Assembly: GCA_963712115.1 (NCBI GenBank)
Contig: CAVQGX010000046.1
Coordinates: forward strand, 1 to 64,000
Length of the DNA stretch: 64,000 bases
Direction of reading: 5' to 3'
From: an uncultured delta proteobacterium
GTDB lineage: Bacteria; Desulfobacterota; Syntrophobacteria; BM002
Shown here piece by piece: positions 1-64,000 of this stretch. A program made the translations under genes and the position numbers. The notes under the pieces were generated by a model, which was not told the DNA's origin, did no database searches, and saw only the letters and a program-made list of their open reading frames with translations. Positions within the stretch are counted from its first letter, which is position 1. Every line of letters starts with the position of its first letter.

Positions 1-127
1 CTCTGACCTCTGACTCCTCAGTGCCTAGTTGAAAAAGCTGCCTGCTGCTAGTTGCTAGCTGCCAGCTTTATTTTCCCTATGCCCTATGCCTCCTGGATTC
101 TGACTACTGGCTACTGACTCCTAACTT

Positions 128-143
128 TGGCCCAGTTCTTGCT
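128..143 (+). promoter_or_regulatory. Putative sigma-54 promoter (-24/-12)
   Basis: TGGCCCAGTTCTTGCT matches TGGCAC-N5-TTGCW with correct GG/GC spacing, 75 bp upstream of the kinase ATG. Confidence 0.55.
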
Positions 144-218
144 CTTAGTTAGCTCAATTTCAGCTCAAGGAAACAAGTTTTCTTTTTTGTTGATATTTTA
201 AAGTATTAGGGATAAGCA

Positions 219-1928
219 ATGGCAGCCTACGAGTTGCTGGTCATTAAAGGCCCGGACGAAGGTCAGATCTATTTGCTAAAGGACGAAGAAGTAATCATAG
301 GTCGCGACCAGAGCTGTCAGATCTATTTCGACGATAGGACGCTTTCGAGGCAACATGCCAGGATTGTTATTAATGGTGACAATCTCATTATTGAGGATCT
401 CGATAGTGTAAATGGTGTTCTGGTAAACGGCGTTCCATTAAGAAGCAGCGATTTAAAAGTTGACGACCGCTTGACTCTGGGTAAAGTTGAGCTCCTGCTG
501 CGCCCTGCCACTGACTATACTCATCAAGTGGAAAGACTATCGCAACCTGTGCCACCTGCGGATGAGCCTACGCTCCTGCACCAGCCCGACGCTCAGCAGA
601 TTTTCCAGCCCTCTGAATCGGAGCCTGCCTCCGTCATGAACATCACCCAGGCGCTAAGTTCCTCCATGCTCATGGACTTGCTGGGCCGCAGCCATCTCAG
701 TCTGGGTGCCATGTATCGGGTAACCCGCTTAGCCAGCTCTATTTTTGATCTGGATGTGCTGCTCAACAAGGTTCTAGACGAGACTTTCGCAACCGTCCGG
801 GCCGAACGCGGCTTCGTCCTTCTCATCGATCCCAACACGGATCAGTTGGAAGTCAAGTCCTCACGCTGGCAAAACAAGGAAGGTCTCGATCACAAAGTTA
901 GCATTAGCCAAAACATCATCTCACACGTTCTGGAAAAAAAAGAATCAGTGCTCATCGCCGACGCCATGGCAGACTCAAAGTTTGGCATGGCCGAGAGTGT
1001 GGTTCTTCACCAAATACGCTCGGCCATGTGTTCTCCGCTCCGTGGGCGTAAGCGGATTGTCGGTATCATTCACGTGGACACCACCGGCGCGGGTGCATTC
1101 AGCCAGGAAGACCTTATGCTCCTGGATGCCATCGGCAATGCTGCCGGCATCGCAGTAGAAAATGCCCAGCTCTACAAAGACAAAATCCAAAATGAACGAC
1201 TTGCTGCAATGGGTCAGGCAATATCAGGACTCTCCCACTATATCAAGAATATAGTCGCTGCCATGGACACCTCCCATGACATGGTGGAGAAGGCACTTGC
1301 AGCCGAGGATTTGAGTATAATCAACAGAGTCTGGAAAATTCTTCGGCGCAGCAATCAGCGTATAAGCAACCTGGTGCTGGACATGCTCGCTTATTCCAAG
1401 GACAGGAAGCCAGATATTCAACCCTGCCACATAAACGGAGTTTGCAAGGAAGCTGCGGAATTGTGTCATGATCGGATCATGACAAAACACGGAAAGCTAC
1501 AGCTCGACCTGGACCCAAAGCTTCCGCGCATCTTCGCGGATCCTCAAGGAATTCACCGCTGTTTACTCAACTTGCTCACCAATGCAATTGACGCCTTGGA
1601 TGAAGAAGAAGGTGAGGTAAAGATCAGTACGCAGAAGCAAGGGGAGAGCGAAATTCTTATTACAGTTGATGATAACGGCGCAGGTATCCCCGAGCATATC
1701 CGCCAGCGGATCTTTGATGTTTTCTTTAGCACTAAGGGAAGTCAGGGAACTGGGCTGGGTTTGGCGGTCACCAAAAAGATTATAGAAGAGCACGGCGGCA
1801 GTATAGAGGTCCAGTCGAGCGAGGACCAAGGTACTAAATTTTTCATCCGCCTACCGATCGGGAAAGAACTAAGCACTAAGCAGGAGGCACTAAGCACTGA
1901 AAAACGTAATTCTTTGGATGGTGCCTAG
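219..1928 (+). CDS. FHA-GAF sensor histidine kinase (cytoplasmic)
   Basis: FHA motifs IIGR..SRQHARI..DLDSVNG; central GAF (SAMCSPL..VGIIHVD); H-box GLSHYIKN, N-box NLLTNAIDA, DNGAGI and GTGLGL. Confidence 0.9.
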   Translation: MAAYELLVIKGPDEGQIYLLKDEEVIIGRDQSCQIYFDDRTLSRQHARIVINGDNLIIEDLDSVNGVLVNGVPLRSSDLKVDDRLTLGKVELLLRPATDYTHQVERLSQPVPPADEPTLLHQPDAQQIFQPSESEPASVMNITQALSSSMLMDLLGRSHLSLGAMYRVTRLASSIFDLDVLLNKVLDETFATVRAERGFVLLIDPNTDQLEVKSSRWQNKEGLDHKVSISQNIISHVLEKKESVLIADAMADSKFGMAESVVLHQIRSAMCSPLRGRKRIVGIIHVDTTGAGAFSQEDLMLLDAIGNAAGIAVENAQLYKDKIQNERLAAMGQAISGLSHYIKNIVAAMDTSHDMVEKALAAEDLSIINRVWKILRRSNQRISNLVLDMLAYSKDRKPDIQPCHINGVCKEAAELCHDRIMTKHGKLQLDLDPKLPRIFADPQGIHRCLLNLLTNAIDALDEEEGEVKISTQKQGESEILITVDDNGAGIPEHIRQRIFDVFFSTKGSQGTGLGLAVTKKIIEEHGGSIEVQSSEDQGTKFFIRLPIGKELSTKQEALSTEKRNSLDGA

Positions 1929-1961
1929 TGCTTACTGCCCAGTGCCTAGTAGCTCCGGCTC

Positions 1962-3635
1962 TTACTCTGCCTTCACCTGAACAATCCTTGATATTTCTTC
2001 AAATGTGGTTATCCCCTTCGCTACTTTCTCCAAGCCATCGCGAAAGAGGGTGCGCAGATCTCCGCTCTTCAATGCTGCTTTACGGATCTCTGTAGAACTT
2101 CGTTTCTCGTTGATCAGGTCTCTTAAGGGATCCGAGATTAAGAGCAACTCATATATACCGATTCGACCACGATATCCGCTGAAGCGGCAGGCCTGACATC
2201 CTCTGCCCCGATAGAACTTGCGGCCTTTGGCACGCTTGGCAATGCCGAACTGCTCTAGAATCTCTGTAGTTGGAACAAAGGGTTCTTTACAAGACGCGCA
2301 GATGGTTCTGGCCAAGCGTTGGGCCAGCACGCCGGCTACGCCTGAGGATATAAGAAATGGTTCAACCCCGATGTCTACCAGACGAGTAACGGCTCCCGGC
2401 GCATCGTTGGTGTGCAAGGTGCTAAAAACCAAATGTCCAGTAAGAGCAGCCCTTGCAGCCATTTGCGCGGTTTCCAGATCTCGAATCTCTCCCACCATGA
2501 TCACGTCAGGGTCCTGTCGTAGGATAGCCCGCAACCCGCTGGCAAAGGTAACCCCGGCCTGAGGGTTGACCTGTGTTTGGCGAATTTGCTTGAGTCGATA
2601 TTCCACCGGATCCTCAATGGTGATCACGTTGAGGGTGGGACTGGTAATGGTATCCAGGGTCGCATACAAGGTTGTGGTTTTGCCACTTCCCGTGGGACCT
2701 GTGACCAGAACCATACCTTCCGGCAGCTTCAGCAGTTTCATGTAAGAGTCTAAGATGGCAGGGGGCAACCCGAGAGATTTTAGTTCGAGGATAGTAGCAG
2801 TCGGATCCAAAATACGCATGACAAGGTTTTCCCCATAAATTGTGGGGAAGGTGGAAAGACGAACCTCTATCTGCTTGCCTTCGGAGTCAAGATAAAAACG
2901 GCCGTCTTGTGCCGACCTCTTTTTCGCAATGTCAATCTCGCCCCACACCTTGAATCTGGAAGCAATTGCCTCGTGAATGCTCTTGGGGAGCTTTTTGATC
3001 TCTTGCAATACTCCGTCAATCCGGTAACGCACCGAGACCTCTTTTTCGCCGGGCTCGATGTGCACGTCACTGGCTCCATCTCGAACCGCCTGCTGAATAA
3101 TCAAGTTCGCCAACTTGATCATTGGAGCTTCCGAGATGTCGGCTGTCTCTTTTTTCCCATCTTCTACCGAAGCTACGTCCTGAATAAGTTGGGTGATTGA
3201 CTCATCCATCCGGTAGTAATGGTCAAGACATCGGGTGATTTTTCCTTCGGTGGATATTACCGGCTCGATCTCGCATCCCGTCTTACTGCGCAGGTCATCT
3301 ACTGCAATGAGGTTGAGAGGATCCGCCATGGCCACGGTTAGAGCGTTGCCTATTTTGAAAAGAGGAAGAGCCGTATAGGCTCTAGCGATCTTTTCGGGAA
3401 CCAGTTCGATCACATCGGGATCGAGGGCATAACTGTCAAGATCCACGTAGGGAATCTGGCGCTGCTGCCATACAGCTTTGGCAACGTCTTCCTCGGTGAC
3501 CGCTCCCAAGGCTACCAGGGCCTCGCCAATTTTCAGTCCCTCTTCTCGCTTCTGTTTCTCCAGACCAGCCTTCAGCTGCTCCTCTGAGATCAGCCCCTCA
3601 TCTATTAGGATTTCACCCAGAAGCTTCCTCTTCAT
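1962..3635 (-). CDS. mshE: GspE/PilB/MshE-family pilus assembly ATPase with N-terminal MshEN-like domain
   Basis: Walker A GPTGSGKTT, TIEDPVE, LRQDPDVIMVGEIRD, STLHTND, Zn-binding CASC/CQAC; N-terminal LGEIL..G..L..Q tandem; last gene of MSHA-like operon. Confidence 0.88.
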   Translation of the reverse strand: MKRKLLGEILIDEGLISEEQLKAGLEKQKREEGLKIGEALVALGAVTEEDVAKAVWQQRQIPYVDLDSYALDPDVIELVPEKIARAYTALPLFKIGNALTVAMADPLNLIAVDDLRSKTGCEIEPVISTEGKITRCLDHYYRMDESITQLIQDVASVEDGKKETADISEAPMIKLANLIIQQAVRDGASDVHIEPGEKEVSVRYRIDGVLQEIKKLPKSIHEAIASRFKVWGEIDIAKKRSAQDGRFYLDSEGKQIEVRLSTFPTIYGENLVMRILDPTATILELKSLGLPPAILDSYMKLLKLPEGMVLVTGPTGSGKTTTLYATLDTITSPTLNVITIEDPVEYRLKQIRQTQVNPQAGVTFASGLRAILRQDPDVIMVGEIRDLETAQMAARAALTGHLVFSTLHTNDAPGAVTRLVDIGVEPFLISSGVAGVLAQRLARTICASCKEPFVPTTEILEQFGIAKRAKGRKFYRGRGCQACRFSGYRGRIGIYELLLISDPLRDLINEKRSSTEIRKAALKSGDLRTLFRDGLEKVAKGITTFEEISRIVQVKAE

Positions 3636-3707
3636 TCTTCCTTACCGTTCTTAATACTCGCTAGTGTCAAGCTCAAAAATCGCTACGTAGGCGCGAAAGG
3701 CAAAAAA

Positions 3708-3823
3708 CACCGCCAAGAGCACAAAGAGATGGAATTGCAGATTGCGATATCTTCTAGTCCTACTGGAGTCACTCTACAATCTCAAATCTAAAATCTTAAA
3801 TATTCTTGGTGCTCTCTGTGGTT
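3708..3823. repeat. Gene-less GxxExxY-type IR element with a nested heptamer-repeat hairpin
   Basis: caccgccaagagcacaaaga ... tcttggtgctctctgtggtt enclosing gattgc/aaatct repeats. Confidence 0.5.
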
Positions 3824-4026
3824 CAATTCGCAAAACTATCAGAAACCACACGCAAAAACTAGGCCAAAATTATAACTCCCCGCTGTCAGGAGCGGGGAGT
3901 TAGGAGTCAGGAGACAGGAGTCAGAATCCAGGAGGCAACGGGCCTAGAGCAGAGTTCTTAGAGCATGGAGTTTTAGTCTTGACCCTATGCGCTATGCTCC
4001 ATGCCCTATGCCCTGCGCCCTGTGCC

Positions 4027-5376
4027 TTACTTATTCGGCGGCCCTTCGAGAGTGCGTACTCTGTCTTGCACTTTTTCACGGAGTTGGGGATAGGCTGACG
4101 GGTTGCCGGCCAGAAATTGGCGGTAGTGGGTGAGAGCCTTCTCGTGTTGGCCCTGCTCTTCCAACATCCGGGCAAGATTGTAATGGGCTTCGGGGTTTTC
4201 CGGGTCATTGGTTAGCACTCGCTCGAGAGTGCGGCGGGCCAGTTCTCCTCGACGGAGCCGTTCGTATACCAAAGCCAGGTTGACCTCACTTTGGCTGTTG
4301 CCAGGATTCAATTGTAAGGCCTGCTCATAGGCGGCACGAGCCTTGTCAAAATTTTTCAACCTGTAATAGATAATGCCTAGATTATTATAACTAGGATAGA
4401 AGCGAGGGTTTATACTGATGGCCTTCTCATAAGAATTGGCAGCCATTTTCACCTGGCCCTGCTTTTCGTAACAAACACCAATATTGTTGTAGACTTCGGC
4501 GCTCATGGGTTCAATTCTAAGCAACTCGTTGTAGGTTTCGATTGCCTTTTGCCACTTCATAGCTTTCTGATAGTCCACCGCCTTCCGATATAGAGAAGCG
4601 GCCCCGGCTGTGGTTTCCGCATAGAGATTGACCTGACCGCTCTTCGTGCTTCTCACGGAGCTTCGCTCTGGCCCCTCAGTAATCACTATTGTTTTTGGCT
4701 GCCCGGTTGAGTCCGGAGCGGCCAGGTGCTCAGGCTTGCTTTTCTCTGCTCTGCCGACCTTAGGGTGGCGGGTCTTCTCTGTGCGAAGAGGTTCTTTGTC
4801 ACCCTCAACCTGCTCGGCCGAGTGCAGGCTAACCACGCCAACTTTCACCTTGTTGCTGGGTTGTAGTGGCTGTTCTCCAGGTTCCACAGCGGACCCACCT
4901 GGCTCCAGCGCAGCAGTTTTGATTGGTTTCTCACTTTCATCATTATCCACCGATGGGGATGGTTTTTTGACCTCTTCCTCTGGGGAAACAGGTTCTTGCT
5001 CAATAGCAACCTGAACAACTTTCGGCTTCACCGGTGTGCGCTCGTCCTCCTTTGGCTCTTGCACCTGCTGAAGCTCTTCATGGACATCACTTTCCGCCGG
5101 CTCCGGTGGAGGGTGGATCTTATCGAAAATCACCTGCTGGGGGACTGAGGCTGGAGCTTCCTCGGCCTCTTTTTGCCCGGCTTTCCTCTGAACCATCCCG
5201 TAAAAAACCACACCGATGACAACGCCAGCAAGCAGCATGGTTAAACCTAAAAGCATTAAAAGCCGCTTTTTATTCTCGGGTCTCTGACCAGCGAGTCTTC
5301 GGGGAATGACCGGTGGCTGCTTGCGCCCCGCCCGCTGATCAGCCACCCTTTTTAAAGATTCGGAAATGAGGCTCAC
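4027..5376 (-). CDS. Membrane-anchored TPR protein (MshN-like)
   Basis: GTG start at 5376 after GGAGG; (M)SLISESLK N-terminus, one TM helix, low-complexity linker, C-terminal TPR repeats; lies between ExeA-like and MshE-like genes. Confidence 0.8.
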   Translation of the reverse strand: MSLISESLKRVADQRAGRKQPPVIPRRLAGQRPENKKRLLMLLGLTMLLAGVVIGVVFYGMVQRKAGQKEAEEAPASVPQQVIFDKIHPPPEPAESDVHEELQQVQEPKEDERTPVKPKVVQVAIEQEPVSPEEEVKKPSPSVDNDESEKPIKTAALEPGGSAVEPGEQPLQPSNKVKVGVVSLHSAEQVEGDKEPLRTEKTRHPKVGRAEKSKPEHLAAPDSTGQPKTIVITEGPERSSVRSTKSGQVNLYAETTAGAASLYRKAVDYQKAMKWQKAIETYNELLRIEPMSAEVYNNIGVCYEKQGQVKMAANSYEKAISINPRFYPSYNNLGIIYYRLKNFDKARAAYEQALQLNPGNSQSEVNLALVYERLRRGELARRTLERVLTNDPENPEAHYNLARMLEEQGQHEKALTHYRQFLAGNPSAYPQLREKVQDRVRTLEGPPNK

Positions 5377-5399
5377 GCCCAACCTCCTAGTCGGTTTTG

Positions 5400-5503
5400 A
5401 CCGCAGAGCACGCGGAGATCGCAGAGAAAATCAATGTAAATGGTACTGCAAAAGGTTCCAACGCCATATATGCTTTCTCTGCGTTCTCTGTGGTCTCTGT
5501 GGT
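5400..5503. repeat. Gene-less element with GxxExxY-cassette-type 30-bp inverted repeats
   Basis: accgcagagcacgcggagatcgcagagaaa ... tttctctgcgttctctgtggtctctgtggt with a 44-bp spacer. Confidence 0.75.
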
Positions 5504-7027
5504 TCAATCTTTATTGGCCCCCTGGCCTTTCGCACTCTCTTTGTGCGTGGCAATCTGCCGGGCCCTGTGAAATTCACTCTTTTGACTCAGTTTGCGGGCC
5601 ATAACCTGTGCCTCGCCCTTGTCTTTGTACTTGCCCACTAGAACCCTGTACCAGGTACCCATCTCACCCAAGTCTATCCAGGCTACCCAGGCATCGAAGC
5701 CGCGATTCTGCAGCTCTCGCATTCTCGCCGCGGCGATTTCCGGGTCTTTAAAGGACTCCACCTGTACGGTGTAGACATATGGCGGTTTGAGCAGGTACTG
5801 GGGAAACCTTTCCTTAGATGGTCTCGCATCAGACTTGGCCAAGGCAGCTGTTTTTGGCTCGTCACTTCCATCTTCCATGACCGGGCGAGCTTTAGAATTA
5901 GCACTACCTGTAAACCTCTCCACCGAAGAATCCTTGTTCAGGGGTAAAGGAGAAGTCACATCTCTTTTTTCGGCCCGGATCGGGCTTCTCATCACCGCCG
6001 GCTTTGGTTGGGGGATTTCAGCCCGGACAAATTGGCGCGAGTAGTTCAGGGGAGAGAAAGACTTCTGCGTAAAACTCCGGTTCACATAACTTCTCAACAT
6101 CTCCCGCATTGTGGGGACAAACACCAATGCGCTTGCTATTACCAGAACGGAAAGTGCAACTGAGGCCCCCTTCCAACTGTGGCCGAATCTCAGGAACGAC
6201 CTGGGACGACTTCGTGGAAACCTCCCGTTCAGACTCTGCCGCCCATCTACCACATGGGTTTGCCTTATTTTGCGGCTTTCCGCGAGATAGGCGGCCAGCA
6301 AAGAGCGCTCGGCAATTATATTAATCAACCGAGGCACTCCTTTGGAGAAACGGTAGATCTCACGGTGCGCCCCTTTGTCGAAAGAAGTGCTTCCTGCAGC
6401 TCTGGCCATATTCAAACGGTGTTGCAGATAACTTCTGGTTTCCCTCCTATCAAGAGGTTTGAGGTGATAGCGGAGGGAGATGCGCTGCTGCAGATGGCGA
6501 AGTTCAACAGCCTCCAATTTGACCGGCAGTTCCTCACTCCCCACCAGAATTATCTGAATGAGCTTCTCCTTGTGGGTCTCTAAATTGGAAAGTAACCTCA
6601 CCTGCTCCAGACATTCTGTGGATAGATGCTGGGCCTCATCAATTATCAACACCGCGGTCCTGCCGGCAGCCAGAGTTTGCAGGAGAAAGCGATTGAGCAC
6701 ATCCAGTAACTCTTTTCTGGTGGTCCCTGCCGACGGCAGTCCGAAGTCCTCCAGAATGGCCTTGAGCAGCTCCTCTTCGTTGAGCAGAGGGTTTAGGACA
6801 AGAGAGGTCTTTACCTCTTGAGGATCGAGGCGCTCGAGGAGGGCCCGGCACAGAGTGGTCTTACCTGTGCCCGTATCTCCACTGATCAGGACGAATCCCT
6901 CTTTCTGGTGAACGCCATAGAGAAGATGGTCCAGAGCCTCGCGATGCTTTTCGCTAAAAAAGAGAAACTTGGGATCGGGCGTCAACCCGAAGGGTTTCTC
7001 ACGGAGGCCAAAAAAATCCAGGTACAT
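5504..7027 (-). CDS. ExeA/MshM-family AAA ATPase with TM segment and C-terminal SPOR domain
   Basis: MYLDFFGLREKPFGLTPDP start, GDTGTGKTT, IIDEAQHL, GVPRLIN; SPOR YTVQVESF..WYRVLVG. Confidence 0.9.
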   Translation of the reverse strand: MYLDFFGLREKPFGLTPDPKFLFFSEKHREALDHLLYGVHQKEGFVLISGDTGTGKTTLCRALLERLDPQEVKTSLVLNPLLNEEELLKAILEDFGLPSAGTTRKELLDVLNRFLLQTLAAGRTAVLIIDEAQHLSTECLEQVRLLSNLETHKEKLIQIILVGSEELPVKLEAVELRHLQQRISLRYHLKPLDRRETRSYLQHRLNMARAAGSTSFDKGAHREIYRFSKGVPRLINIIAERSLLAAYLAESRKIRQTHVVDGRQSLNGRFPRSRPRSFLRFGHSWKGASVALSVLVIASALVFVPTMREMLRSYVNRSFTQKSFSPLNYSRQFVRAEIPQPKPAVMRSPIRAEKRDVTSPLPLNKDSSVERFTGSANSKARPVMEDGSDEPKTAALAKSDARPSKERFPQYLLKPPYVYTVQVESFKDPEIAAARMRELQNRGFDAWVAWIDLGEMGTWYRVLVGKYKDKGEAQVMARKLSQKSEFHRARQIATHKESAKGQGANKD

Positions 7028-7036
7028 AATCCTCTC

Positions 7037-8674
7037 TCACGGATTCAGGTAATCTATGGGCAGACGATCTTGCTGTTCGAGCAAATCAATCCGTCTGAGA
7101 TCCTCGGCCTTTAATTCTTCAATCCTCTTGCCGGTGAGCACCGTGGGAGTAATCAAGATGACGAGCTCGGTTTTTTCCGTATTTTCCTGTCTATAACCGA
7201 AGAGGTAGCCGAAAACCGGTAGGTTCGTCAGGCAAGGAAGCCCCGTCCGCTCTGTTGTGTCCGTTTCCTGAATGAGTCCTGCAATAATAATGGTCTGCCC
7301 GTCCCGCACCCTGACCACTGTGTCGGCCTCTCGAATGCGAAGCAGGGGAAATTCACTGCCATCGGGAGCTGTCACTCTTTCAAACTCGGCAGTTATGCTG
7401 GGATGAATGTTCATATTAATATCCCCGCCAGGGCCGATCTGCGGGGTCACGTCCAGAATAACACCCACGTCGATGGTGTTGGGCGTGAAGGACTGCAAGG
7501 TAGTCGTCTCTCCCTGGCTTATTTCAGAGGTGAAGTACACATCCTGTCTGGCGACTTTGACGATGGCAGTCTGATTGTTCATAGTGGCTACTTTGGGGCT
7601 GGCCAATGCTTTTACTTTGCCCTGCATTTCGAGGGCCTTTACTAAATCGGCAAGGACAAAATCACCGCCTGCCAGTGGCCCGGTAGAGCCCGCAACCAGT
7701 AGAGCCCCAGTGGCACTGCTTTGCGTCCCCCCTCCCAAAATGTTCCAACTAATCGACAGCTCGCTGAGGTCCAAGTTGAAAAACTGCTCCTGAATATTAT
7801 CCCAGCGAATACCGGTCTCGAATTCCTTTCTCAGAGTCACCTCCAAGAAGCGCGCCTGGATGAGCACCTGGCGCTGGCTCGATGCCTCCATATGTTCGAG
7901 AAAATTCGCCACTTCACGCAGTTTTTCGGGATAGTCCCGCACCTGAATGAGGCCGCTGGTCTTGCTAATCACCAGCTTCTTCCCATCTTGGCTGGTCAAG
8001 CTGGAGACCACCCCTGCCTGTCTAGCCCTGAGAACGGCCGCAGGTTTCTCCTCAGCAAATATTATGGCGGTCAGCCCTTCCTGAATCTCCGCCCAGAAGT
8101 CCGTTTCGTCCTTGCCGGAGATACGGGTCTCACTGGCACTTATCTGTTCACCGCCGGCCCCTGATCCATGGGTGGCCACTACGGTCTTTTCACCTTTGCG
8201 GCTGGTGCTCACGTAGTTCACCTGAAAGATCCTTGTCTCCAGTATCGGCTTGGAGATGCGGATTATACGACCTTCCCTGCGATAACTGAAGCCCAGCTGG
8301 CCGAGGATTGCGTCCAGTGCCTGCTCCAAGGTCACCCGATTGAGGTTTACCGTCACTGTACCGGTCACTTCGGGGTCCACCACCAGATTCTCTCCGCTTT
8401 CCTGGGCAAGGGCGAGAAGCACGTCTTGGATCTGTGCTTCGCGAACCCTGAGCGAGTAAAGTTTGCCAGGACTACCTACAGCTAAACGCGCCGGCTCTTC
8501 TTCCTGAAACTGGGGAACGGTGAGTTCTTCAAGCGAAGATTCAGGAACCGGAAATGTCTCTGGTGGTCTCGCAGGGGCGGGTTCCGGCTTGCTGGCGCAC
8601 CCCGAGAATAAATACACCACGGCAAAAATAGTAATCGCCACTAATCCATTTATCCAGATCTTCCGGCTAATCAT
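7037..8674 (-). CDS. mshL: MshL-type secretin (lipoprotein)
   Basis: Lipobox FSGC; STN and secretin_N2 (TRIFQVNY); secretin core QVLIQARFLEV, SPKVATMNNQTA, GQTIIIAGLI, ELVILITP; start placed at ATG 8674 after AGGGGTGAG. Confidence 0.88.
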   Translation of the reverse strand: MISRKIWINGLVAITIFAVVYLFSGCASKPEPAPARPPETFPVPESSLEELTVPQFQEEEPARLAVGSPGKLYSLRVREAQIQDVLLALAQESGENLVVDPEVTGTVTVNLNRVTLEQALDAILGQLGFSYRREGRIIRISKPILETRIFQVNYVSTSRKGEKTVVATHGSGAGGEQISASETRISGKDETDFWAEIQEGLTAIIFAEEKPAAVLRARQAGVVSSLTSQDGKKLVISKTSGLIQVRDYPEKLREVANFLEHMEASSQRQVLIQARFLEVTLRKEFETGIRWDNIQEQFFNLDLSELSISWNILGGGTQSSATGALLVAGSTGPLAGGDFVLADLVKALEMQGKVKALASPKVATMNNQTAIVKVARQDVYFTSEISQGETTTLQSFTPNTIDVGVILDVTPQIGPGGDINMNIHPSITAEFERVTAPDGSEFPLLRIREADTVVRVRDGQTIIIAGLIQETDTTERTGLPCLTNLPVFGYLFGYRQENTEKTELVILITPTVLTGKRIEELKAEDLRRIDLLEQQDRLPIDYLNP

Positions 8675-8811
8675 CTCACCCCTATCGCGCACGTAAGTGA
8701 CAAGTGTACTAACCTTGTCACCAAACATTGAAAAACAAGCTAACTTCGCAGAACACCCTATCTACTAATCGGCCAAACGCATGGTCATCAAATGTTACGC
8801 TATGCGATGGT

Positions 8812-9342
8812 TCACTTCCCTCCAGTGCTCTCCACCGTGACTTGCGTTTGCGGCTGAGGTACCTCGAGCAAACGCTCCCCAAAATCACCGGTCAAAACTA
8901 CATGATCCAGCGTGATGTCAGAGATCTTTTCTTTGCCGATTTCATCCCCCACTGCATAGATCCTGTCGTTGATAACCGCCAATCGGTTAGATCCAGTAAT
9001 CAAGATGGTTGAAAGCTTATACTGCGGTCCCTGCTTTCCACTCTCTGGTTGAGATCTAGCAACTTTCTCTGGCGAGGTCGCAGTTTCTTCGGCCGCCTGA
9101 TATGGGGAGTAAAATGGGTCCCGACCCCAGCCGCCAGGAATCAGCTCCTCCGCGCTTGCATCTATTTCTTTTTTCTCTTGCTTCCCGCTTTGGGTCAAGG
9201 TCACCAGCATCTTATCCAGCGGCGCACCTGGCTGGACCTGCTCACGCTTAGGCCCAAATAACCAGATAATTACCCACAGGAAAAGCGCCACACCCGCTAC
9301 ACAGTAAACAAAAATCTTATTTGGCGGCTTCGTTAGATCCAT
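8812..9342 (-). CDS. MshK/GspB-like pilus assembly protein
   Basis: N-terminal TM, GRDPF motif, LSTILITG..AVINDR..VGD; between PilO and secretin. Confidence 0.7.
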   Translation of the reverse strand: MDLTKPPNKIFVYCVAGVALFLWVIIWLFGPKREQVQPGAPLDKMLVTLTQSGKQEKKEIDASAEELIPGGWGRDPFYSPYQAAEETATSPEKVARSQPESGKQGPQYKLSTILITGSNRLAVINDRIYAVGDEIGKEKISDITLDHVVLTGDFGERLLEVPQPQTQVTVESTGGK

Positions 9343-9363
9343 TCAAATGGTCCCTAGTCAGTT

Positions 9364-9812
9364 CACCGCGGAGAACACAGAGACCGCAGAGAAATTATTC
9401 TTTCAAACCAAGAACCATTCTGCGTATCCCGTTCTTAAGCACCCTGACATTAAAATTGATCAATAGCCCCACCTTGCAACCGGACAATTTCAGATAAGAT
9501 AAAAGTTGAGCCTTATGGATTGGCTCCAACCTGTCCTGTGCCTTAAGTTCGACTATCACCTTTTCTTCCACCAGTAAATCCATGCGATAACCACAGTCTA
9601 CCTTTACACCTCGATATTCCACAGGCAGGGCCTTTTGTCGTTCTACTGCCAATCCGCATTCCGCCAGTTCGTAGGCCAGACAAGCCTCGTAGGCTGATTC
9701 CAGCAGGCCAGGACCGAGTTCCTGATGAACAGCCATCGCCGCCCCTATGATGGTTTCTGTGATCTTGTTCAACTCCTTTACCATCTCTGCGAACTCAGCG
9801 TTCTCTGCGGTG
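9364..9812. mobile_element. Putative GxxExxY mini-cassette bounded by 29-bp imperfect inverted repeats
   Basis: 9364-9392 vs reverse complement of 9784-9812 match at 24/29; IRs abut the start and stop codons. Confidence 0.65.
9395..9784 (-). CDS. GxxExxY protein (PD-(D/E)xK nuclease-like family)
   Basis: LGPGLLESAYE, YRMDLLVEEKVIVELKA, QLLSYLKLSG..GLLINFN. Confidence 0.92.
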   Translation of the reverse strand: MVKELNKITETIIGAAMAVHQELGPGLLESAYEACLAYELAECGLAVERQKALPVEYRGVKVDCGYRMDLLVEEKVIVELKAQDRLEPIHKAQLLSYLKLSGCKVGLLINFNVRVLKNGIRRMVLGLKE

Positions 9813-9846
9813 CACGATTACGGCTCAACGACGGACTACTAACCTT

Positions 9847-10404
9847 TTAGCTTCTAAACGCAATCTCCAGCTGAAGCCTAATTTCCAGAAGCTCTGAAGG
9901 CTCCCGCCCTCGTCCAACGCTCAACTCGGCGACTTTCACGTAAAACGGCTGTTTTTCGAGGGAGCTAATGAATTCACCCAGCTGCTCATACCGCCCTCGA
10001 ATACCGAGATTAAGAACAAGTTGGCGAAATTCTCCCACTTTGCCGCCCTGCGTGCGCAAAGCGGTGTCTTTCCCCGGTCGAATGTTTTGAATTTGAAGAC
10101 CCTTAGTTTTGGCCTGTCTACTCACTTCGTGGATTAGCTCCGCAACCTCAGCCTTGTAGGAAAGTGCTTGTTCCAGTTCAGCTACCTGCCGCCTCTTTTT
10201 GATCAAATTAGAATTCAGGGAGTTAAATTCCACCAGCTTAGGACCGATGCTCGTGGTCTGCTTATTTAACTCCTCAAGCTCAGCGCGAAGCTTGCGCACC
10301 TTCTTGGTGTGTGGCTCGAGCACGAATTGGTTGATAACAAAGACAATCGCTACCAGGCCGACCACAGCGGTGATTATCTTTTCTCTTGTACTCAGTTCCT
10401 TCAT
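9847..10404 (-). CDS. pilO: PilO/MshJ-like pilus assembly protein
   Basis: LSTREK + TM, coiled coil, GRYEQLGEFISSLE ferredoxin-like C-terminus; follows PilM-PilN. Confidence 0.8.
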   Translation of the reverse strand: MKELSTREKIITAVVGLVAIVFVINQFVLEPHTKKVRKLRAELEELNKQTTSIGPKLVEFNSLNSNLIKKRRQVAELEQALSYKAEVAELIHEVSRQAKTKGLQIQNIRPGKDTALRTQGGKVGEFRQLVLNLGIRGRYEQLGEFISSLEKQPFYVKVAELSVGRGREPSELLEIRLQLEIAFRS

Positions 10405-10435
10405 TCAGCGCTCCGAGCTTTCCGCATTCCAGGTC

Positions 10436-10500
10436 TGTGGGAGCGGCTTTCCCCGCCCGCCTCGCCTGAGCGTCTCGCGATGGCGGGCAGGTAGCCGCGA
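10436..10500. repeat. GTRG-type REP palindrome interrupted by a 40-bp GC-rich palindrome
   Basis: tgtgggagcggctttc[cccgcccgcc...ggcgggcagg]tagccgcga; insert recurs in reverse at 44532-44608. Confidence 0.6.
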
Positions 10501-10583
10501 CTTCTTACGCTGACCTGGCTAAACAGTCTCAACCGGCTCAACTGGCAAAACCGACTAAACTGACTAAACCGGCAAACCCAAAA

Positions 10584-12278
10584 TCACTTAAGAGTGCAGC
10601 CAAGCTCGAAAGCCAATGCTGCCGCTCTGGGGGCTTTCTGATCTCCAGCACTTTCGAGCTCGACATCCGAAAAGATTTTTGCTTTTCCCAGCTCCTCCAT
10701 AAAGTTGGTGAGCATGGGAAAAGCTTCTTCTTTTTCACCGTAAATCAGACCTTGCAGCTTAACTTCGAGTCCACTCTCCTCCTTTTTCTTGAAATCCATG
10801 TTTGTCAGCGACATATTTTCTGGAATTTTCTGGCTGATGAGTCGCAAGGCTGCAGCTACCCGAGGAACTCGAAGATCCAGGTTCGGCATCTCGGCGAGCC
10901 TGGCATCGAGTTGACTATTTTCTGCTTGCACCCGCTCGTGTTCCTGAAAAATATATTTATATTGTTCAAAGGCGGTCTTTTTGATATTCACCGCACTGCG
11001 AAGAGAGGCAACCTGCCGATGGCTTTGCCAGGCGTACTGGCCCAGGGGGAACAAAAACAGCAGGCCCAAAGTAGCATAGGCCACCGGTGCCCACACACTC
11101 CACCTTTTTCGATGGGGTTGCAGGTCAAGGGGAAGAAGGTTGAATCGTTCTCTTAAGGGCAGGGAGAGGCCCACTGCCACTGTAAATACCGGTCGAGTTG
11201 CCGCGTCCAGTTCTGAGAATGCCGTGCTATCCTGGAAAATAATTGGCGCCAGGGGGTCCAGAAAACCGACCTTTAGGTCAAATCTTTCTGCAAAGAAGGT
11301 CTCGATTCCTTTCAGTTGAGCCCCTCCACCTGCCAACAAAAGCCTGGTTATGGTTTCACCCTGGAATTGAAAAGCGTAGTAGTCAAAGGAACGGGAGATC
11401 TCGGTCTCTAGCTTCTCGAGCACCGGCCGAATCCTTATGGCCACCTGTGAGAGAGGTATTCCTTCAGCCGTTTTGCCCCGGTCTTCCACTGAAGGAATTC
11501 CGTGCTGCCGCTTAAGGCTTTCAGCCTGAGCGGTATTCAATTCAATCTCCTGCTTACCTGCCCGAATCATACCTGTCAATGCCATGGTGAATGCATCACC
11601 AGAGGTTGGAACATACCGAGAAAATTGGAGCTCCCGCCCATGAAAAATGTGAATGCTGGTTTTACGAGCTCCAAGGTCAAGGACCGCTATGGATCCCTCC
11701 TCACCCTCTCCCAAATTAGTGTTTTGCCACAACTGTTCAAGGGCATGCGGCTCAGCCATCAGACCTACGGGCTCGAGACCCGCTTCATGAAGTAACTCAA
11801 CGTGCTCCATGACCGTTTCTCTGGTGGCTGCCGCAACCAGCACTTCCTGTTTGGTTTGACCACCACTTTCGTCCCTTGAGAGTACCTGGAAGGCGAGCAT
11901 GGCATCCTCCAGGGAAAAGGGAAAAAGCTCGCCAGCCTGCCAGCGGATGGCCTCTTGAATTTCCTCTTCCGGGATGTTTGGCAGGCTCAACCTCCGTGCA
12001 GCAACGCCATTGCCGGCTAAGCCAACCACCGCCTGTTTGTTCTTGATCCGACCTTCCTGAATCATCTCTTTCAGTTGAGCCGCAAGTACCGAAATCTGAA
12101 AACCTCCAGGAGGAGCGAAAGCCGTGGCGTGGTGCACGATATCCATTCCCCTGGGAGTAATTCGCAACTCAACTATCTTGATTGTGTGATTGCCTATATC
12201 AATGCCCAGGTGGCTTTTGCCCGGCCCCCTCAGCTTGCCCAGGATATCGGGAGTTTTCAGTCTAGATAGTTTTGCCAT
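10584..12278 (-). CDS. pilM: PilM-PilN fusion (MshI-like)
   Basis: Actin-like LGIDIG, VLDLGA, LLAGGGAQLKG; then FNLLP, TM, coiled coil and PilN-like domain. Confidence 0.85.
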   Translation of the reverse strand: MAKLSRLKTPDILGKLRGPGKSHLGIDIGNHTIKIVELRITPRGMDIVHHATAFAPPGGFQISVLAAQLKEMIQEGRIKNKQAVVGLAGNGVAARRLSLPNIPEEEIQEAIRWQAGELFPFSLEDAMLAFQVLSRDESGGQTKQEVLVAAATRETVMEHVELLHEAGLEPVGLMAEPHALEQLWQNTNLGEGEEGSIAVLDLGARKTSIHIFHGRELQFSRYVPTSGDAFTMALTGMIRAGKQEIELNTAQAESLKRQHGIPSVEDRGKTAEGIPLSQVAIRIRPVLEKLETEISRSFDYYAFQFQGETITRLLLAGGGAQLKGIETFFAERFDLKVGFLDPLAPIIFQDSTAFSELDAATRPVFTVAVGLSLPLRERFNLLPLDLQPHRKRWSVWAPVAYATLGLLFLFPLGQYAWQSHRQVASLRSAVNIKKTAFEQYKYIFQEHERVQAENSQLDARLAEMPNLDLRVPRVAAALRLISQKIPENMSLTNMDFKKKEESGLEVKLQGLIYGEKEEAFPMLTNFMEELGKAKIFSDVELESAGDQKAPRAAALAFELGCTLK

Positions 12279-12341
12279 GCCTTGCGCCTTGAGCCCTATG
12301 CCATTGTTTTCATACGCTCTGCGCCATGCGCTATGCGTCTT

Positions 12342-12620
12342 TCATAACAGCTTCGGTTGTTTCAAATCCTCCAACGCCCTCTCATAAGCGGTCCGGTATC
12401 GGAAGCCTTGCTGGAGGTATTTCCAGATGGCACGAACCTTGTCCACTTCTCGAGCCGGATAAAAGCGAAATGTCTTCTCGCCCCGTCGCTCTGTTTCCGG
12501 TTTAACAAAGGCCTTCTGCTCCAGGTAATAGAGCTTTTGGCGAGGGATCCCTACCTCATGTACGACTTCCGATGTTGTCTTCATGATAAACGCCCAGCTA
12601 TGAGTGAAGGTTGATGCCAT
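12342..12620 (-). CDS. Small MerR/BldC-like winged-HTH regulator
   Basis: TSEVVHEVGIPRQKLYYLEQ..FRFYP..EVDKVRAI..QGF; no effector domain; first gene of the pilM operon (start could be 12584). Confidence 0.75.
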   Translation of the reverse strand: MASTFTHSWAFIMKTTSEVVHEVGIPRQKLYYLEQKAFVKPETERRGEKTFRFYPAREVDKVRAIWKYLQQGFRYRTAYERALEDLKQPKLL

Positions 12621-12638
12621 TTACCTTTCCATTAAATT

Positions 12639-14224
12639 GAGACTGTTCAATAATTCAGTTTTAGCAATGGGCTGATCTTTTCATATCTTCTGAACATGAA
12701 GATTATATCTTGGGTCAAGGAGATATCATGCTCAATCACATGCATCAACACGTTATCCATACCCATGTAAGTGTTGGTGTGTTCCATGCGATAGCGGTTT
12801 TCCTTGACCAGACCATAGTTCCTTTCAATTGCTGTTCGCATGGGTTTGAGTTTTTTGTAAATGATTGACCCTGGGATGGCAGGGCCGTATTTTCGGTAAC
12901 CGTCTTTGAACCTGGTGTAATAAATCAGCCCATTGGGAAACGAGCTTTTCAGATATGGGCAATCAAAGGTCATTTGCTCTGTTCTTTGACAAATTTTACG
13001 ACACGCGTATTTGCTGCGTTTTCTGGCATAGTCAACAACTACCCTGCTCATCTGTTGGCCCCAGATGCAGAGCGGAATACCATCGGCAGTAAAGCCTTTC
13101 GGATATACGGTCTTTTTCCGAATGATGACAGGGATGATTTCATAGTCTTCGTAGAGTTTCTGGTGGATCGGTTCTGTATCATAGCCCCGGTCTAGGACAA
13201 TGTAAGCTATCTTCATCTCAGGGAAGCGTTTGCGAAACTCATCTAGGAGAGGAAACAGGTAATCTTGGTCTGATGCATTCCTCGGGCTGCTTTCGCTTAC
13301 CAGCGGTACTCCGGTAATGGTTATAAGCGAATGGGCCTTGTGGCCAATGGGAAACTTATCCCGGTGATGGGGGCGGCCAAAAGTAACCGAAGGATCAGTG
13401 AAGAGCCAGGTGCCATCTAGTTGCTTCTTGCCATTGGTTGAGCAATAAGCCCGGATGGTGGTTGAGTCAGCGATCACAATGAGTCCTTTTCGCCGATTCT
13501 TTGGGAGCATCGGCAGCTTTGGATCAAGCAGCTTGAGCTCGTGGGCACAGCGGACAAAACCCCCATGGATCTGGCCATAGCCTCCAACTCCCAGAGTCTT
13601 TCTCAAGGTAGAGTAGGTGTTATGAGCTGGCACTTTGCCATCGGAAAACCCGCACAGTCTTCGATAGGTGGCAACCTCTTTGAGTCGCTGAGCCAGGATG
13701 CGGTCCGAGATGAAGACTTGTTTCACCTTGAGGATGCGAGAGAGAACCAGCCAAACGCCATAGCCCTTTGGGCCACGACTGCCAAAAGCCTTTTCAACCA
13801 CAGTGGCAATAGGCTGAGTATCGATGTTGAGAAAGTAGTTGACCAGATCATTTTTACGATCGGCAAGATCTGCTCCAGCACTGGAGATCGTCCCAAAGGG
13901 GATTTGGATTTCTCCCATGGTGGCACCTCACAAGCTGTTCAATAAAAACCCAGGGGGGTGTTCAATAATTCATGGTGCCAGATTGTGGGAAGAAATCAAA
14001 GAAAACCTATTGATTCTACTTAGAATTACCGAAAATTACTTGTCAAAGAGCAATGTCTGTCACCCCTGAAAAAGTGGGGATGACTTTTCCCCAAAAATGG
14101 GGATAACTTTGTATGTCATTAGCGCTTTTTACTCATGAAATTAATGTAAAAGTGGGGATAACTACCCCAAAGGTACCTCTATAACTCATTGAGTTTACAC
14201 TAATAAAAATTATTGAACAGTCTC
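12639..14224 (-). mobile_element. Complete insertion sequence, IS1182/IS5-like, 1586 bp
   Basis: Perfect 17-bp terminal IR GAGACTGTTCAATAATT (12639-12655 / 14208-14224), AAATT direct repeats at 12634-12638 and 14225-14229, single transposase. Confidence 0.9.
12647..13918 (-). CDS. DDE transposase (IS1182-like, Cys-rich insertion domain)
   Basis: N-terminal SDR.L..L..YRRLCGF..P.HNT; D (ADSTT), D (LDRGYD), E (R..IERNYG); stop codon lies inside the IR. Confidence 0.88.
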   Translation of the reverse strand: MGEIQIPFGTISSAGADLADRKNDLVNYFLNIDTQPIATVVEKAFGSRGPKGYGVWLVLSRILKVKQVFISDRILAQRLKEVATYRRLCGFSDGKVPAHNTYSTLRKTLGVGGYGQIHGGFVRCAHELKLLDPKLPMLPKNRRKGLIVIADSTTIRAYCSTNGKKQLDGTWLFTDPSVTFGRPHHRDKFPIGHKAHSLITITGVPLVSESSPRNASDQDYLFPLLDEFRKRFPEMKIAYIVLDRGYDTEPIHQKLYEDYEIIPVIIRKKTVYPKGFTADGIPLCIWGQQMSRVVVDYARKRSKYACRKICQRTEQMTFDCPYLKSSFPNGLIYYTRFKDGYRKYGPAIPGSIIYKKLKPMRTAIERNYGLVKENRYRMEHTNTYMGMDNVLMHVIEHDISLTQDIIFMFRRYEKISPLLKLNY

Positions 14225-14244
14225 AAATTTGTGAAATATGTAGG

Positions 14245-14362
14245 TTAAGTTCAAATTTAAATTTATCCTCATCAGGGTAAAAAAAAAGGTATTACTGCGC
14301 TTTTCGCTTTTGTAGAATGATGTTTAATTTTAAGTTTAAACTTATCCTAATGGAGCAAAAAA
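14245..14362. promoter_or_regulatory. Two degenerate ~38-bp direct repeats built of TTAART-like hexamers (candidate operators)
   Basis: ttaagt-tcaaat-ttaaat-ttatcc (14245) and ttaatt-ttaagt-ttaaac-ttatcc (14324); perfect palindrome TAAGTTTAAACTTA at 14331-14344. Confidence 0.5.
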
Positions 14363-14372
14363 CATATGTCAA
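14344..14372 (-). promoter_or_regulatory. Putative sigma-70 promoter of the MerR-pilM...mshE operon
   Basis: Minus strand TTGACA-17 bp-TAGGAT with AT-rich upstream tract; points toward the operon across the IS. Confidence 0.6.
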
Positions 14373-14446
14373 TAATTTTTTTATACATTTTTTGTTTTTC
14401 ATGATTTGGGTTTGCCGGTTGGGTCAGTTGAGCCGGCCATTTAAAG

Positions 14447-14640
14447 AAATCCCCCCTACCCCCCTAACCTGAACTTCCCTCCCCCTTGACGGGGGAGGGT
14501 TAGGGTGGGGGTGATCCCCCTCCCCGTGCAACCACGAACATGGGTTACCTATGTACCAGGTTCAGACCCCCCTCTATCCCCTCCCGCCAGGGGAGGGGAA
14601 GGTAGTTGTGGGAGAGGGGATTTAGGGGATTGGGGGATTT
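14447..14640. repeat. Nested C/G-run palindromic repeats
   Basis: aaatccccccta...taggggattgggggattt enclosing ccctcccccttgacgggggaggg and cccctcccgccaggggagggg hairpins. Confidence 0.6.
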
Positions 14641-14658
14641 TGAAGGATCATTTGGCTG

Positions 14659-14793
14659 CACATTCGTCATACCGGACGAGACAAAGGCGAGATCCGGTAT
14701 CCAGATAGCTTTCTTTCCTGGATTTCGGATATCCACCTCCGGCGGATTCCGGAATGACGGGGGAGAAAAAACGGGCGGGGAAAAACCCCGCCC
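14659..14793. repeat. REP-like composite element, left copy flanking the TA module
   Basis: gtcataccgga...ccggaatgac palindrome plus gggcgggg..ccccgccc hairpin; near-identical copy at 15543-15724. Confidence 0.8.
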
Positions 14794-14883
14794 CTACTTC
14801 TTAAACTGAATACAACTGACTACAAACCACCCGGCTAAACTGGTTAAACTGATTTTCGTAGGGCCGGTCCAGAAAGCCATTAC

Positions 14884-14922
14884 TTGACTTTCTTAATTTA
14901 TTAATTTAGTATTTTAATAAAT
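14884..14922 (+). promoter_or_regulatory. TA promoter with palindromic operator
   Basis: TTGACT-17-TAGTAT; inverted repeat ATTTATTAA(14896-14904)/TTAATAAAT(14914-14922) brackets the -10 box. Confidence 0.6.
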
Positions 14923-14944
14923 ATGTAATTTAAGGAGAATACAA

Positions 14945-15205
14945 GTGCTAAGAAAAATCACCAGAAATGGTCAACTTTCCATCCCCAAGACCTTCCTCAA
15001 TCATTTCCACCTGCAAGCGGGTGACTACGTGGACATTGAATGTGGTGCGTCTGCCATTCTTATCAAGCCGGTCACAATTGAGGAATTCTCACCGGAAGAC
15101 TATGAGAAGCTAGCCGCTAAACTCGCGCAGGTAGAAGAAGAAAAAGGCCGCACTTTTCCAGATTCTGAGTCTGCCAGAGAACATCTCAAGAAGATGATGA
15201 AATAG
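14945..15205 (+). CDS. AbrB/MazE/SpoVT-family antitoxin
   Basis: KITRNGQLSIPK..HLQAGDYVDI..ILIKP; AAGGAG RBS before GTG. Confidence 0.85.
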   Translation: MLRKITRNGQLSIPKTFLNHFHLQAGDYVDIECGASAILIKPVTIEEFSPEDYEKLAAKLAQVEEEKGRTFPDSESAREHLKKMMK

Positions 15206-15207
15206 CA

Positions 15208-15483
15208 GTGCGATACGAGTTCAAGACCAGCTTTGACCGCAGGTTCAAGAAGCTGTCGCCTACACGGCAGCAGAAGGCGTACGACGCTATTGATACTCTC
15301 ATGAACTATTTTGACGGTCTGACGCCGCTGCCCAAAGGACTCGGCCTCAAGAACTGGAAGGGTGACTACTGGGAAATCCGCTCTACTCTAAAGGACCGCA
15401 TCCTTTTTAAGTTCGAGGACCACATAGTCTTCCTGTTCATCGGCAGTCACGATGAAATCAGGTCTTTTATGAAGAGTAAGTAG
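15208..15483 (+). CDS. RelE/ParE-superfamily toxin
   Basis: SFDRRFKKL, WEIR..DRILF, FIGSHDE; directly after the antitoxin. Confidence 0.82.
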   Translation: MRYEFKTSFDRRFKKLSPTRQQKAYDAIDTLMNYFDGLTPLPKGLGLKNWKGDYWEIRSTLKDRILFKFEDHIVFLFIGSHDEIRSFMKSK

Positions 15484-15542
15484 TGGGGCTCCCGCCTCCG
15501 TCCCTGCCATTTGTTTTATCCCGGTTATCATTTCAGCCACTA

Positions 15543-15724
15543 CACATTCGTCATACCGGACGAGTCCGCCTACGGCGGACGAGATCCGTGGTTCGACAGG
15601 CTCACCACCCTGAGCGAAGTCGAAGGGGTATCCAGATAGCTTTCTTTCCTGGATTTCGGATATCCACCTTCGGCGGATTCCGGAATGACGGGGGAGAAAA
15701 AACGGGCGGGGTTTATCCCCGCCC
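15543..15724. repeat. REP-like composite element, right copy with a 39-bp insertion
   Basis: Matches 14659-14793 except for tggttcgacaggctc...gtcgaaggg at 15589-15627 and a swapped small hairpin. Confidence 0.8.
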
Positions 15725-15823
15725 GTCTCAGTGCCTAGTGCTTAGTGTCTAGTGCCTAGTGTTCACACCGGCTAAACTGGCTAACTGGCAAACAGGCTAA
15801 ACCGACTCAACCGGCATAACCGA

Positions 15824-16150
15824 CTACGGCGTACACCCGTAGCCTTGCTCGCGACAGAATCTTGAGGCAAGCACCCTCGCTCCATCTCCGTAAGTGCCGG
15901 TGGAAGTAACGGTGACGCACATGTTGGTGCCGCCTTCGGGACAACTTCCGTATGCACAGTAGTCAGAGAAAGTTACGGAAAAACTTCCATTACCAAGACT
16001 CTTCGTCTGATCGGTCAATGAACTCCATGGCACGAGATCGCTCAAATACTTGCCGGCCCAATTGATCCCGCCCTCGGCCACATAGAGGGCACTGCTTGAC
16101 TGAGCCTTAACCAGCACCGACTTCTGCTTGGTAGCCATCATCCTCGCCAT
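15824..16150 (-). CDS. PilX/MshP-like minor pilin, apparently lacking its N-terminal hydrophobic helix
   Basis: SALYVAEGGINWA, GSFSV, VTSTGTYG..R motifs; no prepilin leader or TM; overlaps the YfhO stop. Confidence 0.6.
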   Translation of the reverse strand: MARMMATKQKSVLVKAQSSSALYVAEGGINWAGKYLSDLVPWSSLTDQTKSLGNGSFSVTFSDYCAYGSCPEGGTNMCVTVTSTGTYGDGARVLASRFCREQGYGCTP

Positions 16151-18516
16151 GGAGTACCCAACGTTACTCTCCTCCTTCTTGTGAGGATAACCCAGAAGGT
16201 CACAAGCATCACTACGGTCAAAAGGCTCACCGCCAGCCCCACCTTGAAGGTCAATGGTTGGTAGACCACCTCAATACGGTGGGATCCAGGTCCCACTGGG
16301 ATGGCACGAAAAACGTAATTAGCCCGGAGGATCTCTTCCTCTCTGCCGTCAACGTATGCCTTCCAACCTGGGTAATGCGCCTCACTCATAAAGAGGAAGG
16401 CTGCATCAGGGGTGTTCACTTCCAGAACAATCCTGTTGTTCTCGTAGGTGATCATCCTAACCGTTGACTCCAGGTTTGGCACGAATGGTTGCTTTTTCAA
16501 CTCAATAAAGCGCTTTGGTACGCCCTCCAGCAGAATTGTACTTCCCGGATCGAAGGTGAGCTCAATGAAGGCCCTAGCATACTCCTGCTCACTATTGAGC
16601 ACCTGGAACTCCTTTACCAAAAAGGCCCGGGCTAGGCTATATTCATTCTCATACAGCTTGCTCGTCGCTGGCCCGTCCGAGACCCTAGACAACCCTTGCA
16701 GCTCAACCGGCTTTTCCGTCAGCACATACTTTACATTGAGCATGTCTAGCAGAGGGAGAATCGAGGCCAAAGGTTTGCTGAGCATTAGGCTAAGAAATCT
16801 TTCATAGCGAGGCTGCAGCGGTACATTATAGCCGCTGATATCGAAAAGATGATGCTCCATCATCAAATCGTTACCGAGCAATTTCTTGCGGTTCTGGTAA
16901 GCCTCCCCATAAGATTTCGCTGGGATATGCAAGTCCCTTGCCTCTGGGAGCACATGAAACCGAAAGAGATCGGGATCAGCCTTAAGAGTGCGAATAGTGT
17001 TATTTTCTTCGTGAAAGGTGGCGGCATCGAGTTTAAGGGCATAACCACGGTTTCCCAGAAATAGGTCCAGGGTCAGCAACATAAGTAGAAGTGGACTGCC
17101 CAACCGGACCAGTCTGTGGCGCAGGCCAAAAAAAACTACTAACAAAACCAGGGCGGTCACCGCCAGCATCCTGTTGAAATTGTGCAGGACCAAGGGCAGA
17201 TAAGCAGATTCTGAAAAAGTCCCACCCCATTGGTGCGCCAATGATTGCATCTGTTCCGGGTGAAGACGGGCCACCCAGAAAAGCGCTGCCAGAACCAGTA
17301 TCACACTGATCAACAGTCCCTGACACCAATAAGGAGGATGGCGATTTTCTGAAAAGCGCTGGCGAACAACATCCAAACCCAAACCACTAGCAACGCACAG
17401 ATAAAAAACGAAGAGGAAGAGAAATTTTACAGGGTAGCGGAAGGTTGCAAACAGTGGAACATATTTATGAAAAAAGGGATAGAGCGGAGTTTGGCCCCCG
17501 AAAGCAAAGACCAGAGTAAGCCCCAAAACCGCAAGCAAGGCGACACCGCGCTTGCCCTGCCGGAAAAAGTATATACCAGCTAAGCACAAAACCACTGGAC
17601 CAACATAAATGGTCTTAAGATAATTTTGATACTTCCAGTAAAGATCCGGAGTCATACGTGGGCCATAGAGAGAAGGCAGAAGAAAATATATCAGATCCCG
17701 CGGTGCCAGGGACCAGAGCGTCGCTTCCTGCAAACTTACCCCCCCATAACGATGACTTTGCTCATAGAGTTCTAGAAAGGGCAGAATCTGAACCATGGAG
17801 AGTCCTAAGAAAGTCAACAGGACGAGACCGTGGTTGACCAAGCGGCGTTGCAGATTGGAGATGTCTTCCGCCTCCTTGAGTGGCAGTATCTTAGGATAAA
17901 GGCAAAGAAAGAGAAGACTCGCCAGCGTTAAAAGAACAATCTCCATGCCGCCGCCAAGAAACATGCAACAGAGGCTGACCCCGGAGGCTATGGCCCAGCG
18001 AATCAATCCGCTTCGAACCATTCGACAACCGCACAACATCACCAGCGGATACCAAGTAACAGACAAAAGGGTATTGAGCACATTGTGAACAGAAATAAGG
18101 TAACCACCGAAGAGCAAGGCGAAGGTGCCTGCCAGAGCCGCCTGGCTGCTGGCCCCCAGTTCTCTCATCAACAGGTAAGTGAATGCACCAGCCAGGAAGA
18201 AATGGAAGATAATGGTCCAGTTGAAGGCCAAATCCAGAGGCAGGAAAAGGTAAGGCAGACTCAAGGGATAAAGCACACCAGCCTGAATGGTAGCGAAAAT
18301 TGGTACACCACACTTTATGTATGGGTTCCAAAAAGGGAAATGACCCTGAAGAACGGTTTCAACCCAGAGAAAACGAAAGGGATAAAAAAAGGTGGTAAGG
18401 TCTCGTTCCACCAACAGGACCTTGCCGGTGAGAACGTCGTAGAAGTAGAGCACAGTGAGGACGAAGAGGCCCAGAATCACCAGAATTTTCTTTATTGCTG
18501 GATCCCGGAGCGACAT
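16138..18516 (-). CDS. YfhO-family multi-pass membrane protein (GT-C glycosyltransferase-like)
   Basis: DL..FFYP, PFWNPY..G.P.FA..Q.GVLYP, FRYP.KF, C-terminal HYPGWKAYVDG..RANYVFRAI..GSHRIE. Confidence 0.85.
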   Translation of the reverse strand: MSLRDPAIKKILVILGLFVLTVLYFYDVLTGKVLLVERDLTTFFYPFRFLWVETVLQGHFPFWNPYIKCGVPIFATIQAGVLYPLSLPYLFLPLDLAFNWTIIFHFFLAGAFTYLLMRELGASSQAALAGTFALLFGGYLISVHNVLNTLLSVTWYPLVMLCGCRMVRSGLIRWAIASGVSLCCMFLGGGMEIVLLTLASLLFLCLYPKILPLKEAEDISNLQRRLVNHGLVLLTFLGLSMVQILPFLELYEQSHRYGGVSLQEATLWSLAPRDLIYFLLPSLYGPRMTPDLYWKYQNYLKTIYVGPVVLCLAGIYFFRQGKRGVALLAVLGLTLVFAFGGQTPLYPFFHKYVPLFATFRYPVKFLFLFVFYLCVASGLGLDVVRQRFSENRHPPYWCQGLLISVILVLAALFWVARLHPEQMQSLAHQWGGTFSESAYLPLVLHNFNRMLAVTALVLLVVFFGLRHRLVRLGSPLLLMLLTLDLFLGNRGYALKLDAATFHEENNTIRTLKADPDLFRFHVLPEARDLHIPAKSYGEAYQNRKKLLGNDLMMEHHLFDISGYNVPLQPRYERFLSLMLSKPLASILPLLDMLNVKYVLTEKPVELQGLSRVSDGPATSKLYENEYSLARAFLVKEFQVLNSEQEYARAFIELTFDPGSTILLEGVPKRFIELKKQPFVPNLESTVRMITYENNRIVLEVNTPDAAFLFMSEAHYPGWKAYVDGREEEILRANYVFRAIPVGPGSHRIEVVYQPLTFKVGLAVSLLTVVMLVTFWVILTRRRRVTLGTPWRG

Positions 18517-18591
18517 TACTGAAAGGCACTTAGGGTAAGTAGGGCCTAGTTGGGTCGGCAGAAAATTAATCGCCAGGAAAAACCCTTTAAA

Positions 18592-18618
18592 GAGAGGGGG
18601 CCCGACCGTCCCCCTCTC
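18592..18618 (-). terminator. GC hairpin downstream of the pilin gene
   Basis: GAGAGGGGG-9 nt-CCCCCTCTC followed by only a short U run. Confidence 0.5.
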
Positions 18619-18637
18619 GCTTGATCATTTCTGTGCA

Positions 18638-18714
18638 CCGCTAGATCGAGAAAGGTAGTAACCCCAACCTCAGGGCTTACCCTGGTCATTCTTGCCAGGT
18701 TTCCCGTCTAGCGG
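18638..18714 (-). other. Candidate structured RNA (three-way junction) in the pilin 3' region
   Basis: CCGCTAGA/TCTAGCGG, CGGGAAA/TTTCTCG, CCTGG/CCAGG, GTAAGCCC/GGGGTTAC helices. Confidence 0.4.
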
Positions 18715-18759
18715 AATCCCCGTATAAGTGAAGGTAAGTTCTCAGCAGAATATCTTTAA

Positions 18760-19143
18760 CTACTTAGTCCAGCCGGCGTTGCCACTTGCTTGGGTGTAGT
18801 TAAAGGTATATGTGGTTCCACCAATAAGGGCGGTCCACCTCGAATTAGCAACATCAGCGTTCAAGGTTATATTTTGCGCTTGAAGATATGTGTTGTTAAG
18901 AGTAGTAAAATTTGGAAAAGTAGTCGCGCTATTGTGCGTGACCAAGTCGGCGTAACCTATGGCAGCACTTGATACTATAGCGCCCACTATGCTGCTAGCG
19001 GTTGCATTCGCAGCCTCTGTTCTGAGATCAATGTACTTGGGTATTGCAATGGCAGCGATAACACCCAACAAGACGATAAGCATCATTATTTCTATTAAGG
19101 TAAAACCACGCTGGTCTCTGATTCCAGACCTTATCTCTTGCAC
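18760..19143 (-). CDS. Type IV major pilin, MshA-like
   Basis: QRG|FTLIE cleavage/methylation site, AIAIPKYIDL; GTG start at 19143 after GGAGGT. Confidence 0.88.
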   Translation of the reverse strand: MQEIRSGIRDQRGFTLIEIMMLIVLLGVIAAIAIPKYIDLRTEAANATASSIVGAIVSSAAIGYADLVTHNSATTFPNFTTLNNTYLQAQNITLNADVANSRWTALIGGTTYTFNYTQASGNAGWTK

Positions 19144-19343
19144 ACTCACCTCCCGTTTCATCAAAGAGCTAAAACAATAACGCAGCAGGTTTCGGACTGG
19201 TTACCACCATTACCTTTGCATGTCAATTGATTTCTGAACTCGTAAGTTCCCTCAATTTCTATATCAATCAAGTGAAAACATCGCAATATTTATGCCTCGT
19301 CACTAGAGACTATTGCTCGCAGCACTGGTTCTATCCAAACAAA

Positions 19344-20564
19344 CTAACGTATCAGTACTCTCGCCAGATTAAACAAGGGCAAGAAAACGGAAAGGGCAAA
19401 AAAGAACACAAATGTCGCCAGAATCGCAAGCAATACCGGCTCCATCAAGGCAGTGAACCTTTTAATAGCATACTCCACATCCTGATTGTAGTAATCCGAC
19501 ACCTTACCAAACACCTCGTCCAGCTTACCCGTGGTCTCGCTTACTGTCGCCATCTTGTGCAGCAGCGGTGGGAATATCCCCGCACGGGCTAAAGCATCAG
19601 AGAGGTTCTCACCTCGCTTTACCTCTTCCGTAACTTTTCGAAGAGAGCGCGCATAGTAGGCGCTTCCTATGGTTTCGGTCGATATCTCAAGTGTCTGCAT
19701 AATGGGCAGCCCACTGTCATTGAGAGTGGCAAATATTCTGCTTAAACGGGACAGAACAAACTTGGACATGAGCGGCCCGATCATGGGAAAGTGCACCTTC
19801 AGCCAATCGAGCCAGTAACGACCAGGTGGTGTTCGTATCCACCAAAAGATTGCCACCACCAGTACGACCATCCCCATTAAACTTTCCAACCAGTACTGCT
19901 TGATGAACCCATCCATGGCGATCATTATTCTGGTCGGTAAAGGAAGCTGCGACCCCAACTGTTTAAAGGTACTGGCAAAAAAGGTGACCACCACAAAAAA
20001 AGCAATGATCAGAGCGACAATTGCCAGTTTAGGATAGCGAGTGGCAGCCTTAACCCTTTCTCGGGTCTCCAATTCATACTCCTGGAGAGCAGCAATTCGG
20101 TGGAGCGTGTCTTCGAGATGGCCGCAGGCCTCACCGGCGCGGACCATGTTCACATAAATGGAAGAAAAAATATTAGGATAGTGTGACATGGCTTCGGAGA
20201 GATCAGTACCGCCTTCGATATCATCAGATATGCCCAAAAGTATGTCACGTAACCGGTCATTAGCATTTTGTTTGGCCATTAGCCTGAGGCAGGTCAAGAG
20301 AGGAACGCCAGCACCCAGCACCAGGGCAAGTTGACGGTTAAAGTAGATAAGTTCATTGGCACTGACCCGCCGCATCCACCGGTCAGCCCAATCAGCCGTC
20401 TTCCCTTTTTTTACTTTTATCTCTTTCTGCTTCGGCCGGATGTCAACAGGGATGTAACCAAGTCGAAGGATCTGCTCGGCAACCGCCGACCTATCTTCGC
20501 CATCCAAGACGCCGGTTATGGCCTTGCCCTCTTGGTCTCTTGCCCTGTATTGAAAACTTGGCAT
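19344..20564 (-). CDS. pilC: PilC/GspF/MshG inner-membrane platform protein
   Basis: MPSFQYRARD start at 20564, FNRQLA..AGVPL, MVRAGE..G.LE, LPLPTR, LMEPV. Confidence 0.9.
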   Translation of the reverse strand: MPSFQYRARDQEGKAITGVLDGEDRSAVAEQILRLGYIPVDIRPKQKEIKVKKGKTADWADRWMRRVSANELIYFNRQLALVLGAGVPLLTCLRLMAKQNANDRLRDILLGISDDIEGGTDLSEAMSHYPNIFSSIYVNMVRAGEACGHLEDTLHRIAALQEYELETRERVKAATRYPKLAIVALIIAFFVVVTFFASTFKQLGSQLPLPTRIMIAMDGFIKQYWLESLMGMVVLVVAIFWWIRTPPGRYWLDWLKVHFPMIGPLMSKFVLSRLSRIFATLNDSGLPIMQTLEISTETIGSAYYARSLRKVTEEVKRGENLSDALARAGIFPPLLHKMATVSETTGKLDEVFGKVSDYYNQDVEYAIKRFTALMEPVLLAILATFVFFFALSVFLPLFNLARVLIR

Positions 20565-20633
20565 AAGGTCCTCTAACGCGCAGAGCGCTAAGCGCATAGC
20601 GTAAAAGTCATCCTCTCAAAACTCTGAGCTTGA

Positions 20634-20649
20634 AGCAATAATCGTACCC
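20634..20649 (-). promoter_or_regulatory. Putative sigma-54 promoter for pilC-pilin
   Basis: Minus strand GGGTACGATTATTGCT with GG-N10-GC spacing, 70 bp upstream of the pilC start. Confidence 0.45.
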
Positions 20650-20780
20650 CTATACGTTCAAATCGTTGAAACCGTTGAAATCGTCAAAATCGTAAAAGCT
20701 AAAGTAGCCAGGAGCCATTCTTTTATTTCGAATTTCGAAATTCGAAATTTTGGCCTCTTCTGTCATCTGCCCTCTGACCT

Positions 20781-21152
20781 TTATTCCCCCAAATACTCCT
20801 TGACCTTCGCCAATAGTTTGTCTGCCGAAAAGGGCTTGGTCATATAGAAGTCGGCTCCGGTTTCTTTACCTGTCTGCCTGTCCTTCTCCTGTGCTTCCGC
20901 CGTAAGCATGATGATTGGAATACGTTTAAACTTCTCATCGAATTTCAGCAGTCTGCACACCTTGTAGCCATTCATCCCCGGGAGCATAACATCAAGGATG
21001 ATCAGGTCAGGTTTCTCTTTGCGAGCCCGTTCGAAACCTCGGAATCCGTCGTATGCCACCAAGCACTCATAACCCTCCATTTCCAGGTTTATCTGGACCA
21101 TTTCAAGTAGATCCGGCTCATCGTCAACTATTAGAATCCTTTTCTTAGACAT
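20781..21152 (-). CDS. Single-domain response regulator
   Basis: ILIVDDE, IILDVMLPGMNG, MLTA, TKPF. Confidence 0.92.
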   Translation of the reverse strand: MSKKRILIVDDEPDLLEMVQINLEMEGYECLVAYDGFRGFERARKEKPDLIILDVMLPGMNGYKVCRLLKFDEKFKRIPIIMLTAEAQEKDRQTGKETGADFYMTKPFSADKLLAKVKEYLGE

Positions 21153-21362
21153 TTCTTCGCCTCAGGTCAGCCGAGACCCAGCGGCTTCGCTCCATCTGGG
21201 CCACTGGAATATTGGAATAGTGGAAGAGTGGAATATTGGGTACGAAAAACGTATATCTATGAATCAATATGAAATGGATCTTTTGTGTTCTCACTAAACA
21301 TTATTCCATTATTCCGACATTCCGTTATACCGTCCATAGTTCCGCAATCTAACAGGAGTAAG

Positions 21363-21559
21363 CTAGGAGTCTGTCGGAGTACCTAGCTTTATTGGACACT
21401 TAGTGGACGCATCGTCGGTCGCTACTGGGACCCTGACAACGGCGACCACTGGAGTGGTCAACGTTAGTCAGAATGCCAGTAGGGACTGAACGATGACGTC
21501 CCTATTTTTCCAATGAGAGCTAGCTAGTCCGACACACTCCTAGTCCGACAGACTCCTAG
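21363..21559. repeat. Long imperfect palindrome (MITE-like or structured RNA)
   Basis: Successive complementary blocks from ctaggagtctgtcgga/tccgacagactcctag to the apex gaccact-gg-agtggtc. Confidence 0.65.
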
Positions 21560-23272
21560 CCAAATTGTCTCCATACTATGAACTGCTGTAGATCGATCAC
21601 CTCCGCCTCTGCCCCCGAGACAGCCTGTATTGCTGTTGCAACCAACTCTGCTGCTGTGCCCACATCTTTTGGATAACTAGCCATTCCCCATTTAAGCTGC
21701 CAAGTGAGGGGCAAGCCTTTTTTCTCTGCTTGTTTTTTGAGGTTGGAGGTAAACCGCCCCAACAAAGCCGGAGCATATTTAGGATCAAGCTCCGCCAGGA
21801 GCAAAAATACTCCCCGGGATGAATCCAGAATTTCCACCGTATCACTCTTCAGCCTCACCGTGCTCTGTCCTGTTTCCACGGCTAGCTGAAGAAAATCAGC
21901 CATCAAGTCTCCGTCCTGAGTTTCAGAGCGAGATTTTCCTATTTTAGGGAGCACTCGGAAAATGACAAGGGTAAGTGACGAATTAACTATTTTTACCCTC
22001 TCCAACCTGCCGGCCACCGTCTGCACAAGATAAGTCTTGCGGGAAAGCTTAGGCAGCATTACCCTGAAAGTGCTTCCCTCTCCCGGCTCACTCTCTACCC
22101 AAACTAAGCCACCGTGCGCCTCAACCATTGTCTTGACGATGGACAGACCCAATCCTCTTCCCCGAGTGTTCTGATCTGCTGAGGGTCCCCGCCCCTGATG
22201 AAACTTGGCAAATATTGACTTCAAGTGGGAAGGAGGGATCCCTTCGCCGTCATCAGCAACTGTGAGCAAAAGTGATTCTTTATCCAAAGGTCTCTTTGGC
22301 TTGGTCTCATCGTCTTTAGGCAATAGTTCTGACAACTTATCTAAGGGTACAACCTCCAGACCAACATAGATGTTTCCCCCTTCCGGGGTGAACTTAATTG
22401 CATTGTGGACCAGGTTGTAGACCACCTGTCTCAGTCTATCTCCATCTGCAAGGAGCTTGGGGTATTCATCTTGAAGCTGTTTCTTAAGCTTGATCCCTTT
22501 TTCTTGCGCCAAACCCTCGAGGGGAGCCAAGGCCCTTTCCAGCGGCTCCAACACATCCACCTCTTCCAGGTGAAGGGCAAGGGTGCGGGTTTCCATCTGA
22601 CTGAGGTCTATAATGGCCGTCACCACGTTATTGAGGCGCTCAAGATTCCGAGAGGCCAGCTGTACAAATCTCAGCTGCTTCTCGCTCAACTCACCGAACC
22701 TTTGACCGCTCAGCAGATCCAGGGCGTTCTTGATGGCGGTGATTGGGGTAAGCAGTTCATGACTGGCGAATGAAAGGTTCTCAGAAATGATCTGATCTCT
22801 CTGCTGAGTCTCCCTCAAATCCTTGAAACACAAAACAGTACCTGCGAAACTAGATGGCCCGGTGAAAACCGGACTTCCCCTAACTACATAGGGCACCCCA
22901 AAAATTGTGGATTCCTGTTGCCAGAAAAGCGAAGATAGACTGGACCGCTCAGATGGCTCTTGACCAGACGGCCCGCCCACAGATTTATCTATAGACTTAC
23001 CGGCAGCTGAATCTTTCGGCGTAATTGACAGCGGATCAAAGCCAAGGAGAGTAATCAATTCCGTGAAGGATGGAAGTGGGTCATTGCGACCGCGCGCAGC
23101 GCAGTATCTCCCGGCCGGCCTGGTTGATGTAGCCGATTGTCTTTTCACTCTGCACAAAAACGATGCCTTCACCCGCAGCCTCGAGTATTAATTCCAACAA
23201 AGCTGCGTCCGCAGGCTGCTTATTTGATCCGGCAGACTTCAAAGTGGAGCCTCCAAAAACCGACTGTCCCAA
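21556..23272 (-). pseudogene. PAS-histidine kinase with C-terminal degenerate GGDEF-like domain, frameshifted near 23091-23098
   Basis: PAS start (ILEAAGEGIVFV..YINQAGREIL) is in ORF 23081-23272; HisKA SHELLTP, NLVHNAIKFT, DDGEGI, GRGLGL are in ORF 21556-23172; junction lies in a CG dinucleotide run (may be a sequencing error). Confidence 0.75.
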
Positions 23273-23458
23273 CTGATTCCAGGCTTTGGGTGCCTACTAA
23301 ATCCAAAGGTCAAATGTCCAAAAAGTAGTTTTCCTTCTAAATGTTGTTATCCCAGATCTCTTCTCAGTGCCTAGTGCTTAGTGCATAGTGCCTAGTACCA
23401 ACTGTCTTCTGACCTCTGACCTCTGTATTCTCCGTACTCTCTGTGGTTCACTCCTTAT

Positions 23459-24448
23459 TCATCTTGCAAGGGCCTCTCGCTCTTGGATCTGCTGAACTGC
23501 TTCAAATGCCGCTTCTGCCACCTCTGGATTGCTATCGTTTAACATAACTTTCAATGGCTCGAGAACGCTCACATTGCCAATGATCCCGAGCAAGTAGGCC
23601 ATATCTCCCCGTTGGTTGGCATCCCCTTGGTCAAGTAGATCCACCAGGTAGGGATAGACGCGCTGCACCAAAACGGGGCTGCGCTCTGCCACCTCTTCCA
23701 GAACAACCATCATGCCCATTCGTACTGACCAATCAGGATCGGCCAACAATTCCAACGCTCCTTTATAGACATCACCGTCTGCAACCATCATACCAGCGAG
23801 CTTGTCGGCATCCCCTTCTTTGACAATCTTTTTGAAGCTGTCCGGATGAAAGGTTGCCGGTGACTGGTTAGTAAGTTTGTCCACCAAAAGATCTTCGCTA
23901 ATATTTCCCACCAGCTGATCTTGCCCATCAATGACTAGAGTGGGCACGGCCCGGATGGAGTATTTCTGGGCGAAGTCGGCAAAAAGGGTAACGTCAATAA
24001 TGGTCACCTCCAAATAAATAGAGGCAAGGGCCAACTGGTTAACCAAGCCCACCACAATTGGACAGTGGGGGCATGTGGGACTCACCATCACCTCAATTTT
24101 CGTGGTCGTGATAAAGGTTGCCAATCTAGACAAAGTACGCCCAGCTAGGGAGGTCTCACCTTGGGAGCGGTAAATCAAAGTCTGCAAAAAAGGGGCCACC
24201 TCCCTACCTCCAGGGAGGGCCATGTAGCGGAGATTTGGCTTAATCTCAATGGTGGGGGGATCATCTTCGGAATAGGTTGTATATATGGGTTGGAGCTTAC
24301 TACTTACGGTAGCCAGTGCCTCGACGAACTTGCGAAACTGTTTAGACAGATCATCTTTGGTTAAGTTCACTTTAAGCACTACAGGGTTTTGCAATACTTC
24401 CAGGGCACTTCTGGCAGTCTCTAATTCCTGGGAAGTGAGTATGGACAT
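23459..24448 (-). CDS. Thioredoxin-fold (AhpF N-terminal/PDO-like) protein with C-terminal HEAT repeats
   Basis: PTCPHCP, IRAVPTL; HEAT-like DPDWSVRMG, DANQRGDMAYLLG; the upstream ORF extension is repeat-derived, so start placed at 24448. Confidence 0.78.
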   Translation of the reverse strand: MSILTSQELETARSALEVLQNPVVLKVNLTKDDLSKQFRKFVEALATVSSKLQPIYTTYSEDDPPTIEIKPNLRYMALPGGREVAPFLQTLIYRSQGETSLAGRTLSRLATFITTTKIEVMVSPTCPHCPIVVGLVNQLALASIYLEVTIIDVTLFADFAQKYSIRAVPTLVIDGQDQLVGNISEDLLVDKLTNQSPATFHPDSFKKIVKEGDADKLAGMMVADGDVYKGALELLADPDWSVRMGMMVVLEEVAERSPVLVQRVYPYLVDLLDQGDANQRGDMAYLLGIIGNVSVLEPLKVMLNDSNPEVAEAAFEAVQQIQEREALAR

Positions 24449-24524
24449 AATAGTCAGAATTCCACTCCGCCCGGATTCAATCTCATGGGACGTCCAAGCT
24501 GTCTTTTCTTTTGCCTTGTTCGTC

Positions 24525-24755
24525 TGGAGTTTTGGAGTACTGGAGTACTGGAGTACTGGAGTACTGGAATATTGGAATCCTAGGATGACTAAAAATTCCA
24601 AATAACAAAACACAATGATCAATCCGCTTCCGTCGGACCAAACCTGTCTTTGTCATTGAATATTGGAATTTGGGATTTCATTGGAATTTGGTGTTTGGAA
24701 TTTGATATTTTGCGATGCTTCATCACTCCACCACTCCAATACTCCATCACTCCAT
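24525..24755. repeat. TGGAGTAC octamer array in inverted pair enclosing heptamer repeats
   Basis: (tggagtac)n at 24525-24575, (actccatc/actccaat)n at 24720-24755, inner ttggaat repeats. Confidence 0.75.
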
Positions 24756-24824
24756 CTGCGATGTCCCACTGAATGTGGAGGGCGCCAGGAAAGGCCTAGC
24801 TTTTAGCATGCCTCCCGTGAGTGA

Positions 24825-25607
24825 CTATAGTCTAAACCACATAAAATCTTCCGCTAGCACTATCTCTCCCGAGTATTCCTTACGGCAGGCTGCCACCACA
24901 TCGATTTCATCACAAACGGGATAGAGGTGGGTGAGCACCAACCGCCTGCAATCAGCCTCTTGGGCCACCCTACCAGCCCATTTTGGGGTTAAATGCCCTG
25001 TCGTCTTGAGATTATCGGGAAAGGAACACTCGCAGAAAAAAAGATCTGCTTCTCTTGCCAGGGTTACTATGTTGCTGCAATATTCTGTATCTCCAGAATA
25101 GGAAAGTACAAGGCCATCCTTGGTTTCCAGACGATAACCAATGCTCTCCTTTGTATGATCCATTGGCAGGGTGGAGAGCTTACCGAAAGGGAGTCTCATT
25201 TCGGCTCCACCATTATGCTCTATCTCTTCAAAACTTAGCAGGGCCGGGTCCAACTCGATCCAACTACCATAAACTCCATGTAACCGTCTAAAAAAGTCCT
25301 TCAGACCTGTGGCACCGCCTATTAACAAGGGCTTTTCGCGCCCATAGACCGGCGATCTGGCTGCAAAAAGCAGCGGCACTAAACCCGCTGTGTGGTCTGG
25401 ATGAAAATGAGTAAACCAGAGCGAGTCCAGGTCACGATAATCCATGCCGGCCTCAGCAAGACTCCAAATGGTTCCCGCACCACAATCAAAAAGGAGAAAA
25501 TGCCCTTTTATTCTCACTACCAGAGCGGGTGGCCGTCGGCGGGGGTTGGGAATACCAGTGCCGGAGCCGATAACGCAAGCTTCAAGTCTTGCAACAGTTT
25601 CCTTCAC
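24825..25607 (-). CDS. MBL-fold metallo-hydrolase, RNase Z/AtsA-like
   Basis: GSGTG, FDCGAG, THFHPDH, YSGDT, CECSF, GHLT, LTHLYP. Confidence 0.85.
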   Translation of the reverse strand: MKETVARLEACVIGSGTGIPNPRRRPPALVVRIKGHFLLFDCGAGTIWSLAEAGMDYRDLDSLWFTHFHPDHTAGLVPLLFAARSPVYGREKPLLIGGATGLKDFFRRLHGVYGSWIELDPALLSFEEIEHNGGAEMRLPFGKLSTLPMDHTKESIGYRLETKDGLVLSYSGDTEYCSNIVTLAREADLFFCECSFPDNLKTTGHLTPKWAGRVAQEADCRRLVLTHLYPVCDEIDVVAACRKEYSGEIVLAEDFMWFRL

Positions 25608-25654
25608 TCCATAGGTCCCCGTGTCTAACTACTCAGCAGAACACATCTCACATC

Positions 25655-26521
25655 TCAGAGACATGTTACCTTTTCCTTCCCCTGTAACCTCTCTCGTAAG
25701 ACCTGTAAGATCGTATAATCTAGGTCTTTTCCCAGGATATTGTTCCCCAGATGGGAGTGATCTCTGAAGTTTCCGTGAAAGTCCGAGCCTCCGGTACAGA
25801 TTAATCCCAGACTTTTAGCAACATCCTCATAGAGGGCTACCATCTCTTCTGTGTGGTTTGGGTAGAACACCTCAATTCCCTCCAAACCCATTTCTCGTAG
25901 CTCGCGCACCAGTAAAGCTAGTTCGTCAGGCTTTGCCATTCCCAGGGTGAATGGGTGAGCGAGAACCGCAATCCCACCTGCCCTCCGAATTATGGCAATG
26001 GCCTCCTCCGGCGGGAAGCGAAACTTTTCTACGTAAGCCACAGCCCCTTTTTTCAGATAGCGTTCAAAGGCCTGGTCAATGCTGGACACATAACCCCTGT
26101 TTACCAGTGCCCTGGCGATGTGTGGCCTTCCCACCTGTCCGGCTGAAAGATCAAGAACTTCAGTCGTGCTTATCTCCAGCCCGAGGGCCTGTAGCCGTTC
26201 AATTATCTTGGGGTTACGAGCAGCCCGTGCCTGTTGGAGTTTTTTCAGGGCTCCTTGAAGCTCACGATTGGAGGCACGGATATAGTAGCCCAGGATGTGC
26301 ATGGTTCCGGGCGGATACTGGGCGCTGATTTCAACCCCTGGCACCACCTCAACACCCAGCTCGTCTCCAGCTTCCAGTGCTTCCTCCACCCCAGCCACAG
26401 TGTCATGGTCCGTGAGTGCAATTGCGCGCAATTTTCTCTTTTTGGCGAGCTGAACTAGTTGTCTAGGTGAGAGACTTCCGTCCGAATAACTGGAGTGGGT
26501 ATGGAGATCAATGCGGTTCAT
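25655..26521 (-). CDS. PHP-domain phosphoesterase (TrpH/YciV-like)
   Basis: DLHTHS..SDG, LTDHDT, GVEIS, GRPHIA, LAHP, GGSDFHG. Confidence 0.9.
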   Translation of the reverse strand: MNRIDLHTHSSYSDGSLSPRQLVQLAKKRKLRAIALTDHDTVAGVEEALEAGDELGVEVVPGVEISAQYPPGTMHILGYYIRASNRELQGALKKLQQARAARNPKIIERLQALGLEISTTEVLDLSAGQVGRPHIARALVNRGYVSSIDQAFERYLKKGAVAYVEKFRFPPEEAIAIIRRAGGIAVLAHPFTLGMAKPDELALLVRELREMGLEGIEVFYPNHTEEMVALYEDVAKSLGLICTGGSDFHGNFRDHSHLGNNILGKDLDYTILQVLRERLQGKEKVTCL

Positions 26522-26785
26522 TTGTTTTTGGTCATTTGGCCAAACCGGTCAAATATGTGGATTGGCCATTTGGCCACAAGTCAAAGAAGCCAGGAGTCAG
26601 AATCCAGTAGGCAAAGAGCAGAGGGCATAGAGCATGGGGCATAGGGTTCAAACACTTCGAAATCCGAGATCCGTAATCTTTAGTCTAGAATCTCCATACT
26701 CCAGCACTCCATACCATTTGTGATCTCAATGCTCTCTGTGGTTCAATCTTTTTCGCTCTGCGCTCTGCGCTCTGCGCTTTGCGAT

Positions 26786-28402
26786 TTACCTATAATACTT
26801 CTCCAAGTACTCACTTACCATGCGTTGGGTGTTGAACCTTGGAGCACAGTCAGAGATAGAGGCCTTCATCATCTTGATCCACTGGGGGCGACTGGCGTAG
26901 TAAGTAGTTACCGCATCCTCCAGATCAGCATAGAAATCAGCAGCGGTATCCTCATCCGAGGCGTCCTCATCGTCACCAATGGCCCAGCCGTTGACCCGAT
27001 TGTTGCAGACTTCACGCCACCAGCCATCCAGTACACTCATGTTAATGCCACCATTAAAGGTTACTTTCATGCCGCTGGTGCCGGATGCCTCCCTTGGGCG
27101 TCTGGGATTATTGAGCCAGAGATCCACTCCCTGGGTCAGAAGCTTGCCCTGCCACATGTTATAGTTTTTAAGGTATACCAAGCGGAACCGCCCTTCGTAT
27201 TTCTGGGTAGTGTGGATTATGTCCTGGATCACTTTTTTACCGGCCTCGTCCTGTGGGTGTGCCTTGCCAGCAAAAATAAATTGGACCCGATTGCGTGTAA
27301 GGTTTAGCAATCTCTCCATGTCCGTAAAAAACAGGGTAGCTCGCTTGTAAGCAGCAGCCCTGCGGGCGAAACCTACTGTGAGAAATTCCTCGGTAAAGCC
27401 TGCATTGGAGTCGGCGTTGACATAGCGAATAAGTTTGCGCTTGGCAGAGAGTTCGGCCTCAGCCAGAGTCTCATCAGGAATGTTATTGGCACCTTCCAGC
27501 ACCTCCGGGGATCCTCTCCACTCAGGCAAAAATTGATCATATAGCCGGGCATAGTCCGGACCGGTCCAGGTCAAGTGATGCACACCGTTGGTTACGTGAC
27601 CAATTTCGTAACCTGGAAACATTTCCCTGCTAACCTCACCGTGGAGCTCACTGACGCCATTGCAGGCGCGGCTTAGATTCAGGGCCAGGCGGGTCATGTT
27701 AAGACCATCCTTTCCGCCAAACTCTCGAATCTCAGGAGGCAAAAAACTTCCAAGGCTTTCCTCCGCCAGGTCATAGCCGAACACATCATGGCCTGCGGGC
27801 ACCGGGGTATGGGTGGTAAAAATACATTGTTCGCGGACCCGATTAACATCCCCATCAAAATCATGATAAAGGGCCAGGGTTAGGAAGGCAGAATGGCCTT
27901 CGTTCATATGGTATGTGGTTATCCCCCTCTCCAACCGTTTTAGCGCTTTATAACCACCTATACCGAGAATTGCCTCCTGGCAAATGCGGGTGTGACTGTC
28001 GCCGCCATATAGGTACTGGGTAACCAGTCTATCGTCCGCCGTGTTGTCATCAAGATCTGCATCCAGAAAATAGATGGGAACCTTTCCTTTGATGCCCTGA
28101 TAGGTGTACTTCCAGACCCCGACCTTCACCTCCCTGCCATCCATGGGAACACTTATCTTCATCGGCAAAGGCTCCATAAATGCACGGGGGTCGAAATAAG
28201 GATACATCTCTTCTTGCCAACCCATGGGGCTGATATTCTGCATGAAGTAGCCCCTTTTATAGAGCAAGCTTACCGCCACCAGTGGGAGTCCCAGGTCAGC
28301 GGCAGATTTGATGTGATCACCTGCAAGTATGCCAAGACCCCCACTGTAGGTTGGGATGCTTTCGTTGAGCCCGATTTCCATAGTGAAATAAGCAATTTTC
28401 AT
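26786..28402 (-). CDS. glgP: Alpha-glucan phosphorylase
   Basis: YSGGLGILAGD, HMNEGHSA, FTTHTPVPAGHD, TNGVH, EASGTSGMK. Confidence 0.93.
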   Translation of the reverse strand: MKIAYFTMEIGLNESIPTYSGGLGILAGDHIKSAADLGLPLVAVSLLYKRGYFMQNISPMGWQEEMYPYFDPRAFMEPLPMKISVPMDGREVKVGVWKYTYQGIKGKVPIYFLDADLDDNTADDRLVTQYLYGGDSHTRICQEAILGIGGYKALKRLERGITTYHMNEGHSAFLTLALYHDFDGDVNRVREQCIFTTHTPVPAGHDVFGYDLAEESLGSFLPPEIREFGGKDGLNMTRLALNLSRACNGVSELHGEVSREMFPGYEIGHVTNGVHHLTWTGPDYARLYDQFLPEWRGSPEVLEGANNIPDETLAEAELSAKRKLIRYVNADSNAGFTEEFLTVGFARRAAAYKRATLFFTDMERLLNLTRNRVQFIFAGKAHPQDEAGKKVIQDIIHTTQKYEGRFRLVYLKNYNMWQGKLLTQGVDLWLNNPRRPREASGTSGMKVTFNGGINMSVLDGWWREVCNNRVNGWAIGDDEDASDEDTAADFYADLEDAVTTYYASRPQWIKMMKASISDCAPRFNTQRMVSEYLEKYYR

Positions 28403-28998
28403 CTACACGGCCTTTCTAAGTTATCAGGTCTTTTATTATGTATGCATGGGATTTTGATCTCTTTAACCTGGATATTTCATGAATAGTCGTCGCGGTAGCA
28501 GCAGACGATTGGTGAAATATCCAGCTCATAAAACGGCGCTCCATTTAAGCGCAAAACGGTTTATAATACAAGCATAAGGTATTAGTCGTTCACATAGTTC
28601 AAGTCTTTTGCTCCGTTGAAACCGTTCAAGCCATTCAAATCGTAAACGCTTAAGGAGTTAGGAGCCAGGAGCTAGGAGCCAGAAGGAAAGTACACTCTTT
28701 ATGTTTTTGCCTCCTGGATTCTGAATTTTGACTCTGTCGTCTGTCCTCTGACCTCCAACCTCTGACCCCTGTCCTCTGTTGTCTTTCCCCGTCTCGCCCG
28801 ACCTCTCGTCTCGCTCGTCTCGCTTTACTCCATGCCCTATGCTCTATGCCTTACCACGGACTACTGACCAAGGACCTTTTGGTAAAAGTCTCTTGCATAT
28901 TGCACTGAACTAACAGTAACATTACATCTTAGGCTTTCTTAACTCATCCAGTCATCAACCCTTATCCTGATTTGTTTTGCCATTTGGAGTTTAATTTT

Positions 28999-29904
28999 AT
29001 GGAGCCAAGAAAAACTTCAAAAAAGCTCTTCTCATTTGCAGTAATTGCACTTCTACTGATGTTCCCTTCTTTAGCCGGTAGCGACCGAGCTGTCGAGGTC
29101 ACCCCCGACCAGGAACATCGCTCCAACATTGTCGAGGTGGACGGCTACGCCCAGCTCTCTGAGGAAAAAAGTATCCGCGACATCCGCCAGGAAGCCTTTG
29201 CCACTGCCCGTCGTCAGGCTTTGGAGAATGCCGAGACCCACATCAACTCTCAAACCAGAGTTGAGAATTACCAGCTGCAATATGACTTAATCGAGAGCGG
29301 TGCAGAGGGTGTGGTAAGAGTATTGGAACAAAAAGACTTAGGTATTGAGAACAACAGCAGATACCATGTCTGGATCAGGGCTGAGGTGACATACGTTCTT
29401 AGGCCAGCCGCCGAACCGGCAAAACAAAAGGCCCTAATGAGTCCAGACGCACCACTTACGGCTAAGATCTGGACCGAGAAGAAAAATTATCGCCACGGCG
29501 AATACATCACCATCCACATGGAAGGCAATCGGGACTTTTACGCCCGCATCGTCAATATCAGTTCTGATGGGAAAGTCATTCAACTTCTACCAAATGGATA
29601 TCGCCAGACCCATCATTTCCGGGGTGGAAAACGCTATCAAATCCCGGGACCGGGAGATCGTTTCGAGTTGAAAGTGACTCCACCTTACGGGCAGGAGCGC
29701 ATAGTAATCTATGCCAGTGAGACCCCCATGGGAGAAGTTGCCATGGCACCCCTGGGAGCTGGATTGTACGAGTATCAGGGAAGTAATGATGATCTTGCTT
29801 TTCGGGTGCGCAGTATACAGCCGGTGGCGCGGCCTGGCGGAAGCATGACCTCGGGCAGCACCGGATTCTATGAGGCATCCTGGGTGGTGGAAACGGGACC
29901 CTAA
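28999..29904 (+). CDS. Secreted protein with LPP20/FlgT-N-like and DUF4384-like domains
   Basis: Signal peptide; A...ARRQALE; IWTEKKNY..GE, QLLPN, YQIP, V.PP.GQERI..YAS. Confidence 0.7.
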   Translation: MEPRKTSKKLFSFAVIALLLMFPSLAGSDRAVEVTPDQEHRSNIVEVDGYAQLSEEKSIRDIRQEAFATARRQALENAETHINSQTRVENYQLQYDLIESGAEGVVRVLEQKDLGIENNSRYHVWIRAEVTYVLRPAAEPAKQKALMSPDAPLTAKIWTEKKNYRHGEYITIHMEGNRDFYARIVNISSDGKVIQLLPNGYRQTHHFRGGKRYQIPGPGDRFELKVTPPYGQERIVIYASETPMGEVAMAPLGAGLYEYQGSNDDLAFRVRSIQPVARPGGSMTSGSTGFYEASWVVETGP

Positions 29905-30064
29905 TTTTTTGAGAACTATGGAGCTCCAGAATCTAGAGTAGAAAAAACGGACTCAAAAGTAGACGCTCCAGATTAGGTTCCAAACGACTGCTTGTAAAGG
30001 TAAGGCAGTAGAAGATAGATTAACAGACTTGAAGAATGGTCTAAAGCCGAGTGGAGGAAAGAAA

Positions 30065-30672
30065 ATGAAAAAAATCTGGCAGGGTACTGGGGTTGTTATG
30101 TTGATTCTCTTTGTGGTTTCCTGTGCTCCTAAGTATATGGTTAAACATGAGCCCATGCAGAAACCAAGTGAAGGTAAAGCGTTGGTTAATTTCCTCAGAC
30201 CATCTTCAACGGGCGGAGCAGCTCAGGTCACGATTTGGGATAATGATAAACTTATCGGATTTACGGCAGGTAAGATGGCTTTTCAATATGAGTGTGATCC
30301 CGGTAAGCACCTTTTTATATCATGGTCAGAATTCAAGTCGCCCGTGGAAGCAGAACTATATCATCTTGCGCATATGGGATACGATGTTTACCGAATAGAG
30401 TCTACTATATCATCTTGCGCATCAGGATGGGCTGGTGGCGAGCAAGATTACATCAGGTTCCAATCAATCCACAACACGAAATGTGGCAAGATGCTCTCAC
30501 CTGGCAAAAGACCTTACCCAGTTATAAACCGGACACCGCAGCTCTTGCCCAGATAGAGGCCAAGAATCATCCCAAAATAATCGAGTATCTCCAAGACTAC
30601 CACACTGAGGTTGCTGGCTCTAAATATGTGCAGTATCTGAGACCCGAGGATGGTGTACCTGTAGAACCTTAG
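30065..30672 (+). pseudogene. DUF2846-like lipoprotein frameshifted by a 29-bp insertion
   Basis: Lipobox VVSC, KALVNFLRP, DPGKH; removing 30359-30387 restores VEAEL-LPNRVYYIILR. Confidence 0.7.
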
Positions 30673-30727
30673 AACGATAGACTCTCAAAAGAAGGTAGAG
30701 TTATTTCTCATATTAGGCAGGGCCCGC

Positions 30728-31486
30728 ATGGGTTCTGCCTTTTTTGGTTGTAAATTTTGCATCCATAAAATATGTTTACGAAAATCCTTTCAAGCATTAT
30801 CTGACGGGAACAGTTATCTTATCCAGCAGTATCAGGTTTTCTATGCACCCAGCGTTACTGTGCTGAGATTCTGTCTCCAAAAGAGATCACAAAGTAAACA
30901 AAGCCTACTGGCAATTGGTCCACCTTTGTTTGCTGATGAATCCTTACAGCTAAAATTCGCTGAAAGAGAATGTAGCTTAGTTAGTAGGAAGTTCGGACAG
31001 AACCTTTTACTAGTTGGAGATCAGGCTAAGGAGTCAAATTTCAGAAAATACGCCGGAAAGTATGACATAGTGCATTTGGCGACACACGGTTATTTCTCCA
31101 AAGATGCGCCAATGAAATCATATTTACTACTTCTGGGCGACCAAGACCATGATGGCAAACTTTCGGCATACGAGCTTTTCGGTATTAAATTAAATGCTTA
31201 CCTCGTAACCCTGAGCGCTTGCCAGACAGCAGTCAGCAGAGTTTCACGGGGAGACGAAATGCTCGGATTAGTGCGTGGATTGATTTATGCTGGTACGCCC
31301 TCCATATTAGCCAGCCTCTGGAACGTGGACGACGCCTCAACAGCCGAATTAATGAACGAATTCTACTCTAACTTGACCACCATGGATAAGGCTGAGGCTT
31401 TGCAATACGCCCAGCTAAAGATCATGAGAGAAAAAGAGTCGCCTTTCTTCTGGGCACCATTCGTATTGATTGGGGATTACTTCTGA
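30728..31486 (+). CDS. CHAT (caspase-like protease) domain, N-terminally truncated
   Basis: VHLATHG and VTLSACQT catalytic dyad, ASLWNVDD, PFFWAPF; homology appears to begin mid-domain at FQAL..YL..YAPS. Confidence 0.8.
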   Translation: MGSAFFGCKFCIHKICLRKSFQALSDGNSYLIQQYQVFYAPSVTVLRFCLQKRSQSKQSLLAIGPPLFADESLQLKFAERECSLVSRKFGQNLLLVGDQAKESNFRKYAGKYDIVHLATHGYFSKDAPMKSYLLLLGDQDHDGKLSAYELFGIKLNAYLVTLSACQTAVSRVSRGDEMLGLVRGLIYAGTPSILASLWNVDDASTAELMNEFYSNLTTMDKAEALQYAQLKIMREKESPFFWAPFVLIGDYF

Positions 31487-31635
31487 TACCTTCTACCCCT
31501 TTGTCCTCCCTTTACCTTTACCTTATCACAGAAAACCAGAACCAGCGACACTGCTGGAAACGTGTTGCCCAAATGGGACTACTTGTGATAGTGAGTTGAG
31601 GTTGAAAACCCAGCTGACCTAAGGAGACCTCGAGA

Positions 31636-32970
31636 GTGAAGATACTACTGGTTAATCCCTCCTACCACGACGTCTATCGTACCTTTGATTTCGTCTTCCC
31701 TCCCCTTGGATTGGCATATATGGCTGCTGTTTTGACTGAGCGCAATTATGAGGTCAAGATTGTCGATCTAAATGCTGATCAAGATAAACAATTCATTCCT
31801 GACAACAATTGGGATCTGGTAGGGATAACCCTTGACACTTCGCGCTATTACAAGGGCATGAAATACGCCCGCATGTTGAAATCCAAAGGTACCAAAGTGG
31901 TTGTTGGAGGCCCGCACGCATCTTTCATGGCAGAGGAGATACTGGGGAGTGGATCTGCTGATTTTGTCGTCAGGGGTGAAGGCGAACACACCATACTCGA
32001 GCTCGTCAAAGCTCTCAGCGAGGGAGGCAACCTAGAGCAAATAAGAGGATTATCCTACACAAGTGACAATCAAGTAATACATAACGCTGATCGAACCTAC
32101 TCTGATGACCTTGACACCCTCCCTTTCCCGGCCAGACATCTGTTGGATATGGACAAATATCGAACATCCAAGATCGGAACCAGGAGCATCACCTCCATTC
32201 TCACCAGCAGAGGCTGCCCATACCAGTGCTCTTTTTGTGCGTCGTCCAAGCTGGCAGGCACCTTCTGGAGGGCCAGATCAGTCGAATCAATCATCAAAGA
32301 AATTCAATTTGTTAAAGACACTTACGGTTATCGGGCCTTTGCCTTTGTGGACGACAATTTCACCTTGAATCCCCAAAGGGTAATCGATCTCTGCAAGGAG
32401 ATTTGTAAGCGTGGTTGGGATATACACTGGTGGTGCTTTTCCCGGGTTGACACTATTGTAAAAAATCCTGAGATGGTATCACTGATGTATGAGGCTGGTT
32501 GTCGCTCTACCTACATTGGTATAGAGAGTAGAAACCAAGAAACTCTTGACTTTTACAACAAAAAAATTAGTGCAGACATATCCCGTGAGGCAATCTCTAT
32601 TCTCAAGAACAAGAAAATAGAAATGACCGCGAGCTTCATAATTGGCGCACTCAATGAAGACAAAGAAATGGTGGAGGATACTTTACGATTTGCCAAATCC
32701 CTCAATCCAAATACTGTCTCTTTTAGCATCCTCACCCCTTACCCGGGGACTGACTTGTTCGAACAAGTAAAAGACAGAATAATCACTTTCGACTGGCGAA
32801 AATATGATGGTATTCACTCGGTTATAAGATTGAAACATTTCAAACCAATGCAAATCCAACTCACCCTCCTGCGTTTTTATATTTCCTTCTATCTCCGATC
32901 TTTCGCATCCATCAAGGATTTTCTCAAGTTTTACCTCCGCCGAAAACTCCAATGGGGACATACCAACTAG
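31636..32970 (+). CDS. B12-binding radical SAM protein
   Basis: PPLGLAY, GGPHAS, GEGE, SRGCPYQCSFC, DDNF, PYPGT. Confidence 0.9.
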   Translation: MKILLVNPSYHDVYRTFDFVFPPLGLAYMAAVLTERNYEVKIVDLNADQDKQFIPDNNWDLVGITLDTSRYYKGMKYARMLKSKGTKVVVGGPHASFMAEEILGSGSADFVVRGEGEHTILELVKALSEGGNLEQIRGLSYTSDNQVIHNADRTYSDDLDTLPFPARHLLDMDKYRTSKIGTRSITSILTSRGCPYQCSFCASSKLAGTFWRARSVESIIKEIQFVKDTYGYRAFAFVDDNFTLNPQRVIDLCKEICKRGWDIHWWCFSRVDTIVKNPEMVSLMYEAGCRSTYIGIESRNQETLDFYNKKISADISREAISILKNKKIEMTASFIIGALNEDKEMVEDTLRFAKSLNPNTVSFSILTPYPGTDLFEQVKDRIITFDWRKYDGIHSVIRLKHFKPMQIQLTLLRFYISFYLRSFASIKDFLKFYLRRKLQWGHTN

Positions 32971-33015
32971 TGGTTTCCTTCCCACAGCTCTTTAGCGAAG
33001 CCGGATCTTATCTTG

Positions 33016-33948
33016 ATGATTGAGAAAAATTATATACACCTATTCATTTTCATTATTGCTATTTATCTCACTGCGGCCACCTGCAAGCCAATACAAAGCG
33101 TGAGACCCTCGAAAAGTGAAGTACTCAAAGGCTCCTGCTTACAGCTCATGACATACAACATCAGAGTTGGAGCCGGTAGGGACGGACTGTTAACACCGGT
33201 AAAATATCTCTCCAGTTCTGAAAGCAAATTAACAAAAATCGGTCTGACAATAAGGTCTCTGGATCCAGATATCATTGCACTGCAGGAAGTCAGGGGCGCT
33301 GCCCAGGCAGAATTTCTAGCAGACTCTTTGGGCATGAACTACGTCTATCTATCCCACGAGGACTCTAGGCTCGAGTGGGGATTGGCAGTCTTATCCAGGT
33401 TCAAGATTACTGAATATTACGGAAAATTTATTCGCTACGATGAGAAAAAGCCGAGAGTGGCACTGTTATGCACAGTTGAATTGGATGGCTCGTCCATTAC
33501 TATAATCAATGTGCATTTTCATTTGGGTGATTATGATGAGCAAGTTGAAGAGACAATTAGATTAATGAGCAAGGTGACGGGACCGGTTATACTGATGGGT
33601 GATTTCAATCTAATTGATCCTGACGATGGGCTCTCCCCCATTACAAAGAAATTGGTTGATACTTGTGAGGTGGTGGACACCAAGAGTTCCCAGGAAGCCA
33701 AAGAGATAGGCACCCATAGATTCGGCTCAAAAAGGCTTGATTACATCTTTGTCGACCCTAATTATTTCTCTGTGCTGGAAGCTGGATTAGCACCAGAACA
33801 ACACAGGAGTGCCTCGGATCATATCGGCTACTTTGCCTGTGTGAGGCCAAAAAGCAAGGAGAGCGATGTTCAGGAGGCTAACCCAGAAATCCAGCAAGAG
33901 AAGGTAGAACTGCCAACCTTGCGTGGAGGTGGAGAAGTATTGGAGTGA
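33016..33948 (+). CDS. Endonuclease/exonuclease/phosphatase family protein (exported)
   Basis: MTYNI, LQEV, GDFN, LDYIF, SDH; hydrophobic N-terminus. Confidence 0.88.
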   Translation: MIEKNYIHLFIFIIAIYLTAATCKPIQSVRPSKSEVLKGSCLQLMTYNIRVGAGRDGLLTPVKYLSSSESKLTKIGLTIRSLDPDIIALQEVRGAAQAEFLADSLGMNYVYLSHEDSRLEWGLAVLSRFKITEYYGKFIRYDEKKPRVALLCTVELDGSSITIINVHFHLGDYDEQVEETIRLMSKVTGPVILMGDFNLIDPDDGLSPITKKLVDTCEVVDTKSSQEAKEIGTHRFGSKRLDYIFVDPNYFSVLEAGLAPEQHRSASDHIGYFACVRPKSKESDVQEANPEIQQEKVELPTLRGGGEVLE

Positions 33949-34159
33949 TGGAGTAATGGTAATTTCGGATCTCGGATCTCGGATTTCGGATTTAAAAACA
34001 TGAATTGGAAATCAGAAACTCAATCTAAAGTCGACAATCCGCATTCCGCATTCCCAAATCCGCAATCGAGTTGCTCCAACACTCCAGTACTCCAAGACTC
34101 CAGGGGGATATGCAGAATGACCTGCCTCCGCATTTTGAATCACGGTACATAAGGACACA

Positions 34160-34810
34160 ATGAACGCAGTCGTTATCAGTGATTTGCACCTAGAGTCTGT
34201 CCACACTCTGTCTGGCCAGATAGCCCTTTTCATCGAAAGCTTACCTGAAGGATGCGATCTCATTCTCAACGGTGACATTATCGACAGCTCTTATCCAAAT
34301 TTGCCGCGGCAAAATCTACAAATCCTCGAGCTAATAGGGCAGGAGTCTTTTCGTAGAAATATTGTTTGGATCCGTGGAAACCATGACGACTGCTCTCTCC
34401 TTCGAAATAGGGGAAGAATCCATTTTAAACGCATCCACGCGATTGCCAACCGACTCTTGATCACCCACGGCAACGAACTCGATAAAACCAAGGCAAGGAT
34501 TCAACAGCTTCTCAGACCATTCAAGCTGATACAGTTTATCCTGGTAAAATCGGGCTTGAAACCGGTAAATGTAGCCCAATTTGCCAGTAGGTTCGAGCTT
34601 TTTTATAGGCTCTATCGAAAGAAACTCATGCTCGATGCGGTGAAATTCGCCAAAGAAAAAGGCTTTGGAGCCATTACCTGCGGTCATACGCACCACCCAG
34701 AGGATCGTAATGTCCAAGGTGTGCGTTACATCAATACCGGCGCCTGGACTGAATACCCGCCCCACTATCTAGTGGTCAATGACAGGGAGATTAGACTGAA
34801 GAGCGTCTAA
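34160..34810 (+). CDS. LpxH/LpxG-like metallophosphoesterase
   Basis: ISDLHL, LNGDIID, GNHD, THG, CGHTH, YINTGAW. Confidence 0.85.
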   Translation: MNAVVISDLHLESVHTLSGQIALFIESLPEGCDLILNGDIIDSSYPNLPRQNLQILELIGQESFRRNIVWIRGNHDDCSLLRNRGRIHFKRIHAIANRLLITHGNELDKTKARIQQLLRPFKLIQFILVKSGLKPVNVAQFASRFELFYRLYRKKLMLDAVKFAKEKGFGAITCGHTHHPEDRNVQGVRYINTGAWTEYPPHYLVVNDREIRLKSV

Positions 34811-34923
34811 GGGGCTGTCCCACAACCTCTCTTTTGCCCGCCTTTGTCATTCTGAGCGAAGCGAAGAATCTCATGGATTCAGGACTGGACGGCGACTCAG
34901 AATGACGTTGTGGGACAGCCTCT
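34810..34923. mobile_element. MITE-like element with IS-type 17-bp IRs enclosing a GTCATTCTGAG REP-like palindrome
   Basis: aggggctgtcccacaac ... gttgtgggacagcctct (16/17 match); inner gtcattctgag...ctcagaatgac. Confidence 0.65.
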
Positions 34924-34933
34924 CGGGGGGGAT

Positions 34934-35755
34934 TTAGACTGGGTTTAGATACTTTTCTATCGAGGTAAAGCGGAAATCAGCCAGAAGTTTGACAAGCTGC
35001 GATTTGCTCCCCCAGACACCTCCGTACAGGGCAAATTTCTTCGAGGGGGGAAGGCCGATAGAGCCCTTTCTTCCGCCGAACTCCCTGGGATGAAAATAAA
35101 AAAGTGTGGGCAGCTGGCGTCGGTTGAATTTCCGCACCCTTTGTTTAAGTATGGGGTAAGGCAAAAGCCTCAAGCCCCAGCTGCCTCCTGCGGGATAGTG
35201 GCCAAAGGGAGTCTTTAGTGTCAAGGGTGGCAATTCCCATAAGTCTCCCCTCGCTGTTTTTATCTTCCAGGGGGTACGAGGATAGGACTCGTTGCCAATG
35301 ATCTTTAGGGGAGCCAGGCTGGAGTCATAGACAAAGCCTTCTTCAGTTAGAATCTCTAAGGCCCAACTACTGCGATCGTTTATCGACCACTGGGGAGCCC
35401 GAAAACCAATTGGTCTCTTGTTTATCAACCCTGCAATACACTCAATTCCTCTGCGCAAAATCTGGCGAAAATCTTCTGGGCTCAGTTCGTAGACCAGCTC
35501 ATGATCCCAGCCGTGATAGCCAATTTCGTGTCCCATATCATGAATGCGCCGAACTAGGTCAGGATGCTTCTCCGCCACATAACCGAGTACGAAAAAAGTA
35601 GCCCTGGAGTTCGTCTTAGCGACCAAACTCAAGAGCTTCTCTGTGTCTGCAACCACGGTGGATGGAAATCTGTCCCACTTTTCCCTGGGGAGCAGATGCT
35701 CCACCTCACATATGTGGAACCAGTCTTCCAGGTCCACCGTCAGGAGATTCATCAC
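34934..35755 (-). CDS. Polysaccharide deacetylase (DUF3473-type)
   Basis: TVDLEDWF, ATFFVLG, GHEIGYHGWDH, GFRAP, YDSS, YFHPRE. Confidence 0.88.
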   Translation of the reverse strand: MMNLLTVDLEDWFHICEVEHLLPREKWDRFPSTVVADTEKLLSLVAKTNSRATFFVLGYVAEKHPDLVRRIHDMGHEIGYHGWDHELVYELSPEDFRQILRRGIECIAGLINKRPIGFRAPQWSINDRSSWALEILTEEGFVYDSSLAPLKIIGNESYPRTPWKIKTARGDLWELPPLTLKTPFGHYPAGGSWGLRLLPYPILKQRVRKFNRRQLPTLFYFHPREFGGRKGSIGLPPSKKFALYGGVWGSKSQLVKLLADFRFTSIEKYLNPV

Positions 35756-35924
35756 GCCATCGACTTTTATCGGAACTAGTTGGAGACAACAGTTAACCGC
35801 CTTGGTGGATCGTTCGGATCGAATTATAGTTCAGCCGGTTTTGCCGGTTAAGCCAGTTTGCTAGAAAGAAAGTCTGAAATCAGGCTTTCCACTGGCTCTA
35901 ACTGGCCTAACCAACGGACTGGCT

Positions 35925-37307
35925 TTATTTCCGTCTAACCTGCATATGTTCCCACAGCGGACCCTTGAGACCGAAGCGTCGCAGTTTTTCTTGTAGTCTT
36001 CTGTCGATGTTCACGTTTGAGCCCGGCAGAATCCAGTTCTTGTTCTCCTCCACATGTTCATGCAAAATATCGAGGACGAAAGGACGCACTGACTCAGCCA
36101 GATAGAAAGTCGGTTTCAACATAGACTCGTCTTCAATTATTAAATCTTCTTGGGAGGCAAAATCCGCCAGCTTTGTCCCTGGGAAAAGCCTTATCCCCAC
36201 CATGGCAATTACCGCAGTCGGTGACACCTCGTCCATCAGGGCAAGCGTCTCTAGGAGAGTTTCCTTGCTTTCCCCCGGTCCCCCGAAAACTAAGGAGTGG
36301 CAGGAGGGCAGCCCTACTTTGTGGCAGAGTTCCGATGCTCGCCGGACCTCCTCTTTGGTAAATGACTTTCCCAATCCTTTCAAAATCAAGTCGGAGCCTG
36401 CGTCAGTGCCAAACTCTACTCCGGTGCAGCCAGACTCTTTCATTAGAGACAGCAAAGACTCGGTTACAAACTGTGGATGGAGGTAGCAACTCCACTTCAC
36501 CTCTAGGTTTCTCTGCAGAAGTTCCTTGCATATAGATTGGGCATGGTGTGGTGGAAAATTGAACACATTATCAACCATAAAAACAGTGTCGACACCCTGA
36601 TCATAAAGCTGCTGGATTTCCTCCCCAACCTGCTTTGGCGGTCGCACCCGAATCTCTTTCCCCTCAATCAAGGGGTAAGTACAGTAGACACATGAAAAGC
36701 CACAGCCTCTTTTTGTCTGGACATTTCCCATTCCGCCAAAACGAAGGTACGCTTCATTGTCAAGCTTTTCCCTGCGGGGCATGATGATGTCCTGAATGGG
36801 AAACCGCTGTGGTGGAATTGGTTTTGGGGGTTTGCTGGAATGTGTAGTAATGACGCCGGGCACCTGATCAAGAGACTGGCCACGCTCCAACTGGTCAAGG
36901 AACCGAACAAGAGGAATCTCGCCTTCACCCACGATACCATAGTCTGCTTCCAGATCATTCAATATCTGTAGTGGCATGAGGCTGAATCCTGAACCCCCGA
37001 GAACGATGGGTGCGGAGGTAAGTTGTCGCAAATGTGAAACCACCTTCCGGTAAAGAGGCAAATAGGAATGGGTATTTGGATAGGCCACATTGTCTACATT
37101 GCGCAGGGAGAGTCCAATTACCTCAGGGCCAAAATTAGTCACGGCCCGCTCCAGAGCTTCGCCGTAATCATCAACAAAGCAGAGATCCAATACCTGGTGC
37201 TCATGGGAGCTTCGCTCGAGGGCACCACTCAAAAAGGCCAGCCCAAGAGGGAATACTGGATCCGGTAACATCTCTGTGTTAGGTGAGATCAGGAGAATAC
37301 GCATCAT
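35925..37307 (-). CDS. Lipid-biosynthesis B12-binding radical SAM protein
   Basis: PDPVFPLG, SLRNVDN, GGSGFS, QTKRGCGFSCVYCTYP, GGPGE; type associated with ladderane-like/Geobacter FAS clusters. Confidence 0.85.
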   Translation of the reverse strand: MMRILLISPNTEMLPDPVFPLGLAFLSGALERSSHEHQVLDLCFVDDYGEALERAVTNFGPEVIGLSLRNVDNVAYPNTHSYLPLYRKVVSHLRQLTSAPIVLGGSGFSLMPLQILNDLEADYGIVGEGEIPLVRFLDQLERGQSLDQVPGVITTHSSKPPKPIPPQRFPIQDIIMPRREKLDNEAYLRFGGMGNVQTKRGCGFSCVYCTYPLIEGKEIRVRPPKQVGEEIQQLYDQGVDTVFMVDNVFNFPPHHAQSICKELLQRNLEVKWSCYLHPQFVTESLLSLMKESGCTGVEFGTDAGSDLILKGLGKSFTKEEVRRASELCHKVGLPSCHSLVFGGPGESKETLLETLALMDEVSPTAVIAMVGIRLFPGTKLADFASQEDLIIEDESMLKPTFYLAESVRPFVLDILHEHVEENKNWILPGSNVNIDRRLQEKLRRFGLKGPLWEHMQVRRK

Positions 37308-37449
37308 ACCGCCTTCAGGTCTGCGATTTTGCCTCAGCTGGAATGATGGAATAATGGAATATTGGAATTCTGGGAAGTAAAAGCAGATAAGCTATTTTCT
37401 AATTGGTCTAATTCCTCTCGACCCATCATTCCATTATTCCTCTATTCCA

Positions 37450-38685
37450 TCATTCCTGTTGCCTTGCAATGACGGTGCAAGCGCTCCCACCGCCAAAAGT
37501 AGAACCGAGGGCCATTCCGGCGACAAGAGTCTTCTCAGTTGCAGAGGCAAATCTTTGAGCTTTCCCAAAAAGACCAGTCAGGCTAGGTCCTCGCGCGGCC
37601 GGCGGAATATTTCCCTCGGTTAATGAAAGTAAAATAGCTGCCACGCTCAGGAGGCCAGCGGCACCGAATTCGCCAACCAAATAGCGAAGGGGCAGCCTGG
37701 GGATCTGATGCCACTGATGACCAAAAACCTGCTCCAAGACCGCAAGTTCGGCATTTTCGAGCTCATCAACCCCATTAGCGGCTAGCCCAATGATGCCAAC
37801 CTCTTCCACATTAATCTTGGCTTCTTTCAACGCTGCCCCCATCCCTTGGGCCATTGACCTGCCATCCGTTTCATAGTGCGCCTGAGTTACAACTCCACTT
37901 GTTAGCGTTAGCGACAAAATAGTTCCATAACTCTTTTTCTCAGGCCTCTCCGCAAAGTCCGCCCGCTCCAACACTAAGCAGGTAGCCCCTTCGCCGGCAA
38001 TGAATCCTTTACCTGTGGGAAATTGGCTGGGCTGGAGTGTTTTTCGCTGCCGCACGGGCTTCAAAGCACGAACCGAGGCAAGGCTGTGAAATAGGATGCT
38101 GGAGAGTTCGTCAACCCCTCCTACCAGCACAACGTCCGCTTGATCCTGCTCCAACAAGGCAATTCCGTAGGCCAGGGCACATTCACCGGAGAGGTGATTT
38201 TGGCAAAAGGTGCTATTGGGACCTTTCAGCCCGTGATACATGGCGACGTGGCTGGCAGGAGCGTTGGGCACCGTATCTGGAAAAAGTATTGGCTCAGCTG
38301 CCTGGGGACCATGATCCAAAAGGCTTACAAAAAACCCATCCGTCTGCTCCGTGCTGCCGAAGGCGGTTCCAAAGACCACGCCGATCCGGCGGCGATTCAG
38401 CTCCGAGATTTTCAAACCACTATCCCTTATGGCTTCGATGCTGGCGGCAACCGCAAGGCGAGACTGGCGACTTAGTCTGCGGTAAAAGCGAGGTTCCATA
38501 AAATCCTTAGCACTGAAATTGTCTATCTCAGCCCCAAGATTGCAGGCATATTTGCTAGTATCGAATCCCCTAATCGGTGCTATGCCAGACTTACCCCTGA
38601 CCAGCTCATGCCAAAAAGCTGATTTTCCAATACCCAGCCCGTTTAACATGCCCAAGCCGGTTATGATGATTGGTGCTTTTGCCAT
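37450..38685 (-). CDS. Non-catalytic ketosynthase (chain-length-factor-like)
   Basis: FabF fold with TAC replaced by QNH, HGTGT by AANGV and GH by GE. Confidence 0.85.
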   Translation of the reverse strand: MAKAPIIITGLGMLNGLGIGKSAFWHELVRGKSGIAPIRGFDTSKYACNLGAEIDNFSAKDFMEPRFYRRLSRQSRLAVAASIEAIRDSGLKISELNRRRIGVVFGTAFGSTEQTDGFFVSLLDHGPQAAEPILFPDTVPNAPASHVAMYHGLKGPNSTFCQNHLSGECALAYGIALLEQDQADVVLVGGVDELSSILFHSLASVRALKPVRQRKTLQPSQFPTGKGFIAGEGATCLVLERADFAERPEKKSYGTILSLTLTSGVVTQAHYETDGRSMAQGMGAALKEAKINVEEVGIIGLAANGVDELENAELAVLEQVFGHQWHQIPRLPLRYLVGEFGAAGLLSVAAILLSLTEGNIPPAARGPSLTGLFGKAQRFASATEKTLVAGMALGSTFGGGSACTVIARQQE

Positions 38686-38699
38686 GGTTTTTCTAGATT

Positions 38700-39920
38700 T
38701 TATGGATCTGTTCTGCCGAAGACTAGGGTGGTGTTGTTACCGCCGAAAGCAAAGGAGTTTGATATCGCCACCCCAATGCTGACCTTCCTGGGCTCATTGG
38801 GAACGTAGTCCAGGTCGCAGTCCGGATCTGGTTCCTCGTAGTTCAAAGTTGGAGGAAGCACCCCATGATAGAGGGCCAAAATGGCGGCAATGGCCTCCAC
38901 CGCTCCGGCTGCCCCGAGACAGTGTCCCAGGGCGGACTTCACCGAGCTTATGGGGAGCGAATGGGATCTTTCCCCAAAAAGTCTTTTGATGGCCAGGGTT
39001 TCCACTTTGTCGTTAATCACCGTTCCAGTGCCGTGGGCGTTGATATAATCCACTGCCTCTGGTGGTATTCCAGCAGAGGCAAGTGCATTGGACATGCTTC
39101 TCTCCGCTCCTTCTCCTTGGGAATCTGGAGAGGTCATGTGATAGGCATCGGCGGAAATGCCATATCCCATAACTTCTGCATATCCAGATACCCCATGGAG
39201 CTTCGCCAGTCGCTCAGATTCCAGAACCAAGATGGAACCACTCTCACCCAGTACCAATCCCTCCCGATTTCGATCAAAAGGTCGGCAGGTCTTGCGGTCC
39301 ACTGAACGTAGCGCATTGAAGCCGGAAAAAGTCAGCTCCGAGAGGGACTCAGCACCTCCCGCAACAACCACATCGGCCTTTCCTGACCGAATGAGATCCG
39401 CACCGTACCCTATGGCGGTGGCGCTGGAAGAGCAAGCTGTGGCAATGGTAGAGCGAACTCCGGAAAAGCCGTAGAGATTTCCAATGGCGTCGGTAAGATT
39501 GCAGGCGGGAAAAGGCATAAGCAAAGAAGGTCGGGGCCGGAGACGTCCCTCATAGAGCTGGCGGCGGTATTTCTCTGCCTCGAAAACACCACCGGCACCG
39601 GCGCCCATAACAACAGCGACTCGCTCCGGCGATACATTGCGCTCCATGATCTTCGCTTCCAGCAGGGCTTCTTGGGCGGCCCACAACCCCAGATGATCAC
39701 ACCGGCCCATGCGACGACATTTATGGGGAGAGAGCCTGGAGAGGAAATCAACATTCCGCACCTGCCCTCCCATACGACTGCGGTAGCCGGAGACCTCAAA
39801 AAGGTCAACCTCGCCAAGCCCACACTTTCCCTGGCTGAGCCCATTCCAAAACGTCTCTTTCTGCTCCCCCAGAGCGCAGATAATTCCAATGCCAGTAACG
39901 ATTACACCGGAATGAGGCAT
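38700..39920 (-). CDS. fabF: Beta-ketoacyl-ACP synthase II
   Basis: TACSSS, NAHGTGT, GHCLGAAG, NSFAFGGNN. Confidence 0.9.
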   Translation of the reverse strand: MPHSGVIVTGIGIICALGEQKETFWNGLSQGKCGLGEVDLFEVSGYRSRMGGQVRNVDFLSRLSPHKCRRMGRCDHLGLWAAQEALLEAKIMERNVSPERVAVVMGAGAGGVFEAEKYRRQLYEGRLRPRPSLLMPFPACNLTDAIGNLYGFSGVRSTIATACSSSATAIGYGADLIRSGKADVVVAGGAESLSELTFSGFNALRSVDRKTCRPFDRNREGLVLGESGSILVLESERLAKLHGVSGYAEVMGYGISADAYHMTSPDSQGEGAERSMSNALASAGIPPEAVDYINAHGTGTVINDKVETLAIKRLFGERSHSLPISSVKSALGHCLGAAGAVEAIAAILALYHGVLPPTLNYEEPDPDCDLDYVPNEPRKVSIGVAISNSFAFGGNNTTLVFGRTDP

Positions 39921-39984
39921 TTACCATATCCTATCGTTGCAGGGCTTCACCAACCTGGCAGTAGCCACATGTTGGCACGCCCTT

Positions 39985-40118
39985 TGGAGTAATGGAGTGT
40001 TGGAGCGTTGGAGTATTGCGAGATTTTATTAATCTCAAGAACTCCTTTATCCCAGTACCCCATTACTCCATACTCCAGTACTCCAGTACTCCAATACTCC
40101 AATACTCCAATACTCCAG
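39985..40118. repeat. Inverted TGGAGTA/TACTCCA octamer arrays
   Basis: tggagtaa-tggagtgt-tggagcgt ... (tactccar)n. Confidence 0.75.
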
Positions 40119-40121
40119 ATC

Positions 40122-40853
40122 TCAGATCTCAAAATCCCTAAGATACCACCCTCTCCTCCAAAAAAGGCTTTTTAGAAATACCATGCAAATAAGGAAGGTA
40201 TCCGGAAAGGGTCTGAAAGAAGAGCTATCTTCATCACCCTCATGATAAATCGTTTTTATAGGGACGTATGTTATCTTCATTCCCAGCAAACCTGCCTTGA
40301 GCAATATTTCTGTCTCGGTATCATAACGGGTGGTCCAGAGTGGAATGGTCTCGAGAACTTCCCTGCCGTAGAGCCGGAATCCACTTTGGGTGTCTGTCAG
40401 AGGCTGTCCAACCGCCCAGGAGATACAGTAGACTCCGATTCTATTGGTCCAATATCTAATCCACGGCATCTTCTCGGTTTCCGCCATTCTAGAGCCAATA
40501 ACGATCTGTGACCTTGATTTGTCGTGTTCTTCAATCAGATTGGGGATTTCCACCGGGTCATGCTGCAGGTCCCCGTCCAAAGTGATGATACCCTCCCACG
40601 GTTTCTCTAGCAGATGCTTGAACCCGCTGCGTAAGGCCCAACCTTTCCCCTGGTTCTTGGCAATCCTGAGAACCTTGGCCCCACTTTCCTTTGCCAGACG
40701 GGCAGTGTCGTCCTGGGAACCGTCATCCACTACCAGAATTTCCCTTATGTGTTCACGAGTCTGACGCACCACCTCGGAGATGGTTTGAGAAAGGTTGTAA
40801 GCTGGAATAAGTGCACAAAATCTAAGAGAGGGCGCACTTTTTTGATCCACCAA
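40122..40853 (-). CDS. Glycosyltransferase family 2 (DPM/DPG-synthase-like)
   Basis: LIPAYN, VVDDGSQD, NQGKG, LDGDLQHDP, DTQSGFRLY. Confidence 0.9.
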   Translation of the reverse strand: MVDQKSAPSLRFCALIPAYNLSQTISEVVRQTREHIREILVVDDGSQDDTARLAKESGAKVLRIAKNQGKGWALRSGFKHLLEKPWEGIITLDGDLQHDPVEIPNLIEEHDKSRSQIVIGSRMAETEKMPWIRYWTNRIGVYCISWAVGQPLTDTQSGFRLYGREVLETIPLWTTRYDTETEILLKAGLLGMKITYVPIKTIYHEGDEDSSSFRPFPDTFLICMVFLKSLFWRRGWYLRDFEI

Positions 40854-40854
40854 T

Positions 40855-41292
40855 TCAGAACTCCAGATAAAGGGTCAGTGAAGCCTGCACCACTATCCTA
40901 TGGTCGACAAACCCCCTGGCGTCAAATTTATAAAGAGTGGAGTATTGCTTGACCAAACTTGCTGTGAGAAGCAACTCTTCCTCCTCATGCACCGGGTGTG
41001 CGAATGAGCACTCGTCAATGCGAACGAGAAATCCTTGGGCCCCTTGCCGAGGCTGTGGGTTTCCCTGGTCATAGCGAATACAAAGTGCTGCCAGTTGCCC
41101 CAGGGCTTCAACCACCAAAGTGGCTGGAAAAACCGAAACCCCACCATCTCGATTGATGTATGGGTGGTCGGTCTTGATCCGGAAAGTGCCTTCTACGCTG
41201 TGGCCAGATTTCAGTTTAGTAACTTTGTCGACAAAGAGAAAGGGGTATCTGTGGGGCAGTAAGTCCTGGACCTGCTCATGGGAAAGTGACAT
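40855..41292 (-). CDS. FabZ-like hotdog dehydratase lacking the canonical catalytic His
   Basis: LLPHRYPFLFVD and P..L.VEALGQ present; GHFP replaced by NRDG. Confidence 0.8.
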   Translation of the reverse strand: MSLSHEQVQDLLPHRYPFLFVDKVTKLKSGHSVEGTFRIKTDHPYINRDGGVSVFPATLVVEALGQLAALCIRYDQGNPQPRQGAQGFLVRIDECSFAHPVHEEEELLLTASLVKQYSTLYKFDARGFVDHRIVVQASLTLYLEF

Positions 41293-41346
41293 ATTTTTAA
41301 AGCCGTGATTCGCCAGAAGAATGGGGTCGGGTCTGACCAAATTATT

Positions 41347-41772
41347 TTAGTCGGGCCAAAAGTATCGGACCATCGACTCCACCCGATCTTTTATGGCACC
41401 CGTGAGCTTGTATATCATGGTGCCATCAAGTTTCTGCAAGACTTGCACCGTTTCGCCCTTGGCCAGCAAAGACCTGTCATCCCGCAGCAAAATTTCGAAT
41501 CGAAATGTCAGAGATGCTGTCTGTGGTTTCAGAAGGTGTGTTTGAATTGTGATGATGTCATTAGTGCGGGCGGGTTTCTTGAATTCACACTGTGCACTCA
41601 CCACTGGAGCAATAAATCCTAGGGCGGTGAACTGTTCAGGGAGGAGAGAAAACTTCTCCAGCACTTTCATTCGAGCCAGTTCAAACCAGGCAAAGTAGTG
41701 ACCGTACCAGGTAATGCCCCATTGATCAACCTCATTGAACCTGACCGTGGTCGTAGTCTCAACCCACCGCAT
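41347..41772 (-). CDS. Acyl-CoA/ACP thioesterase (4HBT/YbgC-like)
   Basis: VRFNEVDQWGITWYGHYFAWFE.AR, G.TVQV. Confidence 0.85.
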   Translation of the reverse strand: MRWVETTTTVRFNEVDQWGITWYGHYFAWFELARMKVLEKFSLLPEQFTALGFIAPVVSAQCEFKKPARTNDIITIQTHLLKPQTASLTFRFEILLRDDRSLLAKGETVQVLQKLDGTMIYKLTGAIKDRVESMVRYFWPD

Positions 41773-42061
41773 CTGAAGCCTTCTGAGCTGAGCTCTTTTC
41801 CAAGACGAAATCCCCTAAGGCGTTGACCGAGGCAAAAGCCCGTCGCCCCACTTCGGCGTCCGGGATCTCAACCTGATATTCCCTCTCGATGGCCACCACC
41901 AACTCCAGAGCATCAATAGAATCAAGGCCAAGCCCTTCACCAAACAAGGGTTCTGAATTAACAATGTCCTCGGGGCTGACATCTTCCAACCGCAGAGTTC
42001 GCACTATCAGTTCTTTTAGATTTGCAAGCAGATCGTTTCGCTCTAGCGGGAGAGTCTGCAA
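41759..42061 (-). CDS. Acyl carrier protein (aryl-polyene-cluster type)
   Basis: PLFGEGLGLDSIDALEL; TTG start after AGGAGG. Confidence 0.9.
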   Translation of the reverse strand: MQTLPLERNDLLANLKELIVRTLRLEDVSPEDIVNSEPLFGEGLGLDSIDALELVVAIEREYQVEIPDAEVGRRAFASVNALGDFVLEKSSAQKASDAVG

Positions 42062-42130
42062 CGGTTGTTCCTCCTTACTCAGGTGTTTGTATCATGACCG
42101 GGCCATGCAAGATTTGCTCCAACAAACTAT

Positions 42131-42865
42131 TCAGGTCAGACCTCCATCAACGCTTATAACTTGCCCGGTAATATAAGAGGCTTCCTCGGACGCCAAAAAC
42201 AGCACTGTTCCGCTTACATCCTCCGGTTGCCCGAAGTGACCCATTGGAATTGCTTGCTTGAGTTCGGCCAGGGTTCTTGCAGGTAATGACCGGGTCATAT
42301 CGGTGTCTATCACCCCTGGAGACACGGCGTTAACAGTTATATTAATTTTGCCTACCTCTCTCGCCAAGGACTTGGTAAAACTCGCCACACCGCCTTTGGC
42401 AGCAGCGTAATTGGCCTGCCCCTCCCGGCCCATAAGTCCGCTGGGAGAGACAATGTTGATTATCCGTCCCCACCTTTGGGCTATCATGGGTTTTAGTGCC
42501 AGCTTAGAGCAGATGAAAGTACCCTGCAGGTTGACCCGCAGTACATCATGCCATTCTTTCTCCGACATGAACATCACCAGGTTGTCACGCCTTATTCCAG
42601 CGTTATTGACTAAAATATCCAGACGGCCAAACTGCTCTAGAATCTGGTCGAACAAAGCTTTCATCTGGTCAAAGTCAGACGCATCTGCCTGTTGAATCTG
42701 GGCCTCGGCACTACCCAGTTCGTCCTGAAATCTTCGCGCCTGCTCTTTATCCTGGGAGTAGGTTACCACAACCTGGGCACCCTCCTGAAGAAATCTTTTG
42801 GAGATGGCGGAGCCAATCCCGCGAATTCCACCGGTTATGAGAGCAATTTTATCTTTGAATCTCAT
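42131..42865 (-). CDS. fabG: 3-oxoacyl-ACP reductase
   Basis: TGGIRGIG, NNAGI, YAAAK, NAVSPG, GQVISVDGG. Confidence 0.9.
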   Translation of the reverse strand: MRFKDKIALITGGIRGIGSAISKRFLQEGAQVVVTYSQDKEQARRFQDELGSAEAQIQQADASDFDQMKALFDQILEQFGRLDILVNNAGIRRDNLVMFMSEKEWHDVLRVNLQGTFICSKLALKPMIAQRWGRIINIVSPSGLMGREGQANYAAAKGGVASFTKSLAREVGKINITVNAVSPGVIDTDMTRSLPARTLAELKQAIPMGHFGQPEDVSGTVLFLASEEASYITGQVISVDGGLT

Positions 42866-43209
42866 GAAACCAAACTTTTTCGGCACAATGATACGTTGGT
42901 CTATACAGGATAAGCTGACGCTAAAGAAGAGGTAGTGTTGTCTATCAGATTATGTTCCTGGCGTCAAGGTGGACTCTGGTAGTGATTCCTTTTCGCCATC
43001 TGCTGTGATTAGGAGCGAAGGGTATCTAAAGATCATTTCGGGTCATTTATTGGCAGAGTTCCTGTTCAGGGAAAAGCAATCATCAGAGGCCTGAAACCTG
43101 AGACTCGTGAAACCACAAGTTTGGTCAGTTGCTGATTTGTTTTGACCTATCCCATTGAAGCATCCCGCTATGCGGGGAAGGACCAGGTTTCCTAGACTCA
43201 AATGAGCCC

Positions 43210-44415
43210 ATGATTCATTTGACCAGAAAAGATCTGAAGAAAATCCGAGTTTTCGTTACAGACGGCTACTGGCGTAAGACAGTTGCCGCTGTTCGAGCCC
43301 TAGGTCGTATGGGATTGCGAGTTACCGTTAGTGAGTCTACTTATTTGGCTCCAGCACTCTTCTCCCGATACTGTTACCGCCGGGTGCGCAGTCCCTCCCC
43401 CGTTTTGCAGCCCTCCCAGTATCTCGATTTTCTCGAAGATTACCTCACTCATCATCCCCACCAGGTGCTCATGCCCATGGAGGAAGATACCCTTCTCTTG
43501 CTTGCTCAAAACAGGGAGAGATTTGCCCGCCTCACGCGACTCCCTTTTGCCGCCTACGACAACCTCCTCTTTGCTCGCGACAAACTCAAGGTGCTGAGAC
43601 AAGCTGAAGCCCTGGAGATACCGACCCCTAAAACCCATGAGATCACCAGCATTGATGAGATAGATCCACTTGCTCGGCAACTGCAATACCCGGTGGTGGT
43701 CAAACCAAGGGTGGGATCTGGAAGTGCAGGTATCTATTATGTAGCTGAGCCTTCTCAGCTCTCTTTTGCTCTGGAGCGGCTGTTACTCTCCGGACAATTG
43801 CCGCTGGTCCAGGAAAGATTGCCTGCTGACGGCGCAGGAATTGGCGCCAGTTTCCTCCTGGACCAAGAGCATCAAATACGTGCCAGCTTTATTCATCGAC
43901 GCATCCGAGAGTATCCGGTAGAGGGTGGTCCAAGCACTCTGCGAGAAAGTATTATCCACGATCAAGTAAGACATGATGGTGCCAGACTATTGCAAAACAT
44001 GCATTTAACCGGCGTGGCTATGGTTGAATTCAAAATAGACAGTCGTGACGGCAAGGCCAAGCTCCTCGAGGTAAATCCGCGCTTTTGGGGGTCATTGGCT
44101 CTGGCCATCAACGCCGGAGTGAATTTTCCTTACCTTCTCACCCTAATGGCTATGGACTTGGATTTCCCCCCGGTGCTTGATTACAGGTTGGGACATTTTT
44201 GTCGTTGGTTGCTGCCAGGAGACATCTTACATTTTCTCAAGAATCCCGGAAGGTGGCATCTAAAACCTAGCTTTTTTCAGTTCCGCAAGCCCAATTTGAC
44301 TTATGACATTGTTGATCTGAAAGATCCTTTGCCCATCCTGGGGAGCGTTCTGGCTTTGCTGCCTTTTTATCTAAGTCAGGACTTTATCCATGTCCGCACC
44401 CGTAGAGGAAGCTGA
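43210..44415 (+). CDS. ATP-grasp carboxylate-amine ligase
   Basis: DK, YPVVVKP..GSGS, LVQERLP, MVEFK.D, LEVNPRFWGS. Confidence 0.85.
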   Translation: MIHLTRKDLKKIRVFVTDGYWRKTVAAVRALGRMGLRVTVSESTYLAPALFSRYCYRRVRSPSPVLQPSQYLDFLEDYLTHHPHQVLMPMEEDTLLLLAQNRERFARLTRLPFAAYDNLLFARDKLKVLRQAEALEIPTPKTHEITSIDEIDPLARQLQYPVVVKPRVGSGSAGIYYVAEPSQLSFALERLLLSGQLPLVQERLPADGAGIGASFLLDQEHQIRASFIHRRIREYPVEGGPSTLRESIIHDQVRHDGARLLQNMHLTGVAMVEFKIDSRDGKAKLLEVNPRFWGSLALAINAGVNFPYLLTLMAMDLDFPPVLDYRLGHFCRWLLPGDILHFLKNPGRWHLKPSFFQFRKPNLTYDIVDLKDPLPILGSVLALLPFYLSQDFIHVRTRRGS

Positions 44416-44482
44416 ACTCAAAACAAAAAGTCATTGAAAAATACTTGCAGTTAAGCTAAATAGTTAAGACTTTCGATCTCTG

Positions 44483-44768
44483 GCCCGGATATTTCACCAA
44501 ACGGCTCGGCGAGACCGTTATGATGGCCGTGCCTGCCCGCCATGCGAGCCCGCCCGGCATTCGCCTGAGGCGAAGCCAATGGCGGACGGGCAAGGCGAGG
44601 CGGGCGGGTCACCGGGCAACCGTAAGGGTTGGCCCTTTGTACATTGCGTTGCAGGGTGAGCTTGTCCTGCCTGTCCCGAGGGTAGTCGCGGGGAGCCTGC
44701 CGAAGGAACGCGCGAGGACGCCCGGTCTCCATCTCCTAGGGTCTTCAGCTCGGAGAGAAGTTTGGTCA
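44483..44768. repeat. Composite MITE-like element with nested palindromic insertions
   Basis: Outer accaaac/gtttggt and gagaccg/cggtctc pairs; inserts at 44532-44608 (itself containing 44549-44590) and 44666-44706. Confidence 0.55.
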
Positions 44769-44841
44769 TGTCTACTTTGGCAGCAGACGATTGGTGGAAT
44801 ACCCGGGCTGGATTGGAAGGTCGAAATCTGGTGTTGAATTA

Positions 44842-45339
44842 ATGGGAGATTCGGTTTTATGGCTGCAGCAACATATTCATGATCACAGCCTCCTTTATTT
44901 CATAGCTCTCTATGTTGTGGGGGGAAGACCGGTAGCGATCTTAACCGCGAGCTTTGTTAAACTCAATCTTCTGTTTTTCTTCCCCCTCGTTGTTTTCATG
45001 GACATCTTACAGGTTCCCTGTTTTTACTACCTGTACGAACATACGTTCACCAGCGATCGGCTTAAGCGACTAAGTGGTTATTTTCAACGAAAGGGCGAGG
45101 TAGCCAAAGATCGAAGTTTCTTTCAAAGGTTGAAAACTCTAGGTGATGTGGGCGTAGTGCTCCTCACTATGCTGCCGGTCAAGGGAGGCGGCATGTGGAG
45201 CGGCGTGTTTCTGGCCCACATTACAGGTATGCCCAAAAAGACAAGCTATCCCCTGCTAATTGTTGGTAGCCTGCTGGGCAGTCTCATGTTTCTGGGCCTA
45301 GGCGATGGTCTAATTCGTTTCTACCACCTCATAGCCTGA
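44842..45339 (+). CDS. Small multidrug-export-like membrane protein (COG2426-like)
   Basis: Four hydrophobic segments, GGRPVAI, LP..GGGMWSG. Confidence 0.7.
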   Translation: MGDSVLWLQQHIHDHSLLYFIALYVVGGRPVAILTASFVKLNLLFFFPLVVFMDILQVPCFYYLYEHTFTSDRLKRLSGYFQRKGEVAKDRSFFQRLKTLGDVGVVLLTMLPVKGGGMWSGVFLAHITGMPKKTSYPLLIVGSLLGSLMFLGLGDGLIRFYHLIA

Positions 45340-45530
45340 TTGGCCTATTCCTTTCCCTTCCCCTGGCGTCTATAACCTGCGGTTGGGCGAGGAGGGGATT
45401 AAAATATACCGGTTCCCTTCGTGACACTTTATTTTGTGCTTGCTTATGTAATCTCCGGTGATAATAAGAAAATAGAAATGCTATATTTATTTAAATTCGT
45501 ATGTAAACTTCGGATTCTTGGAGGGAAATT

Positions 45531-46913
45531 TTGAAGACCAATAGCCATCGGCTGGAGGTTTACGCCATCAACTTGTTAATGGCTTCCCTGGCCAGCATTA
45601 ATAACGATAAGCTCTTCAAGCTCACTTATAGGTCGGTGGCTAAACTTGCCGAGAAACTAGCGAAAAGGGATTACTACGTCCGCAGAATTCGCTGGATCCG
45701 TGACCTCTTCGATCAAGGGCACCCTAGCCTGGAAATTACCAAGAAAATACTTAAAACACTTAATCCCCATCACCGCAAAACCATAATTCAGAGTTACGTC
45801 ATCAACCAACTCCTGGTGGGAACCAACAAGAGGAAAGCATTTGCTCAAGAGCCGGGAGGTTTCTATCCGCCGGGATTCCTGGTCCTCAGCCCATCCATGC
45901 GCTGCAACCTGAACTGTTTCGGCTGTTATGCCGGCAGTTACCAACAGAAGGAAGAATTGAGTTTTGAGACCATAGATCGGATTCTCAACGAGGCCAAGGA
46001 AATAGGCATTTATTTCATTACCGTTTCCGGAGGTGAGCCCTTTTTCCGCCAAGACATTTTCGACCTCTTTCGCAAGCACAATGACATGTCCTTCCTGGTC
46101 TACACTCACGGGGGCCTCATTGACGAAAAAATGGTTGAAAAGATTATCTCGGTGGGCAATGTGCTACCCTCCATAAGTATCGAAGGCTTAAAGGAGTACA
46201 CGGATCTGAGGCGGGGAAGTGGGCACTTCGACCGGGTTATGGGCGCCATGGACATGTTGCGGCAGGCCGGAGTGCTATTCGGCTATTCTGCCACCCAAAC
46301 CAGAGATAACCACGATACCATTACCAGCGATGAATTCGTTGATTTTATGATTGACAAGGGGTGTCTTCTCGGCTGCTACTTCATGTATGTTCCAGTGGGA
46401 AGGGACCCCAAGACAGAACTTATGCCCACTCCTGCCCAAAGAGATTACCTGAGGGGTTCACTTGGTCGCTGGCGAAATAGTAAGCCCATCCTTTTCATAG
46501 ATTTTTGGAACGATGGTCCCGTGGTAAATGGCTGCATGTCAGGCGGCCGCAAGTATGCCCATATCAATTCCAAGGGGGACGTAGAACCTTGCGTTTTCTG
46601 CCACTTTGCCACCCATAACGTCCACCACACATCTCTTAAAGAGGCTCTTAATTCGCCTCTTTTTCAGGCGATAAAAGGCAAAATACCATTCGATGATAAC
46701 TTGTATCGCCCTTGCATGCTGGTTGACCATCCAGAGGTAGGCCGGGAGATGGCCTTAAGGCACGGAGCTTACTTCACCCACGAGGGGGCGGAAGTCATCT
46801 TCACTGAACTGGCAGAAAAAATTGACGAGTTTGCTCACTCCTACAAGACCTTTGCTGATCCAGCTTGGCAGAAGCAATCCCAGTCGAAGCAGTCTCAAGG
46901 AGATAAGACATGA
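45531..46913 (+). CDS. Radical SAM protein with SPASM/twitch domain (possible Mss-like)
   Basis: SPSMRCNLNCFGCYAG, SGGEPF, YVPVG, DFWNDG..GCMSGGRKY.HINSKGDVEPCVF, RPC. Confidence 0.85.
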   Translation: MKTNSHRLEVYAINLLMASLASINNDKLFKLTYRSVAKLAEKLAKRDYYVRRIRWIRDLFDQGHPSLEITKKILKTLNPHHRKTIIQSYVINQLLVGTNKRKAFAQEPGGFYPPGFLVLSPSMRCNLNCFGCYAGSYQQKEELSFETIDRILNEAKEIGIYFITVSGGEPFFRQDIFDLFRKHNDMSFLVYTHGGLIDEKMVEKIISVGNVLPSISIEGLKEYTDLRRGSGHFDRVMGAMDMLRQAGVLFGYSATQTRDNHDTITSDEFVDFMIDKGCLLGCYFMYVPVGRDPKTELMPTPAQRDYLRGSLGRWRNSKPILFIDFWNDGPVVNGCMSGGRKYAHINSKGDVEPCVFCHFATHNVHHTSLKEALNSPLFQAIKGKIPFDDNLYRPCMLVDHPEVGREMALRHGAYFTHEGAEVIFTELAEKIDEFAHSYKTFADPAWQKQSQSKQSQGDKT

Positions 46914-48568
46914 GGCCACACCGTTGGATAAGACCAAGCTGCGTTATTGTTATTATTGCCTTGATTTTCTGGGCTTCCTATGTGTCCGCTGCTGCCCGCA
47001 CCAGGATTGCCGTGGTCGATCTCGAGTCGCAAGGACAAAAGGCTAAATCTGAAGAACTAGGCAAGATTGCAGCCCAATGGCTCGCCACCGCTTTCGTCAA
47101 CCAGGGCCGTTTCGACGTCATTGAGCGGCAAGCTTTAGAGGAGCTGATCGAAGAGCAGCAATTGGGCTCGAGCGGGGTCATTGATGTAAATACAGCAGCC
47201 CAGTTGGGGAGAGTGCTCGGGGCCACATACATAGTAACCGGTGCTGTTATAAGCCACAAACAAGGTATAGATTTAAATGTCAAGATCATTGAGACAGAAA
47301 GTGCCACAATCAAAGTTGCTGATCGACTGGCAGCTAACAGCGTTGGCACCATGTCCAACAAGATCGGACCTTTTGTGGCTCAATTGGTCAGCAAGTTCCC
47401 CTTGCGGGGATTTATCATCCATCAAAAGGGCGAGACTTTTATCCTCGATGTGGGAAAATCTGTCGGGGCAAAAGCTGCTATGAAGTTTGAAGTTTACCGG
47501 GAAGGCGAGATCATAAAACACCCCGTTTCCGGTGAGATTTTGGGCGTTGAAAAGATTCCTACAGGCAAACTAGAGGTGACTGAGGTTCAGGAGAAACTGG
47601 CCTTTGCCAGGGTGATCGAACAAAAAACCAACGAGACCGTGGCGGTTGGCCAAAATGTGGTTTCCCTAGGAGCAATTAAACCAGGACCTGGCACCACCCT
47701 TATCGGTGTTTCGTCTTTGGCAGGCACAAGCACCAGCCTCCGTTTTGCCCAAAGCTGGGGCAGGCAGGGCGTAGGCTCAGGAGATTTTTTAAAACCCTTT
47801 GGAATAGCTGCCGATGGCTTGGGCAACATTTATGTGGCAGACACCTACAACAACCGGGTTCAAGTATTCGACAACTCCGGGACCTTCATGAAAGCTTGGG
47901 GGCAAAAGGGAACCGGTTCCGGCAGTATGGCCCTCCCTTATGATGTGGCTGTCGACAGTGAGGGGAGTGTTTACCTAGCCGACACCTATAACTTTCGAGT
48001 CCAAAAATTCGATGCCAACGGTGTTTACCTTGGCCGGTGGGGCCAAAAGGGTAAGGGAAACGGCGATTTTGCCTTTTTGAGCGGGATTGCTGTGGGTCCG
48101 GATGGCGCCATTTACACTGTGGATGCTAAATTAAACCGGGTTCAAATTTTTGACAACCAGGGCAGGTTTTTGCGCTCTTGGGGCAGCAAGGGCAAAGGCA
48201 GCGGTTCTTTTGTTACCCCAATGGGAATTACCGTGGACGGAAACGGCAATGTTTACGTGGCTGATTCTAAAATGCGAAGAGTCCAGAAGTTTGACCCTCA
48301 AGGACGCTTTCTTGCCGCTTTCACTGACAGGCTGACGTATCCAGTAGATGTTGCCATTGACCCATCCTCTGGAAATTTGTTGATATTGGATGCCGCCAGC
48401 CATCTGATCTGGGAAATGAGTCCAACAGGACAGAGTCTCAGATCTTACGGAGGCCCAGGGAGGAGTTCCGGACAGTTCGTCGAACCTTATGGATTCTGTG
48501 CTGATGCAGCCAGCAACGTCTTTGTGGCGGACACGGGCAACTCACGGGTGCAGAAGTTTTCCCATTAA
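46910..48568 (+). CDS. Exported CsgG/FlgO-like + FlgT-C-like + NHL-repeat beta-propeller protein
   Basis: IAVVD, GRFDVIER..L..EQ.L..SG..D..TA.QLG..LGA; multiple P.GIA.D..G..YVADT.N.RVQ.F repeats. Confidence 0.82.
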   Translation: MRPHRWIRPSCVIVIIALIFWASYVSAAARTRIAVVDLESQGQKAKSEELGKIAAQWLATAFVNQGRFDVIERQALEELIEEQQLGSSGVIDVNTAAQLGRVLGATYIVTGAVISHKQGIDLNVKIIETESATIKVADRLAANSVGTMSNKIGPFVAQLVSKFPLRGFIIHQKGETFILDVGKSVGAKAAMKFEVYREGEIIKHPVSGEILGVEKIPTGKLEVTEVQEKLAFARVIEQKTNETVAVGQNVVSLGAIKPGPGTTLIGVSSLAGTSTSLRFAQSWGRQGVGSGDFLKPFGIAADGLGNIYVADTYNNRVQVFDNSGTFMKAWGQKGTGSGSMALPYDVAVDSEGSVYLADTYNFRVQKFDANGVYLGRWGQKGKGNGDFAFLSGIAVGPDGAIYTVDAKLNRVQIFDNQGRFLRSWGSKGKGSGSFVTPMGITVDGNGNVYVADSKMRRVQKFDPQGRFLAAFTDRLTYPVDVAIDPSSGNLLILDAASHLIWEMSPTGQSLRSYGGPGRSSGQFVEPYGFCADAASNVFVADTGNSRVQKFSH

Positions 48569-48852
48569 GGTTGAAGTTACCTGGGTGTATTGCAACAAAT
48601 ATGAGTCAAATTACTGATCGAGCAGGCATCAAATGGCCTGCTCTTTTTTTGCCAATAGCAGAATTAAAGCACATAGCCATGTACAAAGAAACAAATTTAC
48701 CACTGAAGCGATGGAGTAATGGAGTGTTGGAGTATTGGAAAAAATGAGATATGTATGAATCTCAGTATCCCAAGGGGATCCTAATTGAGCCCTATATATT
48801 TCAGTTGGGCTTTATATCTTGAAACACCCAATACGGCTCTAGAATTTCGCTT

Positions 48853-51405
48853 ATGTCTCACTCCTTCTTCTCCCTCTTAGCGGACCGCATTGTCCGATCT
48901 CATAGGCTGATTCTGCTAATCGCCTCAGTTATCACTATTTTATCCATCCTCCTCATTACTCAACTCCGAATGGACTCCAGCTTAGACTCTCTCATGCCTT
49001 CCGGGGATAGCCAGGCCAGAAAATTGCTGGCAGATCTAATGGGCGCCGGACCTCAGGACGTGCTCGTAGTGGTTGTGAGTGTGGTTGAACCTGGAGGATT
49101 GGAAAGCGCCAAGCAAATCGTTGACGGTTTCGTTGAAGAAATGGCATCTTTTCCCAGCATAGACCACTTGGAAGCCAAGGTCACCACTCAGCAAAAGAAG
49201 TTCTTTTCCGAAATCTTACTGCCCCATGCTGGCCTCTTCCTGTCAGAGAAGGAACGGTTTGATTTACTCGAGCGGTTGAGCGACTCTTCCATTTCCCGCC
49301 AAATAAAAGAGAACAAGCGGTTTTTACTTATGCCGATGCAGAGTGGTGTTACCGACCTGATTCTTAAGGATCCTCTGGGCCTGCGATATTTATGGCTTTC
49401 CCGCTGGTTTGCCCAGCAGTCATTTGCCGGCCTTGAACTGGAGGATGGCTACCTGGTGGATAAGAGCCGGAGTCATCTTCTGGTCTTCATCAGACCGAAA
49501 GAGTCGGCTCGAAACATTACCTATACCAAGAAACTAATGGCAGCAGCCTCAGCGGCAGGGGAAGCCGCCATCAGCAGTTGGCGTAAATCTCACCCCGCGG
49601 CTGCCGTCACACCAAAAATCACCTTTGCTGGTGGATATGCTATTGCCCAGGAGGATGAAGCCCTAACCCGCAGAGATCTGCAAAGCAGCCTGCTGATTTC
49701 ATTTCTCGGGGTTAACATTTTGTTTTTTCTGGTTTTCCGGAAATTGCGCTTCCTCTTTTTAATGCTCTTGCCACTGGCCATGGCTCTTATCTGGACCTTC
49801 GGCCTTTTGCAGCTTATCTTCGGTCACGTCAACATACTTACCGGTGCTTTTGCCGCCGTGTTGCTTGGGCTTGGTATCGACTTTGCCATACACCTTCTCA
49901 ATCTGTACGTAACTGCCAGTCAGAGTCAGGACCAGGCGAGGGCCCTGCATCTCGCATTGACCCAAAGTGGCCGAGCCATCCTCATGGGGGGACTGACTAC
50001 GGCACTAGCCTTTTTCGCTCTCGGTATTTCCTCTTTCAGAGGGTTCCAGGAACTGGGCATTATCACCGGGATCGGCATCATTGCCTGCCTAACTGCCATG
50101 CTGGTGGTTTTGCCCGCCCTCCTCGTTTGGCAGCAGGGTAGTGCGGTTCCCTCGGGTTCTGCCAAGCCCATTCCCAACTTCGGGCTCAATTATCTCATAC
50201 GGCCTGTGGTGAAGCACCCGCGCCGGGTCTTATGGCTCAGCCTGGTCTTACTGGCAGCTTTAGGTATTGCAGCCTTGGATATTTCCTTTGAGGACGATCT
50301 ACGATCCTTACGACCTCAAAAGGCTGGTCGGATGGCCGTGGAAAAAGAGGTAGAGTCCATTCTGGGGGGGGCGAGCGGCTATGTACTCTTGGTAATGGAA
50401 GGCAAGGATGAAGAAACACTGCTAAATCAAGCCTGGCGGCTTGATAAGGCTTTGGCCAGCCTTCAAGATGCAGACCGGTTGTCGCATTATCGCAGCATCC
50501 TCGCCTACTACCCAGCGCCTGAAAGTCAGCGGTTGGCCCTGGATTTTTATCAGCGTTATGCTAATGAACTTAACCCCGACCGCATCGAGGCCACATTCAA
50601 AAAAGCTTTGCAGGAGAACGGTTTTCAATTCCTCCCCGAATACACCTCATACCTGAACTGGCTGAGGACGCTGGTAAGTCCAAAAGGCAGGGTGGATCGA
50701 CAGACTTTTAAGAAAGCGAATCTCGAGCAATTGCTTGATCTTTTTCTGGTGGGCCAAGGTCCAACCCGAAAACTGTTTACTTTTGTCTTCCCCCGGGAAG
50801 GTTTATGGGACAAAGACGATCTGACTAGCTTAAGCGCGGATCTTAGAAAGACTGCTCTAGAAAGCGGCCTCAATGGCAGCGAATGGCGGCTTGCAGGCTG
50901 GCCCATCTTGACGGATCATCTCAAAGGTTTGGTGTGGCGGGATCTTGCCGACTCTCTAGTTATTGCGGGGGTGGCTATTGCTGTGGCCTTACTCTTGGCT
51001 TTGCGACACCCTTTTTCCGCGGCGCTGGCTGCTATTCCCCTGGTAGGCGGCATAGTGGCCATGTTGGGGGTAATGGCCTTGTTGTCAATAAAGTTCAACT
51101 ACGCCAATTTCATTGTTCTGCCGCTGATTGTGGGAATAGGCATAGATGATGGCATCCACATTGTTCACCGCTGGCGCCAGGAGTCCAAAGAGAATCTCAC
51201 TAAGGTTCTCAATCAAATTGGCCGAGCCATTGTGCTCACCTCTCTGACCACAACTATCGGATTCGGTTCTCTAATCAGTTCTCACTATCCTGGTCTGCGC
51301 AGCATCGGCTGGGTTACCGCTTTGGGCATTCTGACCTGTCTTCTCGCGGCCCTTATCCTGTTGCCTGCGGTCTTATCCTGGATTGAGGCAAAGTCATATC
51401 ACTAA
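48853..51405 (+). CDS. MMPL/RND lipid exporter (HpnN-like)
   Basis: Two TM bundles with GLGIDFAIH and GIGIDDGIH, LTT..AF/LTTTIGFG. Confidence 0.9.
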   Translation: MSHSFFSLLADRIVRSHRLILLIASVITILSILLITQLRMDSSLDSLMPSGDSQARKLLADLMGAGPQDVLVVVVSVVEPGGLESAKQIVDGFVEEMASFPSIDHLEAKVTTQQKKFFSEILLPHAGLFLSEKERFDLLERLSDSSISRQIKENKRFLLMPMQSGVTDLILKDPLGLRYLWLSRWFAQQSFAGLELEDGYLVDKSRSHLLVFIRPKESARNITYTKKLMAAASAAGEAAISSWRKSHPAAAVTPKITFAGGYAIAQEDEALTRRDLQSSLLISFLGVNILFFLVFRKLRFLFLMLLPLAMALIWTFGLLQLIFGHVNILTGAFAAVLLGLGIDFAIHLLNLYVTASQSQDQARALHLALTQSGRAILMGGLTTALAFFALGISSFRGFQELGIITGIGIIACLTAMLVVLPALLVWQQGSAVPSGSAKPIPNFGLNYLIRPVVKHPRRVLWLSLVLLAALGIAALDISFEDDLRSLRPQKAGRMAVEKEVESILGGASGYVLLVMEGKDEETLLNQAWRLDKALASLQDADRLSHYRSILAYYPAPESQRLALDFYQRYANELNPDRIEATFKKALQENGFQFLPEYTSYLNWLRTLVSPKGRVDRQTFKKANLEQLLDLFLVGQGPTRKLFTFVFPREGLWDKDDLTSLSADLRKTALESGLNGSEWRLAGWPILTDHLKGLVWRDLADSLVIAGVAIAVALLLALRHPFSAALAAIPLVGGIVAMLGVMALLSIKFNYANFIVLPLIVGIGIDDGIHIVHRWRQESKENLTKVLNQIGRAIVLTSLTTTIGFGSLISSHYPGLRSIGWVTALGILTCLLAALILLPAVLSWIEAKSYH

Positions 51406-51560
51406 GTCAAGTTTTGGACATTTGGATTTCGATCATTTGAATTTGTTTCGGATTTAGATATTCGATATTCGGATTTCATGCGTTATTGTATACAGTACGA
51501 ATAGGGTTTATTTTTGGCAAAAATTGAATGTTTTTGCACCCGAGATGGAAGGACCTGGTC

Positions 51561-52535
51561 ATGAAAGCCGCTTACCTGGGAATCGATGTAGGCTCTATTA
51601 GTACAAATTTGGTGCTCTTGGATGACAATGGCAGAGTGCTCCACAAGCAATACTTGAGAACCCGCGGCCAGCCTATGAAAGCCATGCAAGCCGGTCTCAT
51701 GGGTTTGGCCCAGAAAATGGATGGCGAGTTAGCTGTCAGCGGTGTGGGCACTACCGGTAGTGGTCGTTATCTGGCCGGCATTTTAATAGGTGCCGATGTG
51801 ATTAAAAACGAGATTACCGCCCATGCCGTGGCAGCTCTTCACTATGAGCCGGAGACTCAGACGATTATCGAAATTGGCGGCCAGGACTCCAAAAGCATAA
51901 TTTTGCGAAACTCCACTGTCATCGATTTTGCCATGAACACAGTCTGTGCCGCAGGCACCGGTTCCTTTCTGGATCAGCAGGCATACCGGTTGGGAATCCC
52001 TATAGAATCCTTTGGAGAACATGCCTTAAAGGCCAAAAAGCCGGTTAAAATTGCCAGTCGTTGTACAGTCTTCGCAGAGTCGGACATGATCCACAAACAA
52101 CAAATGGGACACAGTGTGGAAGACATCATAGCCGGACTTTGCCATGCCCTGGTACGCAATTACTTGAACAATCTGGTCAAGAGCCAGGAACTCCGTCGCC
52201 CCATCCTCTTCCAGGGGGGTGTGGCTGCCAATGTGGGCATGCGGTCTGCCTTTGAGCAAGTTCTGGGGAAAGAATTACTCGTGCCCCCGGATTTCGAGGT
52301 CATGGGGGCCATCGGTGCCGCTCTCTTAGCTAAGGAAGCGATGACCTCAATGGAGAAAACCCGCTTCCGTGGATTTGAAGTTGGGGGGATGCCTTACGAA
52401 CTGAGCGGTTTTGAATGTGAGGGGTGCTCCAATGGCTGTGAGGTAATGGAGGTCAAGATTCCTCTGGCCCAAAACCAGGAACGCTTGGTGCGCTGGGGGG
52501 ATCGATGCGGCAAATGGGAAACTGGTGATCTATAG
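51561..52535 (+). CDS. Acyl-CoA dehydratase/reductase activase (BadF/BadG/BcrA/BcrD ATPase, PlsA-like)
   Basis: GIDVGSIST, TGSGR, NEITAH, EIGGQDSK, MNTVCAAGTGSFL, RCTVFAESD, QGGVAAN; C-terminal CEGCSNGC..WGDRC. Confidence 0.9.
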   Translation: MKAAYLGIDVGSISTNLVLLDDNGRVLHKQYLRTRGQPMKAMQAGLMGLAQKMDGELAVSGVGTTGSGRYLAGILIGADVIKNEITAHAVAALHYEPETQTIIEIGGQDSKSIILRNSTVIDFAMNTVCAAGTGSFLDQQAYRLGIPIESFGEHALKAKKPVKIASRCTVFAESDMIHKQQMGHSVEDIIAGLCHALVRNYLNNLVKSQELRRPILFQGGVAANVGMRSAFEQVLGKELLVPPDFEVMGAIGAALLAKEAMTSMEKTRFRGFEVGGMPYELSGFECEGCSNGCEVMEVKIPLAQNQERLVRWGDRCGKWETGDL

Positions 52536-54755
52536 AGGGAAAGAGGTTTTTTTACGGTTTATGAGATCTACAAAGGCCTCCAACCGGGTTTGTACCCCAC
52601 CCGCCGAAGTGTGCTCGTCGAAGATCAGAGTGAGCACCGGGATATTGTAGTCAGTAGAAACCTTAGCCAAGATCGTCTGAGCTACTAGCTCGGGCATGCA
52701 GGTAAAGGGCATGAGGTGAACGATACCGTCAAATCCCCTTTTGGCAAAAGCCACGGATTTTCCCACCGATTTTACGCTTTCACCTCCGGTAGGTTCACAC
52801 AGGTATGGTCTGGCCTGCCGGAGGGACCACTGGAACTGGTTCCGCCGAAAAAGCTTAAACCGATAACGGTCATTTAGCCAGTCACTGAGCCAAACGCCAC
52901 GGTGCACCTCAACTCCCATCTCGCCCAGCCTTTCCTCCACGTTCATATTGGCGTAATGTTCCAGTACCATAAAAATCTCACCTACAATTCCTACTCTGAG
53001 AATCTGGCGACTGCGGTCGTGGGCCACTGTGCTCAGTATCTGCCGCACCTTCCTTTTAGCCGACCACAGGTCACGGAATCGACCTGTTTCATCTATGATT
53101 TTAAGGCAGCGACGCAGGGCCCGGTCAGTGGCACGTCTCTCAACCTCCCTTGGCCGCAACCAGTGGGAACGACGTAAAGCCCAGTCCACCAGGGCGAGAC
53201 GATGAAGAATGAAGAAAAAGACTTTGTAGGAATCCCACTTGGTATTGAGCCCGGCGATCCTCTTGACCATGTCCAACATGTCACGAAGACTGTCCGGATC
53301 ATCCGCACGCCCCATCCGGAACTCGTAACCCAGATCTCTTAGGATCTGCTCCTGGATGACACTGTAGTAGCCGAAACGACAGGGGCCAAAGCCGCCAGGC
53401 ATCATAATATCGGTAGCGCCTTGATTGAGCGCCTGGATCATATTACCCAGATTCAGTTTAAACGGCAGGCAGGCACATTCAGGTGAATAGCGCGTACCCA
53501 GCATCAAGGCTTCTTTATTGGGACGGGGTGGCATGGTTATGTGGACGCCTAGATTTCTGAACACCTGTTCGAAACCCAGGTGGAGATGCCCCATGTGCGG
53601 AATAGTGAGATGCATTTTCTCGGATTTAGGTTTTTTTACAGACCCACCAGTACTATGCACCCCTTGTCTCTTACTCCATTCTCTCGACCGCAAGTTTCCA
53701 TTCTTTTTCCTCTGCTCCACCATGTCCAGAAATGCCTCTACTCGGGTATTTAACCCACCGTCGGCGGTGTGCTCATCCATGACCAGGCTGAGAATGGGCT
53801 TGTTCGAGTGTTTGGTGACGTAATACTCCACCAGAGCGTTGGTGAATGAATCTTGGCCGCAGCCAAAGCTGGAAACATTGATAATGCCATCGACCTCTGG
53901 ATCTTTCATGTAGTGCAAAGCGGCGGCCACCAGCTCCCTTCCCAATTGCCAGTAGACTTTCTTCGATAGTCTTTCACTCTCTTTTTCTATGATTGTCTTG
54001 GGCACGGACTCCGGGGTAACAATCTCAACAGCATGCCGTTCTAGCAAATTTAACAGGTCATGACTGAGGGCGCTATCAAAGGAGATGTAAGGCCGGCCAA
54101 TTACTGCTACTCGGTATCGAGGCGGAATTTCGGAATTACCGTTTTTCTGAGAAAAGGCTCTATCCCACGGTTTCAAAGCCTCATCCAGGGGATATCTCAG
54201 CAGCCTTTGTTCGAATTTCCCTTGAGCTTTCCAGGCAGCCTCCCAGGCAAGCTTCACCTGTGATGTGCTGCTGTTAAAATGGCGCCCCAAGTCGAAACAC
54301 GCCTCGGCAAATCCTTCCGGCTTGGGAAGTTTGGCATTTACCCTTGGGGTAAGAAGACCGGGTAGATCGGTAAAAACATTCCTAGCCATATCAGTCAATC
54401 CCAGGATCTTGGGACACATATAAGCATCGGGACTGACGCTGATGATCCTTGGTAGCAGGAGGTAGTCCACCTTATCTTTTAATCTGGAAACATGCTCGAG
54501 AAATACTTTAACGGGAAGGCAAAGATCACTGCGGGTGAGGCCTTGAGCGGTGTCGAAACTGGACCTCTTGGTGGGCTGTGAAACCAGGACATCGATCCCC
54601 AGGTGAGAGAAAAACGTTGCCCACAGGGGTTGGTATCTAAAATAGAGAAGACCGCGTGGAATGCCAACGACAGGTGCCCCAGGAGTAGATTGAACCCGGG
54701 AAGCTGTGTACCCCTCGAAGTCGTGTCCTTCTGGTGAATTCGCTGATAGAGTCAA
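52530..54755 (-). CDS. Fused DUF2229-like + 2-hydroxyacyl-CoA-dehydratase-like reductase (PlsA C-terminal/PlsR/Ger-like)
   Basis: VGIPRGL, CLPVK..H, CPK, SFGCGQD, DEHT..G..TRVEAF; second half CACLPFK, GPCRFGYY, PFTCMPE, DEHT..TRLEAF. Confidence 0.85.
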   Translation of the reverse strand: MTLSANSPEGHDFEGYTASRVQSTPGAPVVGIPRGLLYFRYQPLWATFFSHLGIDVLVSQPTKRSSFDTAQGLTRSDLCLPVKVFLEHVSRLKDKVDYLLLPRIISVSPDAYMCPKILGLTDMARNVFTDLPGLLTPRVNAKLPKPEGFAEACFDLGRHFNSSTSQVKLAWEAAWKAQGKFEQRLLRYPLDEALKPWDRAFSQKNGNSEIPPRYRVAVIGRPYISFDSALSHDLLNLLERHAVEIVTPESVPKTIIEKESERLSKKVYWQLGRELVAAALHYMKDPEVDGIINVSSFGCGQDSFTNALVEYYVTKHSNKPILSLVMDEHTADGGLNTRVEAFLDMVEQRKKNGNLRSREWSKRQGVHSTGGSVKKPKSEKMHLTIPHMGHLHLGFEQVFRNLGVHITMPPRPNKEALMLGTRYSPECACLPFKLNLGNMIQALNQGATDIMMPGGFGPCRFGYYSVIQEQILRDLGYEFRMGRADDPDSLRDMLDMVKRIAGLNTKWDSYKVFFFILHRLALVDWALRRSHWLRPREVERRATDRALRRCLKIIDETGRFRDLWSAKRKVRQILSTVAHDRSRQILRVGIVGEIFMVLEHYANMNVEERLGEMGVEVHRGVWLSDWLNDRYRFKLFRRNQFQWSLRQARPYLCEPTGGESVKSVGKSVAFAKRGFDGIVHLMPFTCMPELVAQTILAKVSTDYNIPVLTLIFDEHTSAGGVQTRLEAFVDLINRKKTSFPL

Positions 54756-54836
54756 CTGCTAGCGCTCCAGGTCTCTCCTCGTATTTAGTACCCAGTCTTT
54801 CGATCCTTTAGTTCTTTGCCGGAAGTGGACAGCTCT

Positions 54837-55214
54837 CTATTGCACATCACCTTCACCTGCCCCCCTCTTAGGTGCGGCCTTTAACTTCCGGTTGATTGAT
54901 ACTGTCCATTTCTTAGTGGACTGGCCGACCCGAATCTCACCATAGTTTCCCTGGTATTTCTGATAATGAACCCAGCCTTTGTTGAGGAGTTCTTCCTCTG
55001 TGTAGTAACCGTCTTTCTTGAGTTCTATCAAAATAGGCCGATCATAGCTCCATTCAAACTCCGCCGGGGTGGATCCTTTCTCGATACCATCCACATAGTA
55101 TTTGGCCCCTGGTGGCTCCGTGTTGAGTCGAATGATACCGTCCTTGCCAACGCAGCCAAAAGAACTCAAGAGTAAAACTAAACCCAGCACTGTAATCAAA
55201 GTGAATCTAGACAT
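54837..55214 (-). CDS. PEGA-domain lipoprotein
   Basis: Lipobox SFGC, TEPPGAKYYVDG..G.TP, KKDGY. Confidence 0.8.
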   Translation of the reverse strand: MSRFTLITVLGLVLLLSSFGCVGKDGIIRLNTEPPGAKYYVDGIEKGSTPAEFEWSYDRPILIELKKDGYYTEEELLNKGWVHYQKYQGNYGEIRVGQSTKKWTVSINRKLKAAPKRGAGEGDVQ

Positions 55215-55294
55215 TTTTACCTCACTCGGTTCTGGTTAGGGCCAGTCAAAATCCATTTTCTTCAAGACCTCTATGCTTGCCTTTTGTTTGGGAG

Positions 55295-56122
55295 TCAGCG
55301 TCGGGCCAGAGTGGTCTTACTCACCCCAGGCAACAGCAGACGATCACGCGTTACTTTTGCCAATTTCTCGCCTAGACTGCCAAACAACCACGCGGCCAGG
55401 TGCGCACTCTTTCTGGTTGGCTTGGTCCAGCCACAGACCGTGGTGCGAATATCTCGAAAGTCCAGTTGATCAAGGATTTTATATATAGTCACTGGTGAAA
55501 AGTCAAACAAATGAGAAGGGGCCTGATATAGTTTCATCCTCTTTGCCCAGGGCCTGAGCATTCTAGCAATAGGGGCGGTGTGCGGCCACCTCAACAACAG
55601 CAAACCACCGGTCCTGAGTAGCCGATGTGCCTCCCTGAGTACATCCCTCGGGTTTTGCAAGTGCTCGATCACATAAAATAGCGTGATGACATCGTAGCAA
55701 TTATCTTGCCAGTCTGGTCGTGGCAGGGGTCTGTCTGATACATTTAACCCTAACTTCTCTCGGGCGTAGCTTAGCCCGGTGGCTGAGATTTCAATTCCCT
55801 CCACCTGCCAGCCCAGCCGAGCCATCTCCTCCAAGAAAAAACCATAGCCACAGCCAATGTCCAGTAGTCGTCCCGGAACGGGGATCACTTGCTGAACTAG
55901 CCTGGCGCTCTTGGCGAAAACCTGGGCCATCAATTTGCGCCAACTTTCAATCCCTTGGAGATCGGCAGGTAGGTAGTCCTGATAATGACTGTGGAGAAAT
56001 CCCTTTGAGGGTTGCGGTTCGAGGAAGATGAGACCGCAGTTGACACAGCGCAGGTATTGCCACTCACCCTCACGAATAAAAGGTCTGGTTTTACTTAGTC
56101 GGCAAAGAAGACAGGAGGTCAC
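55295..56122 (-). CDS. Class I SAM-dependent methyltransferase with N-terminal Zn ribbon
   Basis: CLLC..CVNCG, LLDIGCGYG, YVIEHL, PSHLFDF; GTG start at 56122 after GGAGG. Confidence 0.85.
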   Translation of the reverse strand: MTSCLLCRLSKTRPFIREGEWQYLRCVNCGLIFLEPQPSKGFLHSHYQDYLPADLQGIESWRKLMAQVFAKSARLVQQVIPVPGRLLDIGCGYGFFLEEMARLGWQVEGIEISATGLSYAREKLGLNVSDRPLPRPDWQDNCYDVITLFYVIEHLQNPRDVLREAHRLLRTGGLLLLRWPHTAPIARMLRPWAKRMKLYQAPSHLFDFSPVTIYKILDQLDFRDIRTTVCGWTKPTRKSAHLAAWLFGSLGEKLAKVTRDRLLLPGVSKTTLARR

Positions 56123-56727
56123 AACTGTCCTCCTCTCGGGGCCCCCCCATAAAAGGGGGTAATAGTCCTTCCTCACATTCCCTTTTCAGATTCAGCAAGG
56201 TGACTTCCGTCAGGGTGTTGTGCTTCTTCTCTCCCTGCTTCAGCAGCCACACCAATCGATAAAAGAAATTGGAAATATTATAGACCAGGGTATGACTCAC
56301 TCTGGTGCAGCTTCCTTTGGCTTTGAGCTCCCACACCTCGTAGCCCCCCCGAAAGGGTCCACTGTGGAACTGCAGTACCAAAAAACGATCCTTTTGTATT
56401 TGCACCACCTGAGAATCCCAGATGAGCTTTATCTTATAGATGGTTTCGGCTCGAATGGCGGTGCCAACTTGGTAAGGACCGGGGGTCACCTTTCTAAGTT
56501 GAACTCGATCAGAGGGTATCAAAGTCACGAACCGATCAAAATCGGTAAGAACATCGAACACGCGAGAAGGTGGAGCCTGTATAAAAGTGTGGTGTTCATT
56601 TACCTGTCCCTGATAGTTGAGAAACTCAAGTCTCTGCAGGAACAGGTGGAGGGGTAGCACAGCCATGCAAGGCCAAAACCACTAAAGCTATGACGAATAT
56701 TGATCGCGAACCGCCCAGTGAACACAT
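56091..56727 (-). pseudogene. SRPBCC/START-fold lipoprotein, frameshifted near 56630
   Basis: IQAPPSRVFDVLTD..GPFRG..W in ORF 56091-56666; out-of-frame leader MCSLGGSRSIFVIALVVLALHGC from ATG 56727. Confidence 0.65.
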
Positions 56728-56831
56728 GCAAGATTACGAACTCAGTTGAAGTTTGAAAGATTGCACATTTGAGATTTAAGATTGTAGATTTTTGATTTGA
56801 GTATAGGATTTGGAACTATCAATCTGCAATC

Positions 56832-58164
56832 TTAAATTTTCTTACTTCCTCTCAGCATTCTGAATAGGCACGATCTAAAGGCCAGATTGTCGGGAACGAA
56901 AAATTGCGGATTTGTTCTGGCCCGGGCAAGTCGCAAGACTATGGATTTCATTGAAAGAGCTTTCTTATAAAGCCAAGTATATCCCTCTTCGAGCTGCTCT
57001 ACGGTCATTTTCCTGGGACGGAAGACAACATGAGAGTATCGTACCTTTCCCAATCCTTGTGCAGCAGTCTGCCCTCGCTTTCGATCTTCTGATAAAAGCC
57101 TGGTTCCTGGATAGGGTGTGAGAATGCTCGAAATATAGACTGTCAAAGTTGGACTTTCGGATGAATTTCTGCCATCTTGGGAAATATGGAGATATCATCG
57201 TTGTCGAAGCCAGATCATGAATGCTGCCTTGACGCCTATGCCGTAACGGTGCAACTTGGTCACTGCCCGCAGGTACTCGGCTGGTTTGTTGATCCGTTTT
57301 CCACATTCCGCCAGAGCATCCTCAGAAAGACTCTCCATGCCTATGAGAAGGCCGAGACACTTGGTTTCCGACATTAGCTTCAGTAATTCATCATCTTTGG
57401 CCACCGACACTCGAAGCCTGGCCAACCCACTGTATTTTGTAGGACTTCAGCATGTTTCAACAGCGTTAATGCAGTGTTTGCGATTGGCAATAATATTGTC
57501 ATCAACGAAAAATATGAGATTCTTGAGGGCGAAGAACTTGTCCACCGGCTTAACTTTCGCCACCATCTCCTCAACAAAACGGATGGGCTTGGTTCGGTAT
57601 TTGGCTCCGTAGTACTGGGTGACAGCGCAAAAATTGCAGTTGATCGGACACCCTCGGGTAGTTTCGATAAATTCCACAGGACTGTATATGCGTTTTATCA
57701 ATGATATCCCATCGAGGAGGCAGCGCCTCTGCCAGGTCTAACAATTTATTGGCCTGGTAAATCTCCTTCAGTTCTCCCCGCTTGAAGTCTTCCACCATCT
57801 GGGGCCAAACCTTTTCACCTTCTCCGATCGCCACGGCATCGCAATGCTCTAGGGCTTCCTCTGGAAGGGCAGACACGTGCATACCCCCCATAACCACAGT
57901 CTTCCCCCGCCGTTTGAACTCATCGGCTATCTCATACGCTCTGGTAGCGAGAGGAGTCATTACCGAGATCCCGATTAGATCGGCATCATCAGTGAAATCC
58001 ACCGGACTGATCCGCTCGTCTACCATCTTGACCTCGCAGTCCGGCGGCGTATGGGCAGCAATGGTAGGCAGGCCTAAAAATGGCAGCTTAAAGAAAAAAT
58101 CCGCTCCCAGGATCTTCTTGAGTCCTATGGGTGAGATCAACAATATCTTCAATGACATTTTCAC
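56832..58164 (-). pseudogene. B12-binding radical SAM protein split by several single-base insertions
   Basis: Colinear fragments: LGLPTIAA..GGMH..GEGE (57571-58164), TRGCPINCNFC..DDN (57447-57701), IGMES (57195-57425), LTPYPGT (56832-57146); may be sequencing error. Confidence 0.85.
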
Positions 58165-58319
58165 ATTCCAGCGGAGAAATAGATGGTAAGCCTCGGTATT
58201 ATAGTTGAAATCATCAAGGTAAGAAAGAGTCTCTCAGTTGGGATCGAATTAGTACTTATTGAGAAAGCAATGTTGACAGGTAAAATAGTTTGCACTATCA
58301 AGGGAGATGGTGAAAGCCC

Positions 58320-59201
58320 ATGCGTGAACATTTCCTGGATAATCCATTTTGGTATAGGCAGGCTCTAAAAACGGTTCGCTCACTGCCTCCAGCCGCCTCC
58401 TACGGTTTGGCACGATTTGTTGCTGGCCTTGCCTATCTTTTTTCGCCACGGGATCGGCGTCATGTTTCAAACAATTTTGACCTTATCTTCAACGGCTATA
58501 ACCCCCCTGCTGGTAAAAAGTTGCTACTGTGGAGATTTTTTCAGAATTACGGCATCTACGTTGTCGATTTCTTTCGTCTTCTGAACATGACTTTGGAAGA
58601 AAGCCAGGCATTCGCTCAACTTTACCAGGGTCGCCAACATATCGATGCAGCCTTGGACAGAGGGAAAGGGGCGGTGCTCCTCACTGCTCATCTGGGCCAT
58701 TGGGAGATTGGAGGTCTGGGGCTCCGGGCCATGGGCTATCCGGTCAACGTAGTAGCCTTAAAGCACAACACCACATTCACCAATGCTCTGATAAATGTAA
58801 TGCGCATGCGTCATGGCATGCGGATTATTGAAGTGGAGGAGTCAGCCTATGGCGCCATTGAGTTGGTCAAGGCACTGAATCGAAATGAGGTTGTGGCTGT
58901 TTTGGCTGACAGGGTTTTTGCTGCCGACAGATCCGAGGTTACCACTTTTTTCAATCGTCCGGTGCACCTGCCAGTTGGCCCGGTGCTGCTGGCAATGGCT
59001 GCTCGTGCACCGATTGTTCCGGCCTTTTCGATTATGGAGGCTCCCGGACGCTATCGTGGCGTCGTCGAACCCCCCTTGGAACTAAAATATGGCCCGGATC
59101 GTAGAGAAGCATTGCAACACAACTTGCGACAAGTAGCTAAAGTTTTTGAAAAATACATCCGCCGCTATCCGGACCAGTGGTACATAGTGGATCCGTTATG
59201 A
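58320..59201 (+). CDS. Lysophospholipid/lipid A-type acyltransferase (LPLAT)
   Basis: TAHLGHWE, LADR, FF, P.GP..LA, PDQW. Confidence 0.9.
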   Translation: MREHFLDNPFWYRQALKTVRSLPPAASYGLARFVAGLAYLFSPRDRRHVSNNFDLIFNGYNPPAGKKLLLWRFFQNYGIYVVDFFRLLNMTLEESQAFAQLYQGRQHIDAALDRGKGAVLLTAHLGHWEIGGLGLRAMGYPVNVVALKHNTTFTNALINVMRMRHGMRIIEVEESAYGAIELVKALNRNEVVAVLADRVFAADRSEVTTFFNRPVHLPVGPVLLAMAARAPIVPAFSIMEAPGRYRGVVEPPLELKYGPDRREALQHNLRQVAKVFEKYIRRYPDQWYIVDPL

Positions 59202-59300
59202 GTATTGGAGTACTGGAGTAGTGGAGTAATGGTCCAAAACTTAAAGCACCTGTGAAACCCAATACTCCCACACTCCATTACTCCATTACTCCATCACTCC
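59200..59300. repeat. Inverted TGGAGTA/TACTCCA octamer arrays
   Basis: tggagtac-tggagtag-tggagtaa ... actccatt-actccatt-actccatc. Confidence 0.75.
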
Positions 59301-59316
59301 CAAAAAAGTAATTGGT

Positions 59317-60048
59317 ATGAATGAGAAATCTTGGATTAATAGGTCAAAAGCTTTGACTCTTTTGCTCTGTTTAGGACTCATTCTGGTTGGCACTTTTGCC
59401 ATTACCTCTGAGGTTGGAAAGGCTGGAACTCATTTGACCGCGGCAGAAGTTCTGGATCAGCTGCAGGCCAAAGCAAAGGCATTGAAAAGTCTTGAAGGTT
59501 CTTTTGAACAAAGGAAATACTCCCGGCTTCTGGTAAGGCCCATTGAGTCGGCGGGCAAACTTTTCTGGCAGCCACCTGGTCGCTTCCGCTGGGAAGTGGT
59601 TCGACCTGCCCTTCTAACCCTAGTGGTGAGGGAAGATAAAATTCTGCTCCTTTACCCAGACCTGAAGAAAGTGACTCTTTATCGTGGACCGTCGGGGGTA
59701 GGATTTTTGGATCGATTCACCGGTGCGACCGGTGATCCGCAAACTTTTCAGAGCCAATATGCGATAGAAGTCGAACTGGTCGCCAAAGGGGAAGATATTA
59801 GATGGATACAGATGAACATGGAACCGAAATCTGCCGAGCATGCTCGTTATTTCAAACGGCTGGAAGTTAAAATAGATCCAGAAACCTGGCTACCAAATGA
59901 GATCGCCATCTTAGAGGGCAACGATGACTGGACCCTTATCTATCTGTCAAACTTGATAGAAAATGCCAACCTTTCAGACGGCCTATTTAGCGTTGAGCCG
60001 CCGGAAGGTTTTCAGGTTCAGAGTTATCAGTCCGGGAGACGGCCATGA
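59317..60048 (+). CDS. LolA-like periplasmic lipid/lipoprotein carrier
   Basis: Signal peptide, SL.GSFEQ, G.L..QPP..FRWE, F...PP. Confidence 0.82.
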   Translation: MNEKSWINRSKALTLLLCLGLILVGTFAITSEVGKAGTHLTAAEVLDQLQAKAKALKSLEGSFEQRKYSRLLVRPIESAGKLFWQPPGRFRWEVVRPALLTLVVREDKILLLYPDLKKVTLYRGPSGVGFLDRFTGATGDPQTFQSQYAIEVELVAKGEDIRWIQMNMEPKSAEHARYFKRLEVKIDPETWLPNEIAILEGNDDWTLIYLSNLIENANLSDGLFSVEPPEGFQVQSYQSGRRP

Positions 60049-60974
60049 AAGGCTGCGGCTTCTTGTTTCCAGGCCAGGGGGCCCAATATGTGGGTATGGG
60101 TCGTGATCTAGTCGAAAGGTTCGCTGAGAGTGAGGATCTGCTCAAGCGAGCCGAACTGCATCTTGATTTGCCCCTCGGAGAGATCATGTTTTCCGGCCCT
60201 GAGGAACGGCTCCATGAAGATCTCAACGCACAACTGGCAGTCTATACCGTAAGCTGCATGGTGGCCGATTTCCTGGCAAATAAATCCATTAGGGCAGCAA
60301 CGCTCGCACCCTATAGCTCCGGCATATATGGGGCCGCCTACGGAGCCGGAGTTGTGGACTTCGAAACCGGCCTCAACCTCATAGTAGAAGCCGACCGTTG
60401 TATCAATGAGGCCAACAGCCAGGGTGGTATGGCGGTCGTGCTCGGGCTCTCACTCGCAGAGGTGGAGGAGATGTGCGCAAGGGTGGAGGGGCAGGTTGAA
60501 GTGAGCATAGTAAACACTCGACATCAAATCATCGTCTCCGGCGAGGGGCCGGCTCTAGATGGGCTGCTAAAACTGGCAGCGGACTCAGAAGCCCTGAAGA
60601 CAGATCGGCTCCCTGCGGCGGCACCTTACCACTGTAGTCTCCTTACCTCGGCCGATCACTGTCTTGCTAAGAAGATTGCCAAGATCCCAATGAATGAGCC
60701 CCATACTCCTATTCTCTCTTACATCGACCAAAAACCATTAGTTAAAGCAGATCAGGTGGCGACGTTGCTCTCCATCCAGCTTCGAAGTCAGGTTCAGTGG
60801 GTAGGGGTAGTTGAGGAATTGGTCCGGCAGAATCTGGGACCTATGGTTGAAATTGGACCCGGCCAGATGCTTGGTCGCTCGGTAAGGTGGATTAACCGCC
60901 AGGCCCAGGTGCTTTACACTGATACAGCGGTGGCTCTGGAAAACACCGTCAAAAGCCTCCAAGATTCAAACTGA
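60045..60974 (+). CDS. FabD-like acyl-CoA:ACP transacylase with atypical active site
   Basis: FLFPGQGAQ, PYSSG (for GHSxG), APYH, VEIGPG..L; malonate-binding Arg appears replaced by Ala. Confidence 0.82.
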   Translation: MKGCGFLFPGQGAQYVGMGRDLVERFAESEDLLKRAELHLDLPLGEIMFSGPEERLHEDLNAQLAVYTVSCMVADFLANKSIRAATLAPYSSGIYGAAYGAGVVDFETGLNLIVEADRCINEANSQGGMAVVLGLSLAEVEEMCARVEGQVEVSIVNTRHQIIVSGEGPALDGLLKLAADSEALKTDRLPAAAPYHCSLLTSADHCLAKKIAKIPMNEPHTPILSYIDQKPLVKADQVATLLSIQLRSQVQWVGVVEELVRQNLGPMVEIGPGQMLGRSVRWINRQAQVLYTDTAVALENTVKSLQDSN

Positions 60975-60989
60975 CCTGGTCATAGAAAA

Positions 60990-62720
60990 ATGGAAAAACT
61001 AATGTCGCCTCATAGACTCTGGCTATTCATCCTACTTCTAGTTCTGCTCTCCTGTACTCGTGAACGAATGACCGTCACAGGGGCTGAGCGCTTGTACGGC
61101 AAGAATAAGGTACAAGATACCAATTACGTCTGGAAGGAGATTCAAGGGGATGGCTATCGGGTTATTTATCCGGAACAGTTGAGAAGGCGAGCCCTCGACG
61201 TGGCCCATATTTATGGAGCCCACCTTGGACGTATCAGCCAAGATCTGGATCTCCCCTTTGACAAGACCATTCCCGTATTTATTTACCCTTCCCAGAAAGA
61301 GTATGAGACCACGAACATTGTAACTGGGTTAGTAAGAGGAAGCGGCGGTTTCACTGAATTTTTTAAAGAGAGAGTTGTATTTCCCGTAGCAAGCAATGAT
61401 AAACGTCTGCAGCGGTTGGCTCTGCACGAGATCACCCACGCTGTCCAACTCAGGTACCTCCTAGACGGTCCTTACCGCTCACTGCAGATCATCCTCACCG
61501 GTGTGCTCTCGCCTCTGTGGTTCATGGAAGGGGTTGCTCAATATGAATCTAATTCTTGGGACTCTACCACTGCCATGTATGTTCGGGATGCGGTCATGGA
61601 TCATAGACTCATTCCCCTTAACCAATTGCGAGGTTTTAGCCATTTGCCCCCCCACCAGATACGTCTGGCCTACTACCAGAGTGATCTTTTCATTCAGTTT
61701 CTGGTTGACACCTATGGCCAAGATACCATCCCCCGTCTCCTCCGGCTGATAAAAAATAAGCTTAACCTTCGCAGCGCTCTCCATCAGGTTACCGGCAAGG
61801 ATCCCAATCACCTGGAGTGGGCTTGGCGAGAATATGCCAATAGTCGGCTCCGCGTGGGCGGAGAGGGGTGGCAAGATCCATTTAACCAAGTCCAGCTTCT
61901 CACCGCCAATAAGGGCTGGAATCTTTTTCCTACCTATAGTCCCGACGGCAGCAGAATTGCTTTCTTATCCGATTGGGAAAATGAATCATTCGAGTTTTCC
62001 CTTTACCTATTGGAAAGGTCAACCGGTCGGCTCACCAGGCTGCAAGAACGGTATTTGTACCCTGCTCCTTTGGGCTGGTCTCACGATGGCACCCGGCTGG
62101 TATTTGTCAGTGATCAAGATAACCGCAGCGATCTTTTTCTTTACGATGTGGACCGGAAAAAGGCAAAACCTATCAAGCAGGACATTAGAGTAAATAACTT
62201 TCCAGCTTTTCTCCCAGGAGATGTGGAGGTGGGATTCGTTGCAACAGTTGATGGTTTTGCCGATATCTATAAAATCAACCTGGAGAATGGCAAGCTCACA
62301 CCTTTGACCCAGACCACAAACGACGAAGCCTATCCCCATTGGTCTAAAGATGGCAATTTTTTAATATTCTCCAGAGAGTACCAGATGCAATTCGATCTGG
62401 TACTCAAAGATCTTTTAAGCGGCAAAGAAACCCGCCTTACCAACACGGCACAAGATGAAATATGGCCGTTTTTCCTGCCTGAGGCCAAGGCAATCCTCTT
62501 CGTCTCCGACGAGACTGGCATCTTCAATCTCCACCTCCTGGATCTGCAGAGCGGTGCCATTCACCGTCTGTCCGAAGTGATAGGTGGAACATTCTCCCCC
62601 CGGGTCAGCCCTGATGGAAAACGCTTGCTCTTCAGTTATTTTCGCCACGGACAATACAAGATTTTTGAAGGTACCATGTTGCCATGGGAGACGGGAGTCG
62701 CAAATGGTAGCAGGCCTTGA
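60990..62720 (+). CDS. Lipoprotein with peptidase-MA-like (HExxH) domain and TolB-like PD40 propeller
   Basis: Lipobox LLSC, LHEITH..PLWFMEGVAQY; repeated P.(W/Y)SPDG..I.F.S. Confidence 0.82.
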   Translation: MEKLMSPHRLWLFILLLVLLSCTRERMTVTGAERLYGKNKVQDTNYVWKEIQGDGYRVIYPEQLRRRALDVAHIYGAHLGRISQDLDLPFDKTIPVFIYPSQKEYETTNIVTGLVRGSGGFTEFFKERVVFPVASNDKRLQRLALHEITHAVQLRYLLDGPYRSLQIILTGVLSPLWFMEGVAQYESNSWDSTTAMYVRDAVMDHRLIPLNQLRGFSHLPPHQIRLAYYQSDLFIQFLVDTYGQDTIPRLLRLIKNKLNLRSALHQVTGKDPNHLEWAWREYANSRLRVGGEGWQDPFNQVQLLTANKGWNLFPTYSPDGSRIAFLSDWENESFEFSLYLLERSTGRLTRLQERYLYPAPLGWSHDGTRLVFVSDQDNRSDLFLYDVDRKKAKPIKQDIRVNNFPAFLPGDVEVGFVATVDGFADIYKINLENGKLTPLTQTTNDEAYPHWSKDGNFLIFSREYQMQFDLVLKDLLSGKETRLTNTAQDEIWPFFLPEAKAILFVSDETGIFNLHLLDLQSGAIHRLSEVIGGTFSPRVSPDGKRLLFSYFRHGQYKIFEGTMLPWETGVANGSRP

Positions 62721-62751
62721 TGGTTGCCGGGCAAAAACCGGCAAGATTCAG

Positions 62752-63867
62752 GTGACAAAGCCATTTGGGCCGCGCAGACTATTGTTTTTTGTGCTGGTGG
62801 CCCTTCTCCCCTTTTTCTTAGTCTTGCCCTGCCAGGCCGAAACCTTTAAAGAGCAAGACTACCGTGACAGCTTTTCCACTGACTTCTTTTTTCCTTACCT
62901 CGACTACAACGAAAAGGATGGAATCATTCCCGGTGTGGATTGGCAGGCCAGCAATTACACCGGAGACCATGTACTTAGCTTCCGTGGTGGCATCGGGACA
63001 AAAAGTGGCAAGGAGCAACTGTTGGCAGGCTACACTTACCTCGGTTGGTATCCCGCTGTTGGCTTAAACCTCTTCGATAAAAACACTTTTTTCGGTGACC
63101 TAAAGGACACAGGCAACGATAAGGATGACTGGCGCAGAGAGGTTGGTGGCAGTCTTACTTTTAGCTTTCCTCTCGATTTGTACCACAGGATAGTTCCCGG
63201 CTATGAAATTGCATGGGTGGATTTGCCTGATGAATGGCAGCGGCTCAATGGTCTCATTCTCAGTTTGGTCCGTGATACTGCCGATTATTACCTCATGGAG
63301 ATTATTTCCGGCAGTCAAGTGAATCTCACCGCAAAATATGGTAACCAGGCCCTGGGAAGTGAGAGCACCTTTCAAAGTTATGCCGGAGATCTGTGGCATT
63401 ACGCCAACCTGGACCTGGAGGAATATTTTGGAGCCGGTCAACGGCTGGTAACATCATTGCGGATCCATGGTGGGGTTAAAAAGGATGATCCCAGATTGTT
63501 TGTTTTGGGAGGCGAGACTAGTCTGCGAGGCTACGACTTCAACGAGTTTTCTGGTGAGAAGATGTGGGCTGCCAGTCTAGAACTGCGCTATCCCTTCTTG
63601 GTCATAGACCGCACTACCACCGCTTGGGATCTCTTTCATTTTCACCAGCTGCTCGGTGTTGCTTTTGTGGACAGTGGTCAAATCTGGCGAGACTATAACG
63701 ATAGTAGCTCCATATCCGGTGCGGAAGTCGGCGTGGGTGGTGGAGTCCGACTGCAAATGTTCGTATTTGGCAAAATTCCCTTTGAGGTAGGTTTTGACCT
63801 TGGACAGAGCGTAACTGACCGCGACCGCAATCCAAAAGTCTATTTGATTTTGAGGCTGGGAGCTTAA
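62752..63867 (+). CDS. Omp85 (BamA/TamA-like) beta-barrel without POTRA domains
   Basis: Signal peptide, F.LGG..SLRGY, SLELRYP, F.DSG..W, GVGGGVR; start uncertain (62704 or 62752). Confidence 0.78.
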   Translation: MTKPFGPRRLLFFVLVALLPFFLVLPCQAETFKEQDYRDSFSTDFFFPYLDYNEKDGIIPGVDWQASNYTGDHVLSFRGGIGTKSGKEQLLAGYTYLGWYPAVGLNLFDKNTFFGDLKDTGNDKDDWRREVGGSLTFSFPLDLYHRIVPGYEIAWVDLPDEWQRLNGLILSLVRDTADYYLMEIISGSQVNLTAKYGNQALGSESTFQSYAGDLWHYANLDLEEYFGAGQRLVTSLRIHGGVKKDDPRLFVLGGETSLRGYDFNEFSGEKMWAASLELRYPFLVIDRTTTAWDLFHFHQLLGVAFVDSGQIWRDYNDSSSISGAEVGVGGGVRLQMFVFGKIPFEVGFDLGQSVTDRDRNPKVYLILRLGA

Positions 63868-64000
63868 GGATTAACTGAGGATTGCTGATTTTAGATTGTA
63901 GATTTCAGATTTACCCATTGTGCATTCGCGGAATGATGAAATTCCGAAATACTCAATCTGCAATCTGCAATCTTAACTCTTAAATTTTAAATACCGTTAC

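Follow-up and report, generated by a model that had tools for sequence, protein, structure and literature searches.

Two described systems come close to the locus that is analyzed here. The closest analogue in working is REPIN/RAYT, which combines REP doublets with a REP-associated tyrosine transposase, RAYTs being described as single-copy and vertically inherited (PMC3116915, PMC3337134). Our locus resembles REPIN/RAYT in that dispersed intergenic, hairpin-forming inverted repeats far outnumber a small associated gene, that this gene is flanked by the repeats in inverted orientation, and that the copies without a gene would be non-autonomous. Unlike in REPIN/RAYT, its enzyme has a PD-(D/E)XK fold and is not an HUH/Y1 transposase, its gene is multicopy (five copies here, 0-7 in congeners) and laterally transferred, and its arms are tandem arrays of a 9-nt word and not one REP. 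The cassette itself falls outside that family. In architecture, it comes closest to the ORF-bearing 23S rRNA intervening sequence (IVS), for example the Coxiella burnetii IVS with S23p, which has a small ORF within inverted repeats, is sense-oriented in a transcribed host unit, and shows selfish behavior (PMC4990558). The cassette shares these traits, and a related cargo type, a four-helix-bundle protein, is found at the same junction in the congener G007. In contrast to the IVS, the cassette lies between protein-coding genes (pilO-like and a 176-aa gene) and not in rRNA, its cargo is a nuclease, and its arms lack the sense-strand wobble signature of an RNA stem.

Two further classes of elements invite comparison. 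Free-standing homing endonuclease genes are nuclease genes without a transposase. MITEs carry terminal inverted repeats and are short, non-coding derivatives of parent insertion sequences that arose by internal deletion. We show here that the cassette belongs to a widespread partnership of gene and repeat that reaches across phyla. A search of the literature in full text found no description of a partnership of the GxxExxY gene with a repeat, and no published account of an intervening sequence protein with tandem and inverted repeats was found in full text.

The window, that is the whole stretch of 64,000 nt that was analyzed, comes from an uncultured delta proteobacterium. The genes from 1962 to 12278, which are all read from the minus strand, make up an MSHA-type pilus cluster, comprising an MshE-like ATPase, a TPR protein, an AAA/SPOR ATPase, a secretin, a 176-aa protein, a PilO-like protein and a PilM/PilN fusion; a profile search gave no family match for the 176-aa protein. 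Between the stop of the pilO-like gene and the start of the 176-aa gene, and oriented with the operon, lies the cassette of 455 bp (9361-9815, both arms included). Its sole ORF is the GxxExxY gene (9395-9784, minus strand), identified from the ORF list and profile matches and encoding a protein of 129 aa with a predicted PD-(D/E)XK nuclease fold, and it contains no transposase gene. The repeat search delimits a 5' arm in gene direction at 9784-9815 (minus strand), made of three 9-nt CRCRGAG-type units with the outer end ACCGC, and a 3' arm at 9361-9392 (minus strand), likewise of three 9-nt units. Both arms are 32 nt long, 26 of 32 positions (81%) are complementary and 391 nt separate them; the ungapped score of the pair is 20, compared to a maximum of 11 in 200 arm shuffles. 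The last base of the start-side arm is the A of the ATG (9784), while the other arm begins 2 nt past the stop codon (9395-9397). An older outer layer of GTCCGTT/GTCAGTT-type heptamers, recognized by comparison of the junction with congeners, surrounds the cassette with a left half at 9350-9363 and a right half at 9827-9846. An Rfam search of 3000-11000 found no family at E <= 0.1. The first-pass annotation had described a GxxExxY gene bounded by inverted repeats of 9-bp CRCRGAGAx units, with the ATG overlapping one repeat and the stop 2 bp from the other, and had placed this and further paired copies between genes of the pilus operon; our coordinates agree with it on each of these points.

We show by alignment of its copies that the repeat-bounded box behaves as a discrete unit that is copied in one piece, both within and between genomes. 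The congener G005 carries the same cassette at the same junction, and 427 of 455 positions (93.8%) are identical to the window copy. For the flanks, identity between this genome (G000) and G005 is only 66.9% in the 176-aa gene, 67.0% in pilO, 67.7% in the secretin gene and 74.1% in pilMN, and directly outside the arms it collapses to 50% and 58% over 18 and 24 aligned bases. The two GxxExxY genes differ by 14 synonymous and 6 non-synonymous codons (dS 0.172, dN 0.021). Given an identity of 93.8% and a dS of 0.172 next to such diverged flanks, the cassette is therefore much younger than the split of G000 and G005, and the dN/dS of 0.12 indicates that the protein is under selection. The nearest relatives by flank identity (G007, G012, G016 and G002; 84-92%) have this site without the cassette, and G002 has a diverged copy (77.5% aa identity), with arms, at another place. 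By these comparisons, the arrival of the cassette at the pilus junction is lateral and recent. The occurrence at the same site in diverged genomes, with 93.8% identity in the insert vs 67% in the flanks, is reminiscent of a homing endonuclease gene. Unlike these genes, however, the cassette has inverted arms that are word arrays, it has many gene-less hairpin copies, and its targets are palindromes in spacers and not conserved gene sequences.

Copying within the genome is seen for two sister cassettes, C31a (C31:167773-168197) and C31b (C31:229288-229705), which are 94.9% identical over 430 nt. Their identity starts with AACCAC and ends with GTGGT, the flanks are unrelated, and one of the two is located in the tip of a short palindrome. 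Elements of this kind land between co-directional genes, often inside the tip of an older palindrome or repeat layer. At the three junction pairs that were compared (window/G005, C31a/C31b and G002), a target duplication was not seen. The earlier proposal of a mobile, inverted-repeat-bounded unit that lacks a transposase and leaves no evident target duplication is supported by these junctions, where the identity of the copies begins and ends with the arms. Excised, circular or empty forms were sought in assembled contigs (Logan) of public runs and none was found. In one X2 contig, 9347 is followed by unknown letters and then by 9845, and the right side of this contig is about 90% like the window; the contig probably carries another insert between these positions.

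The junction is occupied in different ways in the congeners. The four-helix-bundle (23S-IVS-type) gene in G007 has quite different arms, and G016, G012, G017, G011 and G010 have gene-less mosaics of 115-280 nt that are composed of nested arrays of several short repeats. Most congeners share the outer heptamer layer with the window, and therefore the cassette lies within an inverted layer that is older than itself. In G017, a left-end scar of the cassette word is kept. The spacers of the pilus operon are, in general, hypervariable mosaics of many repeat types, and their contents turn over between close relatives.

The cassette protein belongs to the GxxExxY family, with matches of 160.3 bits to TIGR04256 (cut-off 35) and 155.5 bits to PF13366 (PDDEXK_3; cut-off 22). 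The name-giving motif is G26-x-x-E29-x-x-Y32, and conserved residues are E29, Y32, E39, D69, E79, K81 and Q93. In an alignment of 22 sequences of the genus D69 is nearly invariant and E79 and K81 are invariant; the catalytic set (E39, D69, E79, K81 and Q93, with the D-ExK residues) is conserved, as is the GxxExxY motif. A confident AF2 model of the protein (pLDDT 93.7) has as structural neighbours 3ijm_B (Z 8.6), BpuSI (Z 8.0), the Cas4 protein SSO0001 (Z 7.7) and Hjc (Z 6.1), and the best Foldseek rows are Cas4, Hjc and lambda exonuclease (E 0.004-0.05). The modelled fold is thus restriction-endonuclease-like; every neighbour is a PD-(D/E)XK nuclease, and no single one stands out. A sequence search of the PDB returned nothing at E <= 1, PHROGs gave no match, and PADLOC found only a weak likeness to Cas4 (E 3.6e-4). 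The papers found by full-text search that name GxxExxY or PDDEXK_3 give no function, and PDDEXK_3 is listed as function unknown.

Relatives of the protein with up to 75-76% aa identity are found in other phyla and in archaea, and this allowed us to ask how general the link of gene and arms is. The genus set contains 26 loci (5 from this genome and 21 from congeners). The wide set was retrieved with the 11 closest sequences as query and comprises 80 loci from species-representative genomes of many bacterial phyla and of archaea, 77 of which are usable and 3 of which lie near a contig end; it samples one subfamily, with 53-76% identity to the query. As a control for the cargo, 30 loci of four-helix-bundle cassettes were fetched, of which 2 lie near contig ends, leaving 28 loci in 28 genomes of the phylum. 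An array was counted when two or more CRCRRAG units with a period of 8-11 occurred within 150 nt of the gene. The enrichment of inverted repeats of this type near other GxxExxY genes is strong and specific, the opposite of the outcome that the first-pass annotation had named as refuting its idea: an array is found near the gene in 62 of the 77 wide loci, on both sides in 43, compared to 2 of 295 distal control windows of the same loci and 0 of 28 four-helix-bundle cassettes. The array is absent near the gene in the other 15 wide loci and, with the strict word, in 13 of the 26 genus loci, the remaining 13 having it. Tight arms (score 13 or more) are present in 16 of 26 genus loci, and each protein clade of the genus has its own variant of the word (CGCAGAG, CACGAAG, CACAAAG, CACGAAA, CACGGA or CACAGAT). 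A control with mis-paired flanks turned out to be contaminated because the arms of different loci have the same word; its maximum is 24.5 and no more than 20 of the 77 loci lie above its 99th percentile, and the distal windows and the four-helix-bundle loci were used in its place.

Among 83 unit spacings in 50 GxxExxY arm pairs, 48 are 9 nt, with 14 of 8 nt, 10 of 10 nt and 5 of 11 nt. The arms of the four-helix-bundle cassettes have a 7-nt period (17 of 23) and many unrelated words. When the two arms of a GxxExxY locus are compared, they agree at 85% (338/399) of the degenerate unit positions vs 56% (131/234) of the spacer positions. The two bases ahead of the outermost unit are mostly A (70%) and C (68%), and internal units have variable spacers. 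The layout of the arms is not uniform: in 56 of 65 arm pairs the ACC ends point outward with the gene inside, and the remaining 9 are inside-out arms or have the gene between two complete hairpins. The word is conserved across phyla and specific for the cargo, while spacers and four-helix-bundle arms drift, and for this reason it is somewhat more likely than not that the nuclease recognizes CRCRRAG arrays. An argument against recognition is that the link of arm and gene could reflect common descent of the cassette.

The reading that we prefer, to which we give almost an even chance, is a partnership of a nuclease with hairpin-forming arms in the manner of REPIN/RAYT, with the cassette as an autonomous member of a family of hairpin-armed mini-cassettes. 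Such an element has arms of about three 9-nt CRCRRAG words each, with an outer ACC(A/G)C end, that enclose a promoterless GxxExxY gene read in the direction of the host operon. The nuclease would recognize the CRCRRAG arrays as DNA and would cut at the arms or at the tips of extruded hairpins. Host repair or recombination would then copy the element, for instance to places where matching arms or the tip of a palindrome are already present. The GxxExxY protein would act as the element's own enzyme and the gene-less hairpins would be its non-autonomous partners, as in REPIN/RAYT; these hairpins may arise in part by internal deletion, which is shown for a sister subfamily in this genome. Mobility of the box can be read directly from its copies, whereas the nuclease as the driver is something that we infer, and the view that the nuclease drives the copying of the cassette is tentative and leans toward the doubtful side. 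A nuclease alone cannot join strands, and this speaks against copying by the nuclease only. The loci that lack an array near the gene, the 9 arm pairs with another layout and the failure to find excised or empty forms in the contigs also count against the reading. In its most far-reaching form the idea would make GxxExxY the sole enzyme of a cross-domain, transposase-free type of mobile DNA, an enzyme that recognizes CRCRRAG words in tandem and cleaves DNA hairpins or cruciforms, with host repair copying the elements into intergenic palindrome tips; we regard this form as unlikely.

GxxExxY (TIGR04256/PF13366) is a very large family, often multicopy, and the link to a conserved DNA word in inverted arrays gives it a testable candidate substrate. 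The partnership suggests that the REPIN/RAYT life-style was invented a second time, independently and on a different fold, with horizontal spread between phyla and to archaea. Part of the hypervariable repeat mosaics in operon spacers of this genus and elsewhere would find an explanation in it, and such mosaics affect genome annotation, assembly and possibly operon expression. Were GxxExxY indeed the sole enzyme, an unrecognized force would be shaping operon spacers in bacteria and archaea.

A census of arrays and genes bears on whether the gene is an actor or a passenger. This genome contains 105 CRCRRAG-type arrays, compared to 3 for a reversed-word control, and five GxxExxY genes. Plus-then-minus array pairs number 22, two of which have one arm in common, and all five genes lie inside array pairs. 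Gene-less hairpins of the word class outnumber the genes about tenfold or more, in line with the gene-less copies proposed by the first-pass annotation. The gene-less elements fall into subfamilies that are 75-85% alike over 100-150 nt. One gene-less family of about 600 nt has the same ends as two larger GxxExxY elements on C31, and in its member C1:18630-19300 the leader and the final ~40 nt of the ORF are still present. This member therefore arose by deletion and is, from this remnant, demonstrable as an internal-deletion derivative of a GxxExxY element. In having terminal inverted repeats and a non-coding internal-deletion derivative, the cassette family as a whole is similar to MITEs and their insertion sequences. 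It differs from them in that a target-site duplication was not seen at the three compared junction pairs and that neither a DDE nor another known transposase is present, and, unlike MITEs, its gene-less copies are diverged (75-85%) and not near-identical. Among the 18 congeners, 14 have the GxxExxY gene, with 0-7 matches each, and decayed copies exist. All 18, including four without a detected gene, have 43-328 hits of a two-unit pattern, compared to 0-4 in the control; in G016 there are 161 hits and the gene was not found. In 120 further genomes of the phylum that are at least 90% complete, array hits and gene count are correlated (Spearman 0.51), a correlation that is partly trivial since each gene adds its own arms. 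Related genomes, moreover, do not count as independent data points. Among genomes with at least 25 hits, 15 have the gene and 7 do not; with fewer than 25, the numbers are 20 and 78. The array-rich genomes of the phylum in which no GxxExxY gene was found include G073 (225 hits), G138 (98) and G137 (80), and the many arrays in these genomes and in G016 speak against copying driven by the nuclease, as do the 20 genomes that have the gene and fewer than 25 hits.

The arrays without a gene, which occur in G016 and in 7 of the 22 phylum genomes that are rich in arrays, are what one would expect if GxxExxY were passive cargo. The arms would then be moved or rebuilt by an unlinked recombinase, by replication slippage or by repeat recombination, and the protein would ride in the loop and have another job, such as defence, repair or addiction. 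This explanation survives best among the alternatives, and we consider it improbable. In its favor, the unrelated four-helix-bundle cargo uses the same architecture, in G007 even at the same junction, the operon spacers are mosaics of many repeat types, and the core of a gene-less element of the window (3709-3825) has the opposite orientation in G002, the expected result of recombination between its arms. However, the word class is specific for the GxxExxY cargo and conserved across phyla (62/77 vs 0/28), while the arms of the four-helix-bundle cassettes drift among heptamers, and the surroundings of the arrays yielded no candidate for another enzyme. None of the four Y1 transposase genes (PF01797) of this genome has these arrays at its flanks, and a RAYT-type Y1 transposase that serves the arrays is rejected for this genome.

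In yet another explanation, the element acts at the level of RNA, similar to an IVS. The arms would pair in the operon transcript, and RNase III or a similar enzyme would cut the stem, which frees the cassette mRNA and spares the operon. In this case, the RNA stem would be under selection. By a crude ORF-based call of neighbours, the gene is co-oriented with co-directional neighbours in 44 vs 10 cases of the wide set and 17 vs 2 of the genus set, and in 24 vs 0 cases of the four-helix-bundle set where both neighbours are co-directional; this bias fits expression by read-through from the host operon. The cassettes lie in operon spacers with median gaps of 54-78 nt, the predicted hairpins are stable, the start codon is located at the stem, and the cassette is built in the same way as the ORF-bearing intervening sequences of 23S rRNA (PMC4990558). 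Contigs from RNA libraries also bridge both arms (X16 records 17 and 18; X15 record 15), but these may be of DNA origin and are no proof of transcription or processing. A stem that functions in the sense transcript should have mismatches that favor G.U over A.C on the sense strand. This is not what we see: in 65 gene-bearing arm pairs, beside 193 transversions, G.U-compatible mismatches number 95 in sense vs 99 in antisense (binomial p = 0.83). In 11 gene-less hairpins between co-directional genes the wobble counts are 16 vs 16, with the sense strand giving the better fold in 5 of them and the antisense strand in the other 6; the hairpin at 5400-5503 of the window folds better in antisense (-52 vs -41.2 kcal/mol). 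Moreover, spacer columns between the units are only 56% complementary, and a mere stem would not need a word that is conserved across phyla. An RNA element of this kind is quite improbable. Least probable of all is a domesticated host function, with the arrays as regulatory or structural sites (termination, mRNA stability or nucleoid binding) that GxxExxY binds and that are kept for the host: purifying selection on the protein (dN/dS 0.12), arrays in 18/18 congeners and the conservation in close relatives of a terminal unit beside the ATPase stop would fit, but the gene is patchy (0-7 copies per congener, found in 14/18), its arrival is lateral and recent, relatives of 75-76% aa identity occur in other phyla and archaea, decayed copies exist and the contents of the junctions differ between close relatives.

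The window itself contains gene-less elements of the word class. One is a hairpin at 5400-5503, identified by arm score and fold, which belongs to the CRCRGAG class and has arms at 5400-5429 and 5474-5503 of three units each around a 44-nt core. The arms score 18 vs a null maximum of 15, and the z-score of the RNA fold is -7.9 on the plus strand and -5.5 on the minus strand. It fills the junction between the stop of the ATPase gene and the start of the TPR gene. Among the compared congeners only G000 has the hairpin; close relatives have other mosaics there and keep the one terminal unit adjoining the ATPase stop. A second, degenerate element with CACAAAG/CACAGAG-type ends was recognized at 3709-3825 by congener comparison. 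Its pair is weak when taken alone (15/19 matches, score 11 vs a null maximum of 14), but the element is real and belongs to the same word class, since a counterpart is present at the same junction in two congeners, G007 in the same orientation and G002 with the inverted core. G016 has another insert at this place, and the element was not found in more distant congeners. The first-pass annotation had reported the inverted repeat pair of the cassette, without a gene, at 5400-5503 and 3708-3823, and had regarded these copies as MITE-like derivatives. The elements are real, but they have only the word class in common with the cassette: a comparison showed no likeness outside the arm words, and the unit motif alone forces a high identity of the arms, so that a derivation of the window pairs from the cassette is not supported. 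At least one gene-less element elsewhere in the genome is a deletion derivative. The half-sites that had been noted near 23429-23450 and 26724-26746 are present as right-end-like sequences inside mosaic spacers, found by word search on the plus strand as a solo word at 23428-23450 and a solo array of degenerate units at 26722-26745; no partner arm was found within 700 nt of 23450 and 26745. Chance as the origin of arms and words is rejected by the shuffle scores, the word expectation and the reversed-word control. The common sequence that had been claimed for four right ends, CTCTGTGGTTCA, has five exact matches in the window vs 0.28 expected, namely these four sites and a fifth at 61513, which stands without arm context.

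In the congener G007 (contig C192, locus L003), a 478-nt insert that carries a four-helix-bundle (23S-IVS-type) gene between arms of CCGGTTAG type sits at exactly the junction where the window has its GxxExxY cassette (9343-9846). The genome to which the window belongs, G000, contains 14 four-helix-bundle matches (among them C18:8275, C30:121568-124810, C52:9176 and C42:157608), and most of its intact genes of this type lie between inverted arrays, each built from 7-9-nt units particular to that gene. Ahead of the ATG of the four-helix-bundle genes in G000 there is a conserved AAGGGGCRC-like leader, which also occurs 5' of several GxxExxY genes.

The gene-less element at 3709-3825 has its core inverted in the congener G002 (locus L145) compared to G000 and G007, with the arms unmoved. 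Recombination between the inverted arms would give this result, as would an independent insertion. Operon spacers in the window (3636-4026, 5383-5503, 23380-23450 and 26500-26800) each combine short tandem repeats of several kinds, unrelated to one another, in a mosaic; the GGAGTCA, CCTATGC and CGTTCAA types are among them, and in the operon spacers compared this content varies among close congeners. Between the pilMN stop and the start of the pilO-like gene lies a GC-rich palindromic element of about 65 nt (10434-10500). It is present in many copies per genome at 85-100% identity in all congeners compared, its word depth reaches 3805 in the contigs of the public sequencing run X1, and an Rfam search of the region gave no match to it. 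This palindrome represents a separate repeat family of very high abundance.

Within the phylum sample, six genomes (G073, G137, G138, G058, G059 and G092) have 51-225 two-unit hits each to CRCRRAG, the degenerate unit word of the GxxExxY cassette arms, and none of the six has a match to the TIGR04256 profile. GxxExxY genes also occur on contigs labelled Methanophagaceae and Methanosarcinales (L035, L042); at 68-76% amino acid identity to the window's protein, these archaeal sequences point to a transfer of the gene between domains. Just past the pilus cluster in the window sits a DDE transposase gene (12647-13918, minus strand; 423 aa) with weak IS1182/IS5-type matches.
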